Assembly (NCBI RefSeq): GCF_035084215.1
Contig: NC_090362.1
Coordinates: 19,654,001-19,718,000, forward strand
Source of the DNA: Heptranchias perlo
Lineage: Eukaryota
Length of the DNA stretch: 64,000 nt
Direction of reading: 5' to 3'
Part shown: one piece after another, positions 1-64,000 of the stretch
Layout of the letters: each line of letters opens with the position of its first letter
How positions within the stretch are numbered: position 1 is the first letter of the stretch
The notes under the pieces: generated by a model
Database searches by the model: none
What the model saw: only the letters and a program-made list of their open reading frames with translations
Told to the model about the DNA's origin: nothing
Position numbers and translations under genes: made by a program

Positions 1-294
1 GGAGATGTGTGGAGCTTGTGCATATAGTGTGTGTGGGAGAAAAAGCAAGATGGAATGAGGATGGGGTGGTGATGAATGTAAAGTGTGTGGAATGTGAAGT
101 GAGGAAGGAATGGTGAGATTAGTTGGTGTTGTGCAAGTGCTAGTATATAAGAAGAGAATGGCATTAGCGTGTGGTGTGGAGAGAGGAAAGGAAGAGGCGA
201 GTGACTTTGGAAGAAAGACAGGTGAAGGATGTGATGGAGGGGAGGGAATTGTTGAGCGTGTTGTGAGGTGCTGCTGAGAGGTGGAGAGCTATAG

Positions 295-782
295 TCATCC
301 TTGCTGCTCTTGTGAGGTAATTGGACCTCTTCCTGCATTGAACTCAAGTCCTGGGGGGATCTGGTGACACTGACCCTTTCATCCACTTCTGTCTGACGCC
401 CTTTGGGACCAGCTGCTCCCTCCTGGCCCACACTCCCTCCACTAGGACCTCTAGGGAGGCTGCTGAAAAGCAGGGGTGGGGAGGTGGCACATGGGGGCGG
501 TTAGCAATTTGATTAATTGGAGTAGGCAAGAAGTCTTCCAGAGTTGTTCAACAATAAATGCAGGCAGGGAATGCTACCTTGCTTTAAGAAGTGAATCCTC
601 GCTTTAAGTGGGCCTCACGTGGGCACAGTGGCACGTTCGGGTGGGTAGCCCATCAATCTTATTAAATTGAGAGCCCCGGGAGTTAAAATTGCCTGGGCCT
701 CACTCTGCAAACACCATGGGGGCTTGCTGCCTGGCCCATTCCCCTGCACGCCCAATTCCCGCCCAGGGTTAAAATCGGGGCT
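295..782 (-). mobile_element. PIF/Harbinger remnant (Myb/SANT-like accessory ORF and terminal repeat)
   Basis: FSAASLEVLVEGVWARREQL...PPRT*VQCRKRSNYLTRAA; GCCCCGATTTTAAC terminus near 780. Confidence 0.6.
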
Positions 783-1284
783 CGCGTTTTACAGGCCAGT
801 TTTATATTGAGTGTTACCATAGGTGAAGTGACTTTGATTTTCTTTATATCCTGAAAAGAGGTATAGTTAAGTAATACCATTACTGTAAACCTATGGTTTG
901 CTCTTGTAACCGAACATATATTTGTTTAATGTTAAATAAATCTGTCTAGTAGTTTATAGCCTAAGCGACAGTCTCATAGAGGATTTATTCTTTTGCCTTT
1001 TGAAGTCGAGAAATCATGGGGTGGCGTGTGTTATATTCAGTAAGTTGAATAACAATGACAAGGGTTCAACTCCTGGGCCTGTTACATTTACATAGACATT
1101 GGGCGAGGAAAGACACACACCAGATCATAGGGAGCGAGTGCTTAAGGGGGGAAGGGAACAGTTACACTGAACTCAAGAAATTTATCTAGTGTAAAATCCA
1201 AAAATGTAGCAACAGTATTAAGAATGGCCATCACCACTGGTGGTAATTTGAAAAACCCAACGAGCCAGGTAGCAACCCTATGCC

Positions 1285-1745
1285 CCAGGGCTTAAAGGGT
1301 TAAATTATGAGGATAGTTTGCATAAACTTGGCTTGTATTCCCTTGAGTTTAGAAGATTGAGGGGTGATCTAATTGAGGTGTTTAAAATGATTAAGGGATT
1401 TGATAGTTTCTCTCCATCTATCCTATTTCCTCTGATGGAGGAATCCAGAACAAGGGGGGCACAATCTTAAAATTAGAGCTAGGCCGTTTAGGAGTGAAAT
1501 CAGGAAGCACTTTTTCACACAAAGGGTAGTGGAAATCTGGAACGCTCTCCCCAAAAGGCTGTGGATGCTGGACCAATTGAAATTTTCACGGCTAAGATCG
1601 ATATATTTTTGTTGGGTCAGGGTATGGAGGGATCGGGGGTAAAAGTGAGAAAATGGAGTTGAGGTTCAGATCAGCCATTATCTAATTGAATGGTGGATCA
1701 GGCTCTAGGGGCTGAATGGCCTCCTCGTGATCCTATGTTCCTAAC
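1285..1745 (+). mobile_element. CR1 3' fragment
   Basis: LRGDLIEVFK and FFTQRVVEIWN coding remnants plus the gctgaatggcct tail. Confidence 0.85.
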
Positions 1746-1795
1746 ACCGCCTGATGGCCCAGCTGAAATTAGCAACTCACTGTATGGAAAGTCTC

Positions 1796-2266
1796 AACAC
1801 AGCACAGCTCCTGTAAACACCCGCACAGCCCCTGTAAACACCCGCACAGCCCCTGAAATGCAGCACCACCCCGGTAAATACAGCACCGCTCAAACACAGC
1901 ACAGCTCCTGTAAACACCCGCACAGCCCCTGTAAACACCCGCACAGCCCCTGTAAACACCCGCACAGCCCCTGAAATACAGCACCGCCCCTGAAAACACA
2001 GCACCGCCCCTGAAAACACAGCACCGCCCCTGTAAACACAGCACCGCCCCTGTAAATACAGCCCCTGTAAATACATCACAGCCCCTGTAAACACAGCACA
2101 GCCCCTGTAAACACAGCACAGCCCCTGTAAACACAGCACAGCCCCTGTAAACACAGCACAGCCCCTGTAAACACAGCACAGCCCCTGTAAACACAGCACA
2201 GCCCCTGTAAATATAACTGAACCACCAATCAAGTAGCCCCTGTAAATATGACTGAACCACCAATCA
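1796..2266. repeat. ~20-bp minisatellite (ACACAGCACAGCCCCTGTAA) with variant blocks
   Basis: Directly visible; it explains the repetitive ORFs at 1690-2379. Confidence 0.95.
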
Positions 2267-3049
2267 AAGCATTGATTAAATTTCAGCACCTCAATATAAA
2301 ACCGCAAAATAACTGTGGACAGGAAACAATAATGAGTGTTTTCAGCACCAAAGACATTAACTAGACACCGTGATCTCATCTGGAAGTATCCATGATTTTA
2401 TGTGCAGAAATTCTCAATCTGATGCAGACTGTTCCTATAATAATGAGAAATTTGTAAATATGCAGAGTCAGTCAAGGAGGTTCATGAGACAGAGGGAATC
2501 CCCTAGGATTAGCTCTTATCGACTGATCTTTATTCATAAAGCCATAGAACGTATTTTGCTGCTCTTGAACTAAACAGTCCAAGGAAACAGCAGAAAGCTT
2601 TTCAGATGAATCAAAACACTTAAGCAGTATTTTTTCCCTAATTTATTCATCAGAAGTCAGTTCTGATGAATGGTCCTATTCAAAATATTGCTACCCTTTC
2701 TTCTCCTTTTAGATATTGAACAACCTACTGTGTATTTTCAGAATTTCTTTTTACATTTCAGATTTCCAGAATTTTGCAGTTTTTTTTCTATCTCATCTCC
2801 ACTTATAAATCTATATTTGGGTTGGTATTATAATAACTATCTAGAAATAAGACTCAATGAATGAAAATATGAATAGAAGCAATTCACAAGTTTATGCCAA
2901 TGAGAATAATGAAAGCGAAATTCAAACTGAATTTCACACCAACCAAAACTGTTTGCTAAAGGCAACATACACATACACCATGAGCTGGCAGTTACAAAAT
3001 GAGACCAGACAACATAGAAGGGAGCAATTATTAACATTTTAAAAAAAGA

Positions 3050-3228
3050 GACTTGCATTTATATAGCGCCTTTCACGACCTCAGGACATCCCAAAGCATC
3101 TTACAGCCAATTAAGTACTTTTGAAGTGTAGTCACTGTTGTAACGTAGGAAACACGGCAGCCAATTTGTGCACAGCAAGGTCCCACAAACAACAATTTGA
3201 TAATGACCGGGTAATCTGTTTTAGTGGC
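3050..3228 (-). mobile_element. DeuSINE 3' part
   Basis: cttgcatttatatagcgcc...gtagtcactgttgtaa...cacagcaaggtcccacaaac, near-identical to 25822-25950. Confidence 0.75.
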
Positions 3229-6091
3229 AGAGTCCGTTCTGTAAACTGTTTATTTTAACAGTCATTGCATTAACTTCCAAACTGGCTTGAGGATGTGCCA
3301 CACTCGTTTGCACTGTTCCCCGTACCTCACAAAATGTTGAAAGGATGGAGCTGTCGTTTCTGCTTAGGGACGAGTGCAATTGTCTATGGAACTGGCAAGT
3401 CAGCTGCTTTTGCCAGCTTGGGGTCCCTGCATGCTGCTGCTGTTTTCTTTAATGGTGCTGTGTAAAGTTGCATGTCCCAAACAAAATAGGGTGGTTGGGA
3501 GGTATGCTCACTCCCACTTTCAGCAGGAATGCTGAAGTTTAGGTGACAGATTCTTAAATCGGGCAAAAATAAATATTACATTTTTAGTTCCAGTTACTAT
3601 TTGCAAAATTCTAAATGAATATTTTTTAAAGTTTTTTTTTCCTTTTTACAATATAACCGTATCATATTTAAAACTGTGCTTCAAAAGTGTTTAAATGTAG
3701 TTTTTTAAAAATGTTATTTTTGATGGAAATGTGGTTTTCTGCCTTTATTTTATGTGATTTTTAGATGGATAAAGCATATTTGACATGAAAAAATGGTTTA
3801 GGTCTTTGTGTTAGGAACTCTTTGTCCTGTGGCTACATAACGATTATATGTTGTCTGACTCACAGCTAGAGAACTCATTTTGTCTAATTGAAACTGTTTC
3901 TTGCCTCCCTCCTGAGGTGGTGAAAAATGTAGTCTCCTCTTTCATCAGGTGTCATGAACCATTGCAAATGGAAAGTTGTGAACAGCACTCAGATGATACT
4001 CATTTGCTGGGCTATTAATGGACGGTTTGCTAGTATGTGTGTTTGATAAGAATAATCTTCAGAGGGTCTGCATTTTTATAAAGAAAGTAATCCAGGGACG
4101 GTCTCATGGTCTACAGTCTTTGTATCTTGCCTAGCCTTATCACGGAGTGCGAATAGGAATTGTGGGAGTTACCTCTTGCTGCGATCACCGAAGATTACTA
4201 TGAAGAACTTGCTGGAAAGAAGTGCAAAGATTTCTGAGGGGGGTTTTCTACTTGTTCATGGGTTGTGTAAGATTGATTATTGTACGCTTCTAGTATGTCT
4301 TTTTTCTTCTGTATATTAATTCACCCATAAATAAATCTGAACAGGTAGGCGTACGTACATTGCTCTCGTGGATCTTATTTTGTGTTCTGAGGGGATGGGA
4401 AAATTTGGTGGCTTTCCCATGTATTCTCCAGTGAGCGATATACCATGATTAGGGGTTAGTAGGAACTAATTGCTAAACTGGGCACACTCATCCATACTTG
4501 GCAATAAGCAAAGACTCAAGGCTTCAGTTCCTAAGAGAATTAGCCTACTTATGAAAACTGTAGTCTGACTGCAAAACACAAGGAAAAGAACTGGGGAAAG
4601 CCCCAAACTGTAAAAGTGCTCTTTTCTGTTGATCCCTCCCACTCTGATAAATCTGCAGACATACGAGTAAAGGCTTTGAAAACACTATTTGATCTTCTGT
4701 GGTATTACTCACAGACAGAAAAAAAAGTGGTGCTTTTTTCTTCCTGTAACTGTTGATCTGCTTGAATTCTGCTCACTCATTTTTAGCATGACGTAAAAAG
4801 TACTTTTGCTTGAAAATGCAGAGAATATTTTTTCTCTCCAGCATAATTTTAACAGACCCCCAAAATATTTTAACCAGAACAAGAGCATCAGCATCATTTT
4901 TATATCACAGTTGAACACAGCACAGTGTACAGTCTGATTATCTGAATAATATCCCTTTTCATGTCAATGCTATGCATTAGTCCACAGTATACAAACAAAC
5001 ATTTATACTTCAGCACAAGCCAAATAATATCCCATGTGCTGTTGGCCACTACACTTTCAAATATTGTTATTTGTTATATTGGAGAAATATTTATTTGCAT
5101 CTCATGTTTTTACTAAAATACTACCACTAGGAGAGAAGGAGAGAGAGAGATAAATAAATAAATAAACAGAGAATGGGGGAAAAAAGCAGAAAAATTGCAA
5201 CATTTTAAAGGTCAATGGGAAACATTTAGAATAAGTAAAATACAGTAAATTGTTTAGATAAAAGGGTGAAATTAAAATAAAAGCAATGTTTGAGTGAAGA
5301 TAAGATGAGGAAAAGAAAGTTAGTAGAACAGAGAATGACTGGGTGACAACAGGTAAAAGTGTTAAAATATAACTTGAAATTAAATTAGAAGTGTTTTTTT
5401 TTTATTGGTAGTACATAGTTAACATTACAGTAATAAAATCAATTTTGACATTTGAGTAGATTTATTCTTGTAAGATTAATATTGATTTCAACATCAGAAT
5501 GTGTGAAATAAGAAAGAAGGCTCACCCACGGAGACTGAATTTACCTGTAAGCAATTTAAGAGTTAACAGAGTGAATTTTCATTTTCTTCAGACTAAACAA
5601 AAAGACCATTCCACAGATTAACAGTTTTTTATATTCTGTAATACTAATATTTTAAGAAAAGAAGGCTGGTGGAAAGTAAATTTAAAAGGTCAAACCGCAG
5701 CTTAATTATTGTTCATTTTGTCAACGAGAACCATAATGACGAGTTTACAAAATATAAGTGTTTAGAACAAACAAAGGGAAATATTTTCCTTTGTATGTAA
5801 AGTCAAAAGAAACATTATTTCAATAAACTATTATAAGCCAATATTTAGACATAGTATTGCCCAATTGAGAAAATAAAATATTATTTTATGCTACCGCAGG
5901 TCACTTTTTTGACATTAGTGCCGATCAGTTCTCACATCACTAATTCCACTCTAAGCACATTAATTATGTAGCAGGTAAAGTAAACTCATTAGTCACAAAT
6001 AAAATATTAATTGACTTAGTTGACTTTTGTAAACAAGAATTTAAACAACGTGTGCATCCATTCCTAGGGATGTAAATTAGAGAATTTTAGA

Positions 6092-6280
6092 AGGGAATTC
6101 TTAACAGGGTTGGAGGATATAGGTGTGAGCCCTGTGTCCTGCACTTCCCACAATGGCACAGCTAAATGGGAATCTGTACAAGTTGATTCACTGCAGTGTT
6201 TTTCCCATTAAGTTGTATCGTTGTAGGAGGTGCAGGATGGAGGCGAGACCCTCCTCAACAGGGAAGAAAGGAGACTCCCC
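6092..6280. mobile_element. Decayed palindromic MITE
   Basis: tcctgcacttcccacaatggcacagctaaatgggaa pairs imperfectly with ttcccattaagttgtatcgttgtaggaggtgcagga. Confidence 0.55.
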
Positions 6281-6504
6281 AGTCATTTATAAATACCTCC
6301 TGATAGTCGGAATAGAGGCTGAGCAATAGCAGCTCATATCTCAAAGTGTTGTGTGGCACAGAAGGAAAGTTTTGCAGGTAATAGTGAATAAATAGGAAAT
6401 AATCTGAGCACCGCAGGCAAACTTACCGATGAGGGAGTTGTTAAACTGTGAGAGCAGATTATGAGTTCTCATCAACAGACGTGGGGTCAGCTTCCACATG
6501 TATG

Positions 6505-6812
6505 CTGAAGACACCCAGCTCTACCTCTCCATCACCTCCCTCAACCCTCGCCACCAAATCCATTGCCCTCCCTCGCCACTTGATCTTGGTGTCCTATTCA
6601 ACCCTGAGCTGAACTTCCAACACCATATCCTAAAACGCCGACTTCCACCTCCATAACATCACCCTCCTTGGCCTCAACCTCTGCCCATCTGCTGCTGAAG
6701 CCCTCATCCATGCCTTTGTCAGCTCCAAATTTTACTATTCCAAAGCTCTCCTGGCCAGCCTTCCATGCTACACCTTCTGTACACTTCAGCTCGTTCAAAA
6801 CTCTGCTGCCCC
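6505..6812 (+). mobile_element. Decayed L2 fragment
   Basis: ALIHAFV and LQLVQNSAA remnants. Confidence 0.65.
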
Positions 6813-6880
6813 TTGCAAAAATCAACAAATATTTGTGTCAACCGAATGACAAATTCTTGATTTGAAATGGGACAGGTGAC

Positions 6881-9516
6881 TAGAAGCATAGAAGTTTACA
6901 ACATGGAAACAGGCCCTTCGGCCCAACATGTCCATGTCGCCCAGTTTATACCACTAAGCTAGTCCCAATTGCCTGCACTTGGCCCATATCCCTCTATACC
7001 CATCTTACCCATGTAACTATCCAAATGCTTTTTAAAAGACAAAATTGTACCCGCCTCTACTACTGCCTCTGGCAGCTCGTTCCAGACACTCACCACCCTT
7101 TGAGTGAAAAAATTGCCCCTCTGGACCCTTTTGTATCTCTCCCCTCTCACCTTAAATCTATGCCCCCTCGTTATAGACTCCCCTACCTTTGGGAAAAGAT
7201 TTTGACTATCTACCTTATCTATGCCCCTCATTATTTTATAGACTTCTATAAGATCACCCCCAAACCTCCTACTCTCCAGGGAAAAAAGTCTCAGTCTATC
7301 CAACCTCTCCCTATAAGTCAAACCATCAAGTCCCGGTAGCATCCTAGTAAATCTTTTCTGCACTCTTTCTAGTTTAATAATATCCTTTCTATAATAGGGT
7401 GACCAGAACTGTACACAGTATTCCAAGTGTGGCCTAACTAATGTCTTGTACAACTTCAACAAGACATCCCAACTCCTGTATTCAATGTTCTGACCAATGA
7501 AACCAAGCATGCTGAATGCCTTCTTCACCACCCTATCCACCTGTGACTCCACTTTCAAGGAGCTATGAACCTGTACTCCTAGATCTCTTTGTTCTATAAC
7601 TCTCCCCAGCGCCCTACCATTAACGGAGTAGGTCCTGGCCCGATTCGATCTACCAAAATGCATCACCTCACATTTATCTAAATTAAACTCCATCTGCCAT
7701 TCATCGGCCCACTGGCCCAATTTATCAAGATCCCGTTGCAATCCTAGCTATCCTTCTTCACTGTCCACAATGTCACCAATCTTGATGTCATCTGCAAACT
7801 TATTAACCATGCCTCCTAAATTCTCATCCAAATCATTAATATAAATAACAAATAACAGCGGACCCAGCACCGATCCCTGAGGCACACCGCTGGTCACAGG
7901 CCTCCAGTTTGAAAAACAACCCTCTACAACCACCCTCTGTCTTCTGTCGTCAATCCAATTTTGTATCCAATTGGCTACCTCACCTTGGATCCCGTGAGAT
8001 TTAACCTTATGTAACAACCTACCATGCGGTACCTTGTCAAAGGCTTTGCTAAAGTCCATGTAGACCACGTCTACTGCACAGCCCTCATCTATCTTCTTGG
8101 TTACCCCTTCAAAAAACTCAATCAAATTCGTGAGACATGATTTTCCACTCACAAAACCATGCTGACTGTTCCTAATCAGTCCTTGCCTCTCCAAATGCCT
8201 GTAGATCCTGTCTCTCAGAATACCCTCAAACAACTTACCCACTACAGATGTCAGGCTCACCGGTCTGTAGTTCCCAGGCTTTTCCCTGCCGCCCTTCTTA
8301 AACAAAGGCACAACATTTGCTACCCTCCAATCTTCAGGCACCTCACCTGTAGCTGTCGATGATTCAAATATCTCTGCTAGGGGACCCGCAATTTCCTCCC
8401 TAACCTCCCATAACGTCCTGGGATACATTTCATCAGGTCCCGGAGATTTATCTACCTTGATGCACGTTAAGACTTCCAGCACCTCCCTCTCTGTAATATG
8501 TACACTCCTCAAGACATCACTATTTATTTCCCCAAGTTCCCTAACATCCATGCCTTTCTCAACCGTAAATACCGATGTGAAATATTCATTTAGGATCTCA
8601 CCCATCTCTTGTGGTTCCGCACATAGATGACCTTGTTGATCCTTAGGAGGCCCTACTCTCTCCCTAGTTACTCTTTTGCCCTTTATGTATTTGTAGAAGC
8701 TCTTTGGATTCTCCTTTGCCTTATCTGCCAAAGCAATCTCATGTCCCCTTTTTGCCCTCCTGATTTCTCTCTTAACTCTACTCCGGCAATCTCTATACTC
8801 TTCAAGGGATCCACTTGATCCCAGCTGCCTATGCATGTCATATGCCTCCTTCTTCTTTTTGACTAGGGCCTCAATCCCCCGAGTCATCCAAGGTTCCCTA
8901 CTTCTACCAGCCTTGCCCTTCACTTTATAAGGAATGTGCTTACCCTGAACCCTGGTTAACACACTTTTGAAAGCCTCCCACTTACCAGACGTCCCTTTGC
9001 CTGCCAACAGACTCTCCCAATCAACTTCTGAAAGTTCCTGTCTAATACCATCAAAATTGGCCTTTCCCCAATTTAGAATTTTAACTTTTGGGCCAGACCT
9101 ATCATTCTCCATAGCTATCTTAAAACTAATGGAATTATGATCACTGGTCCCAAAGTGATCCCTCACTAACACTTCTGTCACCTGCCCTTCCTTATTTCCC
9201 AAGAGGAGGTCAAGTTTTGCCCCCTCTCTAGTCAGGCCATCCACATACTGAATGAGAAATTCCTCCTGAATACACTCAACAAATTTCTCTCCATCCAAGC
9301 CCCTAATGCTATGGCTGTCCCAGTCAATGTTGAGAAAGTTAAAGTCCCCTACTATTACCACCCTATTTTTCTTGCAGCTGTCTGTAATCTCCTTACATAT
9401 TTGCTCCTCAATTTCCCGTTGACTATTTGGGGGTCTGTAGTACAATCCTATCAAAGTGATCTCTCCCTTCTTATTCTTCAGTTCTACCCATATAGACTCA
9501 GTGGGCGAACCCTCGG
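6881..9516 (-). mobile_element. 5'-truncated CR1 LINE (partial EN + RT + 3' tail)
   Basis: ORFs 7748-9604 and 6959-7741 are one frame broken by a single TAG at 7750-7748. Motifs [42 protein letters not shown]; short TTCTA repeat tail. Confidence 0.95.
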
Positions 9517-11044
9517 AAAGGCGTGGCATTTCCCCTACAGCAGGGGCAAGAGACTTTAAGTGGCCGGACCGAGCATCACTGGCAGAAGTCTCACCGCAGC
9601 TCACCTGCTCCCCATCTCGGTAAGGGAATAATTGCTCAGAAAACCAAAAGAGAGATGGAGAATTAAATAACCAAAAAAAGGGGTGGGTGGGAAATAATGT
9701 CTTGGCTGAACTACATTTATAACATCAAATTATAATTTTAATACTTTCTTTACTCTAGTTATTGTCACCGTAGATTCTCACTGACATAGTAACATTCTGC
9801 AACTGAAGAAGTGACATCTCTAAATACACTGTAAGAGCTATTTATTCACAAAGACCATCAATCTAACTTTCCACATCAACAAAAACATCCATTAGATATG
9901 TTATCAATCATGATGTGTTATTTGCTTAGTGTCACAAGTTATATTCTAAGGTCCACATTCTCAGTTGCCTTACTGCCGTACATTATAGGCTGCAAATGGC
10001 AATAGATTACAAATGGACTAAAACACCACCATAATGCGTCTGTCCCAGCAACTTTACAGTTCTATTAAATTATATTTCTCTCAGTCGGCACTGTTACAGC
10101 TGGGGATTTGAAATGAACAAGTGGAATGAATTTATGTTGTTTATAACAGTTCCACAGAATGGCCCCGTGTTGCCCTCTGTATTGTAAAACTGACACCAGA
10201 AGTAGCTCAACTATCAATTTAAAACACAGGGGGCAGCTTTGAGCAGATAAAATGTGATAGGTACATTGACGGAAAAAAGCAACTGATTGCCAACTAGTCG
10301 GAGTTTATGCGTCCCTCTTTATGTACAAGTACTGTGATTCTTCCCTGTATATAAACAACATGGATTCCTCTCGATAACAGCTTATTTATTTATAGCTGGC
10401 TTGGCAGGAAGTGGGCTCATTCCTGAGGTTTCCCAGGGAGTGAGTTCCCAATTTCAGGCATCCAGGGAGACTCACCCTGGGAAATTCTCGCAAGCCTGCT
10501 ACGGGCCAGTTTCACAGGGGCGCTGGCAGGCGCTCGGATGTCTGCCTACTTGCCCTCACTGCCAGGGGTGCTACGTGGCACAGGAAAACCTACAGTGGGA
10601 AAATTGGTACAAAAATGCACATATCACACCATAGAACTTTGTTTTTACTTTTTTTTATAATTATTACTTTAGGAAAAAGAAAATGTTAATGAGCATGAAG
10701 GTAAGAGCGACAGTAATAAGCTGAATCCAGTGCATTCTACTGCTCCCAGAGTGAGAATAAGTACTGCATGCATTGAACGACTTTCTGTAAATATATACTT
10801 TATGTATAATTATTCTTTTTAAATATTCTAATACTGAAAGCTGGGAAAAGTTTTTTTTTTAAAAACATTTTTAAATGTTCATACGAAAATAGCATATTCT
10901 GGAAAATACTCAGCAATAACTGAGGAGCAGTTATACATTTAAACCACATGAATTAGTTGCACTATTGTTAAAAGACAGTTCTACATTTTAAAATAAAGTG
11001 ATGTACAGCCCTACAAGATGCAGTCAGCAGTTAAAATAAACTGG

Positions 11045-11420
11045 TGTCTTATGAGTAGCTGAACCATATGTGAGAAAGACGGTCCCAAGATTGATTCTTG
11101 GTGTGTGCTGACTCAGCTGATCTCAGCCAGAGTGGCAGTGCTACAGTTGGCTTCAGTGCCTCTTGGTTAACAAGGGAAAATTCGGCCAGGTTTCCCACTC
11201 CCGAGCCTCGTCCAGAAGGTCCGTGGGTGTTGGGTGAGGACAGGATCGAGCTCGATACTGCTGCCCCCATGGTTGAAACCCACCGCTGAAACACGCTGTC
11301 AAAGCTCACATATGGATGAATGATTGCCAGTTGGGATGAGGTACTGGAGGGTGACTGGTGCCCATGGTATCCCAGCAAGGAATCAATACATTCGGTGGTG
11401 GGAGGGGGGGGGGCGGAAGG
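11045..11420 (+). mobile_element. Unclassified SINE-like repeat, with other copies at ~36010-36370, 36890-37245, 53810-54230 and 59790-59960 (minus)
   Basis: Shared motifs gtcccagg, tgtgctgagttagctgatctcag, catggtcaaatagcctgc and ccacttgg. Confidence 0.6.
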
Positions 11421-12129
11421 AGAATATTGGTGACAAAATAAATAAATAAGCTGATAAAAATGTTACATAAAACTAGGAAAACCGTCCTTTACAAACTCTG
11501 AATATGTAATTTAGATATCCTCGCTGAATAAAACTAAGGACTCCTCATTATTTTTGTTAATTGATGCCTTTCCTTCACTCTTATTATCTGGTGCTAATTT
11601 TACACTGTGATAGTCCAGAGAAATATTTTTAATAAGTTTAAATACAAATTTATTACAAATACTGATATTTAACTCAACATTGATATCATCAGTTTTAAAA
11701 ACCATGGAACATCCAGCACGATATTCCAAATATAGCCCTGCATCTGCATTCTTACATTCAACATTTTAAAAAAGGTGCTTCATTTTGCCCTACATCCACC
11801 CTTCTACACTTCCCCCACCTCTGAAAGCAGGATTTGAATTCATTCCTGAATTAACTTACTGGTAGAGGTCATCCCTCTACTCATCCTCAGAAGAGGATTT
11901 TCATCCCCCAATCCTGCACTCCAATGGTCTTCCCCATCGTGTTCCAAATTCGTTGGTAGAGTCCCACCTTTACCACATCAGAAAATCACATTGCCACAGA
12001 TTCTTATACTTGAAAATTTTGTAAGTGGCTATTTTATGATCTTTTTCCTTTTTCTCTCCTTAAATCTTCTTTTGTTACACACCATACATCCCCCAACTGA
12101 AATGGCAAACTGGTGACCATCAGGCCCCT

Positions 12130-12680
12130 GCCAATACTGCTCTGTAAACTTGAGCACATAAAAAACTCTGATGCCCGTATCCTAACTTGCACTAAGTCCC
12201 GTTCACCCATCTCTCCTTTGCTCGCTGAACTACATTGGCTGCCGCTCTGGGAACGCCTCGACTTAAAAATTCTCATCCTTGTTTTCAAATCTCTCCATGG
12301 CCTCATCCCTCCCTATCTCTGTAACCTCCTTCAGCTCCACAACCCTCTGAGATCTCTGTGCTCCTCCAATTCTGGCCTCTTATCCCTCCCCGACTTTCAC
12401 TCACTTACATTGATGATGTGCCTTCAGCTGCCTAGGCCCTAAGCTCTGGAATTCCCTCCCTAAGCTTCTCCACCTCTCTACCTCTCTCTCTCCTCCTTTA
12501 AGACACTCATTAAAACCTCCCTCTTTGATCAAGATTTTGGTTACCTGTTCTAATATCTGCTTATGTGGCTCGGTGTCAAATTTTGTTTGATAATCGCTCC
12601 TGTGAAGCGCCTTGGGATGTTTTATTACATTAAAGCTGCTATATAAATGCAGTTTGTTGTTGTTATTGTTGTTGTTGTTG
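12130..12680 (+). mobile_element. L2 LINE 3' end
   Basis: ARILTCTKSRSPISPLLAELHWLPLWERLDLKILILVFKSLHG with a (TTG)n tail. Confidence 0.85.
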
Positions 12681-25229: not shown

Positions 25230-25427
25230 ATGGCGGCGGAGCGGAGCCCGTGGGCGCTCAGGGCGGGGGCCGAGGCCGAGGGACCCGGGCCCGGGGCGGG
25301 GGCTGAGCGGAGAGCCGGGCAGGTGCCGCCCGACAGCCGCAGCGAGGCGGCGCTGGCCAACACCCAGTGGGCCTTGAAGCGGTACGCGCGCTTCACACCG
25401 CCGGGCGGGGCCTCGAGCTCTTGGGAG
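25230..25427 (+). CDS. REC114: REC114 exon 1 (66 codons)
   Basis: MAAERS...QWALKRYARF...SSSWE matches the REC114 N-terminal W-x-L-x-R-Y motif. Lies in a CpG island. Donor GAG|GTGAGA, phase 0. Start codon inferred. Confidence 0.88.
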
Positions 25428-25459
25428 GTGAGAGAGAGGCCGGGGGACAGGTACATGGC

Positions 25460-25820
25460 GGGGTACACGGGTTAGGAGAGGGTATATCAGGGTGTGGTAT
25501 ATAGATGGGAGGGGGTACATCGGGGCGTGGTAGATGGGCTGGGAGGAGGTACACGGGCTGGGAGGGGGTACACCGGGGCGTGGTACACGGGCTGGGAGGG
25601 GGTACACGGGCTGGGAGGGGGTACACCGGGGCGTGGTACACGGGCTGGGAGGGGGTACACGGGCTGGGAGGGGGTACACTGGCTGGGAGGGGGTACACTG
25701 GCTGGGAGGGGGTACACGGGCTGGGAGGGGGTACACGGGCTGGGAGGGGGTACACGGGCTGGGAGGGGGTACACGGGCTGGGAGGGGGTACACGGGCTGG
25801 GAGGGGGTACATCGGGGCGT
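25460..25820. repeat. G-rich 20-bp minisatellite (GTACACGGGCTGGGAGGGGG) at the start of REC114 intron 1
   Basis: Directly visible; it explains the Pro/Gly-rich ORFs at 25098-25985. Confidence 0.95.
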
Positions 25821-25821
25821 G

Positions 25822-26222
25822 TCCTCAGGATGTCCCAAAGTACTTTACAGCCAATGAAGTACATTTTGAAGTGTAGTCACTGTTGTGATGTAGGAAATGC
25901 AGCAGCTAATTTGTACACAGCAAGATCCCACAAATCGCAATGTGATAATTACCAGATTGTCGCTTTGTTCTATGATGTTGGTTGAGGGATAAATATTTAC
26001 CAGGACACCTGGGAGAACTCCACTGCTCTTTTTAGATTACTGCCTTGCGATCTTTTATGTGCACCTGAGAGGGGAGATGGGGCCTTGGTTTAACGTCTCA
26101 TCGCACTCCTTCGGTACTGCACTGCAGTATCAGCCTAGATTTTGTGCTCAAGCTTGATTGGGACTTGAACCCACAAACTTCTGATTCAGAGGCGAGAGTG
26201 CTGCCACTGAGCCATGGCTGAT
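25822..26222 (-). mobile_element. tRNA-headed DeuSINE (SacSINE1/AmnSINE-like)
   Basis: Head TGGCTCAGTGG...GGTTCAAGTCC on the minus strand; body shared with copies at 3050-3228, 18045-18410, 47765-47905 and 57525-57925. Confidence 0.75.
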
Positions 26223-27979
26223 ACTGTAGGAGATGGTAAATTAGAGTGTGGAGTGTTGGAGGTGGTATATTGGGTGTGGTATATGGAGTAGGAGGTATAT
26301 TAGAGTATTGAACATGAAGTAGGACGTGGTATATTAGGGTGTGGTACAAGGAGTGGGAGCTGCTGTATATGAGGGGTAGGAGGTGTTATAGTAGTGTGTG
26401 ATATGAGGGGTAGGAGATGGTAAAAAGGGTGTGGTATGAGGTCTGGGAGGATGTATAAAAGGGTGTAGTTTATGAGGAGTAGGCGGTAGTAAAAGGGTGT
26501 GGGGTAGGAAGAGTGGGTGGTATATGAGGGGTCGAAGGTGGAATCAGGATGAGGTGTATCGGGAATGGGTGGTGGTCCAAATAGGTAGTGGTATATGCAG
26601 GGTAGGAGGTGGTTTCTGAAGGTATGGTATATGAGGGTTTGTAGATTGTATCTGAGAATGGGGTGTATTAGGGGTGGGAGGTGGCATTTGAAGGTGTGCG
26701 TGTTTCATGATTCAGGTGCTCACCAGATATTTTGTCTCAAGCTGGTTGCAAAAATTCTGCTCTTATGGGAGCTGGAAAGAGTACTTGATTTCTCTCTGGT
26801 ATTTTTAAACTATCAATAAAAGTCCTGCTTATCCAGTTGTTCTCATTAGTAAATGTCTTATTTTGAATTAGGCATCTGTGATGTGAAGTTCAATATGAGA
26901 TTGAATCATCCACACAGTCCTTCATAGTCAGTCGAACAGTAGAGAGAACTACAATGGTGAACTAGCAAAATCATGCCATGCTTGTACTCAATTTCTGGCC
27001 ACCTAAATGACAATTAAAATAGACTTCAAAGTGGCTGGGTGATCCCTCAGAAGCTTGTCCATTTCCAGGATAAAGCTGAGCTATGAGTGTGATAGTCAAG
27101 GCCCCTTTTTGAGACAGCCACCATTGTTTGTTGCTCTTGAATGGTCTGGTGCAGTAGCGCACAAAATAGTCTGTAAATCTGGGAAGACTGTAGCCTGGTG
27201 ATCCATGTAAATTGTTTCTATGATGTTAGTGGGCTGTGAGTTTTTGCTTACTTGTTGAACAGTTGGGTCTTATAACTTCCATTCCCATAGTTGGGCACCC
27301 CCTGCCCCCTCCCTCCGCCTCATCTATTTCCTCAAATGTAATTGAAGGTGTCAAGAGGAGAAAACGCACCCAAATTCACACTCTTTACATAGATGAGTCT
27401 GATGTTGGATTTCTGGTCCAGAAAGTATGTTCATTTCATCTAGACTGATTGCTCTCGGTGTGTAGTAACCAGTTTGAAGTGCCCATAATGTGCTACAACT
27501 ACAAGCCACTCCCTCAACCTATATAAAAACAATATATAACAGATTCTTATATTAAGCAGGACAGATGGCATGAGATTGTATATGAGGGATGCGAGGTCAT
27601 GTCTGGTGTATGAGGGTGTTGTGAAATGGCAGAAGGTGGTATGAGAGGTGTGAGATTATGACTGGTGTATGAGGGTAATGTGAGATTGGTATATTTTGGA
27701 CTGGGAGGTGATAAGAGGTGGAATGTGAAGGGGTGTGAGATAGCAGGAAGCAGGCAGGTATTTATAGTACTTGTGGACACAGTGAAACACTTGGTTCACA
27801 GGAATACAGTAAATTTCTAATCTGGCTCATGGATTCTGAAAAGTGTGATAATGCAGTCATTCCAGTCACATTTGTGAAGCTCCTGAAATGTTGGAGATGT
27901 GGATTATTAAATGCTGTGAAAATATTTGACATTGTTGTTAACCATTGATGCAGTAAATCAGTTTTATTTTACTTTTGAG

Positions 27980-28072
27980 GTTTTTGAGTCCAGTCAGGAA
28001 AAGGGTCTTCTCTCCTTAACGATTGTGCAGTCAGGCCATTTCCTCATCTCTCAAGGTGGCGCAACCCTACTG
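27980..28072 (+). CDS. REC114: REC114 exon 2 (31 codons)
   Basis: ttttgAG|VFESSQEKGLLSLTIVQSGHFLISQGGATLL|GTAAGT; resembles human VFDSNEESGYLVLTIVISGHFFIFQGQTLL. Confidence 0.93.
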
Positions 28073-30762
28073 GTAAGTGTGGCTGAGCAGATTTCAGGTT
28101 TTTTTTTCTGCTTCTAGATGTAAATTACAAAGCACTGAGACCTTACTATCAAAACCCCATCCATTGCCTTGGACTTGAGAAGGGATAATTAAGTGAGCCG
28201 TGGAGATTTGTTACCTATCTGATAGAAACATATTCATTTTTTGAATTTGAAATACCTTCTACATACCATGGAAGTGAATCCAGCTGAATGCATGGAAAAT
28301 CCCCAAAGGACAAAGTTGTTTTGATGTTTTAGATTGCCATAACATCACCACATGACACTTCCCCTCCCTGCACAGTACAAGAGTACAACTCATGAACACA
28401 GCCACTCCTTTTATTTCTGAACTAGAAAAGGTGCAAGATGTGTCAGGAAATGACCTGCTAAGAGGTGCTTTGGTGTTGTGGAGGATGCCTCTTCATACTT
28501 GAAGAATGAAGAAAAAGCTAGCACGTAGGTAATCATGGTGAGACTATGTGGATCGCTCCATGTGGCTGCATTACAGAGGCTCCTGGCAGAAATTGGAGAG
28601 GAGAACCAGCAGGGAAGAGAAAGGAAATCACTGGACTAAGAAGAAATAAAAATAATAACGGTAGTACGATAACTATATTAGATTTTGAACGTACTTCTCT
28701 GTACTTGCAAAACAAAAGTGAACATCGCTTGATTATTGAGTGAAATTCAATAAATGTAAAACATTAACAAATTTCTGTTTGCAAACAAAAAAATAGTTCT
28801 GTTCCCTGCTTTAAAAATATGCACAAAATTAACAAATAAAAGGATGCTATTTCAAGAAGGTAACAAATTTTGCCCTGATGTGTGTGTTGTTGTATTTACA
28901 GATGTTACAAATGGCAGGCTGTAGGGCTTTAGAAGATTCCTCCATAGGGTCACTCTGCATTTGGGGCATGCAGTGCATAAAGCCGCAGAAGAACTTGATG
29001 CTGTCTTTCCAGAGCAGTCAATGATAAGCCTGAATAGCAAAATCCTAGAACTATGAGTAAGGATGCAGTTACACTGGTGTGAGACTGGTAGTTGCAGTTT
29101 CAATTCCATCCATGCAGAATCCTCTTTACATTGCTTGATTGCTGCCTGATTAGAACTGTACCCATCCTGTTTAGGAGAGAGCTTTGTGTATGCTTGCGTC
29201 CATGGATGCAAGTTAAAAATTTAAATGTATAGAGAGCAGGCAAGGGAGAATCCCCTACTCTCTTTCAAAAAAAATAAAATAATAATAATTTGTCAGGTAA
29301 AGTATACAATAGATTCAACAACCACCCAAGCATTTCACAATAAGTTTATACTCTATCCAGTGTCAAACTGAAGTAATGTGAGAACCTCCTTCAGGCAGTC
29401 TCACTTCACTTCGCTCGGAAGTCAGGTCAGTCACCAATTCTGGATTTACATTGCCAGGTTAGCGTCAGTGCGAAGCAGAAATCGGTTTGCACAGATGCTA
29501 AACCTGCAGCGTTATTAAATCCAAAGACAGTTGCTGAGTTCTCACCTGGGTGGTGAATACATTAAGTGAACAGATAACCTGCTCCACCAACTGTGCAGCA
29601 TCAAATTGCATAAAATTATACGTAATTGTCCCGTCATGCAGGTGTTACTGGAGTGCCCTCTGCCATGGACATTTTGAGTGCTCTAATGAAGTAGGTGCTT
29701 GCATTTTCCGATGTACTTTAGGCACGTTTTAGGTTATCGAAAACTTGTCTACTGCGACAGATGTTAACCCTCTAGCTTGTATAACACAATCCAGCGATGT
29801 CCACGTGGAGGGGCCTGTTATAGGTGTGAAGTCCACACTAGTTGACAATGCAGCACGACACTCGAGCATGGATCCTCGAGTCTCTCTTTGTTATCCTCCT
29901 CTTCAGTGGACAACTGTGTATTCCACGTATCCCTCACTCTCTTCTGAGGAATTGACAACTTCTGAGTGCATTTCTGGGGAATAGGGTGTAGGGATCTTAT
30001 TTGTGACAACGTGGAAGAATATTTCTGTTAATTAATTTGGATTGTGCATGGATTTCATTGTTTACAATAAGATTGTTTCAGATGCAGACTGCCAATTATT
30101 ATCTTACTTTAAGTAATATACAAATGAATACAGGCACAGGGCATCGTGTGATTTGCATGCTAAGTAGTTGCAAATTGTTACTTTTACCATTTTAGCACAA
30201 TTTTCTCTGACTCTGGTCTTTTTACTCTGATCTGGAAGCTGTATCTTCTCTATGTTCTGCCCTTGAAGATGTGTGTGCTCAAGGGGCTGATAGTTATACC
30301 ATTGGGTAATCTGCTTCCTGGATTTAACATAGTTTTGGACCTCATTCTGTTCAAAATGGCAAGAGTTACCATAATGTTATGAGTATTTTGAACAGCTTGA
30401 TGTGACTGCTTTCTCTATACTTTAGGTAAGTGGTGGGGGGGTGTTTAATGGACAGAATGATCTGCTGTGACCGATCAATCTCCTGGCCAGCTGGGCTAGA
30501 ACCCTCAACTTTATAACACAATCCAGAGATGGCCCTATGGAGGACCCTGTTATAGGTGTGAAACCCACACTGTACTTGACAGTGCAGCATCAGGCCTGGA
30601 TCCCAATAACTCCAGGACATTATTGTGCTGGTTTTACAGAACAAATGGTGACGGTACTGGAAATTTCTATCATTATTTTATATAGTTTTTAAACGAACTT
30701 GGGCTAAAATGGATGCTGTCTACCTTTTACTAAGATTTAAAATGGAATACCTCAGACGGTTA

Positions 30763-30950
30763 GGGGTCAATTTTAACCTAAGCCGCCAGTTAGGAAACTG
30801 ACGCGATTGGGTGCAGTGCTGGTTTTACACCCTGCCTGATTTTACACTCTGCTGAAGTCAGTGGAGAGAAATATTGGGCGGAATGTAAAATCAGTGTTCC
30901 ACCCGATCCTGTGGGTTTCCCGCTCGATGAGTTAGGTTTAAATTACCCCC
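30763..30950. mobile_element. Harbinger-type palindromic MITE
   Basis: TIRs GGGGTCAATTTTAACCTAA / TTAGGTTTAAATTACCCC, TTA on both flanks, internal fold-back symmetry. Confidence 0.75.
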
Positions 30951-32294
30951 TTAGTCTCTGGGAAAAGGGCAAGTGCCTTGTGATGAGAGATGGATTAAGA
31001 TAAAGTTACTTTGAACGGCTGCTTGTAATTTTAATGTATGTGGTTATAAAGAATTGTGTTTTTCAATTGCTGCCAGATTACAAACAGAATTAAGCTTCTT
31101 GGAAGTCTCCGTTCATGCAGTTTGCACCTTGTCTGCTTAAGTGTTAAAATGATTAATATTTTGATTGACTAACTATTGAAGAAATAATTTGATCTTCAAA
31201 GGAAAAGATGCCTAAAAACCCAGCGACGTTTTTGGGGTCTTTAGTTCCCTATTCTTGCTTCTACCTATCAATAGGGACTCAGTAAAAAATGATTTTCAGT
31301 ATTATTTACCACCCACAGACCGTTTCCTAGAATTATTCGAGGAAAGATGTAAGGATTTTAGACTCTCGTTTGTAAGTTAACAAGCCATCTCATTGTGTGT
31401 AAGGTTGATCATTGTCGTGTAACAGTATATTACTGTGTGGTACTTCTCTACATCATTTCTTCTGTAAATTAATCTGACTAAATAGGCATAGCATGTACGA
31501 ATTAAGCTGGTGGCATGTTATTTTATGCCTTCTGAGTTGTTGCTAGAACTGATGGGTATCCCAAAGTATTCTCAAGTTATCATTTACCACTATTCATGGT
31601 TAATTCTCAATCCTGCGAAGGCTAACCCAAGCACAGTGGTGAATAAAAGTGCAGCTTTCGGTCCATAAGGGACGTGGACTGCTTATGGAAACTAGTCTGG
31701 CTTTGAACTGGAGAAAGTGGTGGGGGAAAAAGGCCACACTGAAACAGTAACTTTATTTAATATCAAATTGCCAGATGAACCATAACAAATGGCACATACT
31801 AAAAGTGCGTTTCAAGCATAACAAGCAGAGGGAATGTTCTCAATAGGTTAATTAATCTCCGTAAGCACAGTTTCTGATTTAGTTCAGGTGCCTGTCAAAT
31901 TGATAAAGTTCCTGTTAAAATACAACAAAGTCAACCCCAGGTTCAACCTCCAACACAGTGTTCTGTCTCAGAGAAATTCATTATCTGTCAGGGCTAATAA
32001 CTTTCAAAGTAACTCCTGGGCTCTTCCATTTAACTTCATGAGTGTCAAAACCAACATTTCTGGAAAATCTCAATGACTGTCTTTCCAAATTAAGTCACAA
32101 TGACTCGTGCAGCTTTCAGATTAACATAATAAATTGCTTGGTGATTGTTTCCCAAAGAAATTATATGTTACTTTGTGCATAATAAATCTAATTAAGGACT
32201 TTATACAGATGTAGAACTTCCTCTCAATATAATAGATGTAACAGGGAAAACGTAAGTCCGTTCAGTTTGAGTTAAAGACAATTTGCATACAAAA

Positions 32295-33725
32295 ATTCTC
32301 AGTGGATTGGAAGGTAGCAAATGTAACGCCACCATTCAAGGAAGGAGGGAGAGAGAAAACAGGGAACTATAGGCCAGTTAGCCATCAGTCATTGGGAAAA
32401 TGCTGGAATCCATTATTAAGGACGTGGTAACAGGGCACTTAAAAAATCACATGATTAGGCAGAGTCAACATGGTTTTATGAAAGAGAAATCGTGTTTGAC
32501 AAATCTATTAGTTTTTTTGAGGATGTAACTAGCAGGGTAGATAAAGGAACCAGTGAATGTAGTATATTTGGATTTTCAAAAGGCATATGATATGGTACCA
32601 CACGAAAGGTTGTTACACAAGATAAGGTCTCATGGGGTTGGGGGTAATACATTAGCATGGATAGAGGATTGGTTAATGCTCAGAAAACAGAGTAGGAATA
32701 AACGGGTCATTTTCAGGTTGGCAGGCTGTAACGAGTGGGGTGCCATAAGGATCAGTGCTTGGGCCTCAGCTATTTACAATCTATATTAATGACTTAGATG
32801 AAGGGACTGAGTATAATGTATCTAAATTTGCTGACGATACAAAGCTAGGTGGGAAAGTAAGCTGTGAGGAGGACAGAGTCTGCAAAGGGATATAGATTGG
32901 TTAAGTGAGTGGGCAAGAAGATGGCAGATGGAGTATAATGTGGGGAAATGTGAGATTATTCACTTTGGTAGGAAAAATAGAAAATGGTGAGAAACTATTA
33001 AATGTTGGTGTTCAGAGGGAATTGGGTGTCCTTGTACACAAAACACAGAAAGTTAACATGGAGGTACAGCAAACAATTGGGAAGGCAAATAGTATGTTGG
33101 CCTTTATTGCAAGGAGGTTGGAGTACAGGAGTAAGGAAGTCTTGCTGCAATTGTACAGGGCTTTGGTGAGACCACACCTGGTGTACTGTGTACAGTTGTG
33201 GTCTCCTTACCTAAGGAAGGATATACTTGCCTTAGAGGCGGTGCAACAAAGGTTTATTAGATTGATTCCTGGGATGAGAGGGATGCCTTATAAGGAGAGA
33301 TTGAGTAGAATGGGCCTATATTCTCTGGAGTTTAGACGAGTGAGAGGTGATCTCATTGAAACATGTAAGATTCTGAGAAGGCTTGACAGGGTAGATGCTG
33401 AGAGGCTGTTTCCTCTGGCTGGAGAGTCTAGAACTAGGGGGGGGCATAGACTCAGGATAAGGGGTTGGCCATTTAGGACTGAGAAGAATAGAAATGTCTT
33501 CACTCAGAGGGTAGTGAATCTTTGGAATTCTCTATACCAGAGGGCTGTGGCTGCTCAGTGGTTAAGTACATTCAGGGCTGAGATCGATAGATTGTTGGAC
33601 TCTAAGGGAATCAAGGGATATGGGGATCGGGTCGGAGTTGAGATTGAAGATCAGCCATGATCTGATTGAATGGCAGAGCAGGCTCAAGGGACCATATGGC
33701 CTGCTCCTGCTCCTATTTCTTATGT
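32295..33725 (+). mobile_element. Degenerate CR1 LINE (RT + 3' end)
   Basis: Frameshifted VVYLDFQKAYD, LVRPHLVYC and FTQRVVNLWNSL segments plus a CR1 3' UTR. Confidence 0.9.
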
Positions 33726-35786
33726 TCAGTTAATTGGTTCAGTGTCTTCACTATTGAACAAACCAGGAGGGCATGGAGAGGTCGGCGATCGGGGTGGGGG
33801 GGTAGAAAGGCCATCGCGGGGGTGGGGGGAAAGAGAGTGGGATCGGCCGTAGTTGGCTGGGTAGAGAGAGAGAGAGAGAGAGGTCATCGGGATTGGGCTG
33901 GGGGGGGGGGGGGGGGAAGGGGGCGGAGGTTGGCGATCGCGGTAGAGGGGAAAGAGAAGCCGCGATCAGCAGAGGGAAGACCGAAAGCTTACTTGAGGGG
34001 CCGGGGGGAGCACTCCTCCTGACCCACAAGGAGTACTGTAAAAGGCACTTATGGAACCGGCAATTCCCGCTTTCCTTAAACTGCCGGTTTTCCCGTCCCC
34101 TAGGAAACCAAAACAGCAAATGTAAAAATTTAAATCGGGCTCCTAATTCCACAGTGGGAGCCGGATTTAAATATGCTAATGAAGTGCCACGGCTAGACAC
34201 TTGGGACACCTCGAAACCCACCGCTGTGAAAAGGGCAACTGGCACGTACTCGGCCTTTTTAACACCTCACCCCAACCCTCTCCTGTTTATCATGGGGGTG
34301 GGGGTAATATAGAGGCCGTTGTATCTTTTTGGGTCTATGTTTATCTCTTAGAGAATGTTATTTGTAATTTTGTGCTAGTTGAAGTTTAGCCATGTGTTTT
34401 AAGTTATGATTACTTCTTGGAGTTCTCTGCATTTGTGAGAATTTTAGAAAATTTATTCAGTTTTCAGGCCTTTGATGGTTGAGAGTTTTGGCCAATGCTG
34501 TTTTGGTTACCTCCCCCCTTCCCACCCCAAAAAAACAGTATATTTCAATTTGTTGTACTGCTGTCTTTAAAACAAAACAGCTCTGTTAGAATGAAAGATC
34601 TCTTGTATGCTTTGACTTTTATTGCAATTTTGTGCCCTTCACTGCCAGAGAGCTGTGAGCCATATTTGTTTGCATAGGTCAAGTGCCTCAGTTCCCCATG
34701 ATAGAGCTGTATATTTTGAATAATTTCAACTGATTACCAATGGTAAATTAAGACACCACGCAGAGGAATATTTGGCATTAATAACCTGGTGGTAAACATG
34801 CATATTTACATTGCAAACCTCTCGAAAGTGCTTTTACACTAGTAGCCTAGTTATTTCCAGATACTTCTGTTCTTATTTTGTGGGTGAGAAAGTCTTCAAT
34901 TTTATACTCTTTTTCTCATCTTAAAGTGCTGCTTCTTGCCTGGGTACAGTCGCAAGGATGCTGCCAACCCTCTGGTATCTCACCTAAATGCCCGTTTTAT
35001 ACCTCTGAACCTAGACAGCGAGCGTTGTCGGGCCAATTTTCCATAGGGGGCATCAAAACCAGGTTTGCTCCTTTTCTCACTCGAAAGTCCGTACACAGGC
35101 ACTTTGCAGCAAGAGTCACCAATCAGAAATGTGAACTCTGATTTTTTTTTATTGTTCCCAGCTTTTGAGTTCCATCTGCTGCCTAGCTGACGTAACATAG
35201 ATTAGGACCTCCTGATCCGTATGGCTTAGCACTGCCCCGGGCATGTCCTTTACTCACTAGGCCATTGGGCAGCAATGTACTTATTATATACTTATGTCAC
35301 TAAATCCTGGATAAACTTGTTAATGACCTTTTTATTGACATCAGAAGGCATGATTTAATATCTTCTTATGAAAAGGAATTATGCACGAACAACATGAAGC
35401 ATGTAGACAGCTGCCGACAGCACAACATGCCTTTAAAGTTTAATTAGAAACAAATCACAGCACAAAGTAAGCAGTTTGTTTGGGAAAAAAAGAGAATGAG
35501 CTCAATATAAATTTTTTAATTCAGATGAAAGTCCTAAACCACTCGTGCTTTGACCTTGTGGTTTCTGATGTGAACTGAACTTGACCAGGTTGCAGCTTTG
35601 TAATTTGATCCCGATAATCTTTTTATAACACGTTTCTGTTGCATTTGTGACTGTAAATGCTGTTTATTACTTTTTGTTAATAGCAGTATAACAGAATGCC
35701 ATAGTTTGGAGTAATATTTTTGTAAAGGAAATAATGTGTTAAGTGAAGATTCTCTACAATTCAGGGAAAATGTTCTTAAAGACTTA

Positions 35787-35962
35787 GGGGGTGAATTTTC
35801 CCAGGGTTCCCCCCCCCCCACCCCCCCGGCTGCACCGTAACTTGGGAAGAACTGGGAAAAGCCCCAGAAAACAGCATAAATGCCATTTTACCAGCGATTC
35901 CGTGTCTCTTAAGCCAAAGTTGCGGCTGGCAAGTGGGAGATCCTCCACAGAAAGTCACCCCC
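35787..35962. mobile_element. Harbinger-type MITE
   Basis: GGGGGTGAATTT / AAAGTCACCCCC termini with TTA on both flanks. Confidence 0.7.
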
Positions 35963-37914
35963 TTAATTTGGTTCAGTCCCAGAGATGTAGTTTCTTAATA
36001 CCTGTGGCTTAGTGTTCCACTGATGGATCAGTAGGTAAGTGTACTGTGTGTTGTGACACAGCCATATGCGCCACAAGGGTCCCAGGTCTGATTTCTGGTC
36101 TGTGTTGAATTAGATGATTTCACTGGAGCAGAAATTGGCCTCAATGCCATTGACTGGAGAGGGAAAATTCAGCTGGTGTTCCCATTCCTGATTTCTATCC
36201 ATTTACCTCTGCTGGAGAATGCACGCATTGACATTCATGTGACGATCACATTGGACGCAGCGAAGCTGTGCTCCATGGTGAATAGCCTGCTGACAGTCAC
36301 TGTCCAGGCTTGCACATAAATGGGTACTTAGGTGAAATATACGAACGAGCTACCAACACCCTTGAAACTACACCCCAGCAAAAGAGACCGAGCCAAAGAA
36401 GGAGACATTAGGACAGGTGACTAAAAGCTTGGTCAAAGAGGTAGTTTTTAAAGGAGCGTCTTGGAGGAGGGAGAGGCGGAGAAGTTTAGGAAGGGAATTC
36501 CAGAGCTTAGGGCCTAGACAGCTGAAGGCGTTTTTTGGAAAACAATAAAGTAACCAAATCATTACTAAGGAGGAAATGGGGCCAGCAGAGAGATTACTTA
36601 GCAAACTAGACGGAATCCGGTTTGTATAACATTTAGCCCACCATTAATGTCGAATCATTTTGTGCTCATTTAATGGATAGCACTCTTGCCTGGTTGATTT
36701 AAATTAGTAGCTCTGGTTACTGCAGGAGATAATTTATCTTTGTGACAACTTGATATATGTGAGCTTACTTCTATGCTTTGTACTAGTTTGTCCCTGAAAT
36801 GAAATCTAGTGCAGTTAAAAATGGAGCAAGTGCAAATTACAAAATTAGGAGTGAAACAATGAGACTTCAGGCTTCATGACTAAGCAAGTTAAGGCAGTGA
36901 GCAGCTGAGTCATAGAAACCAGGCATGTCCCATGTTTGATCCTGTGATAATTGTGTTGAGTTAGCTGGTCTCAGACAGAGTGGCATTATGATTGGAGTTA
37001 GGGAGATGAAAGTCGCAGCAGGATTACCTGTCCTGATTGCTGTCTAGTGACCACTGTTAGAAGTTTTTTGGGGGACTTTGGGTATAGAGAGGGTAGGATA
37101 AGGATAGGATCAGGCTCAGCTGCTGTACTGCCATGGTCAAATAGCTTGCTTGCTGCCTTAGATGTGAAGAATGGCCACTTCACTCAGGCCCCCATGGAAT
37201 CATATCCCAGCAGGGAGTTTGTATTTTCAGGAAGGAAGGAGAGAAAACATGTATTTTTTTTTAAAAAAAGAGACTAGACATTAAAATAGTTTTAAATATT
37301 TATATTATTTTGAGACAGTTATCTCCCTGTTGAAAGTGTAGACTGGACTCTCACACAATATCTACTATCTGAGAGGTGTTAGTCAAACCCTAGTCCTAAC
37401 TGTGTGAGAAATTTGCGATTCTGCACACTGAATGGAGGTAACCATCTCCAGGCACTATTGTGAAATTTTTATAAACTGCCTCTCTATGTATGACCTTGTT
37501 GACTGCTCCTGATATGTAATCTATAGATTTTTTTTTAAATAAGAAAAGACAGTGCTCATTGTATTATATATAGAGCAGTCCTTTGCTGTGACATACTGCT
37601 ACCTATAAGAGGCATTATGTTGGCTGCCTTCACAAACAGAAACCATAATGATTATCACTATAAACACATTCTTCATAAAACCATGCTTTTAATATGACAA
37701 GGGCAGTGTAGACATGACTACATTTCTGTTGCTCTCATGCCCTCTTCTGTGCAGTAATGCAATCTACACCCACCAGCTTTTTTCCTGTGCTAAAACAGAA
37801 TGATTATGGGGAAGACTGTTTCACACTAAGGACTTTAGGCAGTTTTCTAGTCATAACTGGAATCATCCAGGACTGAGGCTCTAAGACTGAGTATTCCAAT
37901 CCATCTCCTCATTA

Positions 37915-38640
37915 AGGTCAAGGTGTTTAAAATGATAAAGGGATTCAATAGGGTAGATAGAGAAACTAATTCCTCTGGTGGAGGAATCCAGAACAAGGCG
38001 GCGTGATCTTAAAATTAGAGCCAAGCCATTTTAAGAGTGAAATGAGGAAGCATTTTTAGGCAAAGGGTAGTGGAAATTTAGAAGAGGCTGTGGATGCTGG
38101 GACAATTGAAATTTTCATCACCGAGATTGATAAGATGTTGGTTGGGTATGGGTATCAAGGAATATATAATGCAGCAAAGGCGGATAAATGGAGTGGAGAT
38201 GCAGATCAGCCATGATCTAACTGAATAGCAGACAGGCTCGAGGGGCTGAATGGCCTACTCCAGTTCCTATGTTCCTACAAACAGGAGAAACTTGGGGCTT
38301 TTCAGCCTGGAAAGTAAATGTCTGAGAGTGACCTTAGAGGTACATGATAGTTAAGGTAATGGAAACGGAAAGTTGACAATATTATTTTAAATTGTGGGAG
38401 TAGGACAAAGGAACACGGGTTCAAGTTAATGAAATGAAAATTTATATTGTCACCAGTAGCTCTTCACAGAGTGATCAACACACGGAATGGATTTTCAGAT
38501 AGAGTAGTGGAGGCAAAACTCTGGAATTATTTAAGGAACAAATAGACACTGCAGTGGGGAAAGCTAGAGTTTTTCCAGGTGGATGAACTAAAATGGGTCA
38601 AATGCTCTTAGTCATCCGTAATTATCTTGTCATCTTTGAT
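37915..38640 (+). mobile_element. Two adjacent decayed CR1 3' fragments
   Basis: Similarity to the other CR1 3' ends in this window. Confidence 0.7.
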
Positions 38641-40356
38641 AAATTACTGTAGTGGGTAATTAAAAATAGTCACTTAACTATTGGTTGAAATTGATCAAAC
38701 ATATAATTCAAAAAGGGGGAGAGGGAATAACCCATTATCAATGTAAATAAATCTGATATATTAGAGTGCTCAAAAATTGAAATAATAGAAAATGTTGCAA
38801 TATACAGGTTAGTCAACATCTAGAAGGAAATAAAGTTTCAAATGAAGACCTTCATCACATCTTTTCTGTGGTGACGGTGATAGTTGATTTCATTGAAGCA
38901 GAACGGTCTATTGAACAGCACCTCAAGTTCAAGAATGCTTTTATTTTGGCACCAAAACAGCATTGTCCACACCACAGAAATACAAGAATGCAACAAAGTT
39001 CTTAAGTGCGGAGAAATGCAGACACTGGGAACCATATCAGTGATTCAATATCTGGTGTCACAGGGTTCTACCGTCTCATAACCTTCATACGACAAACAAT
39101 AGTCCTCGACCAATTCATACTTCAAAACACTTATTTTAATTCACTCCACATCCAAGCACACTATAGTACCTTTTGGCAACACACAGTACACTTTCCCAGC
39201 CCCAGGGTCTTTTAGCTGTCCGCAACTGCCTTTCAGTTCATCAGCTTCTTCCTGGCCTCAGAGCCCAGGCCAGGCCAGCCCAGCTGCCTTCCATCTTCCT
39301 CTTAGGAAGCCCTGTTTCAGCTCAGTTTCTCTCACCCCTTTACTCTCACCTGACTAGGGAAGGTCGCCACCCACTCCTTCTTAAAGGTGAGGTCTCTTAA
39401 AAGGGCCATACCCTTATTCGGGGATCAGGGCCCTCATCACCTACTGGCCCTCAGTTACCCTGTCACGTGCTAAATGTGAAGTTGCAAGCAGTAACAAAAA
39501 TCTGCAGTGAGCACAACCACGTCGCTCCCTAAAGATGGTCAGTTGGCCAGAAAAAAAGACTTGGTAACTATTTAAATCTTTCAGGTAAGGGAGCCAGTGT
39601 GACTTTGTGATTTCAGGTTCAGGTAAGTGGTATGTGCAATGTTTTTAAAGTTATTCATCAGTAAGAAATAATAGTATCCTATGAATATTCATAGTCTTGT
39701 ATAATTGAAATTGTGTAAATCGCATAGAAAATCTGTATTCATATCTGCTTACTGTGCTTGAAGTAAATAAATAATTCTTTCCCTGTCTTCTGATCAATCT
39801 TACTGTTAAAAAAAAATCAGTTCATGCATAATATGCCAATGAAAGTATTCTTTCATGTCTGCACAGAAAATTATTTCACAATTCAATTCCTCAGATTCTC
39901 ACCTGAGGAGTAGAATGAGGATGATGAACAGTAGATTTGGAGCATGTCACAGGTCCTGAAGATGAGTTCTGAGTTTCAAATCTTACACAATGCTGCAAAG
40001 CCTACCTGTGGTAGGGTCCTCCATAGGTCATCCCTATACAAGCTGAAACACCTCTCAGCAATTTAGAGAGATACGTCATTCCACTGACTGGTGCTGGCCC
40101 TTCAACCCCCTCCACATAGGCAGAACATGCTGGAGAAGGTCATTCACTTGCTGATTCAAAATTTCTACAGCACTGTGCAGTCAGGCAACATTGTGATGTA
40201 TAGGGACATGACAAAATTGCAGAATATGCAACTTGGCTAGTTGAGAAGTCATGACTTCCCTCCCCCTTCCAGTTCTGAATAGTAGCCCTTCAGATGTCGC
40301 TCGAGTGTTCTGAAGACAACTCAGTTAGATTTATAAGGATAGCATTAAGTTCTTCT

Positions 40357-40486
40357 GTGATCCGGTGCTCTGGATCCAGAGTGATCCGGTGCTCTGGATC
40401 CAGAGTGATCCGGTGCTCTGGATCCAGAGTGATCCGGTGCTCTGGATCCAGAGTGATCCGGTGCTCTGGATCCAGAGTGATCCGGT
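40357..40486. repeat. 24-bp perfect tandem repeat x5.4 (GTGATCCGGTGCTCTGGATCCAGA)
   Basis: Five identical units plus 10 bp. Confidence 0.95.
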
Positions 40487-40739
40487 TACAGACCATTCTA
40501 ATAAGTCCCTTGTAAAATCTGTAAATTGAACAAATATACGCAAAGATTCAAAAACAATGGTAACATTTATTACTTTCTTTAAACAGCGTTCCTTTATTTT
40601 TATTTGTTAAGGTACTTATTTTAAAGTAATGATCAGAGGTTAATTTCAAACCTTGAAAAGAAATGCATTTAATTGTCGCTTAATATTTATTCTCTTTCAC
40701 CGAGTAATGTAATAAAATTTACTTTTTAAGTATAAACAT

Positions 40740-41330
40740 TTGGAAGCATCAGAGAAATTACCGCACCAGAGAAGGCCTTTTGGCCAATGCTGCTACTTCT
40801 ACTGGAGATATCTTACTTCTCTGTCTCCTTTTTATATTCTTGTTTTTGAAATAGTTATCCTGTTCCATTTTAAATTGTTATAGTCTCAATAGGCACTTGT
40901 GGTAAAGCATTTCATTTTGTAACAACCTGCTATGTAAAACAAAACTTCTCTTCTAACTTCGGCCTTCTAGTAATAATCCTCAGTCCATGTTCCTTTGTTA
41001 CCGAATCGCCAACTTGCTGAAACAATTTTTCTTGCATAATTTTGATAACTTCGGTTAGATTTCCCCTTAACGTTCTGCAATCCAGTGAAAAAAGCATCAG
41101 GTCTTCAAGCTTTTCTTCACTGTTATGACCTATCATTCTAACGAACCTTTGCTGAGCTCTTTCTATGGCTCTAATATTCGTCTGATGTGCCCAGCTGTGC
41201 ATACAAAACTCTCAACTGGTGGCCTAACCAATGTCTTATGCAAATTCGACATTATTTTGCTTCTGTCCTGTTTTGTACTTTTTATGCCTCTTTATAAATC
41301 CGATGATCTCATATGCTTTTATTTAACAGC
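40740..41330 (-). mobile_element. Old CR1 3' fragment
   Basis: AIERAQQRFVRMI...LFSLDCRTLRGNLTEV remnant. Confidence 0.7.
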
Positions 41331-41339
41331 TTTAAGAAT

Positions 41340-41600
41340 ACCCACTGTGGGACTGGAATCACAATCCTTTCCCTCAGGGACATTAGTGAATCAGTTGGGT
41401 TTTTATGACATTTATTTTAAGGGCAATTAGGGATGGGTAATAAATGCTGGCCTTGCCAGCGACGCCCACATCCCATGAACGAATAAAAAAAACACTCCGG
41501 CAGCTTTCATGGTAATTTTCCCTGGTGCTAATCACAAATTACTAGATTTATTGAACTGAACTGCACAGTATGCCATGATAGGAATTTGAACTCACTTCTA
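41340..41600. mobile_element. Old antisense SINE matching the head of the 48543-51842 LINE, with a young sense 3' tail of the same family inserted at ~41415-41492
   Basis: ggacattagtgaatcagttgggttttta...tttcatgg...tttgaactca matches 51560-51775; 41420-41492 is near-identical to the reverse complement of 48545-48618. Confidence 0.75.
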
Positions 41601-41804
41601 CGTCCAGATATTCACGCCTGCTAGAAACTGGGTTGGGATTCCTCGAACTCATTTCATACAGACCTTTACAACTTGCAGAAAGTGGAGACTTGCAGCCCAT
41701 CACCTGGAATGTATTCAAACCCACAGCTGAAGAAACATTGTTCTAATTTACTGTGCTGCACTGAGGTCCACTTGAGGGTCATACTAATGCCCTTAATTTT
41801 TCAG

Positions 41805-41888
41805 GAAGGATTTTCCCTAATTGAAGCTCACAAATGGTGGAAAGCAGTGCGTAGAGCAGATTGTGTGCTCTTTGGATCCAAAGTCAAG
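41805..41888 (+). CDS. REC114: REC114 exon 3 (28 codons)
   Basis: tttttcAG|EGFSLIEAHKWWKAVRRADCVLFGSKVK|GTAAGA; PH-domain segment of REC114. Confidence 0.93.
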
Positions 41889-42204
41889 GTAAGAAGTTGC
41901 AGCTAATTTTTTTTCTGGACCTTATTTTGTCAGTTTCTTTTGTTTTAATTTCAGACCTGATCGATAGGCTTTTAATCCATTTTCTTATCTCTACCTTGGG
42001 TGGCCTCCCACTGATTTAGCTCTTTGCACTTTCTTTACTTCTCTTAACTCTTGAATTACTATCATCTGTTGTGAAGATCATCCCTCTCAACTAACCATCT
42101 CATGCTTTTCTTTTAAGCGGGTTACAGATCATTCCATTGAGATTTTCTCTCTTTTTCCTCCACCTTTCTTTTTATTCTGATTCTCTTACAATCTTTTATT
42201 TTTC

Positions 42205-42922
42205 CAGTTCCAACATTTCCAGTCGGTCGATGCCATTTGACAGTACTCCTCGTCGCCGGAACTGACCGACAGGCACCAGGATGTATCCTGGATGATGGTG
42301 AGACAGGCCCTCCCAGTGCGGTCCTTCCAACACACATGGAACCTCACCGCCACTGCGAGCTGCCCTTGAGGCTGTGGCGGGGAGGAGACTGTCATCCACC
42401 TCCTGATGAGCTGCCCCTTTGCGCAGAGGGTGTGGCGTGAGATGCGTTGGTGTCTGACCCGGTTCATCCTCAATAGTTCGGTAACGCAGGATACTGTGTT
42501 CTACGGGCTGTTCCCCGGGACGCACACCGAGACAGTTGTCGACTGCGGCCGGAAGACCATCAGCTCGGTGAAGGAGGCCCATTGGTCTGCCCGAAACCTG
42601 CTGGTCTTCCGGCTAAAGGAGCTGTCCACGACCGAGTGTTGCCGACTGGCACACTTCAAGGTCAAGGAGTACGTGCTGCGGGACACACTGAAGTGAGGTG
42701 CGGCCTACGCAAAGGTTCTATGGGGAAAGGCCAACCCACCTTGTATTGTACCGAGTGTTTTAGAAGCTGTGCACTGATTTGAATTGTAATAATGGGAATC
42801 ATAGTGTGTACACTCTGCATTGTATTGGTTCAAACTATATTGCTTGAAATTGTGTCCTTTTACATTGAACTGTGTATATCTTTAAATTTTATGAAATAAA
42901 GTATATTTTGAAATTTAGAAAA
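42205..42922 (+). mobile_element. Tx1/L1-clade LINE 3' end (C-terminal zinc-binding region, 3' UTR, polyA signal)
   Basis: ETVIHLLMSCPFAQRVWREM...WSARNLLVF (zf-RVT-like); AATAAA near 42895 followed by an A-rich end. Confidence 0.8.
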
Positions 42923-43039
42923 AGGGTTGCAAAAGACGACCCATTGCACATCCTGTCCAGCTTTCCCTTCCATTGAAGATCGGGCGGGGTGTTTAACGGG
43001 TGGTCAATCTGCTGCTGCCTGTTTTGTGCCTCTGCTGAA

Positions 43040-43975
43040 GTTGAATTTCACCCCTTTTGTGTCTGATGGCTTTTTGCTGCAGCATCCAAGTCTAATCCCA
43101 CTGCCCTGCTCTCTCTCCCTGTAGCCCTGTATCTTTCCTCTGATTCAAATATTCATCCAATTTTCATTCAAAAGATGCAGTGGTCTCTGTCTCAACCGCT
43201 CCGGTTGGCAAAGCATTCCATGCCTCGACAACCCATGGCATCAATACATTTCTTCCAACCTTGCTCCTCACTTTTGGTGACAATTGATGACCCCTTGTCA
43301 CTGATTCCCCAACCAGAAGTAGTTTTTCCCTTTTCACCCCAGCGAAATCGTTCGTAATGTTAAAAACCTCTATTAAATCTCCCCTTTTTCCACATTATTG
43401 GCTGTCGAGTTTCCTACATTACAGCATAGACTACATTATAGAACGTTACAGCACAGAAGGAGGCCGTTCGACCCATCGAGCCTGTGCCGGCTCTTTGTAA
43501 GAGCAATCCAGTTAATCCCATTCCCCCGCTCTTTCCTGTAGCCCTGCAAATTATTTTTCTTCAAATATTTATCAAATTCCTTTACGAAAGCCATGATTGA
43601 ATCTGCATCCACCACCCTTTCAGGCAGTGCGTTCTAGATCGTAACTATTCGCTGCGTAAAAAGGTTTTTCCTCACATCGCCTTTGATCCTTTTGACAATC
43701 ACCTTAAATCCACGTCCTCTGATTCTTGAACTTTCTGCCAGTGGGAACAAGGCCTTGCATGGTGTAATTCCCCGTGCGTAGGCCGCACCTCGCATCAGTG
43801 TGTCCCACAGCATGTAGTCCTGGACCTTGGAGCGTGCCAGTTGGCAACACACCAGCCACGGCCAGCTCCTCCAGCTGGAAGACCAGCAGTGACTGCACTT
43901 TGAAAACACTCCATCGGCTGTAAAGCGCTTTGGGGTGTCCTGAGGTCGTGAAAGGGTCTATATAAATGCATTGTC
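43040..43975. mobile_element. Mosaic of CR1 tails, a Tx1/L1 scrap (43770-43885) and a split DeuSINE tail
   Basis: KNLFTQRIV and CQLARSKVQDYMLWDTL peptides; SINE tail split between ~43400-43430 and 43885-43975. Confidence 0.65.
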
Positions 43976-44387
43976 GTTCTTTGTGTCCTTTCTCTGCTCC
44001 AATGGAAATAGTTCCATGGAAATAGTATCGGAAGTCTCTCCTCATAACTATAGTTTCCTATCCCTATCATCACCTTGGCAAAAATGATTGTTTAACGTAT
44101 CTTTACACAGCACGCACATGCGTGATATCTAACTGTCATAGTATCGGCTTAAAAGAAAATAAAAACATGATGAGGAATTAAGGTAATTTGAGAGTTCATA
44201 CTGTGATATCTGAGAATAGAAATTTAAAAAAATCATGCCTTTCTATTTACAAACCATAGAGTATCTGAATATGTTTAATATTAAGGAACTTTGACAGTTG
44301 ACAGTCAGAATTATTCTATTCTGTAAAACTGAAAATTAAAAATAACATAGTTGTAATCTTCCTTTGTTCTCGTCTTCCCTCCTCCAG

Positions 44388-44579
44388 AATGAAAGCCGCA
44401 TGTTTCGTGTGCAGTTCAGTGGAGATTCACACGGGCAAGCGCTGGAGCACTGCTCTAGCTGTGTGCAGAAACTCCTTCAGTATGTAGACGTACAAAACCC
44501 TGAAGGAAAAAATCTGAACCAAGCTCTGCTGTTAAGCCAGACAACAAACATCAGTCACTCTGGAACTACGGAGCTAGAG
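44388..44579 (+). CDS. REC114: REC114 exon 4 (64 codons)
   Basis: Polypyrimidine tract + cAG|NESRMFRVQFSGDSHGQALEHCSSCVQKLLQY...TTELE|GTAGGA; hallmark SRxFRVQF...ALEHCxSCVQKL. Confidence 0.93.
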
Positions 44580-45194
44580 GTAGGATAGCAGGAGAGTAAG
44601 ATAACCCCTCCTGCCCAACCCTAGTTTATTTTGCTGTGGTTTGTTGCCACGCCATGATTGAGCTGAACCTTCCTGAAACTCCTGTTAACGTCTGTGGATG
44701 TTACACATACTCTAACACGCTATCAAAATATTCAAGATGGTCCCTCTCGATAACGTGACTGCCCTGTACCTGTGAAATTTCATGCACCACTGACAAGCAA
44801 CTTATCTGCAAGTGTTGTTACAGAATAGGTCACATTAAAAGCTGCAGGGTGTGAGAAGCATCACTATTCATGTTGGTGTTTGTGAGCAATCCCAGCTGTC
44901 ACGAGCTCATGCCTATCTTTTAAACTACCACCTCAGACAGAGTATGACAATGCTTGAAATCCTCGACAAGCTATTTATCAACCCCATCTTTTTCCTCATT
45001 ATGAAAAGCATATGAAAGCTGTGGAGATTATTCGGACTACTCTTTAAGGTTTTGTTTTTTAGCAGCTTTGAACAAGTGTAAGTCACGTGTTATGTCTGAA
45101 ATGATTACAATGAGCAGTTAGCATTCGACCCTATCAAAACTTTCAGTAGCGGGTCAAATGGAAAACTTTTCAGTGGCAGGAGTGATTCCTGACA

Positions 45195-47085
45195 CAAAGG
45201 AAGATTGTATGGTCGTCAGAGGCCAGTCATCACAGCACCAGCACATCACTGCAGGAGTTCCTCAGGGATCTTCAGCTTCTTCATTAATGACCTCCTGTCA
45301 TAAGGTCAGGAGTGGGGCTGTTTGTTGATGATTCCGCAGTGTTCAGTTCCATTCACAGCTCCTCTGATAATGAAGCTGCCCTTGCCAGCTTACAACAGGA
45401 CCTGGATAACATCCAGAATTGAGCTGACAAGTGACAGGTAACATTTGCACCACTTAAGTGCCAAGAAATGATCATCTTGAATAAGACAAAGCCTAGGCAC
45501 CTCCACTTCTTCTTTAATAGCACCACCATCACCCAGCCACCATGAAAGTCCTGCCGATCACAATATTTATTAACGACTTAGATGAAGACATAGAAAGTCT
45601 CATATCTAAGTTTTCTGATGACACAAAGATTTGGTGGTATTGTAAGCAGTGTAGATGAAAACATAAAATTACAAAGTGCTTTGATCGATTAGGTGAATGG
45701 GCAAAACTGGCAAATGGAATTCAATGTAGACAAATGTGAGGTTATCCACTTTGGATCAAAAAAGGATAGAACAGGGTACTTTCTAAATAGTAAAAAGTTA
45801 AGAACAGTGAATGACCAAAGGGACTTAGGGGTTCAGGTACATAGATCATCGAAGTGTCATGAACAGATGCAGAAAATAATCAATAAGGCTAATGGAATGC
45901 TGGCCTTTATATCTAGAGGGCCGGAGTACAAGGGGGCAGAAGTCATGCTGCAGCTATACAAAACCCTGGTTAGACCGCACCTGGAGTACTGTGAGCAGTT
46001 CTGGGCACCGCACCTTCGGAAGGACATATTGGCCTGGGAGGGAGTGCAGCGTAGGTTTACTAGAATGATACCCGGACTTCAAGGGTTAAGTTACGAGGAG
46101 AGATTACACAAATTGGGGTTGTATTCTCTAGAGTTTCGAAGGTTAAGGGGTGATCTGATCGAAGTTTATAAGATATTAAGGGGAACAGATAGGGTGGATA
46201 GAGAGAAACTATTTCTGCTATTTGGGGATTCTAGGAGTAGGGGGCACAGTCTAAAAATTAGAGCCAGACCTTTCAGGAGTGAGATTAGAAAACATTTCTA
46301 CACACAAAGGGTGGTAGAAGTTTGGAACTCTCTTCCGCAAACAGCAATTGATACTAGCTCAATTGCTAAATTTAAATCTGAGATCGATAGCTTTTTGGCA
46401 ACCAAAGGTATTAAGGGATATGGGCCAAAGGCGGGTATATGGAGCTAGATCACAGATCAGCCATGATCTTATCAAATGGCGGAGCAGGCACAAGGGGCTG
46501 AATGGCCTACTCCTGTTCCTATGATCACCATTGACCAGAAGCTGAGCTGGATCAGCCATATCAACACTGTATCGTGCTCTTGCAGCCAGAGGCTGGGTAT
46601 CTGTGATGAGTGGCTCACCTCCTGACCCCTTAAAACCTCTTCTCCATCTATAATGCTCAAGTCAGGAATATGATGGAACACTCACCACTTGCCTGGATGT
46701 GTACAATCACAACACTCAAGAAGCTCAACATCATCCAAGACAAAGCAGTTCATTTGATTGGTGCGTCGCCACTGAATTTAATATCCACCCCCTCCACTAC
46801 TAGCGTACTGTGGTTGCAATATATGTGATCTACAAGGAGGCACTGCGTCAACTCACCAAGGTTATATCGACAGTGCCCCACTTTCGTGTGACCTCTGCCA
46901 ATGGGGAGGACACGAGCAGCAACGTTTGGGAACATCACCTAATTCCCCTTCAAGTTGCTCACCATCCTGACTTGGACATGTATCACTGTTCCTTCATCTT
47001 CACTTAGTCAATATCCTTGAATTGCCTACTTAACACAATTGTGGGAGCACCATCACCACAAGGGCTGCAGCAGCTCAAGGGGACT
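45195..47085 (+). mobile_element. Old decayed copy of the 48543-51842 LINE family, split by the CR1 insertion
   Basis: 45200-45560 resembles the reverse complement of 49590-49210 (gcaggagttcctcaggg). The sequence resumes at 46523 with tcaccattgaccagaa and follows the family to near its 3' end. Confidence 0.8.
45563..46522 (+). mobile_element. CR1 3' fragment nested in an older LINE
   Basis: ORF 45693-46448 encodes the CR1 C-terminus; GATCAC occurs at both junctions. Confidence 0.9.
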
Positions 47086-47257
47086 GCAGTTATCACACTG
47101 GTACTGCTGAGATTTGCTTTGTGCACCACTGACATCGTCGGCACAGAAAGTACAGGAGGTTTTACTCTTAACGTTAACCATATTGCACTCGTGCCTGGAA
47201 TGATTTTGTCAATGATTGTAGCATTTCAAGATCCTGTTATTTTATATTTAATGACAG

Positions 47258-47338
47258 GCACGTGGTACAGGGGAGGGGCAAACAGCAACTCAAAGCAGCC
47301 TTTCCGAGGGTAGAATATCCATCAAACAACTGGCAAAG
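47258..47338 (+). CDS. REC114: REC114 exon 5 (27 codons)
   Basis: acAG|ARGTGEGQTATQSSLSEGRISIKQLAK|GTAGGT; the end resembles human DGRTSLTQLAQ. Not in the ORF track in this frame. The acceptor is less certain than the donor. Confidence 0.8.
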
Positions 47339-48542
47339 GTAGGTAAAGACAGAGTTATTATGTCTTCTGCTTTTTACTATGTATTAAATCTGTATTCTTG
47401 AATCAAATACTGTTCCACTTCTTGCGATCAGTGTAAACAACAATTACTCCCAGAAAAGATACAGAGCAGATTTGATGCAGAGTAAAACTCCTTTTACATT
47501 GTTCTAATAAAGTACAGCAATGTAACATTTCATATTCCAGGAAGAAGATTAAAATTGTTTTTGAAAGCCATTGTAGTCATCCTTGAGGCTTCTGAGTGAC
47601 GTGATTTAATACTGAATTACGAATAGATTTTGTTCTGAAGACTCTGGCCCAGTCTGAACTTGGTAAAGACTGGTCCAAGTTCAGTTCATGTAAGGCATTT
47701 ACAGCTTAGAGCGTTGAATATGAAACTCAACCAGAGATAAAAACAAACCCTGTCATCTCATTTACTGTTTGTACTACCTAGCTGTGTGCAAATTGGCTGT
47801 CATCTTTGCCTGCACAACAAGTGATTACTCTTCAGAAGTAATGAGATTTTAAGCATTTTAGGAGATTCTGAGGATATGCTAAGTCACTATGTAAATACAA
47901 GCTTGCTTTCTTTCTTTCACTATGCAACGCATTCCCCTCTTGAGTTTTTCACTTTTTAATATTTTTTTCCTTCGGGCTCTATTCTAAACTTGCTGAGGCA
48001 ACAACTAAGGATAGAAGAGAAAAAGGGTAATCAATAAAAAGGGGAAAAGTAGAGGGCAAATCAAGGAAAGAACTGGAAAGGTAAGAATCAAAAGGGCTTG
48101 TTTCTATCTATATTTTGTTTCATACAATCAGGAAGCAAATTTTATTCTACTGCACCTTAGTTTATCGCCTGTTGTTTGTACCCCTTAATGTGTTGAAAGA
48201 GTTAAGATGTGACAAGTTATTCTAAAGAAGGAATCTTATTCTCAGTTTGGATAGCAAATTTGTCAGTTTCTCGTAGCATTAATAAAATCGAGCCTCTTCT
48301 GTCACTGCACAAACCTTACAAAACCATGACTTCTACCTGGAACAGAATCTGTATCAAGTGACTAGTAGCTACTGTGAGACTAGACTGGGGCGAATGGGAG
48401 ATGGATATAATAAGTATCTTATTCTCAGTCTGTCAGTGTCGTATCGTCTTTCCTGTAGTATCCGAGCTTTAGGTCTACTTCCGAAATTTGTAAGATGAAT
48501 ACGTAGTTCTGTACCTCTTTGGGCAGTTAGCAAAAGCTTTAG

Positions 48543-51500
48543 TTTTTTTTTTATTCGTTCACGGGATGTGGGCGTCGCTGGCAAGGCCAGCATTTATTGC
48601 CCATCCCTAATTGCCCTCGAGAAGGTGGTGGTGAGCCGCCTTCTTGAACCGCTGCAGTCCGTGTGGTGACGGTTCTCCCACAGTGCTGTTAGGAAGGGAG
48701 TTCCAGGATTTTGACCCAGCGACGATGAAGGAACGGCGATATATTTCCAAGTCGGGATGGTGTGTGACTTGGAGGGGAACGTGCAGGTGGTGTTGTTCCC
48801 ATGTGCCTGCTGCTCTTGTCCTTCTAGGTGGTAGAGGTCGCGGGTTTGGGAGGTGCTGTCGAAGAAGCCTTGGCGAGTTGCTGCAGTGCATCCTGTGGAT
48901 GGTACACACTGCAGCCACAGTGCGCCGGTGGTGAAGGGAGTGAATGTTTAGGGTGATGGATGGGGTGCCAATCAAGCGGGCTGCTTTATCTTGGATGGTG
49001 TCGAGCTTCTTGAGTGTTGTTGGAGCTGCACTCATCCAGGCAAGTGGAGAGTATTCCATCACACTCCTGACTTGTGCCTTGTAGATGGTGGAAAGGCTTT
49101 GGGGAGTCAGGAGGTGAGTCACTCGCCGCAGAACACCCAGCCTCTGACCTGCTCTCGTAGCCACAGTATTTATATGGCTGGTCCAGTTCAGTTTCTGGTC
49201 AATGGTGACCACCAGGATGTTGATGGTGGGGGATTCGGCGATGGTAATGCCGTTGAATGTCAAGGGGAGGTGGTTAGACTTTCTCTTGTTGGAGATGGTC
49301 ATTGCCTGGCACTTATCTGGCGCGAATGTTACTTGCCACTTATGAGCCCAAGCCTGGATGTTGTCCAGGTCTTGCTGCATGCGGGCTCGGACTGCTTCAT
49401 TGAGGGGTTGCGAATGGAACTGAACACTGTGCAGTCATCAGCGAACATCCCCATTTCTGACCTTATGATGGAGGGAAGGTCATTGATGAAGCAGCTGAAG
49501 ATGGTTGGGCCTAGGACACTGCCCTGAGGAACTCCTGCAGCAATGCCCTGGGGCTGAGATGATTGGCCTCCAACAACCACTACCATCTTCCTTTGTGCTA
49601 GGTATGACTCCAGCCACTGGAGAGTTTTCCCCCTGATTCCCATTGACTTCAATTTTACTAGGGCTCCTTGGTGCCACACTCGGTCAAATGCTGCCTTGAT
49701 GTCAAGGGCAGTCACTCTCACCTCACCTCAGGAATTCAGCTCTTTTGTCCATGTTTGGACCAAGGCTGTAATAAGGTCTGGAGCCGAGTGGTCCTGGCGG
49801 AACCCAAACTGAGCATCGGTGAGCAGGTTATTGGTGAGTAAGTGCCGCTTGATAGCACTGTCGACGACACCTTCCATCACTTTGCTGATGATTGAGAGTA
49901 GACTGATGGGGCGGTAATTGGCCGGATTGGATTTGTCCTGCTTTTTGTGGACAGGACATACCTGGGCAATTTTCCACATTGTCGGGTAGATGCCAGTGTT
50001 GTAGCTGTACTGGAACAGCTTGGCTAGAGGCGCAGCTAGTTCTGGAGCACAAGTCTTCAGCACTACAGCTGGGATGTTGTCGGGGCCCATAGCCTTTGCT
50101 GTATCCAGTGCACTCAGCCGTTTCTTGATATCACGTGGAGTGAATCGAATTGGCCGAAGACTGGCTTCCGTGATGGTGGGGATATCGGGAGGAGGCCGAG
50201 ATGGATCATCCACTCGGCACTTCTGGCTGAAGATGGTTGCAAACGCTTCAGCCTTGTCTTTTGCGCTGGGGCTGAGATGTTTGCAGAGCCTCCTCCTCCC
50301 GTTAGTTGTTTAATTGTCCACCACCATTCACGACTGGATGTGGCAGGACTGCAGAGCTTTGATCTGATCCGTTGGTTGTGGAATCGCTTAGCTCTGTCTA
50401 TAGCATGTTGCTTCCGCTGTTTAGCATGCATGTAGTCCTGAGTTGTAGCTTCACCAGGTTGGTACCTCATTTTTAGGTACGCCTGGTGCTGCTCCTGGCA
50501 TGCTCTTCTACACTCCTCATTGAACCAGGGTTGATCCCCTGGCTTGTTGGTAATGGTAGAGTGAGGAATATGCCGGGCCATGAGGTTACAGATTGTGCTG
50601 GAATACAATTCTGCTGCTGCTGATGGCCCACAGCGCCTCATGGATGCCCAATTTTGAGCTGCTAGACCCGTTCTGAATCTATCCCATTTAGCACGGTGGT
50701 AGTGCCACACAACACGTTGGATGGTGTCCTCAGTGCGAAGACGGGACTTCATCTCCACAAGGACTGTGCGGTGGTCACTCCCACCAATACTGTCATGGAC
50801 AGATGCATTTGCGACAGGTAGATTGGTGAGGACAAGGTCAAGTAAGTTTTTCCCTCGTGTTGGTTCGCTCACCACCTGCCGCAGGCCCAGTCTAGCAGCT
50901 ATGTCCTTCAGGACTCGGCCAGCTCGGTCAGTAGTGGTGCTACCGAGCCACTCTTGGTGATGGACATTGAAGTCCCCCACCCAGAGTACATTCTGTGCCC
51001 TTGCTACCCTCAGTGCTTCCTCCAAGTGGTGCTCAACATGGAGGAGGACTGATTCATCAGCTGAGGGAGGACGGTCGGTGGTAATCAGCAGGAGGTTTCC
51101 TTGCCCATGTTTGACCTGATGCCATGAGATTTCATGGGGTCCAGAGTCAATGTTGAGGACTCCCAGGGCCACTCCCTCCTGACTGTATATTACTGTACCG
51201 CCACCTCTGGTGGGTCTGTCCTGCCGGTGGGACAGGACATACCCAGGGATGGTGATGGAAGAGTCTGGGACGTTGGCTGAAAGATATGATTCTGTGAGTA
51301 TGGCTATGTCAGGCTGTTGCTTGACTAGTCTGTGGGACAGCTCTCCAAATTTTGGCACAAGTCCCCAGATGTTAGTAAGGAGGACCTTGCAGGGTCGACT
51401 GGGCTTGGTGTTTTGCCGTTGTCGTGTCCGGTGCCTAGTGGTCCGATGCCGGGTGGTCCGTCCGGTTTTATTCTTATTATGACTTTTCGTAGCGAGATTT

Positions 51501-51842
51501 TACAACTGAGTGGCTTGCTAGGCCATTTCAGAGGGCAATTAAGAATCAACCACATTGCTGTGGGTCTGGAGTCACATATAGGCCAGACCGGGTAAGGACG
51601 GCAGGTTTCCTTCCCTAAAGGACATTAGTGAACCAGATGGGTTTTTACGACAATCCGGTAGTTTCATGGCCATCATCACTGATACTAGTATTTTAATTCC
51701 AGATTTGTATTTAATTAATTAATTAATTAATTGAATTTAAATTCGCCAGCTGCCGTGGCGGGATTTGAACTCATGACTCTGGATTTTAGTCCAGGCCTCT
51801 GGATTACTAGCCCAGTAACATAATCACTATGCTACCGTACCC
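48543..51842 (-). mobile_element. Near full-length single-ORF non-LTR retrotransposon (APE endonuclease + RT, CR1-group-like) with a tRNA-derived SINE-like head; disabled copy
   Basis: EN motifs (LTNIWGL, LTES, VGDFN, LLDLVLTN, SDH) and RT motifs ([36 protein letters not shown]). Frameshifts near 50270 and 49400, in-frame TGA at 49730-49728. 3' stem-loop and A-tail at 48543-48610. A box 51834-51824, B box 51770-51761. Confidence 0.9.
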
Positions 51843-52259
51843 TTATTCACTATTGTGCCTCCAGTGAAATCCACCAAATAGATGTTTTGACATTGTATGT
51901 CTTTTCACTACTGCAACATTGTGCCCCCTCCAGTTTAATAGCTGGAGCCTCCACTGTACTCCAGAAACTAATGTGTGCCAGGATGTCTCAGCATAATCGT
52001 GTGCTTTATGAAACTGGTCCATCCACTTATCAAAATGGGACAACTTCCTTCAGTCTAGTGGGCTGAGAACATCATAGTGCATACAAACAAGCTAATATTA
52101 CCCTGACTGAGTACATGAGTTGACATTTATTGTGCCTTAGTCACAACAGCTTCCTTAATATAACAAGGGCATTATACTACTGAATTATTGAAGTTACTGC
52201 AGTGTGTAATAAATACCAGTCAGTGCTCAATTTTGCAGTGCTACATTGATAAAGATCAC

Positions 52260-52742
52260 AGTTTCTCTGGTCACTCCTATATTAGAGGTGATAGTTTCTC
52301 TGGTCACTGTATATTAGATGCTATTTGTGTGTATTAATGCTTTAGCAACATCATAATCTTAGTCAGAAGATTTCCTTTGATTGCTATTTCTAGTGAAATC
52401 ATAAACTTGTTCTTTAAAAAGCTTTTCTGATTTTGTTAGAAATACTAAACCTTACCACTAACACACAGTGACCAGAGGAAATCTTTTAGTTTCTCTGGTC
52501 ACTCTATATTAGTAAGAAAGATTTCCCCTGGTCACTGTGTGTTAGTGGTAAGGTTTAGTATTTCTAACAAAATCAGAAAAGCTTTTTAAAGAACAAGTTT
52601 ATGATTTCACTAGAAATAGCAATCAAAGGAAATCTTCTGACTAAGATTATGATGTTGCTAAAGCATTAATACACACAAATAGCATCTAATATACAGTGAC
52701 CAGAGAAACTATCGCCTCTAATGTAGAGTGACCAGAGAAACT
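52260..52742. repeat. Long inverted repeat (~226-bp arms, 30-bp spacer)
   Basis: 52260-52486 is the near-perfect reverse complement of 52517-52742. Confidence 0.95.
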
Positions 52743-52929
52743 ATCGCCTCTAATGTAGAGTGACCAGAGAAACTATCGCCTCTAATGTAGAGTGACCAGA
52801 GAAACTATCGCCTCTAATGTAGAGTGACCAGAGAAACTATCGCCTCTAATGTAGAGTGACCAGAGAAACTATCGCCTCTAATGTAGAGTGACCAGAGAAA
52901 CTATCGCCTCTAATGTAGAGTGACCAGAG
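52695..52929. repeat. 32-bp perfect tandem repeat x7.3 (AGTGACCAGAGAAACTATCGCCTCTAATGTAG)
   Basis: Units start every 32 bp from 52695 to 52919, with no spacers. Confidence 0.95.
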
Positions 52930-53232
52930 GAAATCTCCCCAGGTTGCTATATTTGTTTGCATCAAATGTAGTTCATTTTTCTTCTTTCATTCCATTGAAC
53001 ATATCGAAGAATCACAGGGATGCATTGCCTTTTAAAGTGAGTTTCTATCATCAGTAACGCTATAAAAAGTTAAGTTAATCTTCCTTTAACTTTATTGTAT
53101 TTGTTTTATTTAGTTTTATATTCTGGTTAAAGCTAAATATAGAAGCCTGAAAAAGCATAATTCAGTGACAGAGACCTTTATATCTGTACAAACTATTTAA
53201 ATTCTATAACTTATGTATTTTTTTTTCCCTAG

Positions 53233-53397
53233 TCCATGTTAGGTGCTGCATCACCTCAGCTACCGCTGGCCTATCAGCAGTCAGCATTGAACACAGAAGA
53301 GCTGGGTCCTTTCCTGCGATTATGTCTTATGGATCAAAGTTTCCCAGCATTTGTACAACAGGTGGAACATGAACTTAAAAAGCTCGTAGACGAGTGA
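53233..53397 (+). CDS. REC114: REC114 exon 6 (54 codons + TGA), C-terminal MEI4-binding region
   Basis: tttccctAG|SMLGAASPQLPLAYQQSALNTEELGPFLRLCLMDQSFPAFVQQVEHELKKLVDE*; matches the REC114 C-terminal motif. The six phase-0 exons sum to 270 aa. Confidence 0.95.
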   Translation, partial: SMLGAASPQLPLAYQQSALNTEELGPFLRLCLMDQSFPAFVQQVEHELKKLVDE

Positions 53398-53635
53398 ATG
53401 GGAAGATGTTTTACCTTCATCCAGTTGGTGAAGAACCAAATAAGTAAACAATGTTGCAGAGGCAATACTGTTACTTTAACAGGCCCGCTGCGGAAGGGAA
53501 TTCTACTAATTGCATTAATTTTCATTAATTCGTCCCACGTTTGAGTTTCTTCTGGACAACATATCTGTGGTAGTGCTGTATTTATTTTAGATGTTTCTAT
53601 TTCTGATCATTAGTTTGCTAGTATCTTTAAACAAT

Positions 53636-53641
53636 AATAAA
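53636..53641 (+). terminator. Candidate REC114 polyadenylation signal
   Basis: First AATAAA noticed after the stop, about 240 nt downstream, followed by T-rich sequence. Confidence 0.45.
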
Positions 53642-55029
53642 TTATTTCTTTAACAAACTTAAGCTTTAAATAGCTGTTTATTTTCATTAAGTCTTACTCG
53701 CTGACATTATTTAGGTTTTTAAAATTGTGAAGAAGTTTTTAAGGGAGGTGTCTAACCTTAATTCAGGCTGTACGTTTAGTGTTTCTATTTAGCATTAGTG
53801 CTATAGCTCCCTTGTTGGCCCAGTGGGTAGAGACACAGGTCAGTATAGTATGAAGCCATATAGACTAGAATGACACAGGTTCAGTACTTGGGCTGTGCTC
53901 AGTTGGATATCTTGACATTGATGGATATTGTTGCATTGTCAGTTGGGTCACTGCCACTGGCTTCAATATCCCTAGATGAGGATTAGGAAAAAAAAAATCA
54001 CTTGGGATTCCCAAAACCCAACCCTGAAAGTGTGTTGGGTGTGGACAAAAGATGAGGTTGGGATTGAGTGTAGCTGCAATGCCCTGTATGGTAAAATAGC
54101 CTGCAGAAACTCACTCTCTCGGGTTACATATCAAATATGCCCACTTGGCTGAGGAACGGGAGAGCAGGGACAAGGGGCTGAATGGCCTACTTCTGTTCCT
54201 ATGATCACCAAAAAGAGGAATAAATAGGGAATGAAAAGAAGAATATACTTCATTAAATATTAGTGACCAAACTTAAGGAATCTTGGAATTAAACACCAGG
54301 AGGCAGTGTTGTACAAAGACAGGCTTAATATTTGAATAGTCAATGCTGCGCACATGAATTTTCTTCAGAGAAATAGCCTTCACAGGGAGTGGAGTAATGT
54401 CAACTGTATGTATCCAAAGCAAATTGAAGTAAAACCTGTTCCTTTCAGAAACTCTTTTATTCCTTAGTTGTGAAAAAGAATCAGTTGTTCTGGGAAGTAT
54501 AAAAGAATGAGGAAATTAGGTGGAATTTGACAGTTCGTTCTTTTTCACTTGACACGATTGGATCAATGCAATAGCACTTACCAGTTTTGCCAAACAAAGA
54601 GTTGCCAAACAGCTCTTGCACCATTTATTGCTCATAGGCATAAGTCTTGTCGATTGTAGGAGTGATGTTGGTCCGGAAATTGCTACAATGGTGGATTTGG
54701 TTGCGAATGACGTTAATTGGATTGTTCTGCTCACCATTTACGTCACACCATGCTTGCACCACAAATCATGGACTGACAATATGATAACGGCTCAGTGATG
54801 TCAACGGGCCAGAAATTGCTGCAATGATGCATCTCGCTGCAATTGAGGTGAATTCGTCTTTTTAACCTCACCGTTCACATCGCATTAATTTTTCAGCGCA
54901 AATTGCTGGAATGTCAAAACAATAACGGCGCAGCGACGTCCGTATTGCATCTGTGACCTCATGAACATCGTGCCCAATGGCTTATCACCCTTAGCAACCA
55001 CATGGCACTATTAGAAGCTGAAAACAGTA

Positions 55030-55950
55030 CCTCGGCCAGGCGCTCTGCCTCCATAAGTAGATCTCCTTTATGGTCGCTAATCGGTCCCACCCCTCCTCTT
55101 ACTACCCGTTTACTATTTATATGCTTATAGAAGACTTTTGGATTCCCTTTTATGTTGACCGCCAGTCTATTCTCATACTCTTTGCCCCTCTTATTTCCTT
55201 TTTCACTTCCCCTCTGAACTTTCTATATTCTGCCTGGTTCTCTCTTGTGTTATCAATCTGACATCTGTCAGATGCCCTCTTTTTTCCGATTCATCTTACT
55301 CTCTATCTCTTTTGTCATTCTGGCTTTAGTTGCCCTACCTTTCTCCCTCGTGGGAATGTACCGAGACTGTACCAGAACTATCTCTTCTTTAAAGGCCGAC
55401 CACTGTTCAATTACAGTTTTGCACCTCCCTGTAATTTTCCTGCAAATTTGTTCCTCTATATCCTTCCCCCTAGTTGGTGGCCTATAGAATACACCCAGTA
55501 GTGTAATGGCACCTCTATTGTTTCTCAACTCTAACTAAATAGATTCTGTCCTTGACCCCTCAAAGGCATCATCTGTCTCCAGCACTGCAATATTCTCCTT
55601 AATCCCCCCCCCCCCCCCTCCTTTCTTTCCTTCCCTATCTTCCCTGAGCACCTTGTATCCAGGAATATTTAGTACTCAGTCCTGCCTTTTTTAAGCCAGG
55701 TCTCCGTTATCGCCACAACATCGTATTCCCATGTGGCTATTTGCGCCTGCAGCTCACCAACCTTGTTTACCACGCTTCGTGCGTTTACACACATGCACTG
55801 CAAACCAGTCTTAGACTTTCTTGTACACTCCCTTAGTCTGACCCCATCTAATACTGTACTATTACTTGCTCTAGTGCTATCTTTTTCTCCCGATCCTTTG
55901 TGCCCCTTGTTTCTCCTTTCCAATGCTACATCCTGGTGCCCATCCCCCTG
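55030..55950 (-). mobile_element. Internally deleted CR1 fragment (EN N-terminal region)
   Basis: CMCVNARSVVNKVGEL...DVVAITETWL and LLGVFYRPP peptides. Confidence 0.8.
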
Positions 55951-56603
55951 TCTTGCAGGAATTATTTTTTTGTGTCTTAGTGCCGCCTCTAAGGGTGTTC
56001 CTTTGCAGTCACAGTGTAGTTGTCAGAGATTTTATATAATTAAGCAGTTCCTTCTGTGCCTCTTTGGAACGAATAAACAAATCAGCCCAGACCCAATCTT
56101 TTTTCGTCGACTTAAAGCAGGCTTTATCTGACAAATTTGAGTGATCTACCCTCCTGTTGTTTGTGACGCTCTGCATGACTTACAGAGAACAAGTTTTCAC
56201 AAGGTATGTTATTCTTGCTTTCTTACAATACTTTTTATTCTATTTTATTTAACATTTTTTAACTTTTCATGTTGAATACAAATGGATCTACTCCGTAGCT
56301 AAGTCTGATATATTATCATGCAATGTAAAAGTTAGTGGATTATATACACACACACACATAATATATATAAATTCTATATATAATATAAAAATTAAATTTT
56401 ATATAATATATATATTGATTTGGTATGAGTGGAAACCAGCACTTTCAATCAGAAACTGACATTGTTAATGCTTCTAGAACCCATGGCTTTGCTCACAATG
56501 AGCCAGTGGAATCTTTAAGTATCTGTCTCTGGCCTCTTCATGTTTCTGCTTCTATCTCTCCCTCTTTCTCTCCTCTTTATCTTCTCTATCATATCTCCTA
56601 CTG

Positions 56604-57182
56604 AACGGACACCGCGCAACAATCGCCAAACAGGAGGGTTCCCTCCCAGTCGGGGAACACTTCAGCAGTCATGGACATTCATCCACCGACCTTCGGGTAA
56701 GCGTACTCCAAGGCGGCCTTCGAGACACACGACAACGCAAAATTGTCGAGCAGAAATTGATAGCCAAGTTCCGCACCCATGAGGACGGCCTCAACCGGGA
56801 TCTTGGGTTCATGTCACGCTACACGTTACCCCACCAGCGAACAAATGTTATCTGTTTTTAATATAACGGGTCAGTTGCTGTCTTTTCTATGTTTCTACCT
56901 CTCTATCTCTTTTTTTTTTGTTTGTTGTTTTTTTTGGTGATTTGTATATTCTGAGAACTTGCAGGTAACACCTGTCTGGCTGCACACTGATTGCCTTGGC
57001 AACGGGCAGTTGAAAAAACTGTCTGTAATCACCAAGCATTGTTCTGTGAATTATAAATGCGATTTCATTTCGAGGATTTCATTTCCACATCGTTCACCTG
57101 AGGAAGGAGGTAGCCTCCGAAAGCTTGTGAATTTAAAATAAAATTGCTGGACTATAACTTGGTGTTGTAAAATTGTTTACAA
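56604..57182 (+). mobile_element. 5'-truncated Penelope-like element (GIY-YIG C-terminus + 3' pLTR region)
   Basis: Open frame NGHRATIAKQEGSLPVGEHFSSHGHSSTDLRVSVLQ...EQKLIAKFRTHEDGLN (stop 56859-56861). Flanked by a 13-bp TSD ATATCTCCTACTG (56591-56603 and 57183-57195). AATAAA at 57137. Confidence 0.9.
57093..57131 (+). ncRNA. Minimal type I hammerhead ribozyme
   Basis: TTCAC-CTGAGGA-A-GGAGG-TAG-CCTCC-GAAA-GC-TT-GTGAA: stem I TTCAC/GTGAA, CUGANGA and GAAA cores, stem II GGAGG/CCTCC, palindromic loopless stem III. Confidence 0.82.
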
Positions 57183-57524
57183 ATATCTCCTACTGCTTTG
57201 TTTCTCTTTTCTGTTTCTCTCTCTACTCTCATGCTTCTGCTGTTTCACTGTTATTCTTCTCTTTTGCTGCTTTTCTGTTTCTCCGTCTTTCCCTTCCTTT
57301 CTATCCCTGTGCTTTTCCATTTCTGTCTGTCTCATTTTCTTCTCTCATTTCGGGTGGCAAGTAATGGGTGAAGGGTCTCTGGTGCAGAGAGGGATATGGC
57401 AAATGGCAACTCACTACCTGGCCGTAAAACTGCCATTGTAAATCAGCCATCAGTTTCTATAATGGACGGCCAAACTCCAATTTTATGCCCAGACAGCTAG
57501 TTGAAAATCTACCCCATAGCCTTC

Positions 57525-57925
57525 TCTCAGTGGTAGCAATCTTACCTCTGTCAGCCCCATTCTAGGACTGGAGCACATAGCATAGATTGAAACTTCAGTG
57601 CAGGACTGAGGGAGTATTGAATTGTCGGAGGTGCCATCTTTCAGATGAGATGTTAAACTGAGGCTCCATCTATCCCCATGGGTGGGTATTTTAAGAAGAG
57701 CAGAGGAGTTCTCCCATTTATCCCTCAACCAATGTCACCAAAAAATGGATTTACTTGCTATTCAGCTTGTTGCTGTTTGTAAGGCTTTGCTATGTGCAAG
57801 TTGCCTATTGCTTTTCCCTACATTACAACAGTGAATACATTTCAGCAGTACTTTAATGGCTGCAAAGCACTTTAGGATGTCCTGTAATGGCTGAAGGTGC
57901 TTTATAAGTGCATGCTGTTTCTTTA
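57525..57925 (+). mobile_element. Decayed DeuSINE
   Basis: Same family as 25822-26222, opposite orientation. Confidence 0.7.
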
Positions 57926-60900
57926 CTGAGTGCTTAGCAAGTGTCTCTAAGCTTTAACAACTGTTTCCAAGTTCGTACCTCAGCCAGAGGACCCTTTGGT
58001 GAGGAAGAGCATAGACGAGTTGGTTTAGAGTTGGCTCCGTTATTGACACTGGAAACAGTGATCCAGTGGAATCTAGAGCTGGCCCCGTAGAATGAAAGTG
58101 TGGATTTATGATGGTATTGGACAGCATCAAATAGGCGCTGATGCCAACCCAGCATCAATTGAATGGCAATACTGGTATTGGATACGTTGAACATTGAGGT
58201 GCATGTGGTGAGTCACCACTGGGAAAACACAAGGAGAAAAGACTAGATACTGGATGAGTCCTGATGCTGGTTTCGACAGCAACCATTTTTGGGGATGGTG
58301 GCACTAGGTAGCTCTGACATCATTCAACAGCCAGGAGAGCATCATCGTCTGTTGAAGCTGCTAACACTTGTGGAAAGGTAATATGAGGATTCTGAGGAAT
58401 GGAAATTACTGGTTCTAAATGGGTTCCGACTCCAGTAAATGGACCTTGGCTTTGGTGCCAAGTTAAGACAGGGAAGACACTGGATAGGCTTTTATATCAA
58501 CTACAGGGAGATAAAAGCAGAAGCCAGAGGTCAATTTATAAAAAGCTGTGCAAATTACTTTCTTGTGTTACTTTAATTTTTAATCCTGAACTATGTTCAT
58601 ATTATAATTATTACTCTGTTCCTTTGAAGTAAAACTACTTTCCTGCTAAGGGTGTTGTATTGGCATTCTGAAGGGGGTTTAAGTCATGGTTACCTGTGTA
58701 CTTTATTAAAAATCTTACGCATGCCTGTGTGTCCTCTAACCTTACTTCACCTGAAGCCTACACTTAGTTTTAAACTTGACTTCCCATATACAATGCCTCA
58801 GGAGATCAACTAATTTATTGGACAAAGCTGAATTGATCAAAATAGAGTCTGACTATAAATACAAGCAGCAAACCTCAGGCTTTGCTTCTCAGTAAAAGTG
58901 ACCTTGGATTCAGCTCACTCTCAAGTTACCTTTCTGTTTTGTCCAGGCTAATCATAGTTATTCCAACCTTTCTCTATAATCTTCATGCGTATAGTGATTG
59001 ATTAAACCACGTAGGAATATGTGTTTTCCAGTAAATATATTAAAGAGAAAATAATTTCCTAATTCTTGGGACTTTTTTTTTCCTTTGAAGATTTATTAGG
59101 CGAGAAACGTCAGTATTAACACCTGAAATCGGCATAACACAAAGCATTTATATTTCTCACAGCTGCACTAGAACCAACTAAAAAGGAATATAATACACCA
59201 CTAAACCCATCTATCTTTATTTCTAGTTACTGTTGCTAGTTCTTTACTAAAATTACCTCCTTTAATCTTCCCCCCCCCCCCCCCCCCCCTATTCTGAAGG
59301 CGGATTTATATGGAAAACAGTTCCTCGGGTGCTGCTAACACCTTGACACCTCATCCATGACCAGTCTAGATATGTAAACCCAGACAGTGGGATTCAAGAA
59401 AGTATTCAACTGTTTCAGAATTATTAGTTCGCTAGTGAATCCCTGCTGGCGTTGGCCACAGAAAGTCAGGACAAAGAGAGTTTTCCTCAGAGCACATTAG
59501 ATCTAGGTGTACGTAGGGGGATCTGCTGCTTCTGGAGCCTATGACGATCTATCTAATGGTTGGTGTGTGGCGTGACTGTGTGACAGGTAGCTTTACAGTG
59601 AGAAAATCTATTGAGATGCCACTAACGTGCATGACAGAACGATGGTGCTCAAATCTGAAGTGCGTGACATGCATAACAAATTTAATATATTTTAGATGCT
59701 GCATAATTAAAGTATGGAAACCATCTTTTGATTTCAACCAAGCTCAGTGCTGTCTTGTCCTGATGTGCCCACATGCACACACACATTTTACAAATAGCAA
59801 CTATAGGACAGCAATCAGGAGCAAGAGCCCAGGCTGGTTTTCCTTTCCCTAACCCAGGGATACCAAGGCCAATTGGAGCCCTTTCGCTGTCCAGTCTGAG
59901 ATTAAATAATGCAGCAGAGACTGGGGATTGAACCTGGCAACTCCCTGGTGTGTAGAGCTGAGTTACGAATTCCCAAAGTATTATTTTAACACATGGCATA
60001 AAAAATGACTTAACATCCCACGAGGACACTGAGCAGAATGTTGTACTTTAAAATCCAGCTCCTCACATAATAAAATCCCTATCAATCATTTCCATCTGTG
60101 CGTCTTAGCCAACCAGCTCTATGAAACAATTGCCTTATTAGTTTCAGAATTATAAATACCTGCTGCATAATTAAAATATGAAAATCATCTTTTGATTTCA
60201 AAGCGTAACGAACCCATATTGTTACTAACTATGCATGAGAAAGTTAATGATTTTTTAGCTCAAAATCACTTATAAATTAACTTTGCACAACTTTTTTACT
60301 CATTACAAATGAAGAGTGTAAATTTGAAATAAAAATTTACATTTTAAGAGGACTCAAATGGCAGCGATGAAATTTAATCAGTTCATTACAACTAATGAAG
60401 GGAGAAATATTTATCCCATCAGTGGGGTTCAGATGATCTTATAAACTATAAGAGCAGATCTTAATTCCATACTATCTGAATCCCAAGACTCCAACTTGTG
60501 TTCTTATAGTATATATTGTGGAGGGTTGGCCTTGTTTAATCCTGAGCAAGATTTTATTTTACTAGTGGGTGTGATGGCAAACAGTGATGGATGGCAGGTG
60601 CTTGTGATCATTTCAAATGGTTCAAACCGAGAATGTACAGCACAGAAACAGGCCATTCGACCCAACTGGTCCATGCTGGTGTTTATGCTCCGCACGAGCC
60701 TCATCCCACCTCTCTTTCATCTAATTCTGCCAGCATAATCTTCTATTCCTTTCTCTCTCGTGTGTTTATCCAGCTTTCCCTTAAATGTATCTATGCTATT
60801 CACCTCAACTACTCCTTGTGGTAGTGAGTTCCACATTCTCACCACTCCCTGGGTTAAGAAGTTCCTCCTGAATTCACTATTGGATTTATTGGTGACTATC

Positions 60901-60973
60901 TTATAATTATGACCCCCTAGTTGTGGACTCCCCCACAAGTGGAAACATTTTCTCTATGCCTACCCTATCAAAC

Positions 60974-62811
60974 TTGCATCGTACTTTGCATCAGACTTTA
61001 CCAAGGAAGAAGATGCTGCCAGAGTCTCGGTAAGGAAGATAAAGTTAAGATACTGGATGGGCTAAAAATTGAGAAAGAAGAGGTACGAGAAAGGCTAGCT
61101 GTACTTAAAATAGATAAGTCACCTGGTTCAGATGGGATGCACCCTAGGATGCTTAGAGAAGTAAGAGGGGAAATTGCGGAGGTACTGGCCATAATCTTCC
61201 AGACATGCATACGAACACACTAATTAAGAGCAGGAGTAGGCCATTTGGCCCCTCGAGCCTGCTGTGCTATTTGATAAGATCATGGCTGATCTGATTGCGA
61301 CTTCGACCCTACTTTCCTGTCTACCTACTATAACCTTAGATACGAGGGTGGTACCATAGGACTGGAGAATTGCAAATGTTACACCCTTGTTCAAAAAAGA
61401 GTGTAAAGATAAACCCAGCAACTATAGGCCAGTCAGTTTAACCTCGGTGATGGGGAAACGATAATCCAGGACAGAATTAACAGTCACTTGGACGAGTGTG
61501 GATTGATTAGGGAAAGCCAGCATGGATTTGTTAAAGGCAAATCGTGTTTAACCAACTTGATAGAGTTTTTTGATGAGGTAACAGAGAGGGTCGATGAGGG
61601 CAATGCAGTTGATGTGGTGTATATGGATTTTCAAAAAGCGTTTGATAAAGTGCCACATGGTAGGCTTGCTATTAAGATTGCGGCCCATGGAATAAAGGGG
61701 GCAATAGCAACATGGATATAGATTTGACTAAATGACAAGAAACAGAGAGTAGTGGTGAACGGTTGTTTTTCGGACTGGAGGGAGGTTTATAGTGGTGTTC
61801 CCCAGGGGTCGGTGCTGGGACCACTGCTTTTCTTGATATATATTAATGACTTGGACTTGGCTGTACAGGGCACAATTTCAAAATTTGCAGATGAAACAAA
61901 ACTTGGAAGGGTAGTGAACAGTGAGAAGGATAGTGATAGACTTCAAGACGATATAGACATGCTGCTGGCATGGGCAGACAGGTGGCAGATGAAGTTTAAT
62001 GCAGAAAAATGCGAGGTGATGCATTTCGGTAGGAAAAATGAGGAGAGGCAATATAAACTGGAGGGCACAATTCTAAAAGGGGTAGAGGAACAGAGGGATC
62101 TGGGGGTGTATGTGCACAAATTGTTGAAGGTGGCAGGGCAGGTTGAGAATGCTCTTAAAAAAGCATATGGGGTCCTGGGCTTTATAAATAGAGGCATAGA
62201 GTACAAAAGCAAGGAAGTCATGATGAACCTTTATAAAACACTGGTTCGGCCACAACTGGAATATTGTGTCCAGTTCTGGGCACCGCACTTTAGGAAGGAT
62301 GTGAAGTCCTTAGAGAGGGTGCAGAAGAGATTTACTAGAATGATTCCAGGGATGAGGGACTTTAGTTACGTGGATAGACTGGAGAAGCTGGGGTTGTTCT
62401 CCTTGGAACAGAGAAGGTTGAGAGGAGATTTGATAGAGGTATTCAAAATCATGAAGGATCTAGGCAGAGTAGATAGAGAGTAACTGTTCCCATTGGCGGA
62501 AGGGTCAAGAACCAGAGGGCAGAGATTTAAGGTGATTGGCAAAGTAACCAGAGGTGACATGAGGAAAAACTTTTTTACACAGCAAGTGGTTATGATCTGG
62601 AATGCACTGCCTGAGGGGGTGGTGGAGGCAGATTCAATCGTGGCCTTCAAAAGGGAACTGGACAAGTACTTGAAATGAAAACATTTGCAGGGCTACGGGG
62701 ATAGGGCGGGGGAGTGGGACTAGCTGGATTGCTTGTGCATAGAGCCGGGGCAGACTCGATGGGCCGAATGGCCTCCCTCCGTGCTGTAACCTTTCCATGA
62801 TTCTGTAATTC
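60974..62811 (+). mobile_element. CR1 LINE (RT + 3' end) inserted in an antisense CR1 fragment and itself interrupted at ~61204-61337
   Basis: RT ORFs 61488-61721, 61752-62483 and 62493-62678. Flanks 60636-60973 and 62812-63012 join into one minus-strand CR1 3' end. Confidence 0.9.
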
Positions 62812-63433
62812 TAAACCCTTTCATAATTTTTAAAGACCTCTATCAGGTCACATCTCAGCCTTTCCTTTTCTAGAAAAAAGAGCCCCAGCCTGCCCAGTCT
62901 TTCCTGATAGTTCTAACCTTTCAGATCTGGTATCATCCTTGTAAATCTTTTTTGCACCTTCCCCAGTGCCTCGATATTGTTTTTATAATATGGAGACCAA
63001 AACTGTGCACAGAGGTGCTACTTGTATTGCACAAATTGAATTGCACTGGTGTCAGGCTTTATTTTATTGCATTTAAAAGAGCACTAGCAAATTCTACATG
63101 TAATACACATTAATACATTCTGTTCCATGTATATTTCTTTACTATAGTTGACAAATTAATGAGGAGACTCCAAATTCCATAACTTTAAAAGTTTGAAGTT
63201 GGAAGAGAATGACAGCGAGGAATAACATGACGCCACTCGTCATCTCCTGGACCCTGTTACTTTGTCGCCCTTCATTTACCAGTAAGTAATTCTGCAAATG
63301 TAATTCAGAAATTGAATTTGTTGCAAAAGAAATGGAACATTTATTGCTGACTTACTTTTAAATAAGGGAGTCCCAAAGGACACGATATTTGTACCATGGA
63401 CCTGACTGAATAGTGCCTGAACAATTAAGTCTT

Positions 63434-64000
63434 TGGGGCTGATTTTCGATTACTGGCATAATTCTGTCCTGAATGGTTAGGAACAAATGCAAACCTAGCC
63501 AGAGTAGCAATGTGCTAGTAACGCACAATTTTCCAGGGTCAGCTTATTTGCATAACTATTCACTGTTCCAGCTGCAGATTTGGACATCTGCGGGGAGGTA
63601 GCCGAGTGATGGGACCAGAAAGTTGCATGCGGATGAAATTTAAAGCGAAGTGGCAGAATAGTGGTAAAAAAATGCTTTCAGGCTTTGGAAAGGCTGAAAA
63701 GGCATTTCGACCCATTGGCAGTCTCTGTCAAGGCTAAAGGGTTGGAGTATGAATAAATGGCAGGCAAAAATAAAAGGAGATCAAACCCAGGGTGCAGTCA
63801 TGAATGCGCAGGTAAGTGGTGGAGCAGCTCAGCGTCTGACCTCTTGTCTGATGGCTGCTGAAGTGGAGATGGTGCTACATGGGGTGTTTGTGAGGACAAT
63901 AGCCCTGTTTGCCACCCCCATTGGTCAGCACGCCTAAAAGGAGCCAGGGACAAGTTTGAGGCCGTGGCTGACTGTTATTGTCATTGGCTATGCCAGCTGT
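63434..64000 (+). mobile_element. Possible Harbinger remnant running off the window
   Basis: GGGGCTGATTTT terminus-like motif and AAEVEMVLHGVFVRTIALF peptide, weakly like the Myb/SANT remnant at 344-529. Confidence 0.35.

What the first reader, a model, noticed from the sequence alone, without database searches (positions are those of the whole stretch)
48543..51842. tRNA/SINE-headed single-ORF LINE with no sense-strand TTTT: candidate Pol III-transcribed retrotransposon family
Seen: the 3.3-kb element starts with a tRNA-like head (A box TAGCATAGTGA 51834-51824; a tRNA-Thr(AGT)-like arm CTGGG-CTAGTAA-TCCAG followed by a duplicate arm; B box GTTCAAATCC 51770-51761). About 250 nt of SINE-like body then runs straight into an endonuclease-RT frame, with no ORF1. 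Scanning by eye I found no AAAA on the plus strand from 48543 to 51842, so no TTTT on the sense strand. Several would be expected by chance, and the minus-strand CR1 at 6881-9516 has many. Known: four or more Ts terminate vertebrate Pol III, and CR1-group LINEs normally carry ORF1 and are thought to use Pol II. Inference: the family is selected to be transcribed end to end by Pol III while still encoding its own EN/RT. From memory the SINE body resembles the MetaSINE central domain (unverified). This copy is disabled by three lesions, and some other LINE clades have reported tRNA-derived heads, so novelty needs checking.
Basis: partly seen in the sequence, partly recalled or inferred. Interest (0 to 1): 0.88.

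Follow-up and report, generated by a model that had tools for sequence, protein, structure and literature searches.

The report
Shark LINE with a SINE head
An abundant, recently copied jumping gene in what is likely a shark genome encodes its own copying enzymes, yet begins with the tRNA-like start of small non-coding repeats, has no normal start codon and has no TTTT runs, so it is likely a rare protein-coding element transcribed by RNA polymerase III.

Summary
The element is one broken copy of a young, high-copy 3.3-kb LINE: tRNA-like head (A and B boxes), conserved body, then one endonuclease-RT frame with no ORF1. The fusion is the family's unit: 17 of 20 consecutively listed heads run into the frame; the other 3 are a SINE made of the same first ~360 and last ~100 bases. 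Older subfamilies share the junction.

New here: no in-frame AUG precedes the endonuclease, yet that domain is under purifying selection (dN/dS 0.14), so translation likely starts without AUG.

Absence of TTTT alone is weak (P about 0.09 against codon shuffles). TTT is depleted specifically (5 vs 12, P 0.002; A, C, G runs are not). A CR1 of this genome has 10-12 TTTT per full frame. The body is not the Meta domain. T-runs in tails partly arise after insertion and do not prove a terminator. No RNA data test the polymerase.

Best reading: Pol III transcription and cap-independent, non-AUG translation (0.55). Ten literature searches found no description; Repbase/Dfam could not be searched. This scan noted the same architecture in other genomes (five notes).

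The parts
48543..51842 (-). Full-length copy of the tRNA-headed single-ORF LINE (disabled copy of a young family)
   Evidence: 97-98% identical over its length to 33 of 39 fetched copies; 0.73% from the column majority
51752..51842 (-). tRNA-like head: A box 51834-51824, anticodon-arm equivalent 51815-51799 (loop CTAGTAA), duplicated arm 51794-51779, B box 51770-51761
   Evidence: same 5' start in LINE and SINE copies; B box 0 of 10 majority differences between young and old
51670..51751 (-). AT-rich spacer, fast-changing
   Evidence: 36 of 99 majority differences young vs old; 6-nt deletion in this copy
51490..51669 (-). Conserved body shared with the partner SINE; not the Meta or Deu domain
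   Evidence: 10 of 169 differences; published domain consensus seen
51511..51526 (-). Hairpin with 7-nt loop CTAGCAA (51521-51515) holding an in-frame TAG that ends a two-codon upstream frame ATG-GCC-TAG
48607..51499 (-). Single ORF (973 codons in intact copies), opening after TAA 51502-51500: basic N-terminal extension, APE endonuclease, RT, C-terminal domain
50771..51388 (-). Endonuclease domain, lying wholly upstream of the first in-frame ATG (50752-50750); this copy has D for the family's Y in YRPP
   Evidence: dN/dS 0.14
49434..49445 (-). RT catalytic motif FADD
50265..50276 (-). Lesion 1: 25-nt deletion (frameshift)
49728..49730 (-). Lesion 2: premature TGA
49400..49404 (-). Lesion 3: 4-nt deletion (frameshift)
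48543..48607 (-). 3' stem-loop (with AATAAA 48598-48593) and short A tail; the part shared with the SINE's tail
   Evidence: fold z -2.2 for the last 118 nt
48532..48535 (-). First sense TTTT, in the flank 8 nt past the tail (could end a Pol III transcript of this copy)

Best explanation
This is a high-copy, single-ORF endonuclease-RT LINE whose mobile unit starts at a tRNA-derived A/B-box head shared with a partner SINE, and it is likely transcribed end to end by RNA polymerase III and likely translated without a cap or an AUG. Shown: the architecture; its recurrence in young and old subfamilies; purifying selection on the AUG-less endonuclease; strand- and base-specific scarcity of T-runs; a SINE equal to the LINE minus its middle. 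Inferred: TFIIIC binds the boxes and Pol III starts about 8 nt before the A box. It crosses 3.3 kb because the masters keep no TTTT, and stops at a T-run in or just past the A tail. The conserved body then recruits ribosomes to a non-AUG codon just after base 51500, and the protein binds the 3' stem-loop of its own RNA and of the SINE for target-primed reverse transcription.
For: Junction in 40 of 40 top hits, 1344 candidates; 1699 exact young heads. Of the first 20 listed heads, 17 continue into the ORF and 3 are SINE forms. An older body variant is joined to the ORF at 31 sites; 13 of 31 keep the head. LINE and SINE start at the same base. B box 93% mean identity in old heads vs 74% in the spacer. 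9 of 34 full copies have an unbroken 969-987-codon frame; first Met at 246-250 in 8, and at 174 inside the endonuclease in 1. No in-frame ATG in codons 1-249 of the old majority either. dN/dS young vs old majority: EN 0.14, RT 0.18, all 0.26. No TTTT in 31 of 34 full copies; 1 in 65 kb of 40 further copies; 1 in 20 unbiased loci; none in the old majority. TTT 5 vs 12.3 expected (P 0.002) while A, C, G runs match shuffles; 0 of 29 codons before a TT-codon end in T vs 198 of 943 elsewhere. The same genome's CR1 has 10-12 TTTT and 43-46 TTT per full frame; 42 of 42 long metagenome relatives have 7-49 TTTT.
Against: No transcript, cap or chromatin data: the runs found are contigs only. Zero TTTT has P 0.08-0.10 under codon-preserving shuffles, and all copies are nearly one sequence (young vs old majority 94% identical). 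5 of 10 CR1 control copies also fall below their TTTT shuffle at P<=0.01, and 4 of 42 relatives show TTT deficits at P<=0.02, though mild (0.76-0.90 of expected vs 0.41 here). The controls are richer in T (0.22-0.37 vs 0.19); no GC-matched control. TTTT-creating substitutions among 76 copies are 1 vs 7.2 expected, but A4, C4, G4 are also at 0.43-0.62 of expectation, so this is inconclusive. Several old SINE and LINE copies carry TTTT in the 5' spacer. Tail T-runs shift after insertion. The body shows no covariation and no unusual folding alone. Pol III is held to be poorly processive, SINEs being 100-700 bp (PMC10886601, passages).
Confidence: 0.55

Rival explanations
1. The LINE captured a SINE 5' end but uses it as a Pol II promoter. 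The capped RNA is translated by AUG-independent re-initiation after a short upstream frame (ATG-GCC-TAG), and T-run scarcity reflects C-rich codon use or avoidance of splicing and polyadenylation signals.
For: LINEs are described as Pol II units and swap 5' ends often (PMC5786205; bioRxiv 10.1101/2022.11.04.512097, passages). Third positions are C-rich (326 C vs 200 T). TTTT absence is not significant once codon use is kept. Nine upstream ATGs and short frames exist. AUG-independent ORF2 initiation in L1 and SART1 is recalled; PMC3894237 (passages) lists re-initiation and IRES options.
Against: The 5' end coincides with that of a tRNA-type SINE at the Pol III position. The B box is selectively kept. 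TTT depletion persists with codon use held fixed and is T-specific. An internal AATAAA at nt 377 is tolerated. Nine upstream ATGs would hamper scanning.
Confidence: 0.25
2. Division of labour: Pol III makes the template RNA (and the SINE), but the protein comes from capped Pol II read-through or spliced transcripts of a few copies and acts in trans.
For: Explains both the Pol III marks and the difficulty of translating Pol III RNA. Shark gene models contain pieces of this ORF as exons. The protein evidently works in trans on the SINE.
Against: Purifying selection along the master lineage is easier to keep if template and message are one RNA. The frame still has no AUG and is closed by a stop right upstream.
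Confidence: 0.18
3. Chance adjacency of a SINE and a 5'-truncated LINE whose ORF1 and AUG were lost.
For: The family does insert into its own SINE and LINE copies (L043, L047, L064).
Against: Identical junction at many unrelated loci, in young and old subfamilies. Young-type heads mostly lead into the ORF (17 of 20). The LINE evolved under coding constraint in this form.
Confidence: 0.02

Closest known systems
tRNA-derived SINEs (SINE2) with a LINE-derived tail
   Same: A/B-box head at the 5' end, conserved body, 3' ~100 nt shared with a LINE; the partner SINE here is exactly this.
   Different: The long form carries a 973-codon EN-RT frame under selection and is 3.3 kb. The SINE shares the LINE's whole 5' end including the head, whereas in described cases the head is added to a LINE-derived remnant (PMC5786205, parts 1-4 of 5 read).
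Bipartite non-autonomous LINEs (RTE, Ingi, Vingi, R2; Kojima 2018, PMC5786205)
   Same: Short element = 5' and 3' parts of a single-ORF LINE.
   Different: That paper lists only those four clades and takes them as Pol II products; here the parent LINE itself begins with the tRNA head.
RTE-1_DAn and relatives
   Same: Said in one sentence of PMC5786205 to contain a tRNA-like sequence, so a tRNA-bearing LINE has precedent in Repbase.
   Different: RTE clade; position of the sequence, polymerase and T-run content not given; I could not see the entries.
CR1-group LINEs (shark CR1 in this window; CR1-Zenon by recall)
   Same: APE-EN + RT, 27% identity to the window's CR1, 3' stem-loop, mostly no target duplication.
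   Different: No ORF1; falls in a separate group (support 97, quick tree) with a Branchiostoma protein and unnamed ~950-aa proteins at 35-40% identity. No named reference was in the tree, so the clade name is open.
T+ SINEs (B2, Can; PMC9599045 passages)
   Same: AATAAA, short A tail, T-runs that lengthen inside tails.
   Different: Non-coding, L1-dependent; here no fixed terminator in the family majority.
R2 elements and dicistrovirus IGR IRES
   Same: Non-AUG, cap-independent translation (IGR IRES: PMC3894237 passage; R2: recalled).
   Different: R2 is a Pol I co-transcript with a different endonuclease; no Rfam IRES match here.

Membership tests
APE-type non-LTR retrotransposon (LINE) | APE endonuclease followed by RT in one frame | tested here: met
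   Pfam PF14529/PF03372 and PF00078; unbroken frames in 9 of 34 copies
APE-type non-LTR retrotransposon (LINE) | Dispersed copies, fixed 3' end, 5' truncation | tested here: met
   7900 + 22448 tail matches under a pattern restricted at one flank base vs 1699 exact heads; variable 5' ends
CR1 clade (strict) | ORF1 upstream of EN-RT | tested here: not met
   350-nt leader, longest ATG frame starting in it 76 codons
CR1 clade (strict) | RT groups with vertebrate CR1 | tested here: not met
   separate group from the genome's CR1 in a quick IQ-TREE of 42 rows
CR1-Zenon / Daphne / Crack | RT groups with named reference elements | not testable with these tools
   no named reference sequences returned by any search
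tRNA-derived SINE | 5' A and B boxes in a tRNA-like head | tested here: met
   ARAGORN and Rfam negative
tRNA-derived SINE | Short and non-coding | tested here: not met
   3.3 kb, dN/dS 0.26; met only by the partner SINE
MetaSINE | 66-bp Meta domain right after the head | tested here: not met
   published consensus (PMC7245038 suppl. Fig. S4) shows no likeness by eye; motif searches of supplements negative (one file of PMC4824008 not searched)
DeuSINE (SacSINE1) | Deu domain | tested here: not met
   Deu alignment in the same figure is unlike the body, by eye; SacSINE1 itself not seen
V-SINE (HE1) / CORE-SINE | V or CORE domain | not tested
   no V or CORE consensus was seen in any call
Pol III type 2 transcription unit | Start just upstream of the A box; no internal T4+ | tested here: met
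Pol III type 2 transcription unit | TFIIIC/Pol III occupancy, 5'-triphosphate RNA, amanitin resistance | not testable with these tools
   only contigs, RNA status a guess
T+ SINE-like polyadenylated Pol III RNA | AATAAA followed by an inherited terminator and A tail | tested here: inconclusive
   AATAAA present; T-runs in 14-16% of tails, at variable places and shifting after insertion
Dicistrovirus IGR-type IRES | Anticodon-mimic pseudoknot just before a non-AUG codon, plus upstream pseudoknots | tested here: inconclusive
   7-nt loop with AGC could pair 4 bp with GCTA at the frame's start; no Rfam hit, no covariation

The most novel reading that the evidence does not exclude
An autonomous 'coding SINE': a 3.3-kb RNA made by Pol III from a tRNA promoter and translated cap-free from a non-AUG codon by the SINE body acting as an IRES, possibly through a tRNA-anticodon-mimic pseudoknot like that of dicistroviruses. 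It would be a natural protein-coding Pol III gene in a vertebrate, and would give a conserved SINE body an origin as a LINE translation element.
Probability: 0.4. Interest if true: 0.92.

Novelty: new variant of a known kind. Interest (0 to 1): 0.72.

Why it matters
The working rule is that LINEs use Pol II and SINEs Pol III (PMC10886601, PMC5786205), and that Pol III makes only short non-coding RNA. A successful vertebrate LINE, with over a thousand head-bearing copies and some with unbroken frames, that runs on a tRNA promoter and has no AUG would break both halves. It makes two open questions testable with one construct: can a multi-kilobase Pol III RNA be translated, and where do conserved SINE bodies come from? 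Even if Pol II proves responsible, a LINE whose full 5' end is its SINE's head and whose endonuclease is made without AUG was not found in the papers I could search.

Tried and rejected
1) Meta-domain identity: rejected.
2) Tail T-runs as proof of a Pol III terminator. They first looked strong: of 7457 tails with exactly A8, 218 go on TTTT. 79 of the 100 listed belong to the GTG variant, which has 1281 of the 7457. In 31 of 33 such GTG copies the T4-10 is followed by A3-6, and where the target is a recognisable repeat the T-run is not target DNA. But less biased tail lists show TTTT in 16 of 100 GTG and 14 of 100 ATG rows at variable places (hand counts), and tandem duplicates of one insertion read T3A9, T4A8 and T5A7. 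So the A/T boundary moves after insertion, as described for Can SINEs (PMC9599045). Not counted as evidence.
3) Deficit of TTTT-creating mutations: 0 vs 5.4, then 1 vs 7.2 with context, but other bases are also under-predicted; inconclusive.
4) Structure of the body: RNAalifold covariation term +0.69, 2 of 36 pairs with double changes; separate folds of head, body and hairpin z -0.2 to -0.6; whole leader z -3.3 includes an AT palindrome.
5) A -1 frameshift from the 76-codon +1 upstream frame: no canonical slippery site seen by eye; dN/dS 2.7 in that frame vs 0.46 in the EN frame on few sites. Frame-keeping of the N-terminal extension in old copies is 17 of 31, and 7 of 21 outside the modal length, i.e. 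chance. Readthrough of the conserved TAG cannot serve the young family, which has a second stop.
6) A search with the window's older relative returned only the young family. Body motif absent from viral contigs and from paper texts. Only 1 of 42 metagenome relatives had a B-box-like motif upstream. The closest (L131, 37%) has an upstream Met and 20 TTTT.
7) ESM Atlas gave only generic EN-RT clusters. No structure or complex prediction was run.
8) RNA-labelled runs are guesses and contigs only; not used as expression evidence.

Full report
Observation. The minus strand from 51842 to 48543 reads: tRNA-like head with A box (51834-51824), two arm-like hairpins and B box (51770-51761); an AT-rich spacer; a ~180-nt body; then a frame that opens after TAA 51502-51500 and encodes endonuclease and RT. 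No plus-strand AAAA lies between 48532 and 52032, by far the longest gap in the window. The copy is broken by a 25-nt deletion, a TGA and a 4-nt deletion. ARAGORN and Rfam do not recognise the head. The closest named proteins (79-84% identity over short pieces) are shark gene models, so the host is probably a shark.

The fusion is the family. A search with head plus junction gave 40 of 40 scored hits at 97-98% over nearly the whole query, from 1344 candidates. Of the 39 other loci, 33 are full length. They share the 5' start and A tail, lie in unrelated flanks and differ 0.5-1.9% from the column majority. Because that query contained the junction, I also counted exact heads (1699) and fetched the first 20 listed: 17 continue into the ORF and 3 are short forms joining base ~340-360 to the last ~90-105 bases. 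An older SINE of the same build is abundant (7353 candidates; 20 aligned). An older body variant is joined to the ORF at 31 sites, mostly 72-95% identical to the young family, and 13 keep the head. Contigs of four other organisms cover all 30 bins of the element and show the SINE-type joint, though no listed piece spans the head-ORF junction. Chance adjacency is excluded. Which came first, SINE or headed LINE, is not settled; young SINE forms carry the young LINE's head and tail, so the two stay coupled.

Coding. Nine of 34 full copies have an unbroken 969-987-codon frame. The first in-frame Met is at codon 246-250, after the endonuclease's last catalytic motif, in eight; the ninth has a private Met inside the domain. 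The old majority has no ATG in codons 1-249 either. Yet young versus old majority gives dN/dS 0.14 in the endonuclease (22 synonymous, 9 replacement), 0.18 in RT and 0.26 overall (the old majority comes from pairwise alignments to a young copy and leans towards it). So the endonuclease is translated without an in-frame AUG. An in-frame TAG in a 7-nt hairpin loop is kept in most old and young copies, and the young family adds a TAA six codons on, which puts the start at or after 51499. The loop reads CT-AGC-AA and could pair with GCTA at 51493-51490, where the SINE's body also ends. This recalls the anticodon mimic of dicistrovirus IRESs (PMC3894237, passage), but four base pairs without covariation is a lead only.

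T-runs. 31 of 34 full copies have no TTTT; two exceptions are at the tail edge, one comes from a 1-nt deletion. Forty more copies have 1 in 65 kb, and the 20 unbiased loci have 1. The old majority has none; TTTT in old copies are mostly singletons, except in the 5' spacer and at one body site. The 40 listed of 304 variants from other organisms create none. As the copies are almost one sequence, the test is on that sequence: P(0) is 0.006-0.019 for base shuffles, about 0.002 for uniform codons, but 0.08-0.10 when codon use or dinucleotides are kept. The stronger signal is TTT: 5 against 12.3 in the ORF (P 0.002), with A, C and G runs at expectation, and 0 of 29 codons before a TT-codon ending in T against 198 of 943 elsewhere. 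Phe is TTT 3, TTC 15-16. The young CR1 of the same genome has 10-12 TTTT and 43-46 TTT per full frame, and the 42 of 80 metagenome relatives with frames of 600+ codons have 7-49 TTTT. Against this: the controls are T-richer, 5 of 10 CR1 copies are also under their TTTT shuffle, and 4 of 42 relatives have mild TTT deficits. The mutation test is inconclusive.

Promoter and ends. In 13 old head-bearing copies the B box is 93% identical to the young one with no majority change, against 74% in the spacer; the A box is 81%. LINE and SINE begin at the same base, 8 nt before the A box, where a type 2 Pol III promoter would start (established knowledge). Target duplications are mostly absent (one long one among 34). 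Tails are short; T-runs inside them occur in about 15% of copies but move after insertion, so they may supply terminators without proving one.

Mechanism. Most likely (0.55) Pol III reads the unit end to end, the uncapped RNA is translated from a non-AUG start set by the body, and the protein retrotransposes its own RNA and the SINE through the shared 3' stem-loop. Rivals: Pol II use of a captured SINE end with re-initiation (0.25), or Pol III template with protein from Pol II read-through (0.18). Architecture, selection, AUG absence and T-run pattern are shown; polymerase, cap state and initiation mode are inferred.

Known systems. The RT groups apart from the genome's CR1, with a Branchiostoma protein and unnamed ~950-residue proteins (quick tree, no named clade references). 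The body does not resemble the Meta or Deu consensus printed in the supplement of PMC7245038. [quoted passage not shown] PMC10886601 (passages) states LINE = Pol II, SINE = Pol III. Also seen: PMC4824008 (passages, section 9, 2 of 3 supplements searched), PMC7245038 (passages, supplement hits), PMC11481361 (supplement search only), PMC5499810 (part 2 of 6; supplements unavailable), PMC10468316, PMC10294476, PMC9599045, PMC3894237 and bioRxiv 10.1101/2022.11.04.512097 (passages), PMC10572872 (abstract). Ten searches found no description of this family or of a Pol III-transcribed LINE. Repbase, Dfam, most subscription papers and the unseen supplements could hold it. A sequence look-up of earlier scan notes was empty; a word look-up gave five notes of the same architecture in other genomes, which are unchecked and not counted as support.

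Verdict. A real, undescribed-looking variant of LINE with a SINE's 5' end and an AUG-less ORF; Pol III transcription is more likely than not but untested. Interest 0.72.

Noticed in passing
34 young copies (L031-L068 and window): T in TpA differs from the column majority as often as CpG positions do (3.5% vs 3.2% per site), often CTA to CGA/CCA or CTC. Unusual context-dependent change; mutation versus shared sub-lineages not separated.
   Followed up: no
G000:C1:4719266-4738598: Five tandem duplicates of one insertion have tails T3A9, T4A8 and T5A7 with constant total length: the A/T boundary of the tail moves after insertion.
   Followed up: partly
window 45160-45564 and 46525-47079 (+): Old 74%-identical relative of the family, split by a CR1-like 3' fragment at about 45570-46520.
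   Followed up: partly
window 41340-41492: 73-nt 3' tail of the family (97%) sitting in an inverted, decayed copy of the SINE body; similar nesting into own SINE or LINE in L043, L047, L064, L214, L218.
   Followed up: no
window 6881-9516 (-): Very young CR1 family: 40 of 40 top hits 99-100% identical, 418 candidates; some copies with unbroken 1035-codon frames.
   Followed up: partly
window 24844-26422: G-rich tandem repeat region, second-longest AAAA-free gap; reads as a proline-rich repeat on the minus strand.
   Followed up: no
P0001, P0008, P0015, P0016: Annotated shark gene models contain pieces of this LINE's ORF at 79-84% identity, probably mis-predicted or exonised repeats.
   Followed up: no
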